In this document: piece by piece, positions 1-64,000 of the stretch
Numbering within the stretch: position 1 is the first letter of the stretch
Layout of the letters: every line of letters begins with the position of its first letter
Notes under the pieces: model-generated
Told to the model about the DNA's origin: nothing
The model's input: the letters and a program-made list of their open reading frames with translations, nothing else
Database searches by the model: none
Translations under genes and position numbers: made by a program
Assembly: GCF_003334405.1 (NCBI RefSeq)
Contig: NZ_QOWM01000003.1
Reading direction: 5' to 3' (one strand)
Length of the DNA stretch: 64,000 nt
From: Escherichia coli
GTDB taxonomy: Bacteria > Pseudomonadota > Gammaproteobacteria > Enterobacterales > Enterobacteriaceae

Positions 1-205
1 TCGCTACGCCTTCCGTCAGCAAAGTACCGTCATCCAGCAGCAATGCAGGCACCTGCCCCTTAGGGTTAACGGCAAAGTAATCGTCACCGTTTTCGAGACG
101 TTTTTTCATTAAATCCACACTGACGAGGGTAAAATCCTTTCCGCTCTCACGCAGGGTGATATGGGAAGCGAGAGAGCAGGCACCCGGTTTGTAGAACAAT
201 TTCAT
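1..205 (-). CDS. gstA: Glutathione S-transferase GstA, N-terminal part only (gene continues past the window start)
   Basis: Reverse-complement translation from ATG (complement of 203-205) gives [50 protein letters not shown]..., recognised as the GstA N-terminus; AGGAG Shine-Dalgarno upstream. Not in ORF track because truncated. Confidence 0.85.
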
Positions 206-255
206 CGGTAACTCCTTTTGTCTGTGGTTTAAAGTATGGTAGTGCGTTGCTGAAC

Positions 256-288
256 AAAAAAAAAGCCGCTAACGAAAAGTTAGCGGCT
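256..288 (-). terminator. Rho-independent terminator downstream of dtpA
   Basis: Inverted repeat agccgctaac/gttagcggct (264-288) with 5-nt loop; A9 run at 256-264 on the + strand gives a T9 tract after the hairpin on the - strand, about 20 nt past the dtpA stop. Confidence 0.6.
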
Positions 289-310
289 TGTAAAAGAGTT
301 TCCCTGAATT

Positions 311-1813
311 TTACGCTACGGCTGCTTTCGCCGCTTTGTCTGCAGCGTCATCCTGCGTCATGCGGTGCAGTTTCGGCGCGGTCAGCAGCATCAGTACTGC
401 AATAACGGCAGTAGCGACACCAATCTGCAAGAATACGCGACCATAGACTTCCAGTGACATCAGCGGATCGGTAACGTTATCCGGCACAGCCATCATACCC
501 GCAACATAACCACCAATCAGGTTTGCACCGGCAGTGGTCAGGAACCAGCTACCCATAATGAAGCCCATCAGACGCTGCGGAACGAGTTGAGCAACCATTG
601 CCAGACCCAGACCAGAGATCATCAGTTCCCCGATGCTCTGCAGGCCATAGCTTGCGACCAGCCAGCTTACAGACACGATACCAGCGTCAGACGCGAATTT
701 CGCACCCAGCGGCAGAATCAGGAACGCACCAGAACACATCACCATGCCGATTGCAAACTTGGTTGGCATCGGCAGGGTATCGCCCATCTTGTTATAGATA
801 GTGGCCAGAATCGGACTACCGATGATGATCCAGAACGGGTTCAGTGCCTGATACTGCTCAGGTTCTACGGCCAGACCCAGAATGGAGTGCTCAACGTTAC
901 GAATCGCAAAGAAGTTCAGTGACGTTGGCATCTGGCTGTACAGCACGAAGAAGATAATGGCTTCGAGCATCAGGATGAAGGCAACGATCATTTTACGACG
1001 CGCAGCACCTTTCATCGCGAAGGCTTCTTTACCGAAGATAACCACGATACCGAAGGCAACAACGCCCAGCGCCATACGCGCAACTTCCTGATTGTGCAGC
1101 AGCCAGGTGGCGATAGCGATCAGTGCCACAACACCAATAATGGTCAGCAGCAGGTTACGGTAGTTGATAGGCTCGAAGTCTGGTTTTGAACCGTACTGTT
1201 TAACCCAGCGTTGGCAGAAGGCGAAGTTAACGATAGTGATCAGCAGGCCTACAACGCTCAACGCAAACGCAACACTCCAGCCGTATTTCGCGGCCAGCCA
1301 CGGCGTAGCAATCATAGAGAAGAAAGAGCCGATGTTGACGGACATGTAGTACATGGTGAATGCACCGTCCAGACGCGGGTCGTTTTTCTCATAGCATGTA
1401 GAAAGCAGAGAAGACGGGTTAGCTTTAAACAGGCCGTTACCGACCGCAATAGCCGCCATACCCATATAAACGATACCGGCGTCGTGACCAGACCAGGCAA
1501 CCAGAGCATAACCAATCGCCAGCACAATAGCGCCGAGCATAATTACGCGTTTAGTACCCAGTACCTTGTCACCTAACCAGCCGCCGATAGCGACCAGACC
1601 ATAAACCAGGGCACTAAAGGAAGAGAAAAGGGTGATTGAATCCGCTTCAGACATACCCAGTTGTTTAACCAGGTAAACAGCCATAATTCCTTGTAGGCCG
1701 TAATAACCAAAACGTTCCCATAACTCAATCGAGAAGATGAGATAGAACGCCTTCGGTTGTTTGAAAGCGTTCAAACTGACGCTTTCAGTTGGTTTTTGGT
1801 TTGCAGTGGACAC
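311..1813 (-). CDS. dtpA: Di/tripeptide:H+ symporter DtpA (TppB/YdgR), POT family
   Basis: 500-aa ORF; N-terminus [39 protein letters not shown] contains the POT/PTR2 signature; recognised as E. coli DtpA. Confidence 0.95.
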
Positions 1814-2423
1814 TTTTACCTCTTTTTTTACATCCCATATTAACGGGGGTGCTTTCTCGCGTTATGTATAAAAAACATACGCGCAATTGTTATAGTGGGA
1901 GGGGAAACGGCAGGTAATGTTCACTATCTTGCACTTTCAGACAAGTCCTTTGTAATAATCTGTTACATATAACTGAGGCGGGGAATTCAACCATTCCGGG
2001 AAATGTTATCCAGCGTTAAATTTTTCAAAAAACGTAACGGCAGATTTTTTCACTGCACTGAGAGGGGGGTGATGGCTTAACGGCGATATGTTCTGCTATT
2101 TAGCGTTTTTACTAGTGAGATAGTCCAGTTTCTGAAAAATAGCCAGTGTAATGTTTTGTAGGTCAATATTTGTTGCGTGTGTAAATTTAAATGATTTTAA
2201 CCTGATTCTTGCAATGTTTTTACATTGCGACAGCATCGTGATCTTGATCACGAATGAATAGAAAATTTCGCTATTAAAAAAACAATTAACCTGCATTTTT
2301 GGTTATCCGCAAACGGATTACCTGATGATAACGCTAAGCAATGGCATCATTGACGTTAAAAAGATGTTTTAAAAGAGGATAAAGAAAGGTTATCAATGGG
2401 GTAATCGGTGTTACCCCTTTTCT

Positions 2424-3059
2424 TCAGATGTCAACTTTCTCTTTGTATTCACAAAGATCTTCAATAATACAAGAGCCACAGCGGGGCTTGCGGGCAATGC
2501 AGGTATAACGCCCGTGCAGGATCAACCAATGGTGGCAGTCGACTTTAAACTCTGCTGGAACCACTTTCAGTAGCTTTTCTTCTACCTGTTCGACGTTTTT
2601 CCCCGGCGCAAATTGAGTACGATTACAAACGCGGAAAATGTGCGTGTCGACAGCAATAGTCGGCCAGCCGAATGCAGTGTTTAATACGACGTTGGCTGTT
2701 TTACGACCTACGCCGGGCAGGGCTTCAAGCGCAGCACGATCTTCCGGAACCTCGCCATTATGCTGCTCCAGCAAGATACGGCAGGTTTTGATGATATTTT
2801 CTGCTTTGCTGTTATAAAGCCCAATCGTTTTGATATAGGTTTTCACCCCTTCAACGCCCAGTTCAAGCATCGCTGCAGGCGTATTCGCCACCGGGTAGAG
2901 TTTCGCCGTCGCCTTATTAACACTGACATCGGTCGCCTGAGCGGAAAGCAGTACGGCAATCAGCAATTCAAAAGGCGAACTGAAATTAAGCTCGGTGGTG
3001 GGATGAGGATTGTTCTCACGCAGGCGAGTGAGGATCTCCAGGCGTTTTGCTTTATTCAT
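2424..3059 (-). CDS. nth: Endonuclease III (DNA glycosylase/AP lyase)
   Basis: 211-aa ORF with HhH-GPD motif (LPGVGRKTANVV) and C-terminal 4Fe-4S cysteine cluster (C-x6-C-x2-C-x5-C); last gene of the rsx-nth operon. Confidence 0.95.
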   Translation of the reverse strand: MNKAKRLEILTRLRENNPHPTTELNFSSPFELLIAVLLSAQATDVSVNKATAKLYPVANTPAAMLELGVEGVKTYIKTIGLYNSKAENIIKTCRILLEQHNGEVPEDRAALEALPGVGRKTANVVLNTAFGWPTIAVDTHIFRVCNRTQFAPGKNVEQVEEKLLKVVPAEFKVDCHHWLILHGRYTCIARKPRCGSCIIEDLCEYKEKVDI

Positions 3060-3754
3060 CAGACATTCCCTGTTTCACCGTTTGGCAATGCACGTTCTGC
3101 AGCTGCTTCAGCACGGCGCTTTTTCATTCTTTCATCAATCAGGTATTTTCCTGCCAGCATCAGTCCCAGGCCAATAAATGCACCTGGTGGCAGCATCGCC
3201 AGCAGGAAAGGGGAGTCGGTGTGGAAAATCTCCACGCGTAATACTTTTGCCCAGCTACCTAACAGCGCATCTGCACCGTCAAACAATGTGCCATTGCCGA
3301 TAATTTCGCGTAGTGAACCCAGCACGAACATGGCGCAGGTTGCGCCCATACCAATTGAAAAGCCGTCCAGTGCCGAAAGCGCCGGACCTTTTTTGGCGGC
3401 GAAGGCTTCAGCGCGGCCCACAACGATACAGTTAGTGACAATCAGCGGAATAAAAATCCCTAATGATTGATACAGGCCAAAGGCGTAGGCGTTGATCAGC
3501 ATCTGTACAGCGCTGACCACCGAGGCGATGATCATCACGTAAATGGGAATGCGGATCTCGGCTGGCGTCCAGTGACGCAGCGTCGAAATGGTCAGGTTGG
3601 TCAGCGTCAGTACCAGCGTAGTCGCAAGTCCTAAACCCAGAGCGTTAGTGGCAGTGGACGTGACCGCCAACAGAGGACAAAGGCCGAGCAACTGGACCAG
3701 CGCAGAGTTGTTTTTCCACAACCCCTGAACAATAACGTCTTTAATTTCGCTCAC
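3059..3754 (-). CDS. rsxE: Ion-translocating oxidoreductase complex subunit E (Rnf-type)
   Basis: 231-aa polytopic membrane ORF recognised as RsxE; stop overlaps the nth start by 1 nt (translational coupling). Confidence 0.95.
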
Positions 3755-3757
3755 GCT

Positions 3758-4378
3758 TTATTCTCCACAGGCAGGAAGTTGAGAAAGTTGTGCCGGTAAC
3801 GTCTGAGCGTACAATCCGGCGCGTTTTACCGCATTAACCACCGCGCGGGGAGTAATCGTCGCGCCGGTGAACTGGTCGAAATCACCACCATCTTTCTTCA
3901 CCGCCCAGTGCGCATCATCTGCACCACTGATTTTTTTACCCGCAAAATGGGTGATCCAGTCAGAAAGGCGCAGTTCGATTTTATCGCCAAGCCCTGGCGT
4001 TTCGTGGTGCTCTGTCACGCGCGTGCCAAGTACCGTGCCGTTAAAATCGGCTCCCACCAGCAGCTGAATCGCACCGGAATAGCCATCTGGCGCGGTTGCT
4101 TCCAGAACGGCGGCTACCGGTTTGTCATCCTGTTTGGCGATGTAAACCCGATGCTCACCTTTACCTAACTCTGGCGCAGTTACCAGATAGCAACTCTGTG
4201 CCAGCGCATTGTTATAGCGTTCGGCTGGCAGCACCTGATCAAATAACGCCTTTTGTTGCAGACTGGCCTGTTCAGCAATCGTCGTTTTGGTCATCTGGTT
4301 GATGGCCGCAGTTAACCCTGTTGAACCCGCTGCAAATAGCGCCAACGTAATGCCGTGTTTTCGGATAGTTTTCAGCAT
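3758..4378 (-). CDS. rsxG: Ion-translocating oxidoreductase complex subunit G
   Basis: 206-aa ORF recognised as RsxG; operon position between rsxD and rsxE. Confidence 0.95.
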
Positions 4379-4381
4379 GGT

Positions 4382-5440
4382 TTACCCTTTGCGATGGCCG
4401 TAGACGCGCGGACGCGTGTAGTAATCGATCAGAGGAACCGTGATGTTCGCCAGCAGGACGGCAAAAGCCACGCCGTCAGGATAGCCGCCGAAACTGCGGA
4501 TCAACCAGACTAATAAGCCCGCAAGCGCGCCGAAAATAAGACGACCACGATTGGTCGTAGAAGCGGTAACCGGGTCAGTCAAAATAAAGAATGCGCCGAG
4601 CATGGTCGCTCCAGACAGCAGATGAATTTGCGGTGCTGCCAGTGTTTCTGGTGAGAACAACCAGCCCAACATTGCGCATAACGCCAGCGTTACTAAGAAG
4701 CTGAGGGGAATATGCCAGCGAATCGCTTTCTGCCATAGCAACCATACGCCGCCAGCCAGCCAGGCGAGATTTACCCATTGCCAACCAGCGCCCGCCAGAA
4801 TACCGCTGTAGATCGGATATTGCATAATCTGTTCAACCGAATGACCGGCACGGACAGAGGTTTTAAATGTATCCAGCGGTGTCGCCTGACTAATGCCATC
4901 AATACCTAAGCGTAGTGTGTTCATATCACCACCACTGGCGGTATGACCGCTAAAAATAACCTGGATGGCGTCGATAAAACCAGGGATGTTGACCGCAATT
5001 TCATGTGGCGGTAACCAGCTGGTCATCTGCACGGGGAAGGAGATCAGTAAGACCACATAACCAATCATTGCCGGATTAAACGGGTTTTGTCCCAGACCGC
5101 CATACAACTGTTTAGCGATGATCACCGCAAACACCGTACCCAGCACGACCATCCACCATGGCGCGAGGGGGGGAATACTTACCGCCAGCAATAAGCCTGT
5201 CAGCAATGCTGAGTTATCTTTCAACGTTGCGGCTACCGACTGCTTGCGTAGTTTGAGTACGAGAGCTTCGGCTAACAGAGCACTAACCGATGCCAACAGG
5301 ATCTGAACGAGAGTACCCCAACCAAAAAACCACAGTTGCGCTGCGATTCCTGGCACGGCTGCGAGCAACACCAACAGCATAATGCGCGATGTCTGGCGCT
5401 GGTTATGGGTATAAGGGGAGCTAGCTATTCTGAATACCAT
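4382..5440 (-). CDS. rsxD: Ion-translocating oxidoreductase complex subunit D
   Basis: 352-aa membrane ORF recognised as RsxD; directly abuts rsxC. Confidence 0.95.
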
Positions 5441-8137
<2,697 letters not shown>

Positions 8138-8138
<1 letters not shown>

Positions 8139-8719
8139 TACAACTTCACCAAACCACTAAAGCCCATAAAGGCCAGAGACATAAGACCTGCGGTAATTAA
8201 CGCAATGGCATTACCGCGAAAAGGTGCCGGGACATCAGCCACAGCAAGGCGTTCGCGGATGGCGGCGAAGAGCACCATCACCAGCGAGAAACCGACAGCG
8301 GCGGAAAAACCGTACAGCGCCGACTGCAAGAAATTGTGCCCGAGATTGATATTCAGCAACGCCACGCCGAGCACTGCACAGTTGGTGGTGATAAGCGGCA
8401 AAAAAATCCCCAGCAGACGGTAAAGCACCGGGCTGGTTTTGCGCACCACCATCTCGGTGAACTGCACGACCACAGCAATCACCAGAATAAATGCCAGGGT
8501 GCGCAGGTAAATCAGATTAAGTGGGATCAAAATCCACGTATCGATAAGCCAGGCGCAAATAGACGCCAGCGTCATCACAAACGTTGTTGCCAGCCCCATG
8601 CCCATCGCGGTTTCCAGTTTTTTGGAAACCCCCATAAACGGACAGAGACCGAGAAACTTGACCAGTACAAAGTTATTGACCAGTACAGTTCCGACAAACA
8701 GTAACAGGTAGTCAGTCAT
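8138..8719 (-). CDS. rsxA: Ion-translocating oxidoreductase complex subunit A
   Basis: 193-aa membrane ORF recognised as RsxA; first gene of the rsxABCDGE-nth operon; stop overlaps rsxB start by 1 nt. Confidence 0.95.
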
Positions 8720-8795
8720 TTTTCGGCCTGAAATAAAAAAGCCGCCTATTATCCGTTAATCCAGAGCAGGCGACAACAGGTTAACTGTAAGGTTA

Positions 8796-9236
8796 TTACG
8801 GATTCACAAACGTCGCTTTTACCCGCGACGAGCGTTTGAAATAGGGGACGATCAATGCGGTTGCCAACAAAGTAAACAGCAACTGGCGAACGGCTATGCC
8901 ATCTTCCACGGGTGAAAAAGCGAATGCTTTTACTGCCAGCAATACGGAAATAAGCAGCCAGATAATATAGTGTTTAGGAACACAACGCCGACGTTTAAAG
9001 AAAGCGATGGTCAACCACAGTGTGTAATACCACAAGGCGATAGCGGTAATAAAAGAAACGCCCCATAAGATTTGTGTCGTCAGTGCTTGTCCGCCGAGCG
9101 TTTGAAATGTTTGCGGAGAAGATAACGCAGCGGTATACAGCAACAACGCCAGCGTCGTACTCAACAGAGCGACTAAAAGCCAGGCCAACGGGCCAAGCAA
9201 CCAGCCTCCAATACGTTGTGGCGTTGTGGTGGTCAT
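8796..9236 (-). CDS. ydgK: Inner membrane protein YdgK
   Basis: ORF track gives 154 aa; trimmed to internal Met (MTTTTPQRIGGWLLGP..., 146 aa, complement of cat at 9234-9236) to match the length I recall for YdgK. Confidence 0.8.
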   Translation of the reverse strand: MTTTTPQRIGGWLLGPLAWLLVALLSTTLALLLYTAALSSPQTFQTLGGQALTTQILWGVSFITAIALWYYTLWLTIAFFKRRRCVPKHYIIWLLISVLLAVKAFAFSPVEDGIAVRQLLFTLLATALIVPYFKRSSRVKATFVNP

Positions 9237-9321
9237 AGGTTCTCCAGAATAGCGACGCAAACAGGCAAATCTAATTTTAGGGGCGTTATTATAAGGCTTT
9301 TATAACCGATCGCTACTTTCT

Positions 9322-9537
9322 TTATTGGACATAGTGCCAGACGGACTTCGGTACCTGGCCGAGGTCAAACAAACGCCCGCCAGAAACCAGCTCTGCGCGA
9401 CGGTGATCGGCAGCACGATACATATTGATCAGTTCCTGATCGTCCGTCAGGGTGTAATTAAGATGGTCGTAGAGTTTTTCCAGACTTTCGAGTGAACTGA
9501 TTTTGCGAAATTTTAATAAGTAGTCCTGAACAGTCAT
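9322..9537 (-). CDS. cnu: OriC-binding nucleoid-associated protein Cnu (YdgT), Hha family
   Basis: 71-aa [74 protein letters not shown], recognised as Cnu/YdgT. Confidence 0.93.
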
Positions 9538-9809
9538 AAAAGGTCCATAAAATAATTAATACCAAAGGGGTAGGTATTATTAGTGATGATAAAATTTCAC
9601 CAAAAGTGAACGCTTGTGTTATTACAATAATAAGAATGCGCTGATGGCAAATATTCAGGGATGAAAAACTGCTCTGAAAAGAGTAACGCGCTTTACTATC
9701 CCTGACAATCACCAACAACATCGAACAAGATAATAAATTCCTGGTTTAATATCCGACAAGTGAAAACATGCACCCGGACGGGCAGCATGTCGCTCCACAA
9801 GTGCAGAGC

Positions 9810-9935
9810 TTACTTGTGTTGTACCGAAGCACTCTGTTCAGGTGGCTGATAGTTGTCAATGTGACTCGCCACGCCAAGAAGAATGACTGAAACGACAAGA
9901 ACGATCCAACCTGTTAATTCAATAAGACGATTCAT
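9810..9935 (-). CDS. blr: Small membrane protein Blr (41 aa)
   Basis: Internal Met of the 66-aa track ORF gives MNRLIELTGWIVLVVSVILLGVASHIDNYQPPEQSASVQHK (41 aa, single TM helix); start is complement of cat at 9933-9935. Confidence 0.8.
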   Translation of the reverse strand: MNRLIELTGWIVLVVSVILLGVASHIDNYQPPEQSASVQHK

Positions 9936-10177
9936 TACAGCCCACATCTCTCTTGATTGATCCATTAACTTCAGGGGGTAAATGTTACTTAGCAATAATA
10001 GCTCCAGCAAGATTTTTACTGAGGTTTTTGCGATATTTAGCTTTTGTCGTTGGAAAATTCGCTATTTTTTTGACTTAAGTTAAACAACATCCCTTATTGC
10101 TGGCAGGTTATTAAACTGTTGAGCGTGGGTAAAGGATAGTGTCAAATAGCCATCATACTTCAATGAGAGGCAATGAC

Positions 10178-11218
10178 ATGAGCGACAACATCCGTGTTGG
10201 GTTGATTGGGTATGGTTATGCGAGCAAAACCTTCCATGCGCCCCTGATTGCGGGCACGCCCGGGCTGGAACTGGCGGTAATCTCCAGCAGTGATGAAACA
10301 AAAGTAAAAGCCGACTGGCCAACGGTTACGGTTGTCTCTGAGCCGAAGCATCTGTTTAACGATCCCAACATAGACCTGATTGTCATTCCTACACCCAACG
10401 ATACCCATTTACCGTTAGCCAAAGCGGCGCTTGAGGCGGGTAAACATGTGGTCGTTGATAAACCCTTTACCGTGACACTGTCACAAGCGCGAGAGCTGGA
10501 TGCGCTGGCAAAAAGCCTGGGGCGTGTGCTGTCTGTATTCCATAACCGTCGCTGGGATAGCGATTTCTTGACGCTAAAAGGTTTACTCGCGGAAGGCGTG
10601 CTGGGTGAAGTTGCTTACTTTGAGTCTCATTTTGACCGCTTCCGTCCGCAGGTGCGCGATCGTTGGCGTGAACAGGGCGGCCCAGGCAGCGGTATCTGGT
10701 ACGATTTAGCACCACATCTTCTTGATCAGGCCATTACGCTTTTTGGTTTACCGGTCAGCATGACGGTAGATTTGGCACAGTTACGGCCCGGAGCGCAGTC
10801 GACCGATTATTTCCACGCCATCTTGTCCTATCCACAGCGGCGAGTCATTTTACACGGTACCATGCTGGCAGCCGCTGAGTCAGCACGGTATATCGTGCAT
10901 GGATCCCGAGGCAGTTATGTGAAATATGGCCTCGATCCACAGGAAGAACGTCTGAAAAATGGCGAGCGTCTACCGCAGGAAGACTGGGGCTACGATATGC
11001 GTGATGGCGTACTTACCCGCGTGGAAGGTGAGGAACGTGTCGAAGAAACGCTGTTGACGGTGCCTGGGAATTATCCGGCTTACTATGCGGCTATTCGTGA
11101 TGCGTTAAATGGCGATGGTGAAAATCCGGTTCCGGCAAGCCAGGCAATCCAGGTAATGGAGTTGATTGAGCTGGGCATCGAATCCGCCAAACATCGCGCG
11201 ACTTTGTGCCTTGCATGA
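10178..11218 (+). CDS. ydgJ: Predicted NAD(P)-dependent oxidoreductase YdgJ (Gfo/Idh/MocA family)
   Basis: ATG at 10178 preceded by GAGAGG Shine-Dalgarno; MSDNIRVGLIGYGYASKTFHAPLI... Rossmann N-terminus; 346 aa. ORF-track start at 10139 rejected. Confidence 0.9.
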   Translation: MSDNIRVGLIGYGYASKTFHAPLIAGTPGLELAVISSSDETKVKADWPTVTVVSEPKHLFNDPNIDLIVIPTPNDTHLPLAKAALEAGKHVVVDKPFTVTLSQARELDALAKSLGRVLSVFHNRRWDSDFLTLKGLLAEGVLGEVAYFESHFDRFRPQVRDRWREQGGPGSGIWYDLAPHLLDQAITLFGLPVSMTVDLAQLRPGAQSTDYFHAILSYPQRRVILHGTMLAAAESARYIVHGSRGSYVKYGLDPQEERLKNGERLPQEDWGYDMRDGVLTRVEGEERVEETLLTVPGNYPAYYAAIRDALNGDGENPVPASQAIQVMELIELGIESAKHRATLCLA

Positions 11219-11250
11219 AAAATGGATGGTGCATTTGCACCATCCATTTT
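11219..11250. terminator. Bidirectional rho-independent terminator between ydgJ and add
   Basis: Perfect inverted repeat aatggatggtgc / gcaccatccatt (11221-11248) with 4-nt loop, flanked by an A-run upstream and a T-run downstream; lies between two convergent stop codons. Confidence 0.7.
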
Positions 11251-11251
11251 G

Positions 11252-12253
11252 TTACTTCGCGGCGACTTTTTCTCGCAGTGCGCGTTTTTCCTCAGCGCTG
11301 AGGAAAGCCATTTCCAGACCATTAATCTGTGCCTGGCGGATTTGCTCGCGGGATAACCCAGCAGCTGGCGCGGCAACGGTATATTCGTGAATGATATCCA
11401 CTCCCTGTACGCCGGGATCGTCAGTGTTAATGCTGGCACGAATGCCATGCTCAAGGAACGTTTTCAGCGGATGTGCAGCCAGCTCTGCTACGGTGCTGGT
11501 CTGAATATTGGAGGTCAGACAGGATTCAATACCAATTTGTTGCTCGGCGAGAAAATCCATCAGCGCCCGATCTTCAATGGCTTTTACGCCATGTCCAATA
11601 CGCTCCGCACCCAGTTCACGAATCGCCTGCCAGATGCTTTCCGGCCCGGCAGCTTCGCCTGCATGGACGGTAATATGCCAGCCCGCATCACGCGCGCGGT
11701 TGAAGTGAGAAAGGAACAGACTTCCCGGGAAACCAAGTTCATCACCGGCTAAATCAAGTGCGGTAATCTGGTCACGGTGGGCTAAAAAGGCCTCCAGCTC
11801 TTGCTGACAGGCGGCTTCGCCGAAGGTCCGGCTCATAATGCCGATAAGCTTCGCCTGCACACCAAAGGTGCGGCAACCTTCACGTACGCCATCGATCACC
11901 GCTTCGACAACACCCGCTACAGGCAGCTGATGTGCCATTGCCATGTAGCCTGGTGAAAAACGCAGCTCGACATAGTGCAGGCCGTGACGGGCTGCATCTT
12001 CAATGTTTTCAAATGCCACGCGGCGACAGGCATCAAGAGAGGCGAGAACTTTAACGCCCCAGTCAAGTTTGGTCAGAAAGCTCACCAGATCGGGTTCGTT
12101 GGCAATGACCTGAACGTGGGGAATCAGTGTTTCCAGGGATTGTGCAGGAAGCGAGATATTATACTGGCGGCCAAGTTCAAGAATGGTCTGGGGACGAATG
12201 TTGCCATCAAGGTGGCGATGGATATCAGTTAATGGCAGGGTGGTATCAATCAT
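11252..12253 (-). CDS. add: Adenosine deaminase
   Basis: 333-aa [39 protein letters not shown]..., with the metal-binding HxH motif (DIHRHLDG) and ...SINTDDPGV... motif. Confidence 0.95.
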
Positions 12254-12322
12254 GGTCGCACTCTTTTTCTGGATATAAAAGTGCGCACCATTATAAAAAC
12301 AAAGCAGGGTAAAAATCCACGA

Positions 12323-12350
12323 TTGCGCAACGATTTTTTACGTTGCGCAA
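12323..12350 (-). terminator. Putative terminator hairpin downstream of malY
   Basis: Inverted repeat ttgcgcaacg / cgttgcgcaa with T-rich 8-nt loop, 7 nt past the malY stop; the T-tract is not immediately adjacent, so moderate support only. Confidence 0.4.
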
Positions 12351-12356
12351 TTGGGG

Positions 12357-13529
12357 TTAACGAACAGCGCGGATGGCGTTAATTAATCCAGCCACACCTT
12401 TTTCCAGTTTCGAACGTGGGCAGCCGGCATTGAGACGGACAAAACCACGACCTTCTTCACCGTAGGTATACCCCGGCATGATCGCGACTTTTTCTTGTTC
12501 GATAAGTGCTTTTTGCAACGCGTTGTCGTCAATATTCAACGGACGTAAATCAAGCCATGCCAGATAAGTGGATTGTGGGATCTGCCAGTTGAGTTCAGGA
12601 AACGCGGCGTTCATTTTATCTGCGATATACGTCAGGTTATCTTTCAGATAGATGCGTAAGGCATCCAGCCACGGCGCGCCTTGCTGATAGGCGGCGATAT
12701 GGGCAGTTAACGCCAGTACCGAAGGGGAAGAAAGCCCATCACGGCCTTTCAGTGCCGATAAATAGGCATCGCGGCTACTGCTATTTTCTATAATCCCGTA
12801 AGCACCGGTCAGGGCGGGAATATTGAAACTTTTCGAGCCCGACGTTAGCAACGCCCAGTCTCCGCGAGCCACATTACTCCAGGGAATATGCGGCTGCTCG
12901 CCCCAAACCATATCCATATGGATTTCATCGGAAATAACCCGCACACCATGACGCTCGCACAGGTCAGCCATGATCTCCAGCTCATCGCACGTCCACACTT
13001 TCCCGGTAGGATTCTGTGGGCTACACAGGAGCATAATTTTACATTCTGGTTTCGCCAACACGGCTTCCAACTTGCCCATATCGCAAAACCAACCATCAGC
13101 CTGCTTCTCTAAAGCAACGGGCATTACTGTGCGCTGGTTACCTTCAATGGCCTTGTAAAATGCGTCATAGGCGGGTGTGTGGATCACCACGCCTTCACCT
13201 GTTTCAGACCACTGACGAATCAGTTCTGAAACCATATAGATGACAGAAGGGCCATACACCACCGTCTGAGAATCGATGGCGGTGTAATGCTGGGTGGAAA
13301 ACCAGTGGGCAATAGCCGCGAGAAACTCATCGTTTTTCCAGCGGCTGTAGCCAAATACGCCGTGCATCAGGCGCTGATTCAGCGCCTCGATAATGCAGGG
13401 GGCAGTGGCAAAATCCATGTCTGAAATCGTGAACGGTAACAGGTCAGCAGTGCCGAAACGGTCAGCGACATAATCCCACTGTGTACACCATGTGCCATGA
13501 CGATCCACGACCTTTGAAAAATCGAACAT
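12357..13529 (-). CDS. malY: MalY, PLP-dependent cystathionine beta-lyase-like protein and MalT antagonist
   Basis: 390-aa ORF recognised as MalY; aminotransferase class I/II fold; downstream of malX in the malXY operon. Confidence 0.93.
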   Translation of the reverse strand: MFDFSKVVDRHGTWCTQWDYVADRFGTADLLPFTISDMDFATAPCIIEALNQRLMHGVFGYSRWKNDEFLAAIAHWFSTQHYTAIDSQTVVYGPSVIYMVSELIRQWSETGEGVVIHTPAYDAFYKAIEGNQRTVMPVALEKQADGWFCDMGKLEAVLAKPECKIMLLCSPQNPTGKVWTCDELEIMADLCERHGVRVISDEIHMDMVWGEQPHIPWSNVARGDWALLTSGSKSFNIPALTGAYGIIENSSSRDAYLSALKGRDGLSSPSVLALTAHIAAYQQGAPWLDALRIYLKDNLTYIADKMNAAFPELNWQIPQSTYLAWLDLRPLNIDDNALQKALIEQEKVAIMPGYTYGEEGRGFVRLNAGCPRSKLEKGVAGLINAIRAVR

Positions 13530-13538
13530 ATCTTATCC

Positions 13539-16334
<2,796 letters not shown>

Positions 16335-16445
16335 TCCTCTCTTTATCTGCTATACCTGGTAGTGTCCTTTCCTCAAGGTTAATGATAAAAAATGTGGCAC
16401 ACAGGCGGTGCCTTTTATTTTTACTGAAGTTCACAGGAGGTTTAT

Positions 16446-17213
16446 GTGTTTAATTCTGACAACCTGAGACTCGACGGAAAATGCGCCATCATCACAGGTG
16501 CGGGTGCAGGTATTGGTAAAGAAATCGCCATTACATTCGCGACAGCTGGCGCATCTGTGGTGGTCAGTGATATTAACGCCGACGCAGCTAACCATGTTGT
16601 AGACGAAATTCAACAACTGGGTGGTCAGGCATTTGCCTGCCGTTGTGATATTACTTCCGAACAGGAACTCTCTGCACTGGCAGACTTTGCTATCAGTAAG
16701 CTGGGTAAAGTTGATATTCTGGTTAACAACGCCGGTGGCGGTGGACCTAAACCGTTTGATATGCCAATGGCGGATTTTCGCCGTGCTTATGAACTGAATG
16801 TGTTTTCTTTTTTCCATCTGTCACAACTTGTTGCGCCAGAAATGGAAAAAAATGGCGGTGGCGTTATTCTGACCATCACTTCTATGGCGGCAGAAAATAA
16901 AAATATAAACATGACTTCCTATGCATCATCTAAAGCTGCGGCCAGTCATCTGGTCAGAAATATGGCGTTTGACCTGGGTGAAAAAAATATTCGGGTAAAT
17001 GGCATTGCGCCGGGGGCAATATTAACCGATGCCCTGAAATCCGTTATTACACCAGAAATTGAACAAAAAATGTTACAGCACACGCCGATCAGACGTCTGG
17101 GCCAACCGCAAGATATTGCTAACGCAGCGCTGTTCCTTTGCTCGCCTGCTGCGAGCTGGGTAAGCGGACAAATTCTCACCGTCTCCGGTGGTGGGGTACA
17201 GGAGCTCAATTAA
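16446..17213 (+). CDS. hdhA: 7-alpha-hydroxysteroid dehydrogenase (SDR family)
   Basis: 255-aa ORF with GTG start (AGGAGG Shine-Dalgarno at about 16433-16438); TGAGAGIG Rossmann motif and Y-x3-K catalytic pair (YASSKAA); recognised as HdhA. Confidence 0.93.
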   Translation: MFNSDNLRLDGKCAIITGAGAGIGKEIAITFATAGASVVVSDINADAANHVVDEIQQLGGQAFACRCDITSEQELSALADFAISKLGKVDILVNNAGGGGPKPFDMPMADFRRAYELNVFSFFHLSQLVAPEMEKNGGGVILTITSMAAENKNINMTSYASSKAAASHLVRNMAFDLGEKNIRVNGIAPGAILTDALKSVITPEIEQKMLQHTPIRRLGQPQDIANAALFLCSPAASWVSGQILTVSGGGVQELN

Positions 17214-17433
17214 TACACTAACGGACCGGTAAACAACCGTGCGTGTTGTTTACCGGGATAAACTCATCAACGTCTCTGCTAAATAACTGGCAGCCAAATC
17301 ACGGCTATTGGTTAACCAATTTCAGAGTGAAAAGTATACGAATAGAGTGTGCCTTCGCACTATTCAACAGCAATGATAGGCGCTCACCTGACAACGCGGT
17401 AAACTAGTTATTCACGCTAACTATAATGGTTTA

Positions 17434-18024
17434 ATGATGGATAACATGCAGACTGAAGCACAACCGACACGGACCCGGATCCTCAATGCTGCCAGAGAGA
17501 TTTTTTCAGAAAATGGATTTCACAGTGCCTCGATGAAAGCCATCTGTAAATCTTGCGCCATTAGTCCCGGGACGCTCTATCACCATTTCATCTCCAAAGA
17601 AGCCTTGATTCAGGCGATTATCTTACAGGACCAGGAGAGGACGCTGGCCCGTTTCCGGGAACCGATTGAAGGGATTCATTTCGTTGACTATATGGTCGAG
17701 TCCATTGTCTCTCTCACCCATGAAGCCTTTGGACAACGGGCGCTGGTGGTTGAAATTATGGCGGAAGGGATGCGTAACCCACAGGTCGCCGCCATGCTTA
17801 AAAATAAGCATATGACGATCACGGAATTTGTTGCCCAGCGGATGCGTGATGCCCAGCAAAAAGGCGAGATAAGCCCAGACATCAACACGGCAATGACTTC
17901 ACGTTTACTGCTGGATCTGACCTACGGTGTACTGGCCGATATCGAAGCGGAAGACCTGGCGCGTGAAGCGTCGTTTGCTCAGGGATTACGCGCGATGATT
18001 GGCGGTATCTTAACCGCATCCTGA
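17434..18024 (+). CDS. uidR: TetR-family repressor UidR (GusR)
   Basis: 196-aa ORF with TetR-type N-terminal HTH (TRTRILNAAREIFSENGFHSASMKAICKSCAISPGTLYHHF). Confidence 0.93.
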   Translation: MMDNMQTEAQPTRTRILNAAREIFSENGFHSASMKAICKSCAISPGTLYHHFISKEALIQAIILQDQERTLARFREPIEGIHFVDYMVESIVSLTHEAFGQRALVVEIMAEGMRNPQVAAMLKNKHMTITEFVAQRMRDAQQKGEISPDINTAMTSRLLLDLTYGVLADIEAEDLAREASFAQGLRAMIGGILTAS

Positions 18025-18363
18025 TTCTCTCTCTTTTTCGGCGGGCTGGTGATAACTGTGCCCGCGTTTCATATCGTAATTTCTCTGTGCAAAAATTATC
18101 CTTCCCGGCTTCGGAGAATTCCCCCCAAAATATTCACTGTAGCCATATGTCATGAGAGTTTATCGTTCCCAATACGCTCGAACGAACGTTCGGTTGCTTA
18201 TTTTATGGCTTCTGTCAACGCTGTTTTAAAGATTAATGCGATCTATATCACGCTGTGGGTATTGCAGTTTTTGGTTTTTTGATCGCGGTGTCAGTTCTTT
18301 TTATTTCCATTTCTCTTCCATGGGTTTCTCACAGATAACTGTGTGCAACACAGAATTGGTTAA

Positions 18364-21596
<3,233 letters not shown>

Positions 21597-21634
21597 TATT
21601 CAATAAAAATAATCAGAACATCAAAGGTGCAACT

Positions 21635-22900
21635 ATGAGAAAAATAGTGGCCATGGCCGTTATTTGCCTGACGGCTGCCTCTGGCCTTACCTCTGCTTAT
21701 GCGGCGCAACTGGCTGACGATGAAGCGGGACTACGCATCAGACTGAAAAACGAATTGCGCAGGGCGGATAAGCCCAGTGCTGGCGCGGGAAGAGATATTT
21801 ACGCATGGGTACAGGGAGGATTGCTCGATTTCAATAGTGGTTATTATTCCAATATTATTGGCGTTGAAGGCGGGGCGTATTATGTTTATAAATTAGGTGC
21901 TCGTGCTGATATGAGTACCCGGTGGTATCTTGATGGTGATAAAAGTTTTGGCTTTGCCCTGGGGGCAGTAAAAATAAAACCCAGTGAAAATAGCCTGCTT
22001 AAATTAGGTCGCTTCGGGACGGATTATAGTTATGGTAGCTTACCTTATCGTATTCCGTTAATGGCTGGCAGTTCGCAACGTACATTACCGACAGTTTCTG
22101 AAGGAGCATTAGGTTATTGGGCTTTAACACCAAATATTGATCTGTGGGGAATGTGGCGTTCACGAGTATTTTTATGGACTGATTCAACAACCGGTATTCG
22201 TGATGAAGGGGTGTATAACAGCCAGACGGGAAAATACGATAAACATCGCGCACGTTCTTTTTTAGCCGCCAGTTGGCATGATGATACCAGTCGCTATTCT
22301 CTGGGGGCATCGGTACAGAAAGATGTTTCCAATCAGATACAAAGTATTCTCGAGAAAAGCATACCGCTCGACCCGAATTATACGTTGAAAGGGGAGTTGC
22401 TCGGCTTTTACGCGCAGCTCGAAGGTTTAAGTCGTAATACCAGCCAGCCCAATGAAACGGCGTTGGTTAGTGGACAATTGACCTGGAATGCGCCGTGGGG
22501 AAGTGTATTTGGCAGTGGTGGTTATTTGCGCCATGCAATGAATGGTGCCGTGGTGGATACCGACATTGGCTATCCCTTTTCATTAAGTCTTGATCGTAAC
22601 CGTGAAGGAATGCAGTCCTGGCAATTGGGCGTCAACTATCGTTTAACGCCGCAATTTACGCTGACATTTGCACCGATTGTGACTCGCGGCTATGAATCCA
22701 GTAAACGAGATGTGCGGATTGAAGGCACGGGTATCTTAGGTGGTATGAACTATCGGGTCAGCGAAGGGCCGTTACAAGGGATGAATTTCTTTCTTGCTGC
22801 CGATAAAGGGCGGGAAAAGCGCGATGGCAGTACGCTGGGCGATCGCCTGAATTACTGGGATGTGAAAATGAGTATTCAGTATGACTTTATGCTGAAGTAA
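21635..22900 (+). CDS. uidC: Outer-membrane glucuronide channel UidC
   Basis: 421-aa ORF with signal peptide (MRKIVAMAVICLTAASGLTSAYA/AQ) and C-terminal aromatic residue typical of OM beta-barrels. Confidence 0.9.
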   Translation: MRKIVAMAVICLTAASGLTSAYAAQLADDEAGLRIRLKNELRRADKPSAGAGRDIYAWVQGGLLDFNSGYYSNIIGVEGGAYYVYKLGARADMSTRWYLDGDKSFGFALGAVKIKPSENSLLKLGRFGTDYSYGSLPYRIPLMAGSSQRTLPTVSEGALGYWALTPNIDLWGMWRSRVFLWTDSTTGIRDEGVYNSQTGKYDKHRARSFLAASWHDDTSRYSLGASVQKDVSNQIQSILEKSIPLDPNYTLKGELLGFYAQLEGLSRNTSQPNETALVSGQLTWNAPWGSVFGSGGYLRHAMNGAVVDTDIGYPFSLSLDRNREGMQSWQLGVNYRLTPQFTLTFAPIVTRGYESSKRDVRIEGTGILGGMNYRVSEGPLQGMNFFLAADKGREKRDGSTLGDRLNYWDVKMSIQYDFMLK

Positions 22901-22906
22901 AAAATA

Positions 22907-22933
22907 ACGCCGGAGAGAAAAATCTCCGGCGTT
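22907..22933 (+). terminator. Terminator hairpin downstream of uidC
   Basis: cgccggaga-gaaaaa-tctccggcg followed by ttt; begins 7 nt past the uidC stop. Confidence 0.6.
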
Positions 22934-22963
22934 TCAGATTGTTGACAAAGTGCGCGTTTTTTA

Positions 22964-23061
22964 TGCCGGATGCGGCGTAAACGCCTTATCCAGCCTACAA
23001 AAACTCATAAATTCAAAGTGTTGCAGGAAAAGGTAGGCCTGATAAGCGTAGCGCATCAGGC
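22964..23061. repeat. REP pair (BIME-like) in the uidC-ydgA spacer
   Basis: gccggatgcggcgtaaacgccttatccagcctac (22964-22997) and inverted copy taggcctgataagcgtagcgcatcaggca (23033-23061); canonical E. coli REP consensus. Confidence 0.8.
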
Positions 23062-23088
23062 AATCTCTGGTTTGTTTTCAGATGAAAA

Positions 23089-23116
23089 CGCCGGAGTGAA
23101 AATTCTCCGGCGTTTT
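23089..23116. terminator. Bidirectional terminator hairpin; serves ydgA on the - strand
   Basis: cgccggag-tgaaaatt-ctccggcg, with AAAA upstream and TTTT downstream; 10 nt past the ydgA stop. Confidence 0.6.
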
Positions 23117-23125
23117 GGCCGTGAA

Positions 23126-24634
23126 TTACTGCTGCGGAATTGCCGGTACAGCCGGAACGTTAAGAGCTGGCATCGCAAACATGCCAACAAAATCTTCTAA
23201 CGACATTTTCTGCCCATTTAACGTTATCTGACCGTTAGCATATTGCAGGCTGGTGGTGATGGTATTGTCCTGCAAGGTGGTCAGACGGAACATCTGCCCC
23301 ATTGCTGATGCACCTTCAACTTGCTGTTTCGCCAGTTTTTTCGCTTGATCTTCCTGATAACCTTCCAGCTTCGCTACCTGAGTCATAAACTCAGTTGCCA
23401 TATCCACCGGAATGGTCAGTTTCGCATCCAGAGATTTAACCGAACGATCTACTTCCTGCGCCAGCGTTTGCGGCGCTTCTTTAGTCGTTGCCGGATCTTT
23501 CAGGAACAGCGACAGATTCAGGGCACTTTCACCCTGACTGTTTTTCCAGCTTAGCGGCGCGATAGTAATCACCGGATCGCCTTTCAGCATCAGCGGCAGG
23601 GCGCTAAAGAAGGCTTCCGTCACTTTCTCCTGATAAAGTTCGGGGTTGTTGGCAATTTCTGGCTGTGCCAGCAGCGCCTGAGTTTGCGCGTTATATTGCT
23701 GGCTAAACTGATGCCAGGCTTCACCATCAATCTGGCCGACTTTTAAAGTCAGCTTGCCGCTGCCCAGATCCTGATTCTGTACCTTCAGGCTGTTTAGCGA
23801 GTAATCCAGTTGGCTATTGATCGTTTTACCGTCATTGACCAGATCCGATTTACCGCTGATCTCCATGCCTTCCAGCAGTGCCAGTTCTTTGCCTTCCACT
23901 GAAATGGTCATTTTTTCCAGTGACAGTTTTTGATTTCCTACACGCTCACCAAAACTTGCCAGCGTGCTGGAACCGTCGGTTTTCAGATTATTAAAGGTCA
24001 ACTGCACTTTCTGGTTGTATTCGTTAACTGCGTCTATCCGACCACTTTGCGCCTCCCCGGAAAGGGAGATGGCTTTGCCGTCTCTGTCAGCATTTAACTG
24101 GAACTCGCCGCCGCTAAAGGCGACTTTTTCATCCTTTTGCTCGTAATTCAGTGGCTTGAGCGAAATATCGGAACTGGAATCACCGCTGTAACCAATGCGC
24201 GAGTTAATCTCAAAAGGCGTTTCACCTTTTGCCATATCAAACAGTGGTTTGCTTACTTCGTTATTAACCAGCGTGGTTTGAATTGATGCCATCGACGGGA
24301 TCAGGTTCAGTTTTTTAAGCTGGGCAAGCGGGAAGGGACCATGATCAACCGATTCGTTGAAGATGACGCTCTGACCGCTTTTAATCCACGGATTTTCTTT
24401 CCCGGCAATGGGTTTCACCAACAGTTGCAACTGGCTGCTGAATACGCCGCGATGATAGTTTTGATAACTCACTTCCAGGTTGGATTCAGGAGCTGTCAGT
24501 TTGAGTTGCGCGTTCGCCTGCGCGACCATGTCTTCGAGATGGGTTTCAATCTTCTTGCCTGTATACCATGCGCCGCCTGTCCAGACTACGCCTAGCGCAA
24601 CAATGACGCCTACCGCTACCAGCGATTTATTCAT
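23126..24634 (-). CDS. ydgA: DUF945-family periplasmic/membrane-anchored protein YdgA
   Basis: 502-aa ORF with N-terminal signal-anchor (MNKSLVAVGVIVALGVVWTGGAWY); recognised as YdgA. Confidence 0.9.
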   Translation of the reverse strand: MNKSLVAVGVIVALGVVWTGGAWYTGKKIETHLEDMVAQANAQLKLTAPESNLEVSYQNYHRGVFSSQLQLLVKPIAGKENPWIKSGQSVIFNESVDHGPFPLAQLKKLNLIPSMASIQTTLVNNEVSKPLFDMAKGETPFEINSRIGYSGDSSSDISLKPLNYEQKDEKVAFSGGEFQLNADRDGKAISLSGEAQSGRIDAVNEYNQKVQLTFNNLKTDGSSTLASFGERVGNQKLSLEKMTISVEGKELALLEGMEISGKSDLVNDGKTINSQLDYSLNSLKVQNQDLGSGKLTLKVGQIDGEAWHQFSQQYNAQTQALLAQPEIANNPELYQEKVTEAFFSALPLMLKGDPVITIAPLSWKNSQGESALNLSLFLKDPATTKEAPQTLAQEVDRSVKSLDAKLTIPVDMATEFMTQVAKLEGYQEDQAKKLAKQQVEGASAMGQMFRLTTLQDNTITTSLQYANGQITLNGQKMSLEDFVGMFAMPALNVPAVPAIPQQ

Positions 24635-24734
24635 AATGATTATCCATAAAATGAAATCAGGCGGACTGGCCGCCTGAAGGTGTTATAAGCCTTTAATAAG
24701 CTTAGCAAGAGATGTTAATTTTTTCAGTAAGCTC

Positions 24735-25910
24735 TTACAGCTTGTTGTAAACACGCGCTAAACGGCCGTGGCCTTTGACAGTCACCGGTGATTCGTTGGC
24801 GGCAATAAACGCTGATTCACCCGGTTTAAGCTGTAACTGCTGAGAACCTTTCCACAACGTTGCATCGCCTTCGACGCAGAACAAAATGGCGGCACTCTGC
24901 TGGCTAATGGTGGTTTCTTTATCACTAAGGTCATGCAGCGAGAAGGCAAAATCATCCACTGGAATCGGGAAGTCCAGTTCTGCACCTTGTTTCACCGGCT
25001 GGGTCAACAACTGGTTAGCCGGTTTGGCTTCGAATTTCACATTGGCAACCAGTTCCGGAATATCAATGTATTTAGGCGTCAGACCCGCACGCAGCACGTT
25101 ATCGGAGTTTGCCATCACTTCCAGCGCCACGCCTTGCAGGTAAGCGTGCGGTGTTTCAGCGAACAGGAACATCGCTTCGCCAGGGTTCAATTTCACCAGA
25201 TTCAGCAATAGCGGGGAGAACAGACCGCTGTCTTCCGGGTAAAATTCAGAAATTAAACGAATCGTTTGCCACGGTTCACCCTGCTGGCTATCGAGGGCCG
25301 ATTTTAAAATCGCCAGCGCGCGGGATTTTTCTTCACCCTGCATATTCAACAGGCTGGCGAACAGTTCGCTTAAACGTTCGGCATCAGGCTGTTGTAAAAA
25401 GTGAGCAATCGCCGGATGTGCACCTGCGACCGGCTGGAGTAGGGAGACAATCTCGGAAAATTCACGAAACGCGTTCATCGCAAGGAAAGGCGTCAGCGCA
25501 AAAACCAGCTCCGGCTTGTGGTTAGGATCTTTATAGTTACGCTCGGCGGCATCCATCGGGATACCTGCGGCATTTTCTTTGGCAAAACCGATTTCAGAAT
25601 TGTGTTTGTTTGGATGAACCTGAATGGAGAGTGGCTGTGCTGCGCATAATACTTTGAACAGGAAAGGCAGTTCGCCAAAGCGTTTGGCAACGGCCTCTCC
25701 GAGCAGAGTCGATTTATCACTCTCAATCACATCACGCAGTGAAACGATATCTCCGGCGGCATTCTGCACTCGTGAACTGCTTTTCGGATGTGCGCCCATC
25801 CACAGCTCGGCCATCGGCTGGCTGGACGGATTTTCCATACCATAAAGTTCAGTCAACGCCGTTTTGCTGCCCCAGGCATAGTTTTGCACTGAGTTAATGA
25901 GTTTTTGCAT
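24735..25910 (-). CDS. manA: Mannose-6-phosphate isomerase
   Basis: Trimmed to MQKLINSVQNYAWGSKTALTELYGMENPSSQPMAELWMGAHP... (391 aa; complement of cat at 25908-25910); type I PMI. Confidence 0.95.
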   Translation of the reverse strand: MQKLINSVQNYAWGSKTALTELYGMENPSSQPMAELWMGAHPKSSSRVQNAAGDIVSLRDVIESDKSTLLGEAVAKRFGELPFLFKVLCAAQPLSIQVHPNKHNSEIGFAKENAAGIPMDAAERNYKDPNHKPELVFALTPFLAMNAFREFSEIVSLLQPVAGAHPAIAHFLQQPDAERLSELFASLLNMQGEEKSRALAILKSALDSQQGEPWQTIRLISEFYPEDSGLFSPLLLNLVKLNPGEAMFLFAETPHAYLQGVALEVMANSDNVLRAGLTPKYIDIPELVANVKFEAKPANQLLTQPVKQGAELDFPIPVDDFAFSLHDLSDKETTISQQSAAILFCVEGDATLWKGSQQLQLKPGESAFIAANESPVTVKGHGRLARVYNKL

Positions 25911-26108
25911 GATCAATCCCTGTTTTAATGTGGAAATTAATCCCACTATTAAAGCAAGAATCCTACGGGAAGTAACCTGGAGCCGCAAAAAGTCGTACTA
26001 GTCTCAGTTTTTGTTAAAAAAGTGTGTAGGATATTGTTACTCGCTTTTAACAGGGCAACGGAACACCCGCCCAGAGCATAACCAAACCAGGCAGTAAGTG
26101 AGAGAACA

Positions 26109-27755
26109 ATGTCAAACAAACCCTTTCATTATCAGGCTCCTTTTCCACTCAAAAAAGATGATACTGAGTATTACCTGCTAACCAGCGAACACGTTAGCGT
26201 ATCTGAATTTGAAGGGCAGGAGATTTTGAAAGTCGCACTCGAAGCGTTAACTCTGTTGGCGCGCCAGGCGTTTCATGATGCGTCGTTCATGCTGCGTCCG
26301 GCGCACCAACAACAGGTGGCCGACATTCTGCGTGACCCGGAGGCCAGCGAAAATGATAAATATGTGGCGCTGCAATTCCTGCGTAACTCCGACATCGCGG
26401 CGAAAGGCGTTCTGCCAACCTGTCAGGATACCGGCACCGCGATTATTGTTGGTAAAAAAGGGCAGCGTGTATGGACCGGTGGTGGTGATGAAGCGGCGCT
26501 GGCGCGCGGTGTCTATAACACTTATATCGAAGATAATCTGCGCTACTCGCAAAACGCGCCGCTGGATATGTATAAAGAAGTGAATACCGGCACCAATCTG
26601 CCAGCGCAGATCGATCTTTATGCCGTTGATGGCGACGAATACAAATTCCTCTGTATCGCCAAAGGTGGTGGTTCGGCAAACAAGACGTATCTCTATCAGG
26701 AAACCAAAGCGTTACTGACGCCGGGGAAACTGAAAAATTACCTGGTTGAGAAGATGCGCACGCTGGGTACGGCGGCCTGTCCTCCGTATCATATTGCGTT
26801 CGTTATTGGTGGAACTTCTGCAGAAACGAACCTTAAAACGGTGAAACTGGCTTCCGCGAAATACTATGATGAACTGCCAACGGAAGGGAATGAGCACGGT
26901 CAGGCGTTCCGCGATGTGGAACTGGAAAAAGAATTGCTGATCGAAGCGCAAAATCTTGGTCTGGGTGCGCAGTTTGGTGGTAAATACTTCGCTCACGACA
27001 TCCGCGTGATTCGCCTGCCACGTCACGGCGCATCCTGCCCGGTCGGTATGGGCGTCTCCTGCTCTGCTGACCGTAATATCAAAGCGAAGATCAACCGTCA
27101 GGGGATCTGGATCGAAAAACTGGAACATAATCCAGGCAAATATATCCCGGAAGAGCTGCGCAAAGCGGGAGAAGGCGAAGCGGTGCGCGTTGACCTTAAC
27201 CGTCCGATGAAAGAGATCCTCGCACAGTTGTCGCAGTATCCCGTTTCTACACGCTTATCGCTTAACGGCACGATTATCGTCGGTCGTGATATTGCTCACG
27301 CCAAACTGAAAGAGCGGATGGATAACGGTGAAGGGCTGCCGCAGTACATCAAAGATCATCCGATTTACTACGCGGGTCCGGCCAAAACGCCGGAAGGTTA
27401 TGCCTCCGGTTCTCTTGGCCCAACGACCGCCGGACGGATGGATTCTTATGTCGATCAACTGCAAGCGCAGGGCGGAAGTATGATCATGCTGGCGAAAGGC
27501 AACCGCAGCCAGCAGGTGACGGATGCCTGTAAAAAACACGGCGGCTTCTACCTTGGCAGTATCGGTGGTCCGGCCGCTGTATTGGCGCAGGGAAGTATTA
27601 AGAGCCTGGAATGTGTTGAATATCCGGAACTGGGAATGGAAGCCATCTGGAAAATTGAAGTGGAAGATTTCCCGGCGTTTATCCTTGTGGATGATAAAGG
27701 AAATGACTTCTTCCAGCAGATACAACTCACACAATGCACCCGCTGTGTGAAATAA
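26109..27755 (+). CDS. fumA: Fumarate hydratase class I (aerobic, Fe-S dependent)
   Basis: 548-aa ORF recognised as FumA (class I fumarase). Confidence 0.95.
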
Positions 27756-27760
27756 ACAGA

Positions 27761-27784
27761 GCCGCCCTTCGGGGCGGTTTTTTT
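27761..27784 (+). terminator. Rho-independent terminator after fumA
   Basis: gccgccc-ttcg-gggcgg stem-loop followed by a T7 tract, 6 nt past the fumA stop. Confidence 0.8.
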
Positions 27785-27897
27785 ACATGGCACGAAAGAC
27801 CAAACATTTGTTATCAAATGGTAAATAATAAGTGAGCTAAAAGTTGCTTAACGAAAGCAAAACAGAAAGAAAAAATTAATCAGGTGAGGAGCAGGTC

Positions 27898-30260
<2,363 letters not shown>

Positions 30261-30302
30261 TTATAGCACAGTCGTGGTGACTTGACCATCGTGCGCGTAG
30301 TG

Positions 30303-31604
30303 TCAGGCAGAGGTAAATTGCGGGATGTTATGCCATAACGGCCAGCTAAACGAGAAGCGGGCACCACCCAGTTCGCTGGTGTCACAATTAACCGTACCGC
30401 CCATTGCCAGTGCTATAGAGTGGACAATTGCCAGCCCCAGCCCGCAGCCGCCGGTTGAGCGATCCCGGCTGGGATCGAGGCGAACAAAAGGTTCAAAGAT
30501 ATGTTCGCGGTTTTCTGGGGCAATCCCTGGGCCATCATCCTCAACAATTAATGTCGCTCTATTCCCCGACAGTAGCAGGCTGGTTTCAACCGTTGAATGG
30601 CAGTACCGCAGGGCGTTATTGAGCAAATTATCCAGCACGCGCTCCATTAAGCGCATATCCAACGCCGCATAATGGCCTTGCACGAGCGTTTTTATCCGTA
30701 CCGTTTTATCGGGCGTTACTGCCTGAATATCTGCCAGATGCGTTGACAGCCACAACGGCAGGTCTGGTTCGCTAAGATGAAGCTCGTTTTGTGGGCGATC
30801 GAGTCGGGCATAAGTCAGCAGCTCTTCAATTAAAGCTTCAAGTTGACTGATATCACGATTCAACGCCTGGGATTCGGCGGCGCTCAGGTTATCGCTCATC
30901 TCCAGTCGATAACGCAGGCGCACTAACGGTGTTCGCAGTTCGTGAGCGATACCGTCAATAAGCTGTTTTTTGCTGGCAATTAAGGCGTTGATATTGTCCG
31001 CCATCTGGTTAAATGCGACGCCAAGTCGTTCAAAGCTCGAACCCTCATCAAAGTGGATACGTTCATTGAGATGCCCATCGCCAAATCGTTGCGCCGCTGC
31101 TTCCAGTTTTAACATATCCTGCCAGTGCGGACGCATCCAGATAAACACCGGAAAGGCGAGGGAAATAGCAATAAAAGCGATCAGGGCGATATCCAGCAAT
31201 CGCATCTGATGGAGATAATAAAGATAAGGAACAGGACCAACTGCCAGCACGTAGTGGCTGCGCGGGATACGCTGCAAAAACGTGTACTGATCGTCCAGGG
31301 CGACAATTTCGCCGCCACGCAGTCGGTGCATGGAAATATCATCAAGATGGTATTTACTCAGTGGCTCGACACGCAGATCGAAAGAGAGATTTAAATCCAT
31401 CTCTTTCAGAGTTTTACCCCAGTCGTGTGGGGGGATCTCACGCAATTCGCTGCGCATCAGATACAGCGAACTGTTCATCAAATCATCCAGCGACTGTTTG
31501 CCCGCGCGTTCGGCGGTAAATTTGTACACCAGCCCAACCAGCAGAGACATCACAAGGAAGCAGACAAACAATAACAGGTAAAACTGGATAAACAGTTTTT
31601 TCAT
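30303..31604 (-). CDS. rstB: Sensor histidine kinase RstB
   Basis: 433-aa ORF with two TM segments, HAMP region, H-box (IAHELRTPL) and ATPase G-boxes (DDGPGI; GGCGLGLAIV). Confidence 0.95.
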   Translation of the reverse strand: MKKLFIQFYLLLFVCFLVMSLLVGLVYKFTAERAGKQSLDDLMNSSLYLMRSELREIPPHDWGKTLKEMDLNLSFDLRVEPLSKYHLDDISMHRLRGGEIVALDDQYTFLQRIPRSHYVLAVGPVPYLYYLHQMRLLDIALIAFIAISLAFPVFIWMRPHWQDMLKLEAAAQRFGDGHLNERIHFDEGSSFERLGVAFNQMADNINALIASKKQLIDGIAHELRTPLVRLRYRLEMSDNLSAAESQALNRDISQLEALIEELLTYARLDRPQNELHLSEPDLPLWLSTHLADIQAVTPDKTVRIKTLVQGHYAALDMRLMERVLDNLLNNALRYCHSTVETSLLLSGNRATLIVEDDGPGIAPENREHIFEPFVRLDPSRDRSTGGCGLGLAIVHSIALAMGGTVNCDTSELGGARFSFSWPLWHNIPQFTSA

Positions 31605-31607
31605 CGC

Positions 31608-32327
31608 TTATTCCCATGCATGAGGCGCAAAAAGATAGCCTTTGTTACGCACAGTTTTAATGCGATAAGGTTCTGCGGCGTTATCGAGCAGTTTTTTTCT
31701 TAACCGCGAAATAGCCACGTCCACGCTACGATCCAGTCCGTCATAACTGACGCCGCGTAAATTTTTCAGCAATGCATCGCGGTCCATGATTTGCCCGGCA
31801 TGGGTAGCTAATTCCCACAATAATTCGAAATCAGCTGTCGAGAGCGAGATTTCAGTGTTAGCCAGGGTGACTACGCGGTTGATGGGATCGATGGTCAACG
31901 TGCCGAAATGCAGGGCTTTGTAGGGAGTCAGAGACGTTTCCTGAAGACCTTTGGTCAGTGTGGCTTGCTCATTCTGACGCAAATGCAAACGTAAACGCGC
32001 TAGCAAAACAGCAGGGGGCGTCGTTTTGAGAATATAGTCGCAGGCACCCATTTCCAGTGCCAGGATGTGGTTCATATCGCTATCGAGAGAGGTTAGAAGA
32101 ACAATCGGTCCAGACCACTTTGCGCGTAAATCACGACAAATGGTCATGCCGTCCTTGCCTGGTAGCATGATGTCGAGTAACACCAAATCCGGATTTTCTC
32201 GCAAAATGGTTTCTTCGGCCTGGTCGCCGCGCGGCTCTACGGTAACCTGCATATCATGTTTTGCCAGGTACGCGGCAATCAGTGAACCGACTTCCGCATC
32301 ATCTTCCACAAATACGATAGTGTTCAT
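31608..32327 (-). CDS. rstA: OmpR-family response regulator RstA
   Basis: Trimmed to MNTIVFVEDDAEVGSLIAAYL... (239 aa; complement of cat at 32325-32327); receiver domain plus winged-helix. Confidence 0.93.
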   Translation of the reverse strand: MNTIVFVEDDAEVGSLIAAYLAKHDMQVTVEPRGDQAEETILRENPDLVLLDIMLPGKDGMTICRDLRAKWSGPIVLLTSLDSDMNHILALEMGACDYILKTTPPAVLLARLRLHLRQNEQATLTKGLQETSLTPYKALHFGTLTIDPINRVVTLANTEISLSTADFELLWELATHAGQIMDRDALLKNLRGVSYDGLDRSVDVAISRLRKKLLDNAAEPYRIKTVRNKGYLFAPHAWE

Positions 32328-32455
32328 AACATTCACGGTAGATATAAAAACGTCACAATACACCGCGCTGTTTTTACTTACTATCAATCGTTTCTAAACA
32401 AGTTTTCATCAGGTATTCTACTGATGACTTGTTATGGAAGTGTTAAGGTAAAAAG

Positions 32456-32791
32456 ATGGGGCTGGTAATCAAAGCCGCGCTCGGTGCGCTGGTAGTGCTG
32501 TTGATTGGTGTTTTAGCAAAAACGAAAAATTATTATATCGCCGGGCTGATTCCACTTTTCCCGACCTTTGCGCTTATCGCGCATTATATTGTTGCCAGCG
32601 AACGCGGCATTGAAGCCTTACGCGCAACCATCATTTTTAGTATGTGGTCGATTATTCCCTATTTTGTTTACCTGGTGTCGCTGTGGTATTTCACCGGAAT
32701 GATGCGCTTGCCCGCCGCTTTTGTTGGTTCTGTTGCGTGTTGGGGGATAAGCGCATGGGTGTTGATTATATGCTGGATAAAGCTGCATTAA
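32456..32791 (+). CDS. ydgC: GlpM-family inner membrane protein YdgC
   Basis: 111-aa hydrophobic ORF recognised as YdgC; 3' end overlaps folM by 4 nt (convergent). Confidence 0.88.
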   Translation: MGLVIKAALGALVVLLIGVLAKTKNYYIAGLIPLFPTFALIAHYIVASERGIEALRATIIFSMWSIIPYFVYLVSLWYFTGMMRLPAAFVGSVACWGISAWVLIICWIKLH

Positions 32792-45921: not shown

Positions 45922-47142
45922 GTGGTTGCTGAAAACCAGCCTGGGCACATTGATCAAATAAAGCAGACCAACGCGGGCGCGGTTTATCGCCTGATTGATC
46001 AGCTTGGTCCAGTCTCGCGTATCGATCTTTCCCGTCTGGCGCAACTGGCTCCTGCCAGTATCACTAAAATTGTCCGTGAGATGCTCGAAGCACACCTGGT
46101 GCAAGAGCTGGAAATCAAAGAAGCGGGGAACCGTGGCCGTCCGGCGGTGGGGCTGGTGGTTGAAACTGAAGCCTGGCACTATCTTTCTCTGCGCATTAGT
46201 CGCGGGGAGATTTTCCTTGCTCTGCGCGATCTGAGCAGCAAACTGGTGGTGGAAGAGTCGCAGGAACTGGCGTTAAAAGATGACTTGCCATTGCTGGATC
46301 GTATTATTTCCCATATCGATCAGTTTTTTATCCGCCACCAGAAAAAACTTGAGCGTCTAACTTCGATTGCCATAACCTTGCCGGGAATTATTGATACGGA
46401 AAATGGTATTGTACATCGCATGCCGTTCTACGAGGATGTAAAAGAGATGCCGCTCGGCGAGGCGCTGGAGCAGCATACCGGCGTTCCGGTTTATATTCAG
46501 CATGATATCAGCGCATGGACGATGGCAGAGGCCTTGTTTGGTGCCTCACGCGGGGCGCGCGATGTGATTCAGGTGGTTATCGATCACAACGTGGGGGCGG
46601 GCGTCATTACCGATGGTCATCTGCTACACGCAGGCAGCAGTAGTCTCGTGGAAATAGGCCACACACAGGTCGACCCGTATGGGAAACGCTGTTATTGCGG
46701 GAATCACGGCTGCCTCGAAACCATCGCCAGCGTGGACAGTATTCTTGAGCTGGCACAGCTGCGTCTTAATCAATCCATGAGCTCGATGTTACATGGACAA
46801 CCGTTAACCGTGGACTCATTGTGTCAGGCGGCATTGCGCGGCGATCTACTGGCAAAAGACATCATTACCGGGGTGGGCGCGCATGTCGGGCGCATTCTTG
46901 CCATCATGGTGAATTTATTTAACCCACAAAAAATACTGATTGGCTCACCGTTAAGTAAAGCGGCAGATATCCTCTTCCCGGTCATCTCAGACAGCATCCG
47001 TCAGCAGGCCCTTCCTGCGTATAGTCAGCACATCAGCGTTGAGAGTACTCAGTTTTCTAACCAGGGCACGATGGCAGGCGCTGCACTGGTAAAAGACGCG
47101 ATGTATAACGGTTCTTTGTTGATTCGTCTGTTGCAGGGTTAA
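45922..47142 (+). CDS. mlc: ROK-family global regulator Mlc (DgsA)
   Basis: 406-aa ORF with GTG start (gtggttgctgaaaacc); MVAENQPGHIDQIKQTNAGAVYRLIDQLGPVSRIDLSRLAQLAP... recognised as Mlc; C-terminal ROK Zn motif (C-x-C-G-x2-G-C). Confidence 0.95.
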   Translation: MVAENQPGHIDQIKQTNAGAVYRLIDQLGPVSRIDLSRLAQLAPASITKIVREMLEAHLVQELEIKEAGNRGRPAVGLVVETEAWHYLSLRISRGEIFLALRDLSSKLVVEESQELALKDDLPLLDRIISHIDQFFIRHQKKLERLTSIAITLPGIIDTENGIVHRMPFYEDVKEMPLGEALEQHTGVPVYIQHDISAWTMAEALFGASRGARDVIQVVIDHNVGAGVITDGHLLHAGSSSLVEIGHTQVDPYGKRCYCGNHGCLETIASVDSILELAQLRLNQSMSSMLHGQPLTVDSLCQAALRGDLLAKDIITGVGAHVGRILAIMVNLFNPQKILIGSPLSKAADILFPVISDSIRQQALPAYSQHISVESTQFSNQGTMAGAALVKDAMYNGSLLIRLLQG

Positions 47143-47266
47143 CATTTTTTAACTGTTCTACCAAAATTTGCGCTATCTCAATTTGGGCCAGGAAAGCATA
47201 ACTTAGACTTTCAAGGTTAATTATTTTCCTGGTTTATATTTGTGAAGCATAACGGTGGAGTTAGTG

Positions 47267-47962
47267 ATGCTGAAGCGTTTCTTTATTACCGGTACAGACA
47301 CTTCTGTAGGGAAAACGGTGGTTTCCCGCGCATTGCTACAAGCGTTAGCCTCCCAGGGAAAAACGGTTGCGGGATATAAACCCGTAGCGAAGGGGAGCAA
47401 AGAGACACCCGAAGGGCTGCGTAATAAAGATGCCCTGGTGTTGCAGAGTGTTTCAACCATCGAACTGCCTTATGAAGCAGTTAATCCTATCGCGTTAAGC
47501 GAAGAAGAAAGTAGCGTGGCGCACAGTTGCCCAATCAATTACACCCTCATTTCAAACGGCCTGGCAAACCTGACCGAAAAAGTCGATCATGTCGTGGTAG
47601 AAGGGACTGGCGGCTGGCGCAGTCTGATGAATGATTTGCGTCCACTCTCTGAATGGGTAGTGCAGGAACAACTGCCGGTGTTGATGGTTGTCGGTATTCA
47701 GGAAGGTTGCATTAACCATGCACTGCTAACAGCTCAGGCGATCGCCAACGACGGGCTGCCGCTCATTGGCTGGGTGGCTAACCGAATCAACCCAGGACTG
47801 GCGCATTATGCGGAAATCATTGATGTGCTGGGTAAAAAACTTCCGGCACCGCTCATTGGTGAACTGCCTTATCTGCCGCGCGCCGAACAGCGTGAACTGG
47901 GGCAATACATCCGCTTAGCTATGCTGCGCAGTGTGCTGGCGGTAGATAGAGTCACGGTGTAA
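47267..47962 (+). CDS. ynfK: Dethiobiotin synthetase paralogue (BioD2/YnfK)
   Basis: ATG at 47267 (GGTGGAG Shine-Dalgarno); [20 protein letters not shown]... P-loop; 231 aa. Confidence 0.9.
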
Positions 47963-49171
47963 CGTCCGCGAAATTACCGACGCAATTACGCAGGCAATCA
48001 ATAAACCGGGGAGTAGCTGATACTCCCCGGTCATTTCACATATCATCAACGTCGACATAATCGGCGCGTGCGTGGTCGCCGCCAACAGTGTCGCCATCCC
48101 GGTCAATCCGAGTAAAAGTGTAATTTCTTCGCCATCAGGGAACCATAATCCCAGGCTACGACCATACAACATGCCAATGGCAAGACCGATAAATAGCGTC
48201 GGTGTAAAGACCCCACCGGGTGCGCCGGAACCGCTACTCGCCAGCACGGCACACAGTTTACAAAGGAAGATCCCGGCAATGATCATTAACAGTGGTGGGG
48301 CGGTTAAAAAGGATTGTACGGTGCTATAGCCGTTGCCCCACACTGCAGGTGTGAACAGGGAAAGCAGACCCACGATCAACCCGCCTAGTGCCAGTTGCCA
48401 GGGCGGCGCAAGTTTGAGACTCACAAATCCACGATGACAGGCGTTCATTAACGTTAACAACAGTGGTCCGCACAGACCTGCCAGCACACCTGTACTGATA
48501 ATCAGCGCATAGTCACGAGCCTGAACCGTCACTGAGAGTTGTACGTTGTAGAGTAACGCGTCGCTATGATTAATCAGATTGCTAACCAGCAATGCCACGA
48601 CGGCGGAAATAATCACCGGGCCGAGAGAGGCCAACATCATAGTGCCAAACAGCACTTCGGCTATAAATAAACTGCCAGCAAGCGGGGCACGATAGGCCGC
48701 AGCCATTCCCGCCGCGGCCCCACAGGCGATCCATAATTTCCACCCCTGGCGTGGCGTAAAACGTTGGGCAAAACAGGAGGCGGCAAGGGCAGCTAAAAGA
48801 ATCATCGCACCTTCGCGACCAATTGCACTGCCGCTGGTTACTACCAGCAGAGAGGCAAGCGATTTAACCAGGCTTGCTGCGTAATCGAACTGTCCATCGG
48901 TTTGCAACGCTTCCATATAATCGGTCGGCGCATGAGGGCGTTGTTGGGTAAATTTCTGCCAGCCCATCAGCAACAAACCCGCCGCCAGTCCGCCGAGCGC
49001 CGGAGTTAGCAACCGTCGCCAGGGGGAAAGGTTTGTCGCTGCATTGACCAGACTGCCGGAGTCATTATTGAGGAACAACCACTCCAGTAGCAGCATCGCA
49101 TGACGAAACCCGGCAACGGCAAAGGCCGCGAGAATACCGACGACTGTTGCGATAAGCAGACGGCGGAACAT
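47915..49171 (-). CDS. clcB: Voltage-gated ClC-type chloride channel ClcB (YnfJ)
   Basis: Trimmed to [33 protein letters not shown]... (418 aa; complement of cat at 49169-49171); ClC signatures GSGAPGG and GREG. Confidence 0.9.
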
Positions 49172-49365
49172 AGTGCGCAGATCCGGATAGATGTGTAGAT
49201 GATGCATGAGCAGAAATGGGCAATGAAACACGGGCGACTATTTTGCGGCAAAAGAGGCCAGCCGCAAAAGCAGTGCGTGCTTTAAGAGATAAAAAAACGT
49301 GACACTGTAACCTATTATTGCCGGATTGCGCGTAATCGTCACCATCCGGCAATATTACGGTGATC

Positions 49366-49980
49366 CTATCGAAACAGCGGTTTAACCGCGACAGGAATTA
49401 ACAGTTGTGATTGCCATTGCGCCAGCGTTAAGCGAGCCAGTTCACCCAGTGCACGGTAGAAAGGGTGTTCTGCTTTTTCGATAAAAACATCAAGAAAACG
49501 TGTTGACCACGGAAAAAGGTGCCATGCCAGCAATTCTTCGCATTCTGTCTGGCGACCATTCTCCGCCAACCACGCAGCCATCAACAGCAGTGAACCAAAA
49601 TGATCTTCCGGTTCGTTTTGCTTCATTTCAAACTGAATGCCTTTCTCGCGCATCCACTGACGAAGTGCCAATGTTGAATCGCCAAACAGCACAGATTCGC
49701 GATCCAGCCAGACCGACCCCCACGGCGGAGACGGCAGTGCCCACGGGCCGACAAACAAACGCTGCCAGGCCTGGGCGTGAGTCTCTTCACACTGTGTCTG
49801 AAAAGCCGTCACCAGCGGCGCTAATGACGCTTCTGGTAGAGGCCACTGAGTTTCCCAGCCGTCACTGGTGAGTACCGCAACCAGAGGTGCGGCTTCCGCA
49901 CTCTCTGGAGCGTAATAAAACAGCGCGCCCAACACGCGCGCCGCGACAGAAAAATTATCTTGCTGTGAAAAATGGGTCAT
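49366..49980 (-). CDS. dmsD: Tat proofreading chaperone DmsD (redox enzyme maturation protein)
   Basis: Trimmed to MTHFSQQDNFSVAARVLGALFYYAPESAEA... (204 aa); last gene of the ynfEFGH-dmsD cluster. Confidence 0.93.
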   Translation of the reverse strand: MTHFSQQDNFSVAARVLGALFYYAPESAEAAPLVAVLTSDGWETQWPLPEASLAPLVTAFQTQCEETHAQAWQRLFVGPWALPSPPWGSVWLDRESVLFGDSTLALRQWMREKGIQFEMKQNEPEDHFGSLLLMAAWLAENGRQTECEELLAWHLFPWSTRFLDVFIEKAEHPFYRALGELARLTLAQWQSQLLIPVAVKPLFR

Positions 49981-50022
49981 TCCTAACATCCTGAAATGTG
50001 CGGGTTGCCCCGCACCAATTTG

Positions 50023-50877
50023 TTAACCTGCAATAGCCATTCCTACTGTCATGTGCAGGCCATAAAAGAGCACACGCCCGATCATCTCACCGCCAAGTAT
50101 GAGGATTAGCCCCAGAATAAGTCCGGCAACGTGAGGTTCACGGCGACGAATGAGCGGGCAAAGCCAGCATCCAAGACCTGCGCATAACAATACCACACGC
50201 CAGACCTGTAAGGAGGCGTAATCTGGTACCAGTGCGCTGGCTTGTTGCACGGATGAGTGAATAGACGCCAGAGACAAACCTTGCAGCACAATCACCCCGG
50301 CACAAGCGATCAGCGCCAGAACGCTAATGATGGCAAATGGTGTGGTATTAAATGTAACGCGAGCTGCCCGCAGAATTGCGGCAGCAAGTATTGGACCGCT
50401 CAACAATACCGTCAGGAAGAAAGCCAGCGTAGTGTAACCGTTATGCCAGGTTGGCACGGTGTCGATTTGATACACGCAGGTCATCATCCAGACGAAAATG
50501 ACGCCGAGCGCCATGCTGAAAAGTAACCAGAGTTTCCCCAACGCTTGCGGCATTTTACCGATGACTGCCACCAGCCACCATAATCCGCCAACGGCAAAAA
50601 ATATGGAACCGGCAGCAATCTCGTTACTCAGACCAGAAGCTCCGATTCGATTCAGCGAGTTAAACGCCCGCAGTGGCGATCCCAGGTGCATGACAGAGGC
50701 AATAAACCCGACGCCCATCAACAGCCAGAGGAAAAACATGCCACGGACAATACGCTGACGGTCTGCGTCATTTTTGGCGGCGAACCAGCCAATTCCGCTA
50801 ACAATCAGCGCGCCTACTACGCATTGACCCAATACGGTAAAGATAACCAGTGGCCACTCATGCCATCCATTTCCCAT
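50023..50877 (-). CDS. ynfH: DmsC-like membrane anchor subunit YnfH
   Basis: Trimmed from the 364-aa track ORF to MGNGWHEWPLVIFTVLGQCVVGALIVSG... (284 aa; complement of cat at 50875-50877); the 80-aa upstream extension overlaps ynfG in another frame. Confidence 0.92.
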   Translation of the reverse strand: MGNGWHEWPLVIFTVLGQCVVGALIVSGIGWFAAKNDADRQRIVRGMFFLWLLMGVGFIASVMHLGSPLRAFNSLNRIGASGLSNEIAAGSIFFAVGGLWWLVAVIGKMPQALGKLWLLFSMALGVIFVWMMTCVYQIDTVPTWHNGYTTLAFFLTVLLSGPILAAAILRAARVTFNTTPFAIISVLALIACAGVIVLQGLSLASIHSSVQQASALVPDYASLQVWRVVLLCAGLGCWLCPLIRRREPHVAGLILGLILILGGEMIGRVLFYGLHMTVGMAIAG

Positions 50878-50878
50878 T

Positions 50879-51496
50879 TTACACTTCCTCCGGATTAGCC
50901 AGATAACCAGTGGTATCGCCGGTCGGGCGGCTGTTGGCGTTAGGTTTGATAACGATATTGGGTTTTGTGAAATGCGCGCGCGGCAGTGGCGCGACGGCAG
51001 CAAGAGTGCCGTGCTTCTGGCGCAGCTCTTCAATTGGACCGAACTCAAGTGCACGCAGCGGGCAGGATTCGACACATATGGGTTGTTTCCCCTCGGCGAC
51101 GCGCGAATAACAACCATCGCACTTCGTCATGTGCCCTTTTTCAGCATTGTACTGTGGCGCGCCGTACGGACAAGCCATGTGGCAGTAGCGGCAGCCGATA
51201 CAAACATCTTCATCAACCACCACAAAGCCATCTTCACGCTTATGCATTGCGCCGCTGGGGCAGACTTTTGTACATGCGGGGTCATCGCAATGGTTACAGG
51301 AGATGGAGAGATAATAAGCGAACACGTTCTGGTGCCAGACGCCATTATCTTCCTGCCAGTCGCCGCCAGCGTATTCATAAATACGGCGGAAACTGACTTC
51401 CGGGCCAAGATCTTTAAAATCTTTGCACGCCAGTTCGCAGGTTTTACAGCCAGTACAGCGGCTGGAATCGATAAAAAATCCATATTGTGTGGTCAT
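50879..51496 (-). CDS. ynfG: DmsB-like 4Fe-4S ferredoxin subunit YnfG
   Basis: 205-aa ORF with four Cys clusters (CTGCKTCELAC; CNHCDDPACTKVCP; CIGCRYCHMACP; CDGCYSRV...CVESCP). Confidence 0.95.
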   Translation of the reverse strand: MTTQYGFFIDSSRCTGCKTCELACKDFKDLGPEVSFRRIYEYAGGDWQEDNGVWHQNVFAYYLSISCNHCDDPACTKVCPSGAMHKREDGFVVVDEDVCIGCRYCHMACPYGAPQYNAEKGHMTKCDGCYSRVAEGKQPICVESCPLRALEFGPIEELRQKHGTLAAVAPLPRAHFTKPNIVIKPNANSRPTGDTTGYLANPEEV

Positions 51497-51506
51497 GGGC
51501 TACTCC

Positions 51507-53933
51507 TTAAACCTTTTCGATCTGGACAAGATTGCTGTGCGACGGGTTTCCCTTTGCCAGCGGTGAAGGGCGGTGAGAGGTCAGAATATTGATACTGCCG
51601 CCGTGATCGACCCGGTCACCAAACATATCCGCTTTAAGCCACGCACCTTGCCCGATGGCGGTAACGCCAGGCAGAATACGCGGAGTCACTTTTGCGGCAA
51701 TCAGCATTTCTCCATTATTGTTAAATACCCGCACGGTATCGCCATGACGGATACCGCGTGCCTGAGCATCAATGGGGTTGATCCACACCTCTTGTGGGCA
51801 GGCCTGCTGTAACACATCAATATTGCCGTAGCTGGAGTGGGTACGCGCTTTGTAATGGAAGCCCGTTAACTGCAGTGGATAGGTTTTCCGCAGGGGATCG
51901 TCCCAGCCATCAAAACCTGGGGTATACGCAGGAAGGGGATGAATAATTTCATCTTTTTTCAATTCCCAGGTATCTGCAATCTTCGCCAGTCGTTCAGAAT
52001 AAATTTCGATTTTCCCCGAAGGTGTTTTCAACGGGTTTGCCTGTGGATCTTCACGGAATGCGCGGAAAGCGACGTAGTGTTCTTCCGGGCATTTTTTCTT
52101 AAAGATCCCGGTCGTTTTCATCTCCTCGTAGTCGGGCATCTCAGGGTTACGTTCCTTCGTTTTCGCATGGAGATATTTGATCCATTCATGCTGACTGCGA
52201 CCTTCAGTAAAGGTTTGATAAACGTCTGGTCCTAAGCGTTTGGCGACTTCACTCAGCATCCAGTAGATGGGTTTGCGTTCAAATTTTGCTGAGGTTGCGG
52301 GTTGGGCGAGGATCACATAGCCCATATTCCCTGCAGATTCATGAGAGATAAGGTCTTCTTGCTCTGTTGGCATCAGGTCGGGCAACAGGATATCGCAATA
52401 CTTAGCCGAGGCCGTCATGAAGTGGTCAATGCCAACAATCATCTCGCACTTGCTGTCATCCTGAAGCACCTCATGGGTGTGATTGATGTCGCCATGTTGA
52501 TTGATCAATGTGTTACTGGCGTAGCACCATAAAAACTTGATGGGGACATCCAGTTTTTCTTTTCCACGAACACCATCACGGGTCGCGGTCATTTCCGTAC
52601 CATGGTCGATGGCATCTGTCCATGTAAAGACGGAAATCTGCGTTTTAACAGGATTCTCGAGCATCGGGAACCATTCTACCCCCAGATCCCAGCTACCTTC
52701 GCGTACGCCTGAGTTGCCGCCGTTTATGCCGACGTTGCCGGTGAGAACGGAAAGCATGGCAATAGCGCGGGATGTTTGCTCGCCGTTGGAATGTCGTTGT
52801 GGCCCCCAACCCTGACAAATATAAGCAGGTTTTGCTGAACCGATCTCTCGTGCCAACTGGATAATTTTTTCTGCCGGGATGCTGGTGATTTTTGCTGCCC
52901 ATTCCGGCGTTTTAGCTATGCCGTCAGGCCCTTCGCCCAGAATATAGGCTTTATAATGCGCGTTACGTGGTGCGTTGGCGGGCAGCGTTTTTTCATCGTA
53001 ACCAACACAATATTTGTCGAGAAATGGCTGATCGACCATGTTTTCAGTAATCAGTACCCAGGCAATCGCACAGGCCAGTGCGCCATCGGTGCCAGGGCGA
53101 ATGGGCAGCCATTCATCTTCACGCCCGGCAGCAGTGTCGTTATAACGTGGATCGATGACGATCATGCGTGCGTTTGAACGTTCGCGGGCTTGCTCGACGT
53201 AGTAAGTGACACCACCGCCGCTCATCCGCGTTTCTGCCGGGTTATTTCCGAACATAACGACCAGTTTCGTATTGGCGATATCATCCGGGCTGTTGCCATC
53301 ATTGGCACCGAACATATAACTCATTGCGGCACTGATCTGTGCGGTACTGTAGCTGCCATAGCGACTGAGAAAACCACCGCAAGAGTTCATCAGACGGTAC
53401 GGGACGTTTGAGTTGGTGATGTTTCCGCCATCTACGCCTGTTCCGTACAGGACATGTACAGCCTCATTGCCGTAATCTTTCAGGATCCGCCGAAGATTAT
53501 CACTGATGGTATCCAGGGCTTCGTCCCAACTTATCCGTTCAAATTTACCTTCACCGCGCTTGCCGACGCGCTTCATGGGATATTTCAACCTATCAGGATG
53601 ATTCATCCGTCGGCGGATAGAGCGCCCGCGTAAACACGCTCGAACCTGATGATTACCGTAGACGTCGTCACCTGTCGTATCAGACTCCACCCAGTACACG
53701 GTGTCATCTTTCACATGCAAACGTAACAGACAGCGGCTCCCGCAGTTAACGGTGCAGGAACTCCAGACCGCTTTCTCTTCTACCGGAGCCTCTGCCGCCC
53801 GGACCATTTGGGAAAATGGCAGAGTGAAAGCACTGCTTGCCAGCGCAAGACTGCCAAGTGCGGAGGTTTTCATCAGACTTCTACGGCTGATTTCAGCCTT
53901 CATGAGCGCCTCTGTGGTATGGATTTTCATCAT
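51507..53933 (-). CDS. ynfF: Tat-exported molybdopterin oxidoreductase catalytic subunit YnfF (DmsA paralogue)
   Basis: About 807-aa ORF with twin-arginine signal (SRRSLMKTSALGSLALA); true start may be the second Met (53930). Paralogous to ynfE upstream. Confidence 0.93.
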   Translation of the reverse strand: MMKIHTTEALMKAEISRRSLMKTSALGSLALASSAFTLPFSQMVRAAEAPVEEKAVWSSCTVNCGSRCLLRLHVKDDTVYWVESDTTGDDVYGNHQVRACLRGRSIRRRMNHPDRLKYPMKRVGKRGEGKFERISWDEALDTISDNLRRILKDYGNEAVHVLYGTGVDGGNITNSNVPYRLMNSCGGFLSRYGSYSTAQISAAMSYMFGANDGNSPDDIANTKLVVMFGNNPAETRMSGGGVTYYVEQARERSNARMIVIDPRYNDTAAGREDEWLPIRPGTDGALACAIAWVLITENMVDQPFLDKYCVGYDEKTLPANAPRNAHYKAYILGEGPDGIAKTPEWAAKITSIPAEKIIQLAREIGSAKPAYICQGWGPQRHSNGEQTSRAIAMLSVLTGNVGINGGNSGVREGSWDLGVEWFPMLENPVKTQISVFTWTDAIDHGTEMTATRDGVRGKEKLDVPIKFLWCYASNTLINQHGDINHTHEVLQDDSKCEMIVGIDHFMTASAKYCDILLPDLMPTEQEDLISHESAGNMGYVILAQPATSAKFERKPIYWMLSEVAKRLGPDVYQTFTEGRSQHEWIKYLHAKTKERNPEMPDYEEMKTTGIFKKKCPEEHYVAFRAFREDPQANPLKTPSGKIEIYSERLAKIADTWELKKDEIIHPLPAYTPGFDGWDDPLRKTYPLQLTGFHYKARTHSSYGNIDVLQQACPQEVWINPIDAQARGIRHGDTVRVFNNNGEMLIAAKVTPRILPGVTAIGQGAWLKADMFGDRVDHGGSINILTSHRPSPLAKGNPSHSNLVQIEKV

Positions 53934-53990
53934 TACTCACTTATTGCTTTTCAAACAAAATGTCATGCCAGAATTTATGGTTGTCGTGGG

Positions 53991-56417
53991 TTATATTTTT
54001 TCGATCTCGACCAGATTAGTGTGCTGCGGGTTTCCCTTCGCCAGTGGTGAAGGGCGCAGAGTGGTTAGCGTATTCACACAGCCGCCATGGTCGATTTTAT
54101 CGCCAGACATATTGGCCTCGTGCCAGGCTCCCTGGCCCATAGCGCTAACTCCAGGGAGAATACGTGGTGTTACTTTGGCTGGTAGCCGAACTTCGCCACG
54201 ATGGTTAAACACCCGCACCATATCGCCGTTGGCAATCCCACGTTTCTGCGCATCTATAGGGTTGATCCACACCTCCTGACGGCAGGCAGCCTTCAGGAGA
54301 TCAATATTGCCGTAGGTCGAGTGAGTACGGGATTTGTAATGGAAACCAAACAGTTGCAGTGGGAAGGTTCTACGTTCAGGGGAGTTCCAGCCTTCAAAGG
54401 TTGAGGCATAAACTGGCAATGGGCTTATCACTTCATCTTTTTCCAGTTCCCAGGTACGGGCAATTTCCGCCAGCCTGCTGGAATAAATTTCAATCTTACC
54501 GGAAGGCGTTTTAAGTGGATTTGCCTCGGGGTCGTCACGAAATGCTTTGTAGGCGACAAAATGGCCATTGGGATCTTTACGCTTATAGATACCCATTTTT
54601 TTCAGTTCGTCGTAAGACGGTAACGCCGGATCTTTGGCAAGCATTTTGGCGTACAGATGTTGTAACCATTGTTCCTGCGTGCGACCTTCTGTGAACTTTT
54701 GATAGACGTCAGGTCCAAGACGTTTCGCGACTTCACTCAGGATCCAGTAAATCGGTTTGCGTTCGAATTTTTCGCTGGTGACAGGCTGGAGGAAAATGAG
54801 ATATCCCATGTTACCGGCGTAGTCGTTAGGAATAATATCTTCCTGCTCAACGGTCATCAGGTCTGGCAGCAGAATGTCGGCATATTTTGCCGATGAGGTC
54901 ATAAAGTTTTCGATGACCACAATCATTTCGCATTTCGATTCGTCCTGCAGAATTTCATGCGTTTTGTTGATGTCAGAATGCTGATTAACGAGGGTATTTC
55001 CCGCGTAGTTCCAGATGAACTTAATGGGCACATCCAGTTTATCTTTGCCGCGGACGCCGTCGCGGATTGCCGTCATTTGCGGACCATGATCGATAGCATC
55101 TGTCCAGCTGAAGCAGGAGATTGACGTTTTGACCGGATTATCCAGCACCGGCAGGCGTTCTATGGTAATGGTATAGGTCGATTCACGCGCGCCACTATTT
55201 CCGCCGCTGATGCCGACATTGCCCGTCAAAATAGGTAACATAGCAATAGCGCGTGCAGTCAGTTCGCCGTTTGCCTGGCGTTGTGGCCCCCAGCCCTGGC
55301 AGATATAAGCGGGTTTTGCTGTGCCAATTTCACGCGCCAGTTTGATGATACGGTCCTCCGGGATACCGGTAATTTGCGAAGCCCACTGCGGCGTTTTCGC
55401 TGTTTTATCGTCACCTTCACCAAGAATATAGGCTTTATAGTGACCATTTTTGGGTGCATCTGCGGGTAAGGTTTTTTCGTCATAGCCGACGCAGTATTTA
55501 TCGAGAAAAGGTTGATCAACGAGATTTTCGTTAATCAATACCCAGGCAATACCCGCAACCAGCGCGGCATCGGTGCCCGGGCGAATAGGGAGCCATTCGT
55601 CTTCACGACCGGCAGCCGTATCGGTATATCGCGGATCGATAACAATCATTTTGGCGTTCGATTTCTCGCGCGCTTTTTCAAGAAGATAAGTGATGCCACC
55701 ACCGCTCATGCGGGTTTCTGCCGGGTTGTTACCAAACATCACGACCAGCTTGCTGTTTTCAATATCCGTGGTGCTGTTGCCATCATTACTGCCGTAGGTG
55801 TAGGGCATGGCACAGGAAATTTGCGCAGTGCTGTAGGAGCCATACTGGTTGAGTGAACCGCCGTAGCAGTTCATCAGGCGTTTGACCGCCGAGGCTGATG
55901 GCGAAGAGCGGGTCATATTGCCGCCAACGATCCCCGAAGAGTACTGAATATATACAGCCTCATTGCCATATTGTTCGACGGTTTTCTTCAGGCTACTGGC
56001 GATAGTATCCAGGGCTTCATCCCAGCTAATCCGTTCGAATTTGCCTTCGCCGCGTTTGCCCACGCGTTTCATTGGGTAATTCAAGCGATCGGGATGATTA
56101 ATACGCCGGCGGATGGAGCGACCGCGCAAACAGGCGCGTACCTGATGGTTGCCGTACTCATCGCTGCCGGTATTGTCAGTTTCCACCCAGGTCACTTCAT
56201 TATCTTTAACATGTAGACGAAGTGCACAGCGGCTACCACAGTTGACGGAACAGGCACCCCAGACCACTTTTTCGCGGGCCTGTTGTACCGCTGCTGCTGC
56301 ATTGCGCAGGGTAAACGGCAAAGAAAAACCGCCTGCAGCCAGCGCCAGAGAACCTATCGCGGTAGATTTAACGAGTGTTCTGCGGCTGATGCCCACCATT
56401 CGTTCATTTTTGGACAT
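53991..56417 (-). CDS. ynfE: Tat-exported molybdopterin oxidoreductase catalytic subunit YnfE (selenate reductase, DmsA paralogue)
   Basis: 808-aa ORF with twin-arginine signal (SRRTLVKSTAIGSLALA) and N-terminal Fe-S Cys motif (CSVNCGSRCALRLH). Confidence 0.95.
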   Translation of the reverse strand: MSKNERMVGISRRTLVKSTAIGSLALAAGGFSLPFTLRNAAAAVQQAREKVVWGACSVNCGSRCALRLHVKDNEVTWVETDNTGSDEYGNHQVRACLRGRSIRRRINHPDRLNYPMKRVGKRGEGKFERISWDEALDTIASSLKKTVEQYGNEAVYIQYSSGIVGGNMTRSSPSASAVKRLMNCYGGSLNQYGSYSTAQISCAMPYTYGSNDGNSTTDIENSKLVVMFGNNPAETRMSGGGITYLLEKAREKSNAKMIVIDPRYTDTAAGREDEWLPIRPGTDAALVAGIAWVLINENLVDQPFLDKYCVGYDEKTLPADAPKNGHYKAYILGEGDDKTAKTPQWASQITGIPEDRIIKLAREIGTAKPAYICQGWGPQRQANGELTARAIAMLPILTGNVGISGGNSGARESTYTITIERLPVLDNPVKTSISCFSWTDAIDHGPQMTAIRDGVRGKDKLDVPIKFIWNYAGNTLVNQHSDINKTHEILQDESKCEMIVVIENFMTSSAKYADILLPDLMTVEQEDIIPNDYAGNMGYLIFLQPVTSEKFERKPIYWILSEVAKRLGPDVYQKFTEGRTQEQWLQHLYAKMLAKDPALPSYDELKKMGIYKRKDPNGHFVAYKAFRDDPEANPLKTPSGKIEIYSSRLAEIARTWELEKDEVISPLPVYASTFEGWNSPERRTFPLQLFGFHYKSRTHSTYGNIDLLKAACRQEVWINPIDAQKRGIANGDMVRVFNHRGEVRLPAKVTPRILPGVSAMGQGAWHEANMSGDKIDHGGCVNTLTTLRPSPLAKGNPQHTNLVEIEKI

Positions 56418-56615
56418 AACTCACTCCCTGTTCTTTATCGTTATATAAAAGTTTATATATTGAATATTTAGCGCGCTAACAATAGAGGGAGTCTACCCAT
56501 TTTGGGTTAAGAATTATTAATCCATATCAATAGAAGGGTATGAGTAATAAGGTGGGATTATGTTGTATGTTCAAATCGCCGGATTTGTCATATCCGGCGT
56601 TCAGTCGATAATGTG

Positions 56616-64000: not shown

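Follow-up and report, generated by a model that had tools for sequence, protein, structure and literature searches.

What fills the 610 bp of DNA between nth and dtpA, and does it serve the gene that follows it? DtpA is the main proton-coupled importer of di- and tripeptides (and of peptidomimetic drugs) in Escherichia coli, and RefSeq annotates nothing in the long spacer upstream of its gene. We analyzed a window of 64,000 nt of E. coli DNA (contig NZ_QOWM01000003.1), that is, the whole stretch under study, which is the reverse strand of MG1655. A window position w converts to the NC_000913.3 coordinate g as g = 1,714,582 - w, and all positions below are window positions unless stated otherwise.

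The initial annotation, made from the sequence alone, described this spacer as unusually long and AT-rich with several A/T tracts, and both descriptions hold. The spacer occupies exactly 1814-2423. No other of the 34 gaps between genes in the adjacent 50 kb is as long, the runners-up measuring 523 and 423 bp. At 36.9% G+C, against a window mean of 50.0% (sd 3.8%, 610-bp windows), it is also the lowest-GC 610-bp stretch of the window, falling to 30.8% at 2100-2300, and it contains eleven runs of A or T of at least 5 nt each. Only two other places in the window have 610-bp stretches below 40% G+C: ~9451-10160, the blr-cnu region, and ~61201-62010, where the cryptic prophage Qin ends (intQ pseudogene, ynfP). 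A search of the spacer for a REP/BIME-type repetitive element returned no tandem repeats, and the other repeats were short and at chance level.

Within the species the locus is close to universal. An 851-bp query around the spacer matched K-12 records at 100% identity and was found in 5,424 of 5,426 complete E. coli genomes, at a median of one place and a maximum of two per genome (5,424 genomes), which makes it single-copy nearly throughout. To look beyond E. coli, we scanned species-representative genomes of Enterobacteriaceae and recovered 80 dtpA loci, which represent more than 20 genera. The nth gene lies upstream of dtpA in all 80, and the spacer measures 570-620 bp except in Kosakonia (~1,175 bp), Intestinirhabdus (738 bp) and Siccibacter (641 bp). 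The recurrence of the 570-620 bp length in nearly all sampled Enterobacteriaceae indicates that spacer length is a conserved trait and no accident of E. coli. Kosakonia carries an extra ORF between nth and dtpA, divergent from dtpA and encoding a predicted membrane protein of 152 aa.

In a MAFFT alignment of about 70 species, conserved and variable blocks alternate from the ribosome-binding site to position 2297, with conserved blocks spread over all of 1817-2297. Fourteen anchors, from CAGGTTAAT to the -10 block, hold exact register in nearly all of ~60-70 species, and the only shifts occur in Escherichia (+1 bp) and Franconibacter (1 bp). Of 68 species, for example, 62 have AAATTTCTAT and GGATAGTGAACATTAC at a distance of 337 bp, and the six Escherichia sequences have them at 338 bp. 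Across ~365 bp, the ~70 species differ by two 1-bp indels only. An ungapped matrix of 382 columns could be built from this array; 155 of its columns are 92% identical, and 109 are near saturation (pairwise identity 0.33 vs 0.26 for random sequence) and still free of indels. Indels are tolerated in the flanking leader and in the nth-proximal part, not inside the array. The conservation profile has no 3-nt periodicity and contains weak spectral components at 10.3 bp and 21 bp. As judged from the alignment, the array behaves as a set of binding sites in the DNA, with selection acting on the distances between them. Because the distances from box to promoter are kept exactly while the DNA between the boxes mutates freely, we infer that the sites support a phase-locked complex.

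Table 1. Features of the nth-dtpA region in window coordinates, except for the Kosakonia ORF, which is given in the coordinates of its own locus
Feature	Position	Strand	Remarks
nth	2424-3059	-	
dtpA (= tppB/ydgR)	311-1813	-	GTG start codon at 1811-1813
Whole nth-dtpA intergenic region	1814-2423		610 bp, 36.9% G+C; no RefSeq annotation inside
Post-nth hairpin	2398-2417	-	Directly follows the stop codon of nth; nth 3' end or terminator
nth-proximal segment	2300-2423		124 bp; poorly conserved, indel-rich; source of nearly all spacer length variation
66-aa ORF	2096-2296	-	E. coli/Shigella only; not a gene
Distal conserved module	2208-2293		From alignment; no factor assigned apart from CRP
CAGGTTAAT	2285-2293		Distal-module box
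T7 run	2276-2282		Distal-module element
AAATTTTCTAT	2258-2268		Distal-module box
Lrp-like sequence TAGCGAAATTTTCTA	2259-2273		Adjoins CRP box; mean match 0.83 across species
CRP box CGTGATCAAGATCACG	2237-2252		Centre 2244.5; ~335 bp upstream of dtpA start site
TGATAAC/TGTTAA-type boxes, after CRP box	Distal module		E. coli: inverted repeat GCAATGT-N4-ACATTGC
Inter-module spacer	2159-2207		~50 bp; sequence variable, length fixed; one extra base in Escherichia
Middle conserved module	2082-2158		Three boxes, no factor assigned
AAAACATTACAC	2143-2159 region		Middle-module box
TTTTTCAGA..TGG.CTAT.TCACT	2113-2139		Middle-module box
AATAGCAGAACATATCGCC	2082-2100		Middle-module box
Conserved box CAGTGAAAAAATCTGCC (2038-2055) and GadX peak	2038-2072		Box overlaps GadX ChIP-exo peak 2052-2072
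Conserved box GAAAAATTTAACGCTGGATAACATTT	2001-2026		From alignment; H-NS- and OmpR-like resemblance
OmpR ChIP-exo peak	1926-1985		Published as 1710621-1710680 (U00096.2); centre -46.5, just upstream of -35
dtpA core promoter P1	1909-1944	-	-35 TTGTCT (1939-1944), 17-bp gap, -10 AACATT (1916-1921)
dtpA 5' UTR	1814-1908	-	~96 nt; C/A-rich stretch, two conserved hairpins, SD GAGG (1819-1822)
Conserved C/A-rich stretch	1884-1908	-	+1 to +28; unpaired in predicted fold
Leader hairpin 1	1858-1883	-	Structure kept, sequence covarying
Leader hairpin 2	1830-1852	-	Just before SD; one compensatory pair
Kosakonia extra ORF	L046 1332-1790		Also in L047, L054, L056, L057, L059, L061, L072

At the dtpA end of the array, in the third of the spacer closest to the gene, lies the promoter itself. 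The start site implied by the OmpR and GadX ChIP-exo tables is at ~1909-1911, and 94% of species have the corresponding element, TTGyCT-17-AACATT, with a score above the threshold. Using a sigma-70 weight matrix of our own approximation on both strands, we found this promoter, P1, to be the sole sigma-70-like promoter kept across the family. The OmpR ChIP-exo peak encloses an invariant sequence, TATATGTAACAGATTATTACAAAGG (1948-1972), and OmpR binding upstream of the dtpA promoter also appears in ChIP-chip data. [quoted passage not shown] An A-to-T change adjoining the -10 element has been reported to raise dtpA mRNA ~23-fold and to sweep through starved cultures in long-term stationary phase. 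The OmpR dependence that the initial annotation had named for dtpA is supported by the ChIP-exo peak at -46.5 and by the fusion data, and its suggestion of a multi-site promoter fits the OmpR peak, the GadX peak, the CRP SELEX box described below and the further boxes conserved in the family.

Two conserved boxes lie between the OmpR peak and the middle module. The upstream one overlaps the published GadX ChIP-exo peak, which is placed at -151 and was scored as a repressor site; within this box, CAGTGAAAAAA (2045-2055) has no assigned factor. The same holds for the downstream box, GAAATTTAACGCT..ATAACATTT (2001-2026), which is conserved. On the + strand, its segment GCGTTAAATT (2013-2022) matches 9 of 10 positions of what we take to be the H-NS nucleation motif, and this H-NS-nucleation-like motif is kept in 92% of species. 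The box as a whole bears a loose likeness to an OmpR tandem site.

The most recognizable element far upstream is a CRP box. We located the palindrome independently of any list of binding sites, and a CRP genomic-SELEX site reported in the nth>/>tppB spacer at 1.71036 Mb, CGTGATCAAGATCACG, coincides with it in both sequence and position. The box matches TGTGA-N6-TCACA with an extended GTGATC..GATCAC core; GTGATC-N2-GATCAC occurs once in the 64-kb window, against 0.12 occurrences expected by chance. At the same register, the box is present within 2 mismatches in 77% of species. The parts of the supplements of one CRP ChIP-exo study that were accessible contain no match to dtpA.

The neighborhood of the CRP box offers further candidates. 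The adjoining TAGCGAAATTTTCTA resembles YAGHAWATTWTDCTR, which we take to be the Lrp consensus, and serves as a lead only. In the literature, tppB is listed as a gene affected by Lrp; dtpA is not mentioned in the main text of an Lrp SELEX paper or in that of an Lrp ChIP preprint. Expression of tppB has also been reported to change 2.5-fold in an arcA mutant, and no ArcA ChIP peak for tppB was found. By eye, TGTTAA-N5-TGTT direct repeats beside the CRP box look like ArcA sites in most genera, not in E. coli.

We screened the array against 35 transcription-factor consensus sequences at a conservation-weighted threshold. Only the H-NS-like, Lrp-like and CRP motifs passed; FNR, ArcA (15-mer), IHF, Fis, CpxR, RstA, PhoP, Nac and CytR fell below the threshold of this screen. 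The Lrp, H-NS, ArcA and OmpR-like labels that we attach to boxes are putative and rest on such consensus sequences. Conserved boxes with no assigned factor comprise CAGGTTAAT, the T-run and AAATTTCTAT; the boxes that follow the CRP site; the three boxes at 2082-2158; CAGTGAAAAAA; and GAAATTTAACGCT..ATAACATTT. Some boxes resemble one another. ATAGCAGAACATATC (2082-2100) is similar to the -10 block ATAGTGAACATTAC (1913-1928), GAAATTT is found at F-rel -95 and again, in inverted form, at -338 (boxes 2001-2026 and 2258-2268), and ATTnnACCA is present twice, at -224 and -58. These likenesses could mean that one factor binds at several sites, or could be what is left of an old duplication.

Our explanation of the spacer, which is probably correct, is that it constitutes a composite cis-regulatory region for dtpA, one that works at the level of DNA, is phase-locked and involves several factors. 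A weak sigma-70 promoter starting at ~1909 depends on OmpR, which binds at about -40 to -65. Farther upstream there are eight or more additional conserved boxes, which reach to -385 and include the GadX-bound box at -151, the CRP box at about -335 and its Lrp-like neighbor. In this model, the bound proteins would form one phase-locked higher-order complex, whether through looped or wrapped DNA or through counter-silencing of H-NS on the AT-rich tract. The signals integrated there may include carbon supply (CRP), amino acids or peptides (an Lrp-type factor), envelope state and pH (OmpR and GadX) and possibly anaerobiosis, with the far-upstream CRP/Lrp-type module presumably modulating the OmpR-dependent promoter.

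OmpR, GadX and, in vitro, CRP are documented occupants of the region; the action of the distal half on dtpA, and the identity of most of the bound factors, we infer. Several observations weigh against a distal contribution, among them the absence of dtpA from the CRP ChIP-exo supplements searched and from the two Lrp main texts, and the failure to find an ArcA ChIP peak. The published fusion spanning -201 to +15 is by itself capable of OmpR-dependent activation and repression, and the CRP box has disappeared from Kluyvera and Pseudocitrobacter, where the adjoining boxes are retained, while the distal part is rearranged in Kosakonia. Of five Kosakonia loci that were scanned, four have a CRP-like box at a new distance, ~450 bp from the -10 block; the proximal and middle boxes have stayed beside dtpA in this genus.

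A stronger version of this model is also conceivable, and we advance it tentatively. The ~365 bp from CAGGTTAAT (2293) to the -10 element might operate as a single phase-locked nucleoprotein machine, resembling an enhanceosome, in which every base of spacing matters. It is likewise possible, at a similarly guarded level, that a CRP/Lrp-type module at -385 to -300 signals through the fixed-length spacer and the middle module, and we would not put more confidence than this in the idea that the design has been conserved since the origin of the Enterobacteriaceae. The complex promoter region is real, ordinary in kind and already known in part. What is new, from comparison of genomes, is the near-indel-free architecture of ~365 bp across the whole family, together with several conserved boxes to which no factor is assigned.

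We considered whether the CRP box at 2237-2252 instead marks a second, CRP-dependent promoter, P2, from which dtpA would be transcribed with 300-400 nt of leader. E. coli does carry TTGACC-19-TATTTT at 2136-2166, along with other candidates in the dtpA direction. However, these E. coli candidates sit in non-conserved spacer, and on neither side of the CRP centre did we find a conserved -10-like hexamer at the distance of a class II promoter (~29.5 bp) or of a class I promoter (a helical multiple beyond). The long leader that P2 would produce is, moreover, without conserved RNA structure. We therefore regard P2 as unlikely.

The array might alternatively serve the chromosome or the rsx-nth operon rather than dtpA, as an island for H-NS or another nucleoid protein, as an insulator or roadblock to read-through from nth, or as a domain boundary. 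The G+C content, the lowest in the window, agrees with such a role, as do the H-NS-nucleation-like motif found in 92% of species and a weak U-tract that follows the nth hairpin in the nth direction. Yet the boxes keep their register relative to the -10 element of dtpA, not relative to nth, and all of the length variation falls between nth and the array. In Kosakonia, where a gene has been inserted, dtpA has retained its proximal and middle boxes. A role of this kind is improbable in our estimation.

Another alternative is that the distal or middle modules encode a transcript of their own, such as a small RNA, the mRNA of a small protein or an antisense RNA that heads for nth and ends at the hairpin at 2398-2417. 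E. coli alone would encourage this idea. In E. coli the T-run of the post-nth hairpin is on the opposite (+) strand, the hairpin folds better on that strand, several promoter-like sequences in the AT-rich tract score level with the real promoter, and no known start site is near the strong CRP box. The comparison points the other way. Other genera have a different hairpin after nth; the E. coli T-run and sequence are not conserved even in E. albertii, and segment 2300-2423 as a whole is unconserved even within Escherichia. A + strand antisense terminator at 2398-2417 is not supported, its T-run not being conserved. On neither strand is any promoter conserved besides P1, for sigma-70 or for alternative sigmas: with consensus sequences for sigma 24, 28, 32, 38 and 54, the best mean match was 0.71 and none was convincing. 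A consensus promoter scan of the E. coli spacer returned 0 sites, having missed the real, activator-dependent promoter as well. In the accessible parts of the supplements of a 3'-end atlas, no entry for dtpA or nth was found.

Neither RNA structure nor coding potential lends this alternative more weight. RNAalifold, run in 100-nt windows on both strands over the upstream 380 bp (-380 to 0), gave an energy of 0 throughout, and Rfam searches at permissive thresholds returned chance matches only (eukaryotic snoRNAs and unrelated sRNAs), with E >= 0.87. The initial annotation had raised the possibility of an unannotated small RNA or small ORF here, while remarking that the one listed ORF (2096-2296) had no convincing Shine-Dalgarno sequence. 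That remark is correct, as no such sequence precedes its ATG (AACCAAAAATG). The possibility itself found no support in the comparison: the 66-aa frame is cut to at most 29 aa in E. albertii, and its ATG is kept in under half of species. No NCBIfam family matched the 66-aa ORF or two shorter ORFs. A positional ORF scan across species yielded two conserved start/stop pairs, which we discarded as by-products of the GAACAT and TTACAAA DNA motifs, and no other conserved small ORF. Many assemblies of E. coli and Shigella list the 66-aa ORF as a 'hypothetical protein' (the cluster has 449 members), and these entries are likely a recurrent over-annotation. Judged by conservation, then, a small RNA, a small protein, a second promoter or a long leader in the spacer is not supported, and an independent transcript strikes us as quite improbable.

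It is least credible of all, and very improbable, that the distal boxes have no function and survive, perhaps from a promoter duplicated long ago, merely through chance or because mutations are locally rare: some boxes are indeed alike (ATAG..GAACAT at 2082-2100 and in the -10 block, GAAATTT twice, ATTnnACCA twice), but neighboring columns are near saturation where the boxes are 92% identical over more than 20 genera, and only two 1-bp indels separate ~70 species in ~365 bp with flanks that are full of indels.

Downstream of the composite control region, the dtpA leader has properties of its own. The long regulated leader proposed at the outset proved right in kind and wrong in length: the transcript has a structured leader that is a target of the small RNA GcvB, and this leader is ~96 nt long as measured from the implied start site (111-118 nt in the species comparison), not 610 nt. 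Hairpin 1 has a median energy of -11.2 kcal/mol and a median z of -2.3, with z below -1.5 in 84% of 68 species. Its sequence can be wholly different between genera while the stem persists. As no U-run follows it, hairpin 1 is not an intrinsic attenuator. The tppB/dtpA mRNA is reported as a target of the R1 region of GcvB, listed as verified in Salmonella and conserved in E. coli, with RIL-seq chimeras; the conserved C/A-rich stretch at 1884-1908 is likely the target site, by prediction. For a riboswitch or a structured leader as long as the spacer there was no sign: no Rfam family matched, and no consensus structure was found upstream of the start site.

Two further sequence relationships were noticed around the leader. 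In the dtpA orientation, CTTTATCCTCTTTTAAAACATC (2363-2384) could pair with the ribosome-binding region of dtpA, GATGTAAAAAAAGAGGTAAAAG (1813-1834), the two being 77% complementary over 22 nt. It may mask the ribosome-binding site only if read-through transcripts from nth span the spacer, and perhaps the match is a chance occurrence in AT-rich DNA. On the + strand, a terminator-like hairpin with a T-run lies at 1761-1788, antisense to the first dtpA codons.

The array is of interest beyond dtpA. With substitutions tolerated and essentially no indels over ~365 bp in more than 20 genera, it is an unusually clean natural dataset that shows a constraint of spacing and helical phase on bacterial promoters, and a good test case for it. 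The comparison also exposes five or more conserved boxes to which no factor has been assigned. A practical side exists as well. In the literature, the 'nth-ydgR' locus figures as a site of chromosomal integration or of landing pads, in three papers on such integration and on libraries of genomically encoded promoter reporters. Insertions there may split the distal module from dtpA, so the site is possibly not regulatorily inert, and its users should be cautious. As an integration site, nth-ydgR is treated as neutral.

How does this region compare with known systems? One of them is the same locus, the OmpR-dependent promoter of tppB/ydgR, whose original study is said to be that of Goh, Siino and Igo in 2004. 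OmpR just upstream of a weak promoter is what both the ChIP-exo and the ChIP-chip data place there. The published fusions and peaks for dtpA cover about -200 to +15, and the accessible portions of these reports do not describe the boxes from -205 to -385 or the fixed register.

At ompF, OmpR binds sites F1-F3 and a distal site, F4, at about -380 to -350, with an IHF-assisted loop. The dtpA region is similar in having an OmpR-activated weak promoter, an element ~350 bp upstream, and a response to OmpR that turns from activation at low levels to repression at high levels. It differs in that its distal element is a CRP box with no evident OmpR site, in that repression at high OmpR occurs without the distal element (in the -201 fusion), and in that our consensus screen found no IHF site.

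The pap control region (papI-papBA) has CAP bound at -215.5 with phased Lrp sites and H-NS. There too, a far-upstream CRP site lies beside Lrp sequence in AT-rich DNA, the Lrp site at dtpA being putative and the dependence on spacing deduced from conservation. Unlike pap, dtpA has neither the GATC/Dam arrangement of phase variation nor a divergent regulator gene, and by analogy the resemblance would be one of mechanism only.

Finally, the csgD-csgB intergenic region is a long AT-rich spacer bound by OmpR, CRP, IHF, H-NS, CpxR, RstA and others. The two regions are alike as long, AT-rich enterobacterial control regions with many factors, OmpR and CRP among them. Whereas the csgD spacer lies between divergent operons, nth and dtpA are co-directional, and the array would serve a single transporter gene.

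Follow-up and report, generated by a model that had tools for sequence, protein, structure and literature searches.

A complete BIME-1 element between two copies of a putative terminator hairpin at the uidC/ydgA locus of Escherichia coli

REP and BIME sequences are the most abundant repeats of Escherichia coli and their mode of insertion is unsettled: a 2026 preprint calls the in vivo mechanism “not fully established” and considers that accessible DNA may be entered semi-randomly. Among the described systems the one closest to the locus analyzed here is BIME-1 (also RIP/RIB), in which a Y REP and an inverted GTAG-headed REP are joined by a long, conserved L linker with an IHF-type core; an IHF site has been reported in this linker. 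BIME-1 is found in single copy, at a size of ~140-150 bp, outside genes and at the 3' ends of transcription units, and its presence or absence among E. coli isolates has already been published. The BIME-1 element and its polymorphism are long known. The copy between uidC and ydgA shares these properties, its IHF site being a predicted one, and as an element differs in no way, but the accounts consulted mention neither defined ends nor a duplication of the whole local terminator stem-loop. We found no description of hairpin duplication at BIME-1 in the literature, though papers from the 1990s may already contain one.

Three further groups of elements resemble this locus. As in the REPIN-RAYT system, two inverted REPs can pair into a long hairpin with a GTAG foot, and the unit is non-autonomous in a species with a single RAYT gene; the mechanism by which REPINs integrate is stated to be unknown in the literature. 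In contrast to that system, where Y1 transposition is single-stranded and lacks target duplication, the duplication here is long, variable and palindromic, and the mobile unit reaches ~30 nt past each REP into terminal arms. MITEs (Correia/NEMIS, ERIC, RUP) are likewise short, with imperfect terminal inverted repeats (TIRs), no transposase gene and flanking direct repeats of the target; they fold into a long stem-loop, and Correia elements share the predicted IHF site. Their duplications, however, are short and fixed by a (DDE) transposase, whereas those described below measure 15-37 nt and correspond to the target palindrome. Finally, some elements home to terminators or REP hairpins and, as is proposed here, pick their target by DNA secondary structure in intergenic 3' regions. 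Group IIC introns reportedly insert after intrinsic terminators, an observation ascribed to Robart et al. 2007. Elements that target hairpins or REPs include IS1397/ISKpn1, ISPpu9 and other IS in REPs, as well as REP dimers in palindromes of Thermomicrobium and Halothiobacillus. These homing elements insert beside or inside the hairpin, which is split or stays single, and they duplicate nothing or 3-4 bp, whereas at uidC/ydgA a full hairpin stands on both sides.

In the window (the whole 64,000-nt stretch of E. coli DNA that was analyzed), the list of open reading frames and the RefSeq annotation of the identical K-12 sequence place uidC, which encodes a glucuronide porin, at 21635-22900 on the plus strand, with its TAA stop codon at 22898-22900. 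The DUF945 protein gene ydgA, identified from the same list, the annotation and Pfam PF06097 on homologs, occupies 23126-24634 on the minus strand (stop codon 23126-23128). The first-pass annotation had described these genes as convergent around a structured spacer, and they are, with uidC ending at 22900 and ydgA at 23126; the two hairpins and two REPs that it had claimed there were all found, with coordinates off by at most 1 nt. The RefSeq feature tables of MC4100 and MG1655 hold no repeat feature at this spacer. It presumably bears a REP/RIP name in the GenBank K-12 record.

The two hairpins had been called near-identical. Direct and inverted repeat searches place them in a 29-nt direct repeat, A/T extensions included, at 22906-22934 and 23087-23115, with 27 of 29 positions identical and a spacing of 181 nt. 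Hairpin 1, the left-hand copy of the target (AACGCCGGAGA-GAAAAA-TCTCCGGCGTT followed by T, with CGCCGGAGAGAAAAATCTCCGGCG at 22908-22931), was also recovered by a terminator scan and RNA folds, and hairpin 2, the right copy (AACGCCGGAG-TGAAAATT-CTCCGGCGTTT, with CGCCGGAGTGAAAATTCTCCGGCG at 23089-23112), by a pattern scan and folds. The pattern CGCCGGAG-N8-CTCCGGCG has only two matches in the 64 kb, both of them the spacer hairpins, against none expected by chance. The stems are perfect, 11 and 12 bp long with 7 G-C pairs, and both hairpins are present in the predicted RNA fold of each strand. Read on the minus strand, hairpin 1 runs into ATTTTTT, the strong U-tract that originally served ydgA, and with this tail it was the only candidate to pass a consensus terminator scan. 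On the gene-proximal side the tails read UUUCAGAUU for uidC and UUUUCAUCUG for ydgA, whose transcripts reach hairpin 2 first. We considered whether the hairpins are two independent terminators that are alike by chance and rejected this, as the two loops agree when read in direct orientation and a single copy is present at empty sites.

A complete BIME-1 of 152 bp (22935-23086, plus strand), delimited by alignment of paralogs and by its absence from short alleles, fills the space between the hairpins. Its parts follow one another as terminal arm, inverted Y REP, L linker, GTAG-headed REP and terminal arm. The left arm (22935-22963, plus strand, CAGATTGTTGACAAAGTGCGCG...) is conserved across aligned copies and imperfectly inverted relative to the right arm. 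The Y-type REP (22965-22998) reads GTAGGCTGGATAAGGCG... on the minus strand and departs from the consensus of copies by two mismatches, at a stringency where 0 matches are expected by chance. After the 34-nt L linker (22999-23032, plus strand) comes the GTAG-headed REP (23033-23062, plus strand, GTAGGCCTGATAAGCGTAGCGCATCAGGCA), an exact consensus match. The right arm (23063-23086, plus strand, ATCTCTGGTTTGTTTTCAGATGAA) has diverged from the consensus ...GCGTTTGTCATCAGTCTC in the alignment of copies. The two REPs, inverted and tail to tail, are the only REP pair in the 64-kb window. The REP insertion proposed in the first-pass annotation was correct as to the two inverted REPs but too small, the inserted unit being the whole BIME-1; that annotation had also overlooked the polymorphism of the locus and the recurrence of its architecture elsewhere. 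A REP pattern with the longer Z-type spacer gave no match, and patterns derived from the consensus matched instead. By the published BIME-1 definition (Y + Z1 + L) the GTAG-headed REP is Z1, an assignment made on that definition and on the presence of this REP in all aligned copies of the L linker.

A 158-nt query (window 22931-23088) identified paralogs at fepA-entD, satP-mog and gloC-aspC, with 81-85% identity over 92-94% of its length. The L linkers of these paralogs can be aligned with the 34-nt linker at uidC/ydgA, and the motif AATTCAA-N4-TTGCA is kept in all aligned copies. At 23011-23023 the uidC/ydgA linker contains a predicted IHF core, ATTCAAagtgTTG, one position off what we take to be the IHF consensus, WATCAANNNNTTR. 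In complete copies at other loci the end motifs are 149-151 nt apart, mostly 150 (~152 with the terminal C's), and the end motif AGATTGCTGACAAAGTGCGC is present in 39 of 73 loci among the matches listed. The ends form imperfect TIRs, the consensus CAGATTGCTGACAAAG against the reverse complement of GTTTGTCATCAGTCTC. An 8-nt repeat, TTTCAGAT, is formed by the T-tail of hairpin 1 with the element's left end CAGAT, as compared to the right arm's own TTTTCAGAT.

The REP feet are GTAGG at 23033 and CCTAC ending at 22998, and the REP arms are 86% complementary between 22985-22998 and 23033-23046 and 91% between 22964-22974 and 23052-23062. As single-stranded DNA, the BIME-1 unit alone folds modestly better than its shuffles (z = -1.9). 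The element is a single unit, without tandem array, and is extragenic between the uidC and ydgA stop codons; open reading frames that overlap it are spurious ones only, and none encodes a transposase.

Comparison among strains distinguished two forms of the locus. In about two thirds of 5,426 complete E. coli genomes the allele lacks the BIME, has a single hairpin and is exactly 181 bp shorter, a difference equal to BIME-1 plus one hairpin copy; the 29-nt flanking repeat is present once in empty sites. Short alleles span 642-645 nt, compared to 825 nt for the long form. They occur on ~3,650 E. coli chromosomes, with a common short haplotype in 3,657, and they are diverse (95.5-96.7% identity to K-12). 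The K-12 form is found on ~1,750 chromosomes; 1,744 records are at least 99% identical to the query, with the insert present among the matches listed, and the insert is itself at least 99% identical in all 1,744, which makes this one nearly invariant haplotype. Three outgroup ydgA loci, on a contig with a divergent YdgA, in E. albertii and in E. fergusonii, have one homologous hairpin and no BIME.

The first-pass annotation had suggested that a bidirectional terminator was ancestral and became duplicated around an inserted REP pair. The strain comparison supports this reading, because the BIME is absent, and the hairpin single, in about two thirds of E. coli and in the three outgroup loci. Bordered by an A-tract at one end and a T-tract at the opposite end, the single hairpin of the short alleles looks like a bidirectional terminator, and its ancestral status is supported by the outgroups and by haplotype diversity. 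The best explanation as a whole, and one that we regard as highly probable, is that BIME-1 inserted at the single, putative palindromic terminator between uidC and ydgA and that the entire 29-nt stem-loop was duplicated, in the manner of a target site duplication, in an event that has recurred elsewhere.

One could propose instead that the long form is ancestral, that its hairpins were duplicated for unrelated reasons and that recombination between them gave rise to the short alleles, so that the polymorphism reflects deletion only. Long direct repeats around a near-palindrome are indeed prone to precise deletion and would favor tandem amplification as well. Tn10 and Tn5 undergo precise excision between 9-bp target duplications, and established knowledge of these transposons offers a parallel, as they too place direct repeats around an inverted-repeat structure with clean loss as the expected result; the repeats here are palindromic and 2-4 times longer than 9 bp. 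A K-12-type haplotype without BIME does exist, since one K-12-type strain (L136) has a clean single-hairpin site. The comparison with Tn10 and Tn5 fits such single-hairpin alleles on the K-12 haplotype, and also the BIME-1 “excision” of which the abstract of Bachellier 1997 in Genetics is said to speak. In addition, the BIME at gloC-aspC is common to E. albertii, where that locus already has the element with duplicated hairpins, so at least some short alleles may be secondary losses. As the sole source of the polymorphism, however, deletion is very improbable: ydgA has one hairpin in all three outgroup loci, the long allele is one nearly invariant haplotype while the short alleles are diverse, and exact duplication of a hairpin at the ends of a dispersed repeat would be left unexplained at 31 of 73 independent loci among the matches listed. 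Deletion as the reverse reaction of insertion probably does occur.

The route by which the insertion reached K-12 is a separate matter. Binned identities delimit a divergent patch at 23116-23225 on the minus strand, comprising the 10-nt spacer and the last ~100 nt of ydgA, in which identity to the short alleles is 83-86% as compared to 98-100% in neighboring 100-nt bins. By manual count on the alignment, ~9 of 16 K-12-specific states in the patch are common to E. albertii. Hairpin 1 has the loop that is common in E. coli, without any difference from the single hairpin of short alleles, while the loop of hairpin 2 differs from it at 2 positions and resembles those of E. albertii and E. fergusonii. 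Since hairpin 2 and the ydgA end look as though they belong to a different, older haplotype, the K-12 allele looks like a mosaic. Error-prone repair synthesis as a cause of the patch was rejected, as ~9 of 16 states match E. albertii where we estimate that ~0.5 would be expected from random new mutations.

As the K-12 allele is a single haplotype with a divergent patch at the ydgA end, it may have entered the lineage by recombination and not by insertion in situ. The K-12 lineage would then have had no insertion of its own, and a ready-made tract of ~0.3 kb (BIME, hairpin 2 and the 3' end of ydgA) would have come from a divergent Escherichia by homologous recombination. This complements insertion with hairpin duplication, as it concerns only the route into E. 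coli, and we consider it a real possibility if somewhat short of probable. It would account for the confinement of differences from the short alleles to ~100 nt beside hairpin 2, for the states that match E. albertii and for the outgroup-like loop of hairpin 2 next to a hairpin 1 of the common type. On the other hand, a donor allele with two divergent-type hairpins was not found, the left crossover must fall inside the BIME or within the 11 nt that form the right arm of hairpin 1, and the K-12-type empty site of L136 could equally be the pre-insertion allele.

The same arrangement occurs at other BIME-1 copies. The loci gloC-aspC, satP-mog and potE-pgm are polymorphic in E. coli between hairpin + BIME-1 + hairpin and a single hairpin. 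A collection scan anchored on AATTCAA-N4-TTGCA yielded 73 non-orthologous BIME-1 loci among the matches listed. Among these, 31 (42%) have locus-specific stem-loops on both flanks at a score of at least 11, compared to 0.8% of 5,256 mismatched-flank control pairs; at a score of at least 16 the figures are 23% of the 73 listed loci and 0 in the controls. A flank repeat accompanies 22 of 39 complete elements among the matches listed, and in 18 of these 22 it abuts both ends within 2 nt. These 22 repeats have a median length of 21 nt (range 15-37.5), and 19 of them fold at a ΔG of -8 kcal/mol or below, as compared to 9.7% of control segments. The pattern occurs in Escherichia and Pseudocitrobacter. 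About half of the BIME-1 copies among the matches listed, fepA-entD for example, have no flank repeat; this could reflect decay or a second insertion route. Judged from the recurrence of the pattern across these loci, whole-hairpin duplication is a systematic footprint of BIME-1 insertion and not a peculiarity of uidC/ydgA.

How might such a footprint arise? What is recognized would be the structure of the target, in the form of an extruded cruciform or of single-stranded hairpins. The two target strands would be cut symmetrically at both palindrome feet, 0-3 nt inside the A- and T-tracts, BIME-1 would be joined in, and the single-stranded palindrome left on each side would then be filled in. 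Symmetric cuts at the feet followed by fill-in would make the duplication a whole stem-loop, so that its length (15-37 nt) would be set by the target and not by the enzyme. We put forward this structure-directed two-strand cleavage at the feet of an extruded terminator tentatively, as a plausible scheme that is less than probable.

A weaker suggestion concerns the enzyme. The candidate is RAYT (TnpA_REP), a Y1 transposase that would act on single-stranded hairpin DNA of both strands. TnpA_REP has been shown to cut single-stranded DNA at C^T and to require a GTAG REP in cis, with activity on both strands possible. As read from the junction sequences, both element ends carry C^T on the outward-running strand; however, these sites lie 2 nt inside the junctions and not at them, which argues against RAYT. 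Transposition of the IS200/IS605 type by Y1 enzymes normally produces no target duplication, and RAYT would therefore need an unusual two-strand mode. In favor of a Y1 enzyme, another strain has a copy of IS200C, also a Y1-transposase element, at the 5' foot of the uidC/ydgA hairpin. The 64-kb window contains no RAYT gene; K-12 yafM has been reported as a RAYT.

Another possibility is that replication template switching, and not staggered cleavage, made the duplication. A fork would stall at the hairpin, the nascent strand would copy a BIME located elsewhere or present as an excised single strand, and it would then re-prime at the start of the palindrome and copy it again. Hairpins and BIMEs do stall polymerases, BIME-dependent stalling sites being mentioned in the literature, and a duplicated unit that is always a complete palindrome suits re-annealing of a self-complementary 3' end, all without unusual transposase chemistry. 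Nevertheless this is unlikely, as the element ends are identical to the nucleotide at most loci (CAGATTG...CAGTCTC, with 1-nt gaps). Defined cleavage predicts such ends and switching driven by microhomology is not expected to give them; moreover, the targets show no visible homology to the element ends.

If structure-directed cleavage is correct, REP/BIME transposition would have in the hairpin duplications its first footprint from living cells, one that suggests that a Y1 (RAYT) enzyme can work on two strands or that another structure-specific activity takes part. The mechanism would also explain the build-up of REPs at bidirectional terminators between convergent genes and the ease with which BIME-1 is lost or amplified in tandem. 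More generally, repeated whole-hairpin duplication beside many BIME-1 copies is a clue to the spread of REP repeats. A 152-bp unit with exact ends and a variable, whole-hairpin duplication constrains any mechanism to a palindromic terminator as target, symmetric cuts at its feet and involvement of both strands. The pattern could explain why REPs are enriched between convergent genes and why their insertions are tolerated, as well as the presence/absence and array-size polymorphism exploited in REP typing.

For the two genes themselves, insertion was probably tolerable in that a hairpin is kept beside the stop codon of each. Because it splits the A- and T-tracts, the full U-tract would now follow the distal hairpin for each transcript, and some read-through may bring the BIME into both 3'UTRs. 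The ydgA and uidC genes have no entries in the supplements of one Term-seq study. The first-pass annotation had offered, as its second reading, a composite structured element that affects mRNA stability, and the present results weigh neither for nor against it. It could be speculated further that selection keeps the hairpin-BIME-hairpin block together as a composite RNA element, for instance an mRNA stabilizer, a dual 3'UTR regulator or an sRNA, that serves uidC and ydgA. Both strands of the block give much better folds than their shuffles (z = -6.6 and -6.8), and REPs, which are reportedly enriched between convergent genes, have been reported to act as terminators or stabilizers in 3'UTRs. 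We think such selection quite improbable, however: about two thirds of E. coli and the outgroups lack the block, and three palindromes whose origin is known account for its strong fold. Under permissive thresholds, an Rfam search of the locus returned no family at gathering score; the best match was naRNA4 (CssrE), at 37 as compared to 59.5 bits and over the REP only, which is explained by REP similarity, and other scores were 22 bits or lower. A promoter scan of the locus found no promoter-like site. An effect of the block on expression is possible as a by-product of insertion.

Taken alone, the uidC/ydgA insertion is of small practical meaning, beyond making the 3' regions of both genes in K-12 unlike those of most E. 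coli.

An 825-nt query around the spacer between uidC and ydgA matched MC4100 and other derivatives of K-12 at 100% identity, which identifies the window as E. coli K-12. The ORF list and the RefSeq annotation place the end of uidC at 22900 (plus strand) and that of ydgA at 23126 (minus strand), leaving a spacer of 225 nt. Repeat analysis detected in it a 29-nt direct repeat, AACGCCGGAG[A/T]GAAAA[A/T]TCTCCGGCGTTT, at 22906-22934 (hairpin 1) and 23087-23115 (hairpin 2). The copies are spaced 181 nt apart and identical at 27 of 29 positions, and each is a perfect stem-loop with a stem of 11-12 bp. Their core, CGCCGGAG-N8-CTCCGGCG, has two matches in the 64-kb window, both at the hairpins, where chance predicts none. 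Consensus pattern matching identified a Y-type REP in inverted orientation at 22965-22998 and a GTAG-headed REP at 23033-23062, the sole REP pair within the window. These two hairpins and two inverted REPs are those reported in the first-pass annotation, with positions agreeing to 1 nt.

To delimit the inserted unit, we used the 158-nt sequence lying between the hairpins to query 5,426 complete E. coli genomes. Those without the insert returned paralogs at fepA-entD, satP-mog and gloC-aspC with 92-94% query coverage and 81-85% identity, which is more than the REPs alone. Alignment of the paralogs resolved five parts: the Y REP (inverted) and the REP GTAGGCCTGATAAGCGTAGCGCATCAGGCA, separated by a conserved linker whose core is AATTCAA-N4-TTGCA, and outside them a left arm (CAGATTGYTGACAAAGTGCGC) and a right arm (GCGTTTGTCATCAGTCTC). 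In the window this unit occupies 22935-23086 (152 bp). It matches the published BIME-1 (Y plus Z1, a long L linker often with an IHF site, single copy, about 140 bp) in REP types, long linker and single copy. Judged by its sequence, the REP pair between the hairpins is a complete BIME-1 unit.

The REP pair proved polymorphic across these E. coli genomes. In all, 1,744 records matched the K-12 query at ≥99%, with the full query covered in the matches listed, while about 3,650 lacked the pair and matched in two pieces with a span about 181 nt less (642-645 vs. 825). Where the pair is absent there is one hairpin: short alleles read ...CTGAAGTAA(A/G)AAA(T/A)AACGCCGGAGAGAAAAATCTCCGGCGTTTTGGCTGTGAATTA..., flanked on the left like hairpin 1 and on the right like hairpin 2. 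Since the insert was ≥99% identical in 1,744/1,744 carriers and the short alleles showed 95.5-96.7% identity to K-12, the filled allele is a single haplotype. An outgroup contig with an 86%-identical YdgA and adjacent uidC also has a single hairpin, and E. albertii and E. fergusonii, which have no uidC at ydgA, carry one homologous hairpin directly after ydgA. The presence of one hairpin in both outgroups and short alleles indicates that the single hairpin is the ancestral putative ydgA terminator, which uidC shares in E. coli, and that the two-hairpin state of K-12 is derived. This supports the first-pass proposal of an ancestral bidirectional terminator duplicated around a REP insertion. In the short allele of E. 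coli RM14723 (500-1215), an IS200C, an IS with a Y1 transposase, interrupts the A-tract immediately 5' to the one hairpin; its site corresponds to about window 22901-22905, a few nt from the left end of the K-12 BIME-1 duplication.

K-12 departs from the short alleles mostly within about 100 nt of ydgA beside hairpin 2 (window 23116-23225, with sharp bounds), where its identity to other E. coli drops to 83-86%, compared to 98-100% in the neighboring 100-nt bins. A Pro-to-Ser change (ATGCCA to ATGTCG) falls within this patch, and about 9/16 of the K-12 states there match E. albertii in a hand count on the alignment. The loop of hairpin 2 likewise resembles outgroup loops and hairpin 1 has the loop usual in E. 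coli, which makes the K-12 allele a mosaic. Recombination may have brought this allele in from a divergent lineage that had undergone the insertion. In the other scenario, a divergent haplotype already resident received the insertion, and its uidC side was converted later. Either origin of the patch, imported tract or old haplotype, leaves the duplication model unaffected.

Duplicated hairpins also flank BIME-1 at other loci. The filled gloC-aspC allele reads GCCCGC-TTTTAAT-GCGGGC, BIME-1, GCCCGC-TTTTCA-GCGGGC, and the empty allele has GCCCGCTTTTCAGCGGGC once. At satP-mog the filled allele, found in 467 genomes only (e.g. Nissle 1917), has TCCCCCCGCTCGAAGGGAT and GATCCCCCCGCTTGGGGGGAT on either side of BIME-1, and the empty allele has GATCCCCCCGCTCGGGGGGAT once. 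At potE-pgm the element lies between two GGGCGATC...GCCC hairpin copies, of which the empty allele has one. These three loci and uidC-ydgA are all convergent gene pairs (4/4). E. albertii (~1300-1560) also carries the gloC-aspC BIME-1 with the duplicated hairpin, so that this insertion is either old or exchanged between species; E. coli gloC-aspC alleles without BIME-1 may be secondary losses. The fepA-entD copy (570-790) lies between tandem, not convergent, genes, and no flanking repeat or hairpin was detectable there.

To assess how general the footprint is, we scanned one genome per species with the pattern AATTCAANNNNTTGCAN{6,10}GTAGGCCTGATAAG. This yielded at least 120 stretches from E. 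albertii, two genomes labelled E. coli, two other Escherichia species and three Pseudocitrobacter genomes. Removal of arrays and orthologous loci left 73 loci among the matches listed, and the left and right flanks of each were locally aligned, with 5,256 mismatched flank pairs as control. Among these 73 listed loci, a score of ≥11 was reached by 31/73 true pairs (42%; mismatched pairs, 0.8%), ≥12 by 40% (0.34%) and ≥16 by 23% (0). The 39 listed copies with both end motifs had 149-151 nt between the motifs, mostly 150, or about 152 with the terminal C's. A flank repeat was present in 22/39 and abutted both element ends within ≤2 nt in 18/22, typically as ...stem-TTT|CAGATTGCT...ATCAGTCTC|AAA-stem.... 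Among these listed matches the 22 repeats were 15-37.5 nt long (median 21), and 19/22 had a predicted fold of dG ≤ -8 kcal/mol vs. 9.7% of control segments; the left outer flanks were rich in A and the right ones in T. Given the folding repeats and these flanks, the targets resemble bidirectional intrinsic terminators, of which the complete palindrome, with 0-3 A/T pairs, has been duplicated. About half of the BIME-1 copies have no footprint, which could reflect decay or a different insertion route. E. coli-type BIME-1 also occurs on short contigs filed under Bacteroides, Collinsella, Desulfosporosinus and Alkalicoccobacillus assemblies, most simply explained as enterobacterial contamination or mis-binning.

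These comparisons show a dispersed unit with defined ends and locus-specific duplications directly abutting it; empty sites hold exactly one copy, and the duplication length equals the target palindrome. We infer that the target would be recognized as a structure and cut symmetrically on the two strands at both feet of the palindrome; the element would be joined in and the single-stranded palindromes then filled in. Duplications ranging from 15 to 37 nt do not fit a DDE transposase with a fixed stagger. A candidate enzyme is the REP-associated Y1 transposase, TnpA_REP, which acts on single-stranded hairpin DNA, depends on a cis-located GTAG REP, cleaves C^T sites and is able to process both BIME strands. 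On the outward-running strand at either end of the consensus element, a C^T (ATC^TG and GTC^TC, read from the junction) lies 2 nt interior to the junction. That these sites lie off the junctions counts against the candidate, as does the fact that classical Y1 transposition makes no target duplication. Another possibility is that template switching during replication generated the duplication, although the exact element ends fit this less well.

The repeat family of the window element is already published, as are the presence or absence of BIME-1 as a whole among isolates, the enrichment of REPs between convergent genes and the location of many inside predicted bidirectional terminators. The uidC-ydgA copy is an unexceptional one, in the best-studied bacterium, of a repeat family that has long been known. 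Specialists consider the insertion mechanism of REP/BIME elements unknown, and the flanking hairpins, as an example of a strong and general insertion footprint, bear on how these elements integrate. In the accessible REP/BIME literature we found no report of exact BIME-1 ends with a whole terminator hairpin duplicated on the flanks; the footprint was possibly described earlier, and work from the 1990s may hold such a report. The nearest published case is that of REP dimers inside palindromes in two other phyla, but there the target is split and here it is duplicated.

Long direct repeats around a near-palindrome should favor precise loss and unequal exchange. In the pig isolate PS2Canimalfeces12 (241-285), UidC and YdgA are identical to the K-12 proteins, but there is a single hairpin with the hairpin-2 loop TGAAAATT and no BIME. 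This allele, the one record seen of a K-12-type BIME-less haplotype, would be either a precise loss or a pre-insertion allele. In Escherichia sp. MOD1-EC7003 (13901-14685), 4.8 units of 162 nt form a tandem array, and their consensus includes a local hairpin (AGGGTGAGGGATAACCTC) and BIME-1 sequence; in E. coli E69, its putative counterpart is a single BIME-1 between two copies of the AGGGTGAGGGATAACCTC hairpin. Both observations fit the expected loss and exchange, the array being what unequal exchange between duplicated hairpins would give. MOD1-EC7003 also contains (2667-3524) eight tandem copies of a 107-nt unit of Y REP, L linker and Z REP without the terminal arms, a BIME-1-like core amplified as described for BIME-2.

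In K-12, uidC and ydgA each retain a hairpin beside the stop codon, and RNA folding predicts both stem-loops. At uidC-ydgA the insertion would have separated the A-tract from the T-tract. Transcripts of ydgA now encounter hairpin 2 followed by UUUUCAUCUG, and their original tail, UUAUUUUUU, comes after hairpin 1, which is the distal one and the sole site passing a terminator scan. Transcripts of uidC encounter hairpin 1 with UUUCAGAUU behind it, and next hairpin 2 with UUUUGG behind it. On these predictions, partial read-through would plausibly bring the BIME into both 3'UTRs. In long alleles (SL124 and a second record aligned to window 22880-23140), the BIME and hairpin 2 are nearly invariant; some strains have a T-to-C change at the base of the hairpin 1 loop (AGAAAAAC), which abolishes the closing A-T pair. 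Finally, uidC is annotated as frameshifted in O157:H7 FRIK804 and is N-terminally truncated in SL124, and this spacer-adjoining gene is therefore decaying in some lineages.

Follow-up and report, generated by a model that had tools for sequence, protein, structure and literature searches.

Conventional GTG start codons at mlc, hdhA and, very probably, ynfC of Escherichia coli

The sugar-repressor gene mlc (dgsA, b1594), the gene hdhA (b1619) for the bile-acid enzyme 7-alpha-hydroxysteroid dehydrogenase and the lipoprotein gene ynfC (b1585) lie on the plus strand of a 64,000-nt stretch of Escherichia coli DNA, here called the window, with positions in it prefixed w. The window is the reverse complement of approximately 1,650,486–1,714,485 of E. 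coli K-12 MG1655 and is colinear with it, so that coordinates convert as MG = 1714486 - window; the conversion is valid from about w5,500 to about w62,900, with roughly one SNP per few kb. At the far left end there is a 96-nt length difference from MG1655, and the far right end diverges from it at the edge of the Qin prophage. RefSeq annotates mlc at w45922–47142 (MG1655 1667344–1668564, minus strand; 406 aa), hdhA at w16446–17213 (MG1655 1697273–1698040, minus strand; 255 aa) and ynfC at w57029–57739 (MG1655 1656747–1657457, minus strand; NP_416102.2, a 236-aa prolipoprotein). The original prediction held that all three genes begin with GTG. This triplet is present at w45922–45924 (mlc), w16446–16448 (hdhA) and w57029–57031 (ynfC), and each is the CDS start in NC_000913.3 (1668564, 1698040 and 1657457, respectively). 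The three starts are already known: they are correct in the curated K-12 record, and those of mlc and hdhA have been published with experimental evidence. The surroundings of mlc are common to the species: a 1.5-kb query around its GTG, annotated with ynfL and mlc, has matches in 5,422 of the 5,426 complete genomes of E. coli, and many of these matches are at 100%.

Among the 59 annotated CDS in the window, 53 start with ATG and six with GTG, the other three GTG genes being ynfM (w44787), rsxE (w3754) and dtpA (w1813), all on the minus strand and passed over by the original prediction. This share of ten per cent is close to the E. coli norm of roughly 9–14%, and the pattern does not go beyond chance. 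In a recent N-terminomics data set that confirmed 688 database starts, GTG or TTG accounts for 60 (9%). One of the six GTG-start genes, mlc, encodes a regulator, and the remaining regulators in the window (ynfL, malI, uidR and rstA) start with ATG; GTG is thus found in one of about five regulators vs five of about 54 other genes, with no regulator enrichment.

The start of mlc is forced because its GTG is the sole ATG, GTG or TTG in frame between the upstream stop (TAG, w45877–45879) and the essential N-terminal domain, the next in-frame ATG being codon 54, within the N-terminal part of the protein. The stop itself precedes the transcription start, which SMRT-Cappable-seq (Supplementary Data 2) maps to w45885 (MG 1668601 reverse), giving a 37-nt 5' UTR. 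A Shine-Dalgarno sequence, AGGGAG (w45910–45915), stands 6 nt before the GTG and forms a duplex of -8.5 kcal/mol with the 16S 3' tail. Residues 1–406 of the product align with positions 1–405 of the 405-position NCBIfam Mlc equivalog NF049930 (ROK-family sugar repressor; 740 bits vs a cut-off of 530), and gene callers concur on a length of 405–406 aa across genera. Published experiments agree with this start: TRAINSPOTTER N-terminomics (NAR 2026) reports the database initiation site at the GTG (NC_000913:1668562–1668564) with the peptide MVAENQPGHIDQIKQTNAGAVYR (MVAENQ...), backed by Ribo-RET (BL21) and INRI-seq, and Table S2 of the INRI-seq study gives a peak of 15–24 there in five of five replicates.

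Conservation of the mlc start is complete in the loci compared, with the GTG and GGGAG invariant in Salmonella, Kosakonia, Kluyvera, Atlantibacter and Klebsiella aerogenes (six of six genera with Escherichia). The wild-type 81-mer at the start has an exact match in 4,340 complete E. coli genomes and its ATG variant in 0 of 5,422; this exact-match test, applied to all three genes, covers the K-12-identical context only, and genomes with additional SNPs fall outside it. A search for inverted repeats upstream of mlc (w45800–45930) returned no pair at seed 6; what we take to be an imperfect operator-like palindrome lies at about w45887–45908.

At hdhA a TGA at w16425 ends the upstream reading frame, and GTG w16446 is the sole start candidate ahead of the TGAGAGIG dinucleotide-binding (Rossmann) motif. 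The protein spans NCBIfam NF004773 (7-alpha-hydroxysteroid dehydrogenase HdhA) from end to end, residues 1–255 on profile positions 1–255 of 255, at 541 bits vs a cut-off of 367. Homologues that share the 255-aa length and align at the N-terminus are widespread, and gene callers concur on this length across genera. Its Shine-Dalgarno sequence, AGGAGGT (w16435–16441; also named in PMC9841429), lies 4 nt from the GTG with a duplex of -11.5 kcal/mol. An out-of-frame ATG (w16444–16446) overlaps the GTG within ATGTG (w16444–16448) and opens a 7-codon ORF, MCLILTT and a stop, that is not used.

This gene has been studied directly as a member of the AUGUG/GUGUG overlapping-start class (NAR 2022, PMC9841429), where it stands in the table of atGTG-starting genes (Table 2; protein abundance 447 ppm) and was the first candidate tested. 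In luciferase reporters the GUG initiates, the overlapping AUG shows no initiation, and the GUG inside AUGUG is as efficient as a lone GUG start codon outside an overlap (PMC9841429). Unlike ambiguous AUGUG members such as tamA, which is predicted to be ambiguous (PMC9841429), hdhA initiates unambiguously at GUG because its AUG lies only 2 nt from the Shine-Dalgarno sequence. TRAINSPOTTER adds the peptide MFNSDNLR at GTG 1698038–1698040, with Ribo-RET and INRI support, and INRI-seq peaks at this codon reach 134–164. E. albertii has retained the ATGTG and with it the GTG start; ATG takes this position in Halomonas, Paracoccus and a metagenomic homologue of 74% identity, and all five loci compared have one or the other codon there. 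Exact matches to the wild-type 81-mer occur in 5,129 E. coli genomes, and none has the ATG variant. Thus hdhA is a GTG gene and yet is not weakly initiated.

For ynfC three in-frame start candidates exist: ATG w56993 (248 aa), GTG w57020 (239 aa) and GTG w57029 (236 aa). The ORF track of the window does place the gene at the first of these, as had been pointed out. PGAP also picks the GTG of the 236-aa form (strain E2865), and NCBI names attach to 236-aa forms. Automated ENA and Logan calls often give the 248-aa form, one 248-aa cluster (P0001) holding 4941 member sequences, and this form is annotated in Enterobacter and Lelliottia.

The transcript map bears directly on the choice. SMRT-Cappable-seq places the ynfC transcription start at w57003, within 1 nt (MG 1657483 reverse), in a ynfC-only operon; this gives a 26-nt 5' UTR and sets the transcript start 10 nt downstream of ATG w56993. 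The coordinates are those of genome version 3, confirmed by comparison with mlc, and the position comes from a single data set and the conditions sampled in it; under other conditions a further promoter upstream may be active. The files searched among the Cappable-seq 2016 supplements (PMC4782308) gave no transcription start at coordinates 165746x–165751x. Within the transcript, the Shine-Dalgarno-like GGTGA (w57019–57023) ends 5 nt before GTG w57029 and overlaps the in-frame GTG w57020; its GG..A is kept across genera. Duplexes with the 16S tail amount to -7.2 kcal/mol for w57029, -1.3 for w57020 and -0.4 for w56993. Folding of the 5' regions of all three genes gave nothing above shuffled controls (z = -0.96, +0.63 and +0.55), and a candidate sequestration of the ynfC Shine-Dalgarno-like site by UCAUC-GGUGA pairing was dropped, its folding being no better than that of the controls.

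Protein features point to the same codon. The lipobox L-T-G-C (w57068–57079) contains a Cys, invariant in our YnfC alignment, that is residue 17 of the 236-aa form and residue 29 in long forms. From GTG w57029 the predicted signal peptide reads MKYK-LLPCLLAIF-LTG|C, with a canonical short basic and then hydrophobic stretch, and the product is a predicted lipoprotein. The YnfC profile (NF002798 / PF06788; 419 bits vs a cut-off of 263) aligns its positions 1–236 with residues 13–248 of the long ORF.

To compare starts across species, we scanned species-representative genomes with the YnfC alignment and found 80 loci, of which the 77 with the anchor motif, from 77 Enterobacteriaceae species, were counted. 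All 77 have a start codon 16 codons ahead of the lipobox Cys (GTG in 63, TTG in 12, ATG in two), so that this codon is non-ATG in 75 of 77 species, though the adjacent signal-peptide codons have strongly diverged. Only 33 species have an ATG in frame another 12 codons upstream, and 37 lack any upstream ATG in frame. In 25 of the 77 an in-frame stop falls within 12 codons upstream of the start, and in two it directly precedes it. Within E. coli, the ATG variant of the otherwise identical ynfC 81-mer occurs in none of approximately 5200–5400 genomes.

The ATG at w56993–56995 lies inside a conserved block, TGCTACTATGAT (w56986–56997, plus strand), that in the form TGTATTTGCTA(A/C)TATGATTGAGAAT is the best-conserved stretch of the ynfC-ynfD spacer (75 distinct sequences). 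The block reaches upstream of the ATG, lacks triplet or codon periodicity, and lies 30–36 nt from the ynfC start codon in the 73 of 77 species that have it, which fall into all three frame classes (49, 15 and 9 species). Its core, TGnTAnTAT / TATGAT, is 6–9 nt upstream of the mapped transcription start, as expected of a -10 element. A strict scan for the two sigma-70 consensus hexamers over w56850–57100, in the ynfC-ynfD spacer, called no promoter. An RpoS-type SELEX peak falls in the spacer, which would point to expression in stationary phase. From the transcription start and the conservation we infer that the block is a -10-like promoter element. The peptide-like conservation 'MIENxL' in the 248-aa calls is DNA conservation. 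Around the block, about 45 nt over the promoter and early 5' UTR (w56968–57012), common to the divergent ynfD, are unusually conserved.

Initiation data for ynfC are sparse. At the annotated GTG, INRI-seq gives 0 in five replicates and the Ribo-RET data of Meydan give 0; Table S1 of TRAINSPOTTER lists neither a row for ynfC, which would fall between b1584 and b1591, nor a peptide. The INRI-seq signals nearby are faint only, at an out-of-frame GTG at +49 and, in one replicate, at an in-frame CTG at -12. The INRI-seq template starts at GAGAAT, which leaves ATG w56993 outside it and the assay silent on that codon. The missing peaks are weak evidence, given that peaks are absent for many genes in the same tables, and they are consistent with a weak ribosome-binding site. 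In the TetRP paper of Nakahigashi 2016 (PMC4909307), main text and three supplements, the names ynfC, mlc, hdhA and dgsA were not found.

Taken together, we put a probability of about 0.93 on the reading that all three genes are conventional and translated from GUG, with a Shine-Dalgarno sequence 4–6 nt upstream and ynfC starting at w57029. The original prediction had relied on Shine-Dalgarno positions, and these bear it out, with AGGGAG, AGGAGGT and GGTGA at 6, 4 and 5 nt before the GTGs of mlc, hdhA and ynfC. Its appeal to N-terminal proteomics and initiation-complex profiling is already answered for mlc and hdhA, for which such data are published and agree with GTG. Neither gene has an alternative in-frame start, and both starts are experimentally settled; for w57029 there is strong support from the transcript map and the 77-species comparison, which exclude the upstream ATG.

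Initiator fMet-tRNA decodes GUG as methionine. In all three genes the Shine-Dalgarno sequence would place the ribosome on the GUG. For ynfC, with an mRNA that probably starts near w57003, ATG w56993 would therefore be, rather than a codon, promoter DNA within the conserved -10-like element, and GUG w57029 would be the first start in the transcript backed by a Shine-Dalgarno sequence, leading into the predicted 16-residue lipoprotein signal peptide MKYKLLPCLLAIFLTG|C. The three genes probably differ in what the GUG does. That of mlc plausibly joins autorepression in keeping a global repressor scarce; in hdhA, which is well expressed, a near-consensus Shine-Dalgarno sequence would compensate for it; in ynfC, a modest Shine-Dalgarno sequence may combine with the GUG into a weak ribosome-binding site.

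The idea that weak initiation serves to keep regulator levels low, offered with the original prediction for the whole set, holds up only in part. It is plausible for mlc, the sole regulator of the three. A study of GTG-initiated carbohydrate repressors (lacI, cra, rhaR; Nat Microbiol 2024, PMC11445065) names mlc among them and reports that, across 10,643 E. coli genomes and nearly every genus of the Enterobacteriaceae, mlc and cra start almost exclusively with GTG; in our six genera the GTG of mlc and its Shine-Dalgarno sequence are likewise invariant. The same study shows that a GTG-to-ATG swap in lacI alters repressor level and gut fitness (PMC11445065). Unlike lacI, which was functionally tested, mlc is assigned a throttling role by analogy; its low-level role is published as a correlation, and the extension from lacI is plausible. 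The conserved mlc GTG is thus a further case of a published non-ATG pattern in sugar regulators that has been functionally tested in lacI only. The idea does not extend to hdhA, with its strong Shine-Dalgarno sequence, 447 ppm and efficient GUG.

For hdhA and ynfC, the GTGs could instead be historical accidents free of adaptive throttling, kept since first-base changes other than G-to-A or G-to-T would destroy the start, with expression set by the Shine-Dalgarno sequence and the promoter, a view to which we give slightly less than an even chance. The hdhA gene speaks for this: its GTG is confined to Escherichia (E. coli and E. albertii), distant homologues have ATG at the same position, and a near-consensus Shine-Dalgarno sequence goes together with high INRI-seq peaks, abundant protein and an efficient GUG in AUGUG. 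So does the distribution in the window, where GTG is not enriched in regulators (1/~5 vs 5/~54). Against it stand the non-ATG start of ynfC in 75 of 77 species despite diverged signal-peptide codons, the ATG-variant 81-mer found in none of approximately 5200–5400 E. coli genomes for any of the three genes, and, among sugar regulators, the measured fitness cost of the lacI GTG-to-ATG swap.

The opposite view of ynfC is that translation of this uncharacterised lipoprotein is deliberately very low or conditional, through an unrecognised regulatory element. We consider it improbable, at something like one chance in eight; it is suggested by the non-ATG start in 75 of 77 species, by a modest Shine-Dalgarno sequence with undetected initiation in vitro and in vivo, and by the conserved 45 nt or so at w56968–57012.

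Far less credible is a start at GTG w57020, which precedes the annotated start by three codons. This codon is in frame and within the transcript, Escherichia, many Citrobacter and Salmonella arizonae have GTG there, and INRI-seq gives a single faint in-frame signal (CTG at -12, one replicate). However, no Shine-Dalgarno sequence precedes it (-1.3 kcal/mol), the 5' end is only 17 nt away, and most Enterobacter, Leclercia and Silvania sequences have no start codon at this position. GTG w57020 is better read as part of the GGTGA Shine-Dalgarno sequence serving w57029.

A start at ATG w56993, with a 248-aa precursor and a 28-residue signal peptide, is more doubtful still. It gives the longest ynfC ORF, it is the choice of thousands of automated calls (the 4941-member cluster and the 248-aa forms in Enterobacter and Lelliottia), and 33 of 77 species have this ATG in frame, 12 codons ahead of the start. 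The mapped transcription start 10 nt downstream of the ATG largely refutes it. The ATG also lacks a Shine-Dalgarno sequence (-0.4 kcal/mol), the block around it extends further upstream and occurs in all three frames at 30–36 nt, a stop intervenes in 25 species, and the NCBIfam YnfC profile begins at residue 13 of the 248-aa form. An acidic 16-residue n-region, as this start would give, is atypical for a lipoprotein signal peptide and would count against it.

Equally hard to credit are regulatory mini-ORFs from ATGs competing with the GTGs (the 7-codon ORF at hdhA and a 14-codon ORF from the out-of-frame ATG w45917, 5 nt before the mlc GTG): both ATGs do lie just downstream of Shine-Dalgarno sequences and AUGUG is ambiguous in some genes, but hdhA reporters show neither AUG initiation nor competition, the mlc ATG is 1 nt from its Shine-Dalgarno sequence and unconserved (GAG in Salmonella, CAG in Kosakonia, TTA in Kluyvera), and the INRI-seq alternative sites shown include no such peaks.

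With all three genes read as conventional GUG starts, the results have little importance beyond annotation hygiene. GTG starts had been singled out as prone to mis-calling; this is true of ynfC and not of mlc (405–406 aa) or hdhA (255 aa), on which callers agree across genera. In thousands of deposited proteomes, longest-ORF or Prodigal-style callers have given YnfC 12 spurious residues, and it was the mapped transcription start and a frame-aware cross-genus comparison that resolved the start. As in other lipoprotein genes with an over-extended longest ORF, the long ynfC frame adds its 12 residues before an n-h-lipobox signal peptide, and RefSeq has corrected the start (NP_416102.2), restoring MKYK-hydrophobic-LTGC. 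Unlike in those genes, the spurious ynfC ATG is itself conserved, inside the conserved -10-like element, and naive comparative support for it is misleading because the ATG belongs to a promoter-like element. The mildly useful point is hence why ynfC is often mis-called and how conservation of the upstream ATG misleads; otherwise there is nothing new. As a side observation, comparison of the conserved ynfC block with the Fur box by eye gives about 11 matches in 19 positions.

The uidR start (window positions 17434-17448, + strand) is covered by published N-terminomics, Ribo-RET and INRI-seq data. In the published N-terminomics, one uidR peptide, MDNMQTEAQPTR, begins at codon 2 (ATG at 17437) and another, MQTEAQPTR, at codon 5 (ATG at 17446), both backed by Ribo-RET in BL21, and no peptide begins at the annotated ATG at 17434. 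The INRI-seq signal at the annotated start is zero in three of five replicates. The annotation may be off by 1-4 codons, or initiation at uidR may be heterogeneous.

For ynfD, which is divergent to ynfC on the - strand, RefSeq gives a protein of 101 aa whose start, at 56921 (-), is the second of two tandem ATGs (ATGATG), and a longer ORF of 115 aa runs from an upstream ATG at 56963. The gene resembles ynfC in this respect, given that an upstream ATG extends the ORF in both. The curated ynfD start is backed by INRI-seq peaks of 264-353 and a Ribo-RET peak of 42. Within pntB, the N-terminomics table assigns a 12-residue peptide to an internal AAG at codon 149 (38570-38572, +; MG1655 1675914-1675916), for which the same table gives no Ribo-seq support; the alternatives are an artefact and initiation at a non-cognate internal codon, which would be unusual.

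The annotation of the window has GTG starts on 6 of 59 CDS, the three beyond those in the original prediction (mlc, hdhA and ynfC) being ynfM (44787, -), rsxE (3754, -) and dtpA (1813, -). In Shigella sonnei (locus L094, positions 190-310), hdhA has a nonsense mutation at codon 13, TGA in place of TGC, yet the gene is deposited as a 241-aa '7-alpha-hydroxysteroid dehydrogenase' with an ATC start codon (protein cluster P0244, 293 members). This copy is probably a pseudogene whose start call was forced.

The ynfC-ynfD spacer holds a non-coding block of unusually high conservation, GTGTAAA...TGTATTTGCTAATATGATTGAGAAT.ATCT (56968-57012), which is common to most Enterobacteriaceae genera and covers the ynfC -10 region together with the first ~10 nt of the transcript. 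In a study of minor sigma factors by genomic SELEX, a constitutive-promoter peak is listed for the spacer. Because conservation reaches past what a -10 element needs, the block is a possible candidate for a regulator site. Inside ynfC, an out-of-frame GTG at +49 (57078-57080, +), overlapping the lipobox Cys codon, shows weak but reproducible in-vitro initiation in three INRI-seq replicates; Ribo-RET gives no signal there in vivo.

Upstream of mlc, an out-of-frame ATG at 45917, 5 nt before the GTG start and 1 nt past the Shine-Dalgarno sequence, opens a 14-codon ORF (45917-45961, +). Since this ATG is not kept in the five other genera of the upstream comparison, the ORF is probably meaningless. 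Further upstream, TGTGCTGTTAATCACA (45817-45832, +) is near-invariant in six genera and is a putative CRP site, fitting the half-site pattern TGTGA-N6-TCACA. Between the transcription start site and the Shine-Dalgarno sequence lies an imperfect palindrome, TTATTTCGGAGCGCGAAAATA (45887-45908, +), not called by the repeat finder, which is a putative operator similar to the known Mlc/NagC type; such an operator would fit autorepression of mlc.

Compared with MG1655, the window differs at its two ends. The left end (1-5500) carries a 96-nt length difference from K-12 that displaces rsxE and dtpA by +96, and the divergence at the right end (62900-64000) is close to the Qin prophage/IS2 boundary.

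What the first reader, a model, noticed from the sequence alone, without database searches (positions are those of the whole stretch)
47915..47962. 48-bp convergent 3' overlap between ynfK (bioD2) and clcB
The last 16 codons of ynfK (+) and of clcB (-) are encoded on opposite strands of the same 48 bp. Each transcript must therefore extend into the other gene, giving scope for mutual antisense or transcriptional interference and constraining both C-termini evolutionarily. Similar 4-bp convergent overlaps occur at fumC/tus and ydgC/folM.
Basis: seen in the sequence. Interest (0 to 1): 0.2.

Follow-up and report, generated by a model that had tools for sequence, protein, structure and literature searches.

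The report
Conserved ynfK–clcB convergent gene overlap
Two E. coli genes on opposite strands (ynfK/bidA, a spare biotin-pathway enzyme, and clcB, a chloride transporter) really do share their last 48 bases; this is already annotated, old and an ordinary kind of feature, but comparison across species shows how each gene limits the other's evolution and suggests that ynfK's transcript-end hairpin is written into clcB's codons.

Summary
ynfK/bidA (+, 47267-47962) and clcB (-, 47915-49207) overlap by 48 bp, codon on codon: each stop codon is the complement of a Leu codon in the other gene. RefSeq annotates the same overlap in K-12 and in divergent E. coli strains. Across 61 enterobacterial species with an intact clcB the overlap is always present (27-66 bp, 48 in 32 species), and ynfK always stops at codon 232. 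The length itself is not unusual: this antisense phase stays open for 15 or more codons about 67% of the time. ClcB's side includes its conserved central-gate tyrosine (Tyr422). YnfK's side is mostly an 11-residue extension that BioD lacks. Mutual constraint is shown: ynfK never uses TGA where clcB is present (0/61) but does in 8 of 12 species that lost clcB, and the codon-position variability pattern flips after clcB loss. A hairpin 43-69 nt past the ynfK stop, built from clcB codons 393-401, has frozen synonymous sites and one compensatory pair, and survives clcB decay. It is probably ynfK's 3'-end stem-loop, acting with Rho-dependent termination reported at this site. No regulatory antisense role is shown. 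Low interest; the overlap is already known.

The parts
47267..47962 (+). ynfK (renamed bidA in K-12): BioD-paralogue dethiobiotin synthetase, 231 aa plus stop
   Evidence: ORF; TIGR00347 135.3 bits; PGAP coordinates in identical strain; residues 1-220 align end to end with E. coli BioD; directly FNR-activated according to PMC3688515
47915..49207 (-). clcB: ClC-type chloride transporter, 430 aa with the PGAP start. The K-12 annotation starts 12 codons later (418 aa, window 49171). The open frame itself begins at a GTG at 49231.
   Evidence: ORF; NF002437 874.6 bits; annotation
47915..47962 (.). 48-bp convergent coding overlap in codon-on-codon antisense register
   Evidence: conserved at 27-66 bp in 61 of 61 species with an intact clcB
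47960..47962 (.). ynfK stop TAA, which is the complement of the ClcB Leu416 codon TTA. The Leu is invariant, so the ynfK stop is restricted to TAA or TAG.
   Evidence: TAA 48, TAG 13, TGA 0 with clcB present; TGA 8, TAG 2, TAA 2 without clcB; Fisher p = 3.7e-8
47915..47917 (.). clcB stop TAA, which is the complement of the YnfK Leu217 codon TTA. This stop is movable between lineages.
   Evidence: clcB stop gives overlaps of 27, 39, 45, 48 or 66 bp in different genera
47942..47944 (-). ClcB Tyr422 codon (TAC, opposite YnfK Val226 GTA). It is the counterpart of the ClC central-gate tyrosine and sets the 27-bp minimum overlap.
   Evidence: ClcB ...DSIY422 aligns with Salmonella ClcA ...KPLY445 and Synechocystis ClC ...KPIY437; S[IV]Y is kept in all distant ClcB-like proteins examined; GTA in 55 of 55 species
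47927..47959 (+). YnfK C-terminal extension, residues 221-231 ([11 protein letters not shown]), with no counterpart in BioD, laid over the conserved 3' end of clcB
   Evidence: BioD ends at ...YINLALL, matching YnfK ...YIRLAML220; its variability follows the clcB frame when clcB is present and the ynfK frame when clcB is absent
48005..48031 (+). GC-rich hairpin (10-11 bp stem, 5-nt loop) 43-69 nt past the ynfK stop, formed by clcB codons Thr393-Gly401 (TGEYQLLPG). Proposed 3'-end stem-loop of the ynfK transcript.
   Evidence: Predicted stem about -21 kcal/mol, z = -3.6 (+ strand) and -4.4 (- strand); frozen synonymous sites ACC 58/58 and CCC 58/58, p = 0.0019; compensatory pair C-G 36 / G-C 17, 0 of 500 shuffles reach the covariation score; retained after clcB loss or decay
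47972..47972 (+). Published peak of a Rho-termination region on the ynfK-sense strand (K-12 1666514, minus strand of the record)
   Evidence: Adams et al. 2021, PMC7815308, supplementary file 2: coverage 85 to 11 without bicyclomycin, 292 to 159 with it, Rho score 4.2, p = 1.5e-6; coordinate mapping. Resolution is coarse (800-nt windows).

Best explanation
This is a genuine, old and obligate convergent coding overlap, an ordinary kind of feature that is unusually well documented here. SHOWN: ynfK and clcB share 48 bp in codon-on-codon antisense register, and each stop codon is the complement of a Leu codon of the partner gene. ClcB's share of the overlap contains ancestral, conserved ClC sequence (Leu416 to Tyr422, the central-gate tyrosine). 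YnfK's share is mainly an 11-residue tail that BioD lacks. The two genes constrain each other. With clcB present, the last ~10 ynfK codons vary in the pattern expected of the clcB frame, and ynfK cannot use TGA. Where clcB has been deleted, the ynfK frame takes over and TGA becomes the commonest stop. INFERRED (origin): the bioD paralogue came to lie tail to tail against clcB, lost a BioD-like stop after ...LAML, and read on over the existing 3' end of clcB to the first antisense stop, which is TAA/TAG opposite Leu416 TTA/CTA. Such a run is likely by chance in this phase. Dual coding then froze the arrangement. INFERRED (transcription): ynfK mRNA must enter clcB as antisense RNA. It is ended there by Rho-dependent termination (published bicyclomycin data). 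The conserved hairpin 43-69 nt past the stop, written in clcB's synonymous sites, serves as the stable 3'-end stem-loop: a protective or pausing element, at best a weak intrinsic terminator because coding for Cys-Glu-Met-Thr prevents a U-tract. In two lineages that lost clcB, the same or a near-identical stem is followed by a T7-T8 run, i.e. it has become a canonical intrinsic terminator.
For: Overlap and annotation. Conservation: ynfK is 231 aa with its stop at the same place in all 80 species loci, and the overlap is 27-66 bp in 61 of 61 intact pairs. Ancestry of each side: YnfK 1-220 = BioD 1-224 end to end; ClcB Tyr422 = ClcA Tyr445; distant ClcB-like proteins keep S[IV]Y, and many short forms end 1-15 residues later. 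Mutual constraint: entropy by ynfK codon position is 0.20/0.04/1.17 in ynfK-only sequence and 1.15/0.03/0.52 in clcB-only sequence; the last 10 ynfK codons follow the clcB pattern and flip in the 12 clcB-less species; stop-codon usage, Fisher p = 3.7e-8. Chance length: P about 0.67. Hairpin: of 137 conserved four-fold codon columns only 3 never vary, and 2 of them are stem codons (Thr393 ACC, and Pro400 CCC, a codon not favoured at the other conserved Pro columns), p = 0.0019. Stem 93% paired against 15-51% when partners are slid; covariation reached by 0 of 500 shuffles. Core 8 pairs are 98.4% paired as + strand RNA against 93.5% as - strand RNA. The stem is kept in all 4 clcB pseudogene remnants and in 5 of 12 clcB-less species, with T8/T7 runs in L015/L018. 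Rho-termination region at the ynfK stop. Framework from Dar and Sorek 2018: Rho-dependent transcripts end at U-less protective stem-loops that can become intrinsic terminators by gaining U.
Against: No precisely mapped ynfK 3' end was found: none is listed in the Term-seq tables of PMC7815308, and the other datasets were not held as text. The reported Rho-score peak lies about 33 nt upstream of the hairpin rather than downstream of it, though it comes from 800-nt windows. On the + strand the hairpin is followed by only 3 T in 8 nt, so it fails the terminator criterion there, while the - strand passes in E. coli. Over all 10 pairs the two strands pair equally well (93.2% against 93.9%), and the loop-proximal pair favours the - strand (27 U.G). 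In most clcB-less or remnant loci a convergent gene (osmV-like or dmsD) could also use the hairpin, so retention does not settle the strand. The compensatory change has few independent origins (roughly two clades). The origin scenario is inferred; no YnfK outgroup lacking the extension was examined.
Confidence: 0.75

Rival explanations
1. Annotation or sequencing artefact: one of the two genes really ends earlier, so there is no true overlap.
For: Pallejà et al. 2008 found many long overlaps to be misannotations, including 3'-end extensions in convergent pairs.
Against: The overlap is below their 60-bp warning threshold. The ynfK stop is at the identical codon in 80 species. clcB cannot end before Tyr422, which lies 6 codons inside ynfK and is conserved throughout the ClC family. 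The sequence is identical in K-12 and thousands of complete genomes. Both frames show coding-type substitution patterns.
Confidence: 0.02
2. The overlap is kept because it is a regulatory device (excludon-like, or transcriptional interference): anaerobic, FNR-driven ynfK transcription represses clcB, or the reverse, through complementary 3' ends or polymerase collision.
For: The two mRNAs must be complementary over at least 48 nt. ynfK has its own FNR-activated promoter. Ju et al. 2019 and Wang et al. 2022 show that convergent E. coli genes commonly interact at their 3' ends. With Rho inhibited, read-through into clcB rises markedly.
Against: Dual coding alone explains the conservation, since ClcB's conserved Tyr lies inside ynfK. 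Rho normally cuts ynfK-sense coverage about 8-fold at the stop (85 to 11). clcB was lost independently in several lineages while ynfK kept the same length and tail. No expression data link the two genes, and a literature search found only one unrelated paper naming both.
Confidence: 0.12
3. The hairpin is not a ynfK element. It acts on the clcB mRNA (pause, stability, premature termination when untranslated), or as a DNA palindrome for a protein, or is only a by-product of the conserved TG(E/Q)Y..LPG peptide.
For: Overall pairing is as good on the - strand (93.9%) as on the + strand (93.2%), and the loop-proximal pair keeps a U.G only on the - strand. In E. coli the - strand copy is followed by TTTATTGATT and passes the terminator scan. 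The peptide itself is highly conserved.
Against: The peptide does not dictate the codons: ACC 58/58 and CCC 58/58, while neighbouring four-fold sites vary freely. In the core 8 pairs the tolerated non-Watson-Crick variants are G.U on the + strand about 26 times against about 2 on the - strand, and ACU or CCU variants that would keep - strand wobbles never occur. The - strand T-tract is not conserved (Salmonella has CTGCTG). The stem persists in clcB pseudogenes with broken frames, and in Trabulsiella, where no sizeable convergent ORF follows. Tolerance of G.U argues for RNA rather than a DNA site. A terminator 87 nt before a gene's own stop would be counterproductive.
Confidence: 0.2

Closest known systems
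Conserved convergent (tail-to-tail) overlapping gene pairs of prokaryotes (Rogozin et al. 2002 as cited in PMC2478687; Pallejà et al. 2008, PMC2478687; Huvet and Stumpf 2014, PMC4161906)
   Same: Two real genes whose 3' ends overlap on opposite strands, created by movement of stop codons and conserved between species. E. coli has 75 such pairs, and the convergent orientation is the only one that tolerates long overlaps.
   Different: At 48 bp it is much longer than the two other convergent overlaps in this window, both the 4-bp TTAA type. It is conserved across a whole family rather than only in 'very close species'. One side carries a functionally key residue (ClC central tyrosine), which makes the overlap obligate.
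Protective 3' stem-loops of Rho-dependent transcripts (Dar and Sorek 2018, PMC6061677)
   Same: A stable GC-rich stem-loop without a U-tract downstream of a gene whose read-through is bicyclomycin-sensitive. The predicted evolutionary switch to an intrinsic terminator by gain of U is seen in L015 and L018.
   Different: Here the stem-loop is not in a 3' UTR spacer but inside the coding sequence of the convergent neighbour, maintained through that gene's synonymous sites. No steady-state 3' end has been mapped to it.
Bidirectional hairpin terminators between convergent E. coli genes (Ju et al. 2019; Wang et al. 2022 preprint, doi 10.1101/2022.10.23.513370)
   Same: A palindromic hairpin between convergent transcription units that can form in both transcripts and pause polymerases arriving from either side. 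In clcB-less species the retained hairpin lies between the stops of ynfK and an osmV-like gene, in that geometry.
   Different: In E. coli the hairpin lies upstream of the clcB stop, so clcB transcription must pass through it. It cannot be clcB's terminator.
Excludons and cis-antisense regulation by overlapping transcripts (Listeria; from my own knowledge, not checked here)
   Same: Transcripts of oppositely oriented neighbouring genes are complementary and could repress each other.
   Different: Excludons involve long antisense transcripts that span the neighbouring gene and have shown regulatory effects. Here the read-through is short and curtailed by Rho, and no regulatory effect is known.

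Membership tests
Convergent overlapping gene pair | Both ORFs are genuine protein-coding genes | tested here: met
   BioD TIGR00347 135.3 against cut-off 83.3; ClcB NF002437 874.6 against 425; coding-type substitution patterns in both frames
Convergent overlapping gene pair | Both stop codons confirmed by orthologues (no artificial 3' extension) | tested here: met
   ynfK stop identical in 80 loci; clcB stop 1-14 codons after the conserved Tyr422 in 61 species
Convergent overlapping gene pair | [quoted passage not shown] | tested here: met
   61 of 61 species with an intact clcB, about 25 genera
ClC channel/transporter (ClcB) | Conserved central tyrosine after the ...EMTG.Y..LP helix | tested here: met
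   Tyr422 aligns with Tyr445 of Salmonella ClcA and Tyr437 of Synechocystis ClC. That this residue is the central-gate tyrosine is from established knowledge of ClC-ec1.
Dethiobiotin synthetase (BioD) | Full-length similarity to E. coli BioD | tested here: met
   YnfK 1-220 aligns with BioD 1-224, E = 2.9e-65. Enzyme activity is not testable here.
Intrinsic (Rho-independent) terminator | Stable GC-rich stem-loop | tested here: met
   Stem about -21 kcal/mol, z = -3.6 on the + strand
Intrinsic (Rho-independent) terminator | U-rich tract directly after the stem on the terminated (ynfK-sense) strand | tested here: not met
   TCATTTCA has 3-4 T in 8 and fails the scan on the + strand. The feature is met only in clcB-less L015 (T8) and L018 (T7).
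Rho-dependent terminator with protective stem-loop (Dar and Sorek 2018) | Bicyclomycin-sensitive read-through at the gene end | tested here: met
   Published table: Rho score 4.2, p = 1.5e-6 at K-12 1666514, classed primary for ynfK. This is a literature datum, not a new experiment.
Rho-dependent terminator with protective stem-loop (Dar and Sorek 2018) | Steady-state RNA 3' end immediately downstream of the stem-loop | not testable with these tools
   No ynfK or clcB 3' end in the Term-seq tables that could be read; other supplements are not held as text
Rho-dependent terminator with protective stem-loop (Dar and Sorek 2018) | C-over-G enrichment downstream (rut-like) | tested here: inconclusive
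   29 C against 22 G in the 100 nt after the hairpin, a mild excess
Bidirectional terminator between convergent genes (Ju et al. 2019) | Hairpin lies beyond the stop codons of both genes, in the zone where both transcripts end | tested here: not met
   The hairpin at 48005-48031 is 87 nt upstream of the clcB stop at 47915-47917. The feature is met only in clcB-less species.
Excludon / regulatory antisense pair | Demonstrated effect of one transcript on expression of the opposite gene | not tested
   No expression data found

The most novel reading that the evidence does not exclude
The stem-loop at 48005-48031 is a selected 3'-end element of the ynfK transcript that has been 'written' for the whole history of the Enterobacteriaceae into the synonymous sites, and one co-varying amino-acid site, of the neighbouring clcB gene. 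It outlives clcB when that gene decays, and it turns into a canonical U-tract intrinsic terminator once clcB's coding constraint is gone. That would be a traceable natural example of a Rho-dependent to intrinsic terminator switch, and of one gene's non-coding signal shaping another gene's codon choice.
Probability: 0.5. Interest if true: 0.4.

Novelty: already known. Interest (0 to 1): 0.2.

Why it matters
The overlap itself changes nothing: it is in every E. coli annotation and belongs to a well-described class. Its value is as a clean worked example. Because clcB has been lost independently in several enterobacterial lineages, the locus is a natural experiment showing how an antisense partner restricts stop-codon choice and codon-position variability, and how that restriction lifts when the partner is lost. 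There is a practical consequence. Mutations, deletions or recoding of the last 16 codons of either gene (for example Keio-type knockouts, or the recurrent ynfK pseudogenisation in Shigella sonnei) also alter the other gene, and 'silent' recoding of clcB codons 393-401 may disturb the end of the ynfK transcript. If the hairpin role is confirmed, it would also show that synonymous sites of one gene can be held by a neighbour's termination signal.

Tried and rejected
1. Idea that juxtaposition with ynfK truncated an originally longer, CBS-domain ClcB. Rejected: many distant short ClcB-like proteins also end 1-15 residues after the conserved tyrosine.

2. First tally suggesting a clean strand asymmetry of wobble pairs. 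Tempered: the formal count shows equal pairing over all 10 pairs (93.2% against 93.9%). Only the core 8 pairs favour the + strand, and the loop-proximal pair favours the - strand.

3. The '240-bp overlap' in Superficieibacter electus (L066). This was an artefact of extending from the BLAST end point. The true first stop gives 27 bp.

4. Search for a reciprocal clcB terminator embedded in ynfK. No synonymous-constraint outliers outside the overlap, and no stable structure in the 96 nt after the clcB stop (z = +1.07).

5. Rfam scan of 47000-49500. Only a sub-threshold chance match (SR6 antitoxin, 23 bits against 55, E = 0.59).

6. Search for a precisely mapped ynfK 3' end. The term search of the PMC7815308 supplements hit only the Rho-region table, with nothing for ynfK or clcB in its Term-seq 3'-end tables. 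The PMC12207403 supplements held no mention of either gene. PMC9023263, PMC6061677, PMC12259150 and PMC11092163 have no supplements held as text.

7. Literature on the pair. Only one paper names both genes, and it is unrelated. A search for BidA/BioD returned noise. The functional ynfK paper I recall (Cronan laboratory, anaerobic expression) could not be found in the library and is therefore not cited as evidence.

8. Whether 48 bp is statistically surprising. It is not.

Full report
OBSERVATION. The window is Escherichia coli: the 2.1-kb query matches 5,416 of 5,426 complete genomes over at least 80% of its length, at 97.8% identity or better in the strains sampled down the ranking. It is 99.9% identical to K-12 MG1655 over the two genes. 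A + strand ORF ends with TAA at 47960-47962. A - strand ORF ends with TAA (TTA on the + strand) at 47915-47917. NCBIfam identifies them as dethiobiotin synthase (TIGR00347, 135.3 bits, cut-off 83.3) and ClcB (NF002437, 874.6 bits, cut-off 425). RefSeq/PGAP annotates exactly this 48-bp overlap in an identical strain and in two of the most divergent strains. It does so in K-12 too, where ynfK is now called bidA (clcB 1665315..1666571, bidA 1666524..1667219).

GEOMETRY AND CHANCE. The two frames are in codon-on-codon antisense register. YnfK codon position 1 faces ClcB position 3, 2 faces 2, and 3 faces 1. The ynfK stop TAA is the complement of the ClcB Leu416 codon TTA. The clcB stop TAA is the complement of the YnfK Leu217 codon TTA. 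In this phase an antisense stop arises only opposite TTA, CTA or TCA codons, which make up 2.7% of codons in this window's long ORFs. The frame therefore stays open for 15 or more codons with probability about 0.67 (median run 28 codons). The length of the overlap needs no special explanation.

CONSERVATION. A scan of one genome per species returned 80 loci from about 25 enterobacterial genera. ynfK is 231 codons with its stop at the same position in all of them. Among 61 species with an intact clcB, the overlap is 48 bp in 32, 45 bp in 14 (Salmonella, Citrobacter), 66 bp in 11 (Enterobacter, Leclercia), 39 bp in 1 and 27 bp in 3. It is never shorter than 27 bp (which corrects an artefactual '240'). 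Twelve species have no detectable clcB, and four keep only a decayed 3' remnant. In most of the clcB-less species checked, the convergent neighbour is an osmV-like ABC ATPase with CBS domains, so clcB was deleted from between ynfK and that gene.

WHAT EACH GENE CONTRIBUTES. YnfK residues 1-220 align end to end with E. coli BioD, which stops at ...YINLALL where YnfK has ...YIRLAML. Residues 221-231 ([11 protein letters not shown]) are an extension without counterpart in BioD. ClcB ...[10 protein letters not shown]422 aligns with Salmonella ClcA ...AQFLGGKPLY445 and with Synechocystis ClC ...ALGGKPIY437. By established knowledge of ClC-ec1, this is the central-gate tyrosine. All distant ClcB-like proteins examined keep S[IV]Y. 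Long forms continue for about 140 residues, and many short forms end 1-15 residues after the tyrosine, as ClcB does. So ClcB's Leu416-Tyr422 is ancestral sequence. The overlap is obligate because this tyrosine's codon (47942-47944) lies six codons inside ynfK. The new element is YnfK's tail. The most economical origin is that the bioD paralogue lost a BioD-like stop and read on to the first antisense stop, opposite Leu416. This is an inference. I rejected my earlier idea that ynfK truncated clcB.

MUTUAL CONSTRAINT (SHOWN). Mean per-site entropy by ynfK codon position is 0.20/0.04/1.17 in ynfK-only sequence and 1.15/0.03/0.52 in clcB-only sequence. The second is the mirror-image pattern expected for the clcB frame. 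The last ten ynfK codons follow the clcB pattern when clcB is present. In the 12 clcB-less species the pattern flips: ynfK third positions become free (1.3-1.9 bits), while Asp227, Arg228 and the terminal Ala stay conserved. So ClcB dominates the constraint, but the YnfK tail is also under selection of its own. ynfK ends in TAA (48) or TAG (13) and never TGA (0) where clcB is intact. It ends in TGA (8), TAG (2) or TAA (2) where clcB is gone (Fisher p = 3.7e-8). TGA would change Leu416 to Ser. Within ynfK, the only frozen non-preferred codons (Val226 GTA in 55/55, Ala231 GCG in 53/54) lie in the overlap. The clcB stop, by contrast, moves between lineages, which fits a weakly constrained extreme C-terminus.

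TRANSCRIPT ENDS. ynfK has its own FNR-activated promoter (Myers et al. 2013, PMC3688515). Adams et al. 2021 (PMC7815308, supplementary file 2) list a Rho-termination region whose peak is at K-12 1666514 on the ynfK-sense strand. That is 10 nt past the ynfK stop (window 47972), and it is classed 'primary ynfK, antisense clcB'. Coverage falls from 85 to 11 without bicyclomycin and from 292 to 159 with it (Rho score 4.2, p = 1.5e-6). The windows are 800 nt, so the position is approximate. No Term-seq 3' end is listed for either gene.

THE HAIRPIN. A hairpin lies 43-69 nt past the ynfK stop: ACCGGGGAGTA-GCTGA-TACTCCCCGGT (48005-48031; stem about -21 kcal/mol; z = -3.6 and -4.4 for the two strands). 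It is made of clcB codons Thr393-Gly401 (TGEYQLLPG). It is conserved beyond what the protein requires. Of 137 conserved four-fold codon columns of clcB in 58 species, only three never vary at the third position, and two of them are stem codons: Thr393 ACC (58/58) and Pro400 CCC (58/58). Other conserved Pro columns prefer CCG. Gly394 is GGG in 48 and GGA in 9. The hypergeometric p for this placement is 0.0019. One pair shows a compensatory double change (C-G 36, G-C 17 distinct sequences), linking Gln CAG with Leu CTG and Glu GAG with Leu CTC. The stem is 93% paired against 15-51% when partners are slid, and 0 of 500 shuffles reach the observed covariation score.

WHICH STRAND. The evidence is moderate, not decisive. 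The core eight pairs are 98.4% paired as + strand RNA and 93.5% as - strand RNA. The variants that occur are G.U on the + strand, and ACU or CCU variants that would keep - strand wobbles never occur. However, the loop-proximal pair has 27 U.G on the - strand, so over all ten pairs the strands tie (93.2% against 93.9%). The - strand T-tract seen in E. coli (TTTATTGATT) is not conserved; Salmonella has CTGCTG there. The stem persists in all four clcB pseudogene remnants and in five of twelve clcB-less species. In L015 and L018 the same or a near-identical stem is followed by T8 and T7, which makes a canonical intrinsic terminator. In Trabulsiella it persists with no sizeable convergent ORF downstream.

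FIT TO KNOWN MECHANISMS. This matches Dar and Sorek 2018 (PMC6061677). They report that Rho-dependent E. coli transcripts end at U-less stem-loops that protect against 3'-5' exonucleases, and that such structures can become intrinsic terminators by gaining U. My best reading is that the hairpin is the 3'-end stem-loop of the ynfK transcript, maintained in clcB's synonymous sites. Because it fails the U-tract criterion on the + strand, I do not file it as an intrinsic terminator. Because it lies upstream of the clcB stop, it is not a bidirectional terminator in the sense of Ju et al. 2019 and Wang et al. 2022. No terminator for clcB was found inside ynfK. Rfam has no match.

COMPARISON AND NOVELTY. 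Convergent overlaps are a known class: 75 pairs in E. coli (PMC4161906). They are the only orientation in which long overlaps are real, though Pallejà et al. found most such cases conserved only in very close species (PMC2478687). This instance is already annotated, so the finding as stated is already known. To my knowledge, and after a search that found one unrelated paper naming both genes, three things are not described: the family-wide conservation, the natural experiment provided by clcB loss, and the embedded hairpin. These are new details of known kinds, not a new kind of system. No evidence supports a regulatory antisense function. It remains possible but is not needed to explain the conservation.

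VERDICT. The feature is ordinary and already annotated, with low interest (0.2). The most novel reading not excluded is the hairpin as a ynfK 3'-end element that outlives clcB and converts to an intrinsic terminator. I give that a probability of about 0.5 and moderate interest if true.

Noticed in passing
window 29298-29301 and 32788-32791: The fumC/tus and ydgC/folM convergent pairs each overlap by the 4-bp palindrome TTAA, in which the two stop codons share bases. This is the minimal form of a convergent overlap.
   Followed up: yes
window 49171-49231 (- strand): The clcB start is annotated inconsistently. The open frame begins at a GTG at 49231 (438 aa), PGAP uses 49207 (430 aa), and K-12 NP_416109.2 is 418 aa (start at about 49171). 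The true start was not examined.
   Followed up: no
window 48004-48032, - strand: In E. coli the hairpin read on the clcB-sense strand is followed by TTTATTGATT and passes the terminator scan, although it lies 87 nt before clcB's own stop. The T-tract (Leu TTA TTG codons) is not conserved in Salmonella or Citrobacter. It is unknown whether it causes premature clcB termination when translation is poor.
   Followed up: partly
L005 (E. coli strain E69), L066, L073: In these three genomes clcB has a stop one codon after Tyr422, which shortens ClcB by 7 residues and the overlap to 27 bp. The last 7 ClcB residues are therefore probably dispensable.
   Followed up: partly
L013, L023, L051, L054; L015, L018, L034, L041, L045, L047, L057, L061, L062, L075, L077, L080: clcB has been lost (12 species) or reduced to a 3' pseudogene remnant (4 species) several times in the Enterobacteriaceae. 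ynfK is retained every time with unchanged length.
   Followed up: yes
hit H1 (NZ_CM135132.3, E. coli K99S): This strain has an IS1A-family insertion within the clcB/bioD stretch (the match is split into two pieces about 0.8 kb apart). Which gene is disrupted was not determined.
   Followed up: no
L038 and L014: L038 is titled 'Chryseobacterium sp. 18061' but carries a typical enterobacterial mlc-ynfK-clcB locus. L014, titled 'uncultured Raoultella sp.', is identical to Citrobacter braakii (L016) in the ~160-bp junction stretch and both protein tails that were compared. These are probably mislabelled or contaminated assemblies.
   Followed up: no
literature (PMC6811581): ynfK is recurrently pseudogenised (8 independent events) and shows only non-synonymous SNPs in a Shigella sonnei lineage. 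Any such mutation in the last 16 codons would also change ClcB.
   Followed up: no
literature (PMC12844172): A genomic SELEX peak for the regulator HusR (YnfL) is listed at K-12 position 1,664,668, flanked by clcB and dgsA (mlc) with ynfK shown as the site. The genome version and the exact location relative to the overlap were not resolved.
   Followed up: no
window 48002-48061, + strand: A sub-threshold Rfam match to the Bacillus SR6 antitoxin (23 bits against a gathering score of 55, E = 0.59). It coincides with the hairpin and is best regarded as chance.
   Followed up: yes

What the first reader, a model, noticed from the sequence alone, without database searches (positions are those of the whole stretch)
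51507..56417. Tandem paralogous Tat-dependent molybdoenzyme genes ynfE and ynfF
Two adjacent genes of about 808 codons encode highly similar catalytic subunits, each with its own twin-arginine signal. They share a single set of ferredoxin (ynfG), membrane anchor (ynfH) and chaperone (dmsD) genes. This is a retained tandem duplication, and such pairs are prone to recombination or gene conversion between copies, so this stretch can differ between strains.
Basis: partly seen in the sequence, partly recalled or inferred. Interest (0 to 1): 0.2.

Follow-up and report, generated by a model that had tools for sequence, protein, structure and literature searches.

The report
Old ynfE/ynfF selenate reductase gene pair
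These are the well-known neighbouring ynfE and ynfF genes of E. coli K-12, an old duplicate pair that no longer exchanges sequence, although rare strains have fused the two into one hybrid gene and many others have lost one copy in unrelated ways.

Summary
Window 51507-56417 (minus strand) holds two 808-codon ORFs, ynfE and ynfF, 71% identical as protein. Each has its own twin-arginine leader. They are followed by single ynfG, ynfH and dmsD genes, and the DNA is 100% identical to E. coli K-12.

- **No gene conversion.** The copies are 69.9% identical in DNA, with synonymous sites saturated (dS about 2). The longest shared run is 17-20 nt in nine diverse strains. Orthologues group by paralogue across genera.
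- **The locus does vary between strains, mostly for other reasons.** Among 5,426 complete E. coli genomes:
  - 546 carry a ynfF pseudogene with two internal deletions (ST131 type).
  - 89 carry a 6.4-kb deletion.
  - At least 127 carry an integrase island inserted in ynfE.
  - Others carry IS insertions.
- **The predicted single-copy chimeras exist but are rare.** There are 10 complete genomes from 2 events, one of which marks the ST399 clone. Wider databases add at least 8 more crossover intervals in E. coli, at least 5 in Salmonella, and one in E. whittamii. Every one switches once from ynfE to ynfF. The five junctions mapped at DNA level lie at identity patches of 14 nt or less.

This is a known operon with low interest; the recurrent fusions are a modest new detail.

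The parts
53991..56417 (-). ynfE, first catalytic subunit gene (808 codons plus stop)
   Evidence: ORF and translation. NCBIfam selenate_YnfE scores 1796 bits against a cut-off of 1675. RefSeq name on identical DNA.
51507..53933 (-). ynfF, second catalytic subunit gene (808 codons from the first ATG; RefSeq uses the ATG at 53930, giving 807 aa)
   Evidence: ORF and translation. NCBIfam selenate_YnfF scores 1775 bits against a cut-off of 1650. RefSeq coordinates.
56286..56417 (-). YnfE Tat signal peptide region (about aa 1-44; RR at 56379-56384). The cleavage site is inferred, not tested.
   Evidence: Sequence MSKNERMVGISRRTLVKSTAIGSLALAAGGFSLPFTLRNAAAAV. DmsD binding to this leader is reported for the Salmonella orthologue in PMC5203670.
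53796..53933 (-). YnfF Tat signal peptide region (about aa 1-46; RR at 53880-53885). The cleavage site is inferred.
   Evidence: Sequence MMKIHTTEALMKAEISRRSLMKTSALGSLALASSAFTLPFSQMVRA. See also PMC5203670.
53934..53990 (-). 57-nt ynfE-ynfF spacer. The repeat period of the tandem is 2484 bp.
   Evidence: Coordinates and sequence.
50879..51496 (-). ynfG, the shared four-cluster iron-sulfur subunit. It starts 10 nt after the ynfF stop codon.
   Evidence: TIGR02951 DMSO_dmsB scores 264.8 bits against a cut-off of 214.1. Junction sequence.
50023..50877 (-). ynfH, the shared membrane anchor
   Evidence: Pfam DmsC PF04976, E = 4.7e-128 over residues 1-274.
49366..49989 (-). dmsD, the Tat proofreading chaperone (RefSeq start is 9 nt further in)
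   Evidence: NCBIfam PRK11621 scores 347 bits against a cut-off of 162.
55714..55727 (-). 14-nt run AACCCGGCAGAAAC in ynfE, identical to ynfF 53230-53243. This is the crossover site of the K-12-background ynfE::ynfF fusion in strains JCC-EE 7 and FELIX_MS533.
55262..55271 (-). ynfE AACGGCGAAC, against ynfF AACGGCGAGC at 52778-52787. This is the crossover site of the ST399-clone fusion (ECONIH4, 0H15-0H26, CAVP776).
55007..55021 (+). 15-bp core AGTTCCAGATGAACT inside ynfE (gene nt 1397-1411). In other strains it is the insertion point of an island of about 9 kb that carries a tyrosine integrase. It is empty in this window.
51589..51862 (-). Segment of ynfF deleted in ST131-type genomes (first of two deletions, 274 bp). 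It is intact in this window.
52637..53216 (-). Segment of ynfF deleted in ST131-type genomes (second deletion, 580 bp). It is intact in this window.
   Evidence: The junction is present in 546 genomes.

Best explanation
**What it is.** This is the ynfEFGH-dmsD operon of E. coli K-12. ynfE and ynfF encode two alternative molybdenum catalytic subunits of a selenate/tellurate reductase. The enzyme is paralogous to DMSO reductase DmsABC, anchored in the membrane and facing the periplasm.

**How it works.** Each subunit has its own twin-arginine leader, which is proofread by DmsD. [quoted passage not shown] The function rests on published genetics, not on anything tested here.

**History of the pair.** The pair is an old tandem duplication, older than the Escherichia-Salmonella split. 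The two copies now evolve independently under purifying selection, with no concerted evolution. At about 70% DNA identity and no shared run above about 20 nt in E. coli, they are poor substrates for ordinary homologous recombination.

**Variation between strains.** The locus is decay-prone in the species, mainly through lesions unrelated to the paralogy:
- internal deletions in ynfF
- a 6.4-kb deletion
- an integrase island that targets a 15-bp site in ynfE
- IS insertions

**Fusions.** Rarely but repeatedly, an unequal exchange between the copies deletes exactly one 2484-bp repeat unit. This leaves a single in-frame hybrid gene with a ynfE 5' part and a ynfF 3' part. The five junctions mapped at DNA level lie at identity patches of 1-14 nt. 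I infer either homeologous (imperfect-homology) recombination, or microhomology-mediated deletion with survival of the in-frame products. The data do not decide between these two.
For: **Identity and architecture.**

**Published function.**
- YnfE is the main selenate reductase subunit in Salmonella; YnfF contributes little; DmsD binds both leaders (PMC5203670).
- An E. coli ΔynfEF strain loses selenate reduction, and a single Enterobacter ynfE orthologue restores it (PMC12724226).

**Age and independence of the copies.**
- DNA identity is 69.9%, third-position identity is 47.6%, and the longest shared run is 17 nt.
- The same figures hold in nine diverse strains: 69.5-70.0% identity and longest runs of 17-20 nt.
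- Between the copies dN = 0.21 and dS = 2.04. Within E. coli, dN/dS is 0.06 for ynfE and 0.05 for ynfF.
- Salmonella, Citrobacter amalonaticus and Pseudocitrobacter have the same tandem at 68-70% identity within each genome.
- In a neighbour-joining tree the E and F orthologues form separate clades.

**Census of 5,426 complete genomes.**
- ynfE is near full length in 5,112 and ynfF in 4,740.
- The ynfF deletion junction is in 546.
- The 6.4-kb deletion junction is in 89.
- The island junction is in 127.

**Fusions.**
- The flank-joining search found 10 genomes with one 2427-nt gene between the intact flanks.
- Site-by-site mapping shows a single E-to-F switch.
- Further fusion proteins have other crossover intervals in E. 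coli and Salmonella. Their context was confirmed at three loci.
- E. whittamii has the switch in the last codons of the gene.
- Junction identity patches at the five DNA-mapped junctions are 1-14 nt.
Against: - No enzyme activity, export or subunit sharing was tested here; these rest on the literature.
- The neighbour-joining tree places the F clade outside the whole E clade on a long stem. The place and time of the duplication are therefore not resolved, and a very old duplication or a transfer of ynfF cannot be excluded.
- Proteins named YnfF occur at 76-82% identity in Providencia, Aeromonas and Actinobacillus.
- Short conversion tracts (below about 40 nt) would escape both the run-length test and the database census.
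- Only nine full E. coli loci were compared base by base.
- Whether the hybrid enzymes work is unknown.
Confidence: 0.88

Rival explanations
1. The two copies actively exchange sequence by gene conversion or frequent homologous recombination, and that exchange is what makes the stretch vary between strains.
For: - Single-copy hybrid genes exist.
- ynfE and ynfF are reported among the most often pseudogenised metabolic genes in E. coli (PMC13322260).
Against: - Identity between the copies is flat at about 70% in every genome examined, with no run above 29 nt.
- Variants that match the paralogue are scattered, not in tracts. They are no more common than other variants: 36 against 34 in ynfE, and 22 against 39 in ynfF.
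- All hybrids show one E-to-F switch; none is a mosaic.
- Only 15 extra ynfF-like places occur in 5,317 genomes.
- The common variants (546, 127 and 89 genomes) are not products of exchange between the paralogues.
Confidence: 0.05
2. The in-register fusions are not guided by homology at all. They are ordinary microhomology or slippage deletions, and they look in-register only because in-frame, correctly registered products are the ones kept and annotated as intact proteins.
For: - Out-of-register deletions joining ynfE to ynfF also occur. Examples are AZ 191, ynfE nt 1813 joined to ynfF nt 794 with a 6-nt overlap, and a series of fused ORFs of 946-1206 aa.
- For repeats of 10 nt or more, in-register pairs already outnumber out-of-register pairs 25 to 7, so some in-register events are expected by chance.
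Against: - Two junctions have only 1 nt and 6 nt of perfect identity. At 6 nt or more, out-of-register pairs outnumber in-register pairs 1526 to 77.
- These junctions do sit in stretches of imperfect homology, which points to pairing of the diverged copies.
- The protein databases hide out-of-frame products, so the true ratio of the two classes is unknown.
Confidence: 0.35
3. The hybrid genes are assembly artefacts caused by collapse of two similar genes.
For: Several of the fusion proteins come from draft short-read assemblies seen only once or twice.
Against: - The copies share no run longer than 17-20 nt, which is shorter than usual assembly k-mers.
- The ST399 fusion is identical in eight complete genomes from at least three separate collections and is seen on 68 contigs.
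- The K-12 fusion is in two complete genomes.
- The flanks are colinear, and exactly one 2484-bp unit is missing.
Confidence: 0.03
4. ynfF is not an in-place duplicate of ynfE. It is an older paralogue, or a horizontally acquired one, that came to lie next to ynfE in the Escherichia-Salmonella-Citrobacter group.
For: - In the tree the F clade is sister to all E-type genes, including those of Serratia, Rahnella and Budvicia.
- Most Enterobacterales sampled have a single E-type gene.
- YnfF-named proteins occur at 76-82% identity in Providencia, Aeromonas and Actinobacillus.
Against: - At 99 signature positions nearly all single-copy orthologues carry the E state. The outgroup paralogues also share more E states than F states. 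This fits fast change on the F stem after a local duplication, which neighbour-joining would misplace.
- The head-to-tail arrangement with a short spacer and shared downstream genes is what a tandem duplication leaves.
Confidence: 0.2

Closest known systems
E. coli / Salmonella ynfEFGH-dmsD selenate (and tellurate) reductase operon. Cited from reference lists seen: Lubitz & Weiner 2003; Guymer et al. 2009; Fujita et al. 2021.
   Same: It is this operon. The DNA is 100% identical to K-12, the gene order is the same, the NCBIfam models are met above cut-off, and the RefSeq names match.
   Different: Nothing differs in this window. The strain-level variants described here (fusions, the island in ynfE, the ST131 pseudogene) are in other genomes.
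DmsABC DMSO reductase (dmsA, dmsB, dmsC)
   Same: It has the same three-subunit design, the same Tat export and the same chaperone DmsD. YnfE and YnfF score 1343 and 1321 bits on the DmsA model.
   Different: Both proteins fall below the DmsA model cut-off of 1600. DmsA branches outside the E+F group when used as outgroup. The dms operon has one catalytic gene and no chaperone gene.
Single-gene srnABCD / ynfE-type operons of Enterobacter, Klebsiella, Kluyvera, Lelliottia and others
   Same: They have an orthologous catalytic subunit (84-87% identity to YnfE) followed by ynfG-type, ynfH-type and dmsD-type genes.
   Different: They have one catalytic gene, of E type along its whole length. The window has two.
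Lepore-type hybrid genes made by unequal crossing-over between tandem paralogues (haemoglobin delta-beta, opsin arrays). From general knowledge.
   Same: The ynfE::ynfF fusions in other strains have the 5' part from the upstream copy and the 3' part from the downstream copy. One repeat unit is lost and the reading frame is kept.
   Different: The parent copies are only 70% identical, and the mapped crossovers sit at patches of 1-14 nt. No reciprocal (three-copy) product was seen.
Concerted evolution of bacterial duplicate genes such as tufA/tufB. From general knowledge.
   Same: There are two functional paralogues in one genome.
   Different: The defining near-identity maintained by conversion is absent here.

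Membership tests
DmsA/YnfE/YnfF catalytic subunits (NCBIfam TIGR02166; specific models NF041885 YnfE and NF041884 YnfF) | The whole-protein score is above the curated cut-off of the specific model. | tested here: met
   YnfE scores 1796.1 against 1675, and YnfF scores 1774.7 against 1650. Each is below the other's cut-off. Both exceed the TIGR02166 cut-off of 777.7.
DmsA/YnfE/YnfF catalytic subunits | An N-terminal twin-arginine (Tat) leader | tested here: met
   SRRTLVK in YnfE and SRRSLMK in YnfF, each followed by a hydrophobic stretch. Export itself was not tested.
DmsA/YnfE/YnfF catalytic subunits | An N-terminal Cys group for a [4Fe-4S] cluster, plus molybdopterin and dinucleotide-binding domains | tested here: met
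   The CSVNCGSRC...RAC and CTVNCGSRC...RAC motifs are visible. Pfam PF04879, PF00384 and PF01568 are recorded for the 90%-identity clusters that hold these proteins and for the fusion genes.
DmsA/YnfE/YnfF catalytic subunits | Selenate/tellurate (or S-/N-oxide) reductase activity with a Mo-bis-MGD cofactor | not testable with these tools
   This rests on published genetics only.
ynfEFGH-dmsD operon | Same-strand gene order: catalytic, catalytic, Fe-S subunit, anchor, chaperone, with short spacers | tested here: met
   The spacers are 57, 10, 1 and about 33 nt, all on the minus strand.
Paralogue pairs homogenised by gene conversion (concerted evolution) | Tracts of near-identity between the copies, above the background divergence | tested here: not met
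   The longest identical run is 17-20 nt in nine E. coli strains and 29 nt or less in four other taxa. The 40-codon windows range from 59% to 81% identity and track protein conservation.
Paralogue pairs homogenised by gene conversion (concerted evolution) | Copies within a genome are closer to each other than to their orthologues in related species. | tested here: not met
   E and F orthologues form separate clades. Orthologues from other genera are 84-89% (E) and 89-92% (F) identical to the E. coli proteins, against 71% between the copies.
Unequal-crossover (Lepore-type) fusion of tandem paralogues | A single gene between intact flanks, with the 5' part from the upstream copy, the 3' part from the downstream copy, one repeat unit missing and the frame kept | tested here: not met
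   It is not met in this window, which has both genes. It is met in other genomes: 10 complete E. coli genomes, further E. coli and Salmonella assemblies and E. whittamii.

The most novel reading that the evidence does not exclude
Two linked readings are not excluded.

1. **Repeated reduction to a working single hybrid enzyme.** The in-register ynfE::ynfF hybrids are working enzymes, and the two-gene state is being reduced to one gene again and again. At least 10 crossover intervals occur in E. coli, 5 in Salmonella and one in E. whittamii, and one fusion is fixed in the ST399 'naturalized' wastewater and meat-plant clone. The crossovers are limited to places where a hybrid fold still works. 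This would give a natural series of chimeras for mapping what distinguishes YnfE from YnfF.

2. **A reversible switch.** The integrase island at the 15-bp site in ynfE could turn selenate reductase off and on by integration and excision.
Probability: 0.2. Interest if true: 0.45.

Novelty: already known. Interest (0 to 1): 0.22.

Why it matters
The operon and its duplicate catalytic genes have been studied for 20 years, so the finding as stated adds nothing new.

The check is useful in three ways.
- It shows that a tandem paralogue pair at about 70% identity behaves as two independent genes. It does not recombine often enough to count as a hotspot.
- It gives a breakdown, by cause, of why ynfE and ynfF are so often broken in E. 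coli. A 2026 pangenome paper noted the pattern without giving mechanisms.
- It turns up natural single-switch YnfE/YnfF hybrids that could be used to ask which part of the protein sets substrate preference.

It also flags that work on 'ynfF' in ST131 strains such as EC958 is dealing with a pseudogene.

Tried and rejected
- **Conversion tracts within the window.** A codon-aligned sliding window and the longest identical runs showed none.
- **Conversion tracts across strains.** I compared nine full loci spanning 97.7-100% identity to K-12. Run lengths were unchanged. Paralogue-matching variants were scattered among dozens of unconverted sites, including the one run of five in L014 and L016. I did not count that run as a tract.
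- **A possible hidden group of divergent alleles.** Eight genomes had ynfF at 90-95% identity and ten had ynfE at 80-90%.
- **Whether single-copy genes in other Enterobacterales are hidden chimeras.** They are E-type along their whole length at 99 signature positions, except in E. whittamii and one related protein.
- **Defence-system content of the ynfE island.** PADLOC found only a weak homing-endonuclease match. PHROGs identified an integrase, an HNH endonuclease and an Ant-like protein. I make no claim about what the island does.
- **A technical failure.** The first attempt at three-way alignment with a slow MAFFT mode timed out. It was redone with a fast mode.
- **Literature.** Searches for reports of a ynfE/ynfF fusion, the ST131 ynfF pseudogene or an island in ynfE found none. 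The library lacks most subscription journals.
- **Not done.** I did not search for the reciprocal three-copy product, apart from noting that none appeared among the listed hits.
Full report

Yes. The ORF list shows two 808-aa ORFs on the minus strand, at 51507..53933 and 53991..56417. The proteins are 71% identical (567/801) and 85% similar over their full length. Each begins with a twin-arginine motif followed by a hydrophobic stretch: SRRTLVK in the upstream copy and SRRSLMK in the downstream copy.

NCBIfam places the upstream protein above the curated cut-off of the YnfE model (1796 against 1675). It places the downstream protein above the YnfF cut-off (1775 against 1650). Each falls below the other's cut-off and below the DmsA cut-off.

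Downstream on the same strand are single genes for the DmsB-type iron-sulfur subunit (ynfG), the DmsC-type anchor (ynfH; Pfam DmsC, 4.7e-128) and the chaperone DmsD. The spacers are 57, 10, 1 and about 33 nt.

The 7.7-kb stretch is 100% identical to K-12-lineage genomes, where RefSeq names the genes ynfE, ynfF, ynfG, ynfH and dmsD.

**2. What is it?**

It is the ynfEFGH-dmsD operon. According to the papers read here:
- It encodes a Tat-dependent, membrane-bound selenate reductase paralogous to DmsABC.
- In Salmonella, YnfE is the main catalytic subunit and YnfF contributes little.
- DmsD binds the leaders of DmsA, YnfE and YnfF (PMC5203670).
- An E. coli ΔynfEF strain cannot reduce selenate, and a single Enterobacter orthologue restores the activity using the E. 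coli YnfG, YnfH and DmsD (PMC12724226).
- Tellurate reduction is attributed to ynfEF by Fujita et al. 2021, cited in PMC12096835.

None of this biochemistry was tested here.

**3. Do the copies exchange sequence?**

A codon-based alignment gives 69.9% DNA identity. Third positions are 47.6% identical, and no shared run exceeds 17 nt. Identity in 40-codon windows ranges from 59% to 81% and follows protein conservation, so there are no tracts. Between the copies dN is 0.21 and dS is 2.04, which is saturated.

I fetched eight further complete loci spanning the species' range of identity to K-12, from 99.4% to 97.7%. In every strain the two copies are 69.5-70.0% identical, with longest shared runs of 17-20 nt. 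Polymorphisms that happen to match the paralogue are no more common than other changes. The counts are 36 against 34 in ynfE and 22 against 39 in ynfF. They also lie scattered among many unconverted diagnostic sites. Within E. coli both genes are under strong purifying selection, with dN/dS of 0.06 and 0.05.

A scan of one genome per species returned 80 loci. The same tandem is present in two Salmonella subspecies, Citrobacter amalonaticus and Pseudocitrobacter. Identity between the copies within each genome is again 68-70%, with runs of 29 nt or less. A neighbour-joining tree rooted on E. coli DmsA puts all YnfF proteins in one clade and all YnfE-type proteins in another. There is no concerted evolution.

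Most other Enterobacterales sampled have one gene. It is E-type along its whole length at 99 positions that separate the two clades. The F clade sits on a long stem outside the whole E clade, so I cannot say when or where the duplication occurred. It predates the Escherichia-Salmonella split.

**4. Does the stretch differ between strains?**

Yes, but mostly not because of the paralogy. Among 5,426 complete E. coli genomes, ynfE is near full length in one piece in 5,112 and ynfF in 4,740. I counted the main lesions with short junction queries that match end to end only if the lesion is present:

| Lesion | Genomes |
|---|---|
| ynfF pseudogene with two internal deletions (window 51589-51862 and 52637-53216) | 546 |
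| Deletion of about 6.4 kb from inside ynfH to just upstream of ynfE | 89 |
| Integrase-carrying island of about 9 kb inserted in ynfE | at least 127 |
| IS5, IS1, IS3, IS66 or IS21 insertions, and larger deletions | individual genomes |

- The ynfF pseudogene is present in the ST131 reference strain EC958.
- The island sits at a 15-bp, partly palindromic core, AGTTCCAGATGAACT (window 55007-55021). The core is repeated at both ends of the island. The homologous ynfF site differs at 5 of the 15 positions.
- A 2026 pangenome study independently lists ynfE and ynfF among the most often pseudogenised metabolic genes (PMC13322260).

**5. Do chimeric or single-copy forms exist?**

I joined the left flank (49007-51506) to the right flank (56418-58917) into a 5-kb query. 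The search tool merges the two halves into one match only when they lie 3 kb or less apart in a genome. Fifteen genomes did so.

Ten of them have a single 2427-nt gene between intact flanks. Site-by-site comparison with ynfE and ynfF shows a clean single switch:
- **ST399 fusion.** ynfE nt 1 to about 1155, then ynfF nt about 1157 to 2427. It is in ECONIH4, the six 0H strains and CAVP776.
- **K-12 fusion.** ynfE nt 1-690, then ynfF nt 705-2427. It is in two K-12-background strains.

ECONIH4 and the six 0H strains are typed as ST399, the 'naturalized' wastewater and meat-plant clone (PMC11169474). The exact hybrid protein is seen on 68 public contigs.

These ten genomes account exactly for the only records whose ynfF (8 genomes) or ynfE (10 genomes) falls below 95% identity to its own gene, apart from nine unexamined records at 60-80% for ynfE. 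No other genome therefore carries a large paralogue-derived tract.

Searching the 5.8-billion-protein collection with YnfE and with YnfF found more full-length hybrids, all with one E-to-F switch:
- **E. coli crossover intervals (aa):** 339-344, 344-347, 366-381, 426-432, 451-459, 459-468 and 513-522, besides 222-242 and 382-386.
- **Salmonella crossover intervals (aa):** 269-280, 280-288, 311-319, 329-351 and 477-485.
- Three of these were checked in their contigs, and each is the only catalytic gene between ynfD and ynfG.
- E. whittamii has a single gene that is ynfE-type except for its last codons. Those codons and the junction to ynfG are ynfF-type, so it too lost ynfF by an in-register event.
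- No F-to-E hybrid and no E-F-E mosaic was seen among the hits listed.

**6. How do the fusions arise?**

Against the best-matching parental alleles, the perfect identity at the five junctions mapped at DNA level is 1, 6, 9 and 14 nt, and about 8 nt for E. whittamii. From my own knowledge, efficient RecA-dependent exchange in E. coli needs roughly 20-30 nt of perfect identity. These junctions are below that.

Out-of-register deletions joining the two genes also occur:
- AZ 191: ynfE nt 834 joined to ynfF nt 282.
- ynfE nt 1813 joined to ynfF nt 794, with a 6-nt overlap.
- A series of fused ORFs of 946-1206 aa.

For shared runs of 10 nt or more, in-register pairs outnumber out-of-register pairs 25 to 7. 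At 6 nt or more the ratio is 77 to 1526. The in-register junctions with 1 nt and 6 nt of identity are therefore hard to explain by microhomology alone. They suggest either pairing of the imperfectly homologous copies or strong survival of in-frame products. I cannot separate these two explanations with sequence data.

**7. Comparison with what is known, and verdict**

The feature is the known ynfEFGH-dmsD operon, and all defining sequence features are met. It does not belong with paralogue pairs kept alike by conversion, because both defining features of that class were tested and not met. The rare hybrids in other strains match the Lepore type of unequal-crossover fusion.

Variation and chimeras exist, but conversion is absent, recombination between the copies is rare, and most variation has other causes.

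Novelty: already known. Interest: low. The recurrent natural hybrids, the ynfE-specific island and the ST131 pseudogene are modest by-products that I did not find described in the searchable literature.

Noticed in passing
window 55007-55021 (empty site here); filled in L101 34692-43757, L099, L100: In at least 127 of 5,426 complete E. coli genomes, an island of about 9 kb with variable cargo is inserted in ynfE. It carries a 534-aa tyrosine integrase, an HNH endonuclease, an Ant-like protein and unknown ORFs. The insertion point is a 15-bp, partly palindromic core, AGTTCCAGATGAACT, repeated at both ends. The matching ynfF site differs at 5 of 15 nt. I found no description of it in the literature search.
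   Followed up: partly
window 51589-51862 and 52637-53216 (intact here); L001 2708-4250, L106 5264-6833: ST131-type genomes, 546 in all and including the reference strain EC958, carry a ynfF pseudogene with two internal deletions of 274 and 580 bp. A 2025 J Bacteriol paper (PMC12096835) reports 'ynfF' expression in EC958 and does not mention this in the passages I read.
   Followed up: partly
window about 50210-56576; L009 junction near 1391-1402: A 6.4-kb deletion removes most of ynfH, all of ynfG, ynfF and ynfE, and the region upstream of ynfE. It is found in 89 complete genomes from several backgrounds. The BLAST segments overlap by 12 nt at the junction, and the overlap is imperfect.
   Followed up: partly
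L018 6001-8437 (Escherichia whittamii): This species has one catalytic gene. It is ynfE-type throughout except for the last codons, which together with the junction to ynfG are ynfF-type. It therefore lost ynfF by an in-register deletion at the extreme 3' end. A related 808-aa protein (P0130) shows the same pattern.
   Followed up: yes
proteins P0047-P0062; L108 3001-6441: Public E. coli assemblies hold many in-frame but out-of-register ynfE::ynfF fused ORFs of 946-1206 aa. At least nine different junctions are seen. One is on 95 contigs (P0061) and another on more than 30 (P0052; ynfE nt 1813 joined to ynfF nt 794).
   Followed up: partly
protein P0046 (1220 aa): One E. coli protein reads YnfE residues 1-690 followed by YnfE residues 278-808. 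This is an internal partial duplication within ynfE, not a ynfE-ynfF event.
   Followed up: no
window 51507-56417 compared with L010-L017: Within E. coli, ynfE is more polymorphic than ynfF. Mean pairwise dS is 0.076 against 0.052, and there are 25-64 against 6-49 differences from K-12. Between Escherichia and Salmonella, YnfF is also the better conserved protein (about 91% against 87%). This is despite published evidence that YnfF contributes little to selenate reduction.
   Followed up: no
L085, L086, L088, L089, L091, L093-L095, L097: Serratia, Rahnella, Ewingella and Budvicia have a second DmsA-family gene just downstream of their ynfE-type gene. It is 65-69% identical to YnfE and branches outside the YnfE+YnfF group. 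It is therefore a different tandem pair.
   Followed up: no
L002 around 8001-8900 (strain 44): An IS1 element sits just past clcB. The chromosome then resumes in ydfJ, so the whole ynf region and its neighbours are missing in this blood isolate.
   Followed up: no
summary line: Nine records have their best ynfE match at only 60-80% identity. They were not examined. They may be genomes lacking ynfE in which the search picked up ynfF or dmsA.
   Followed up: no
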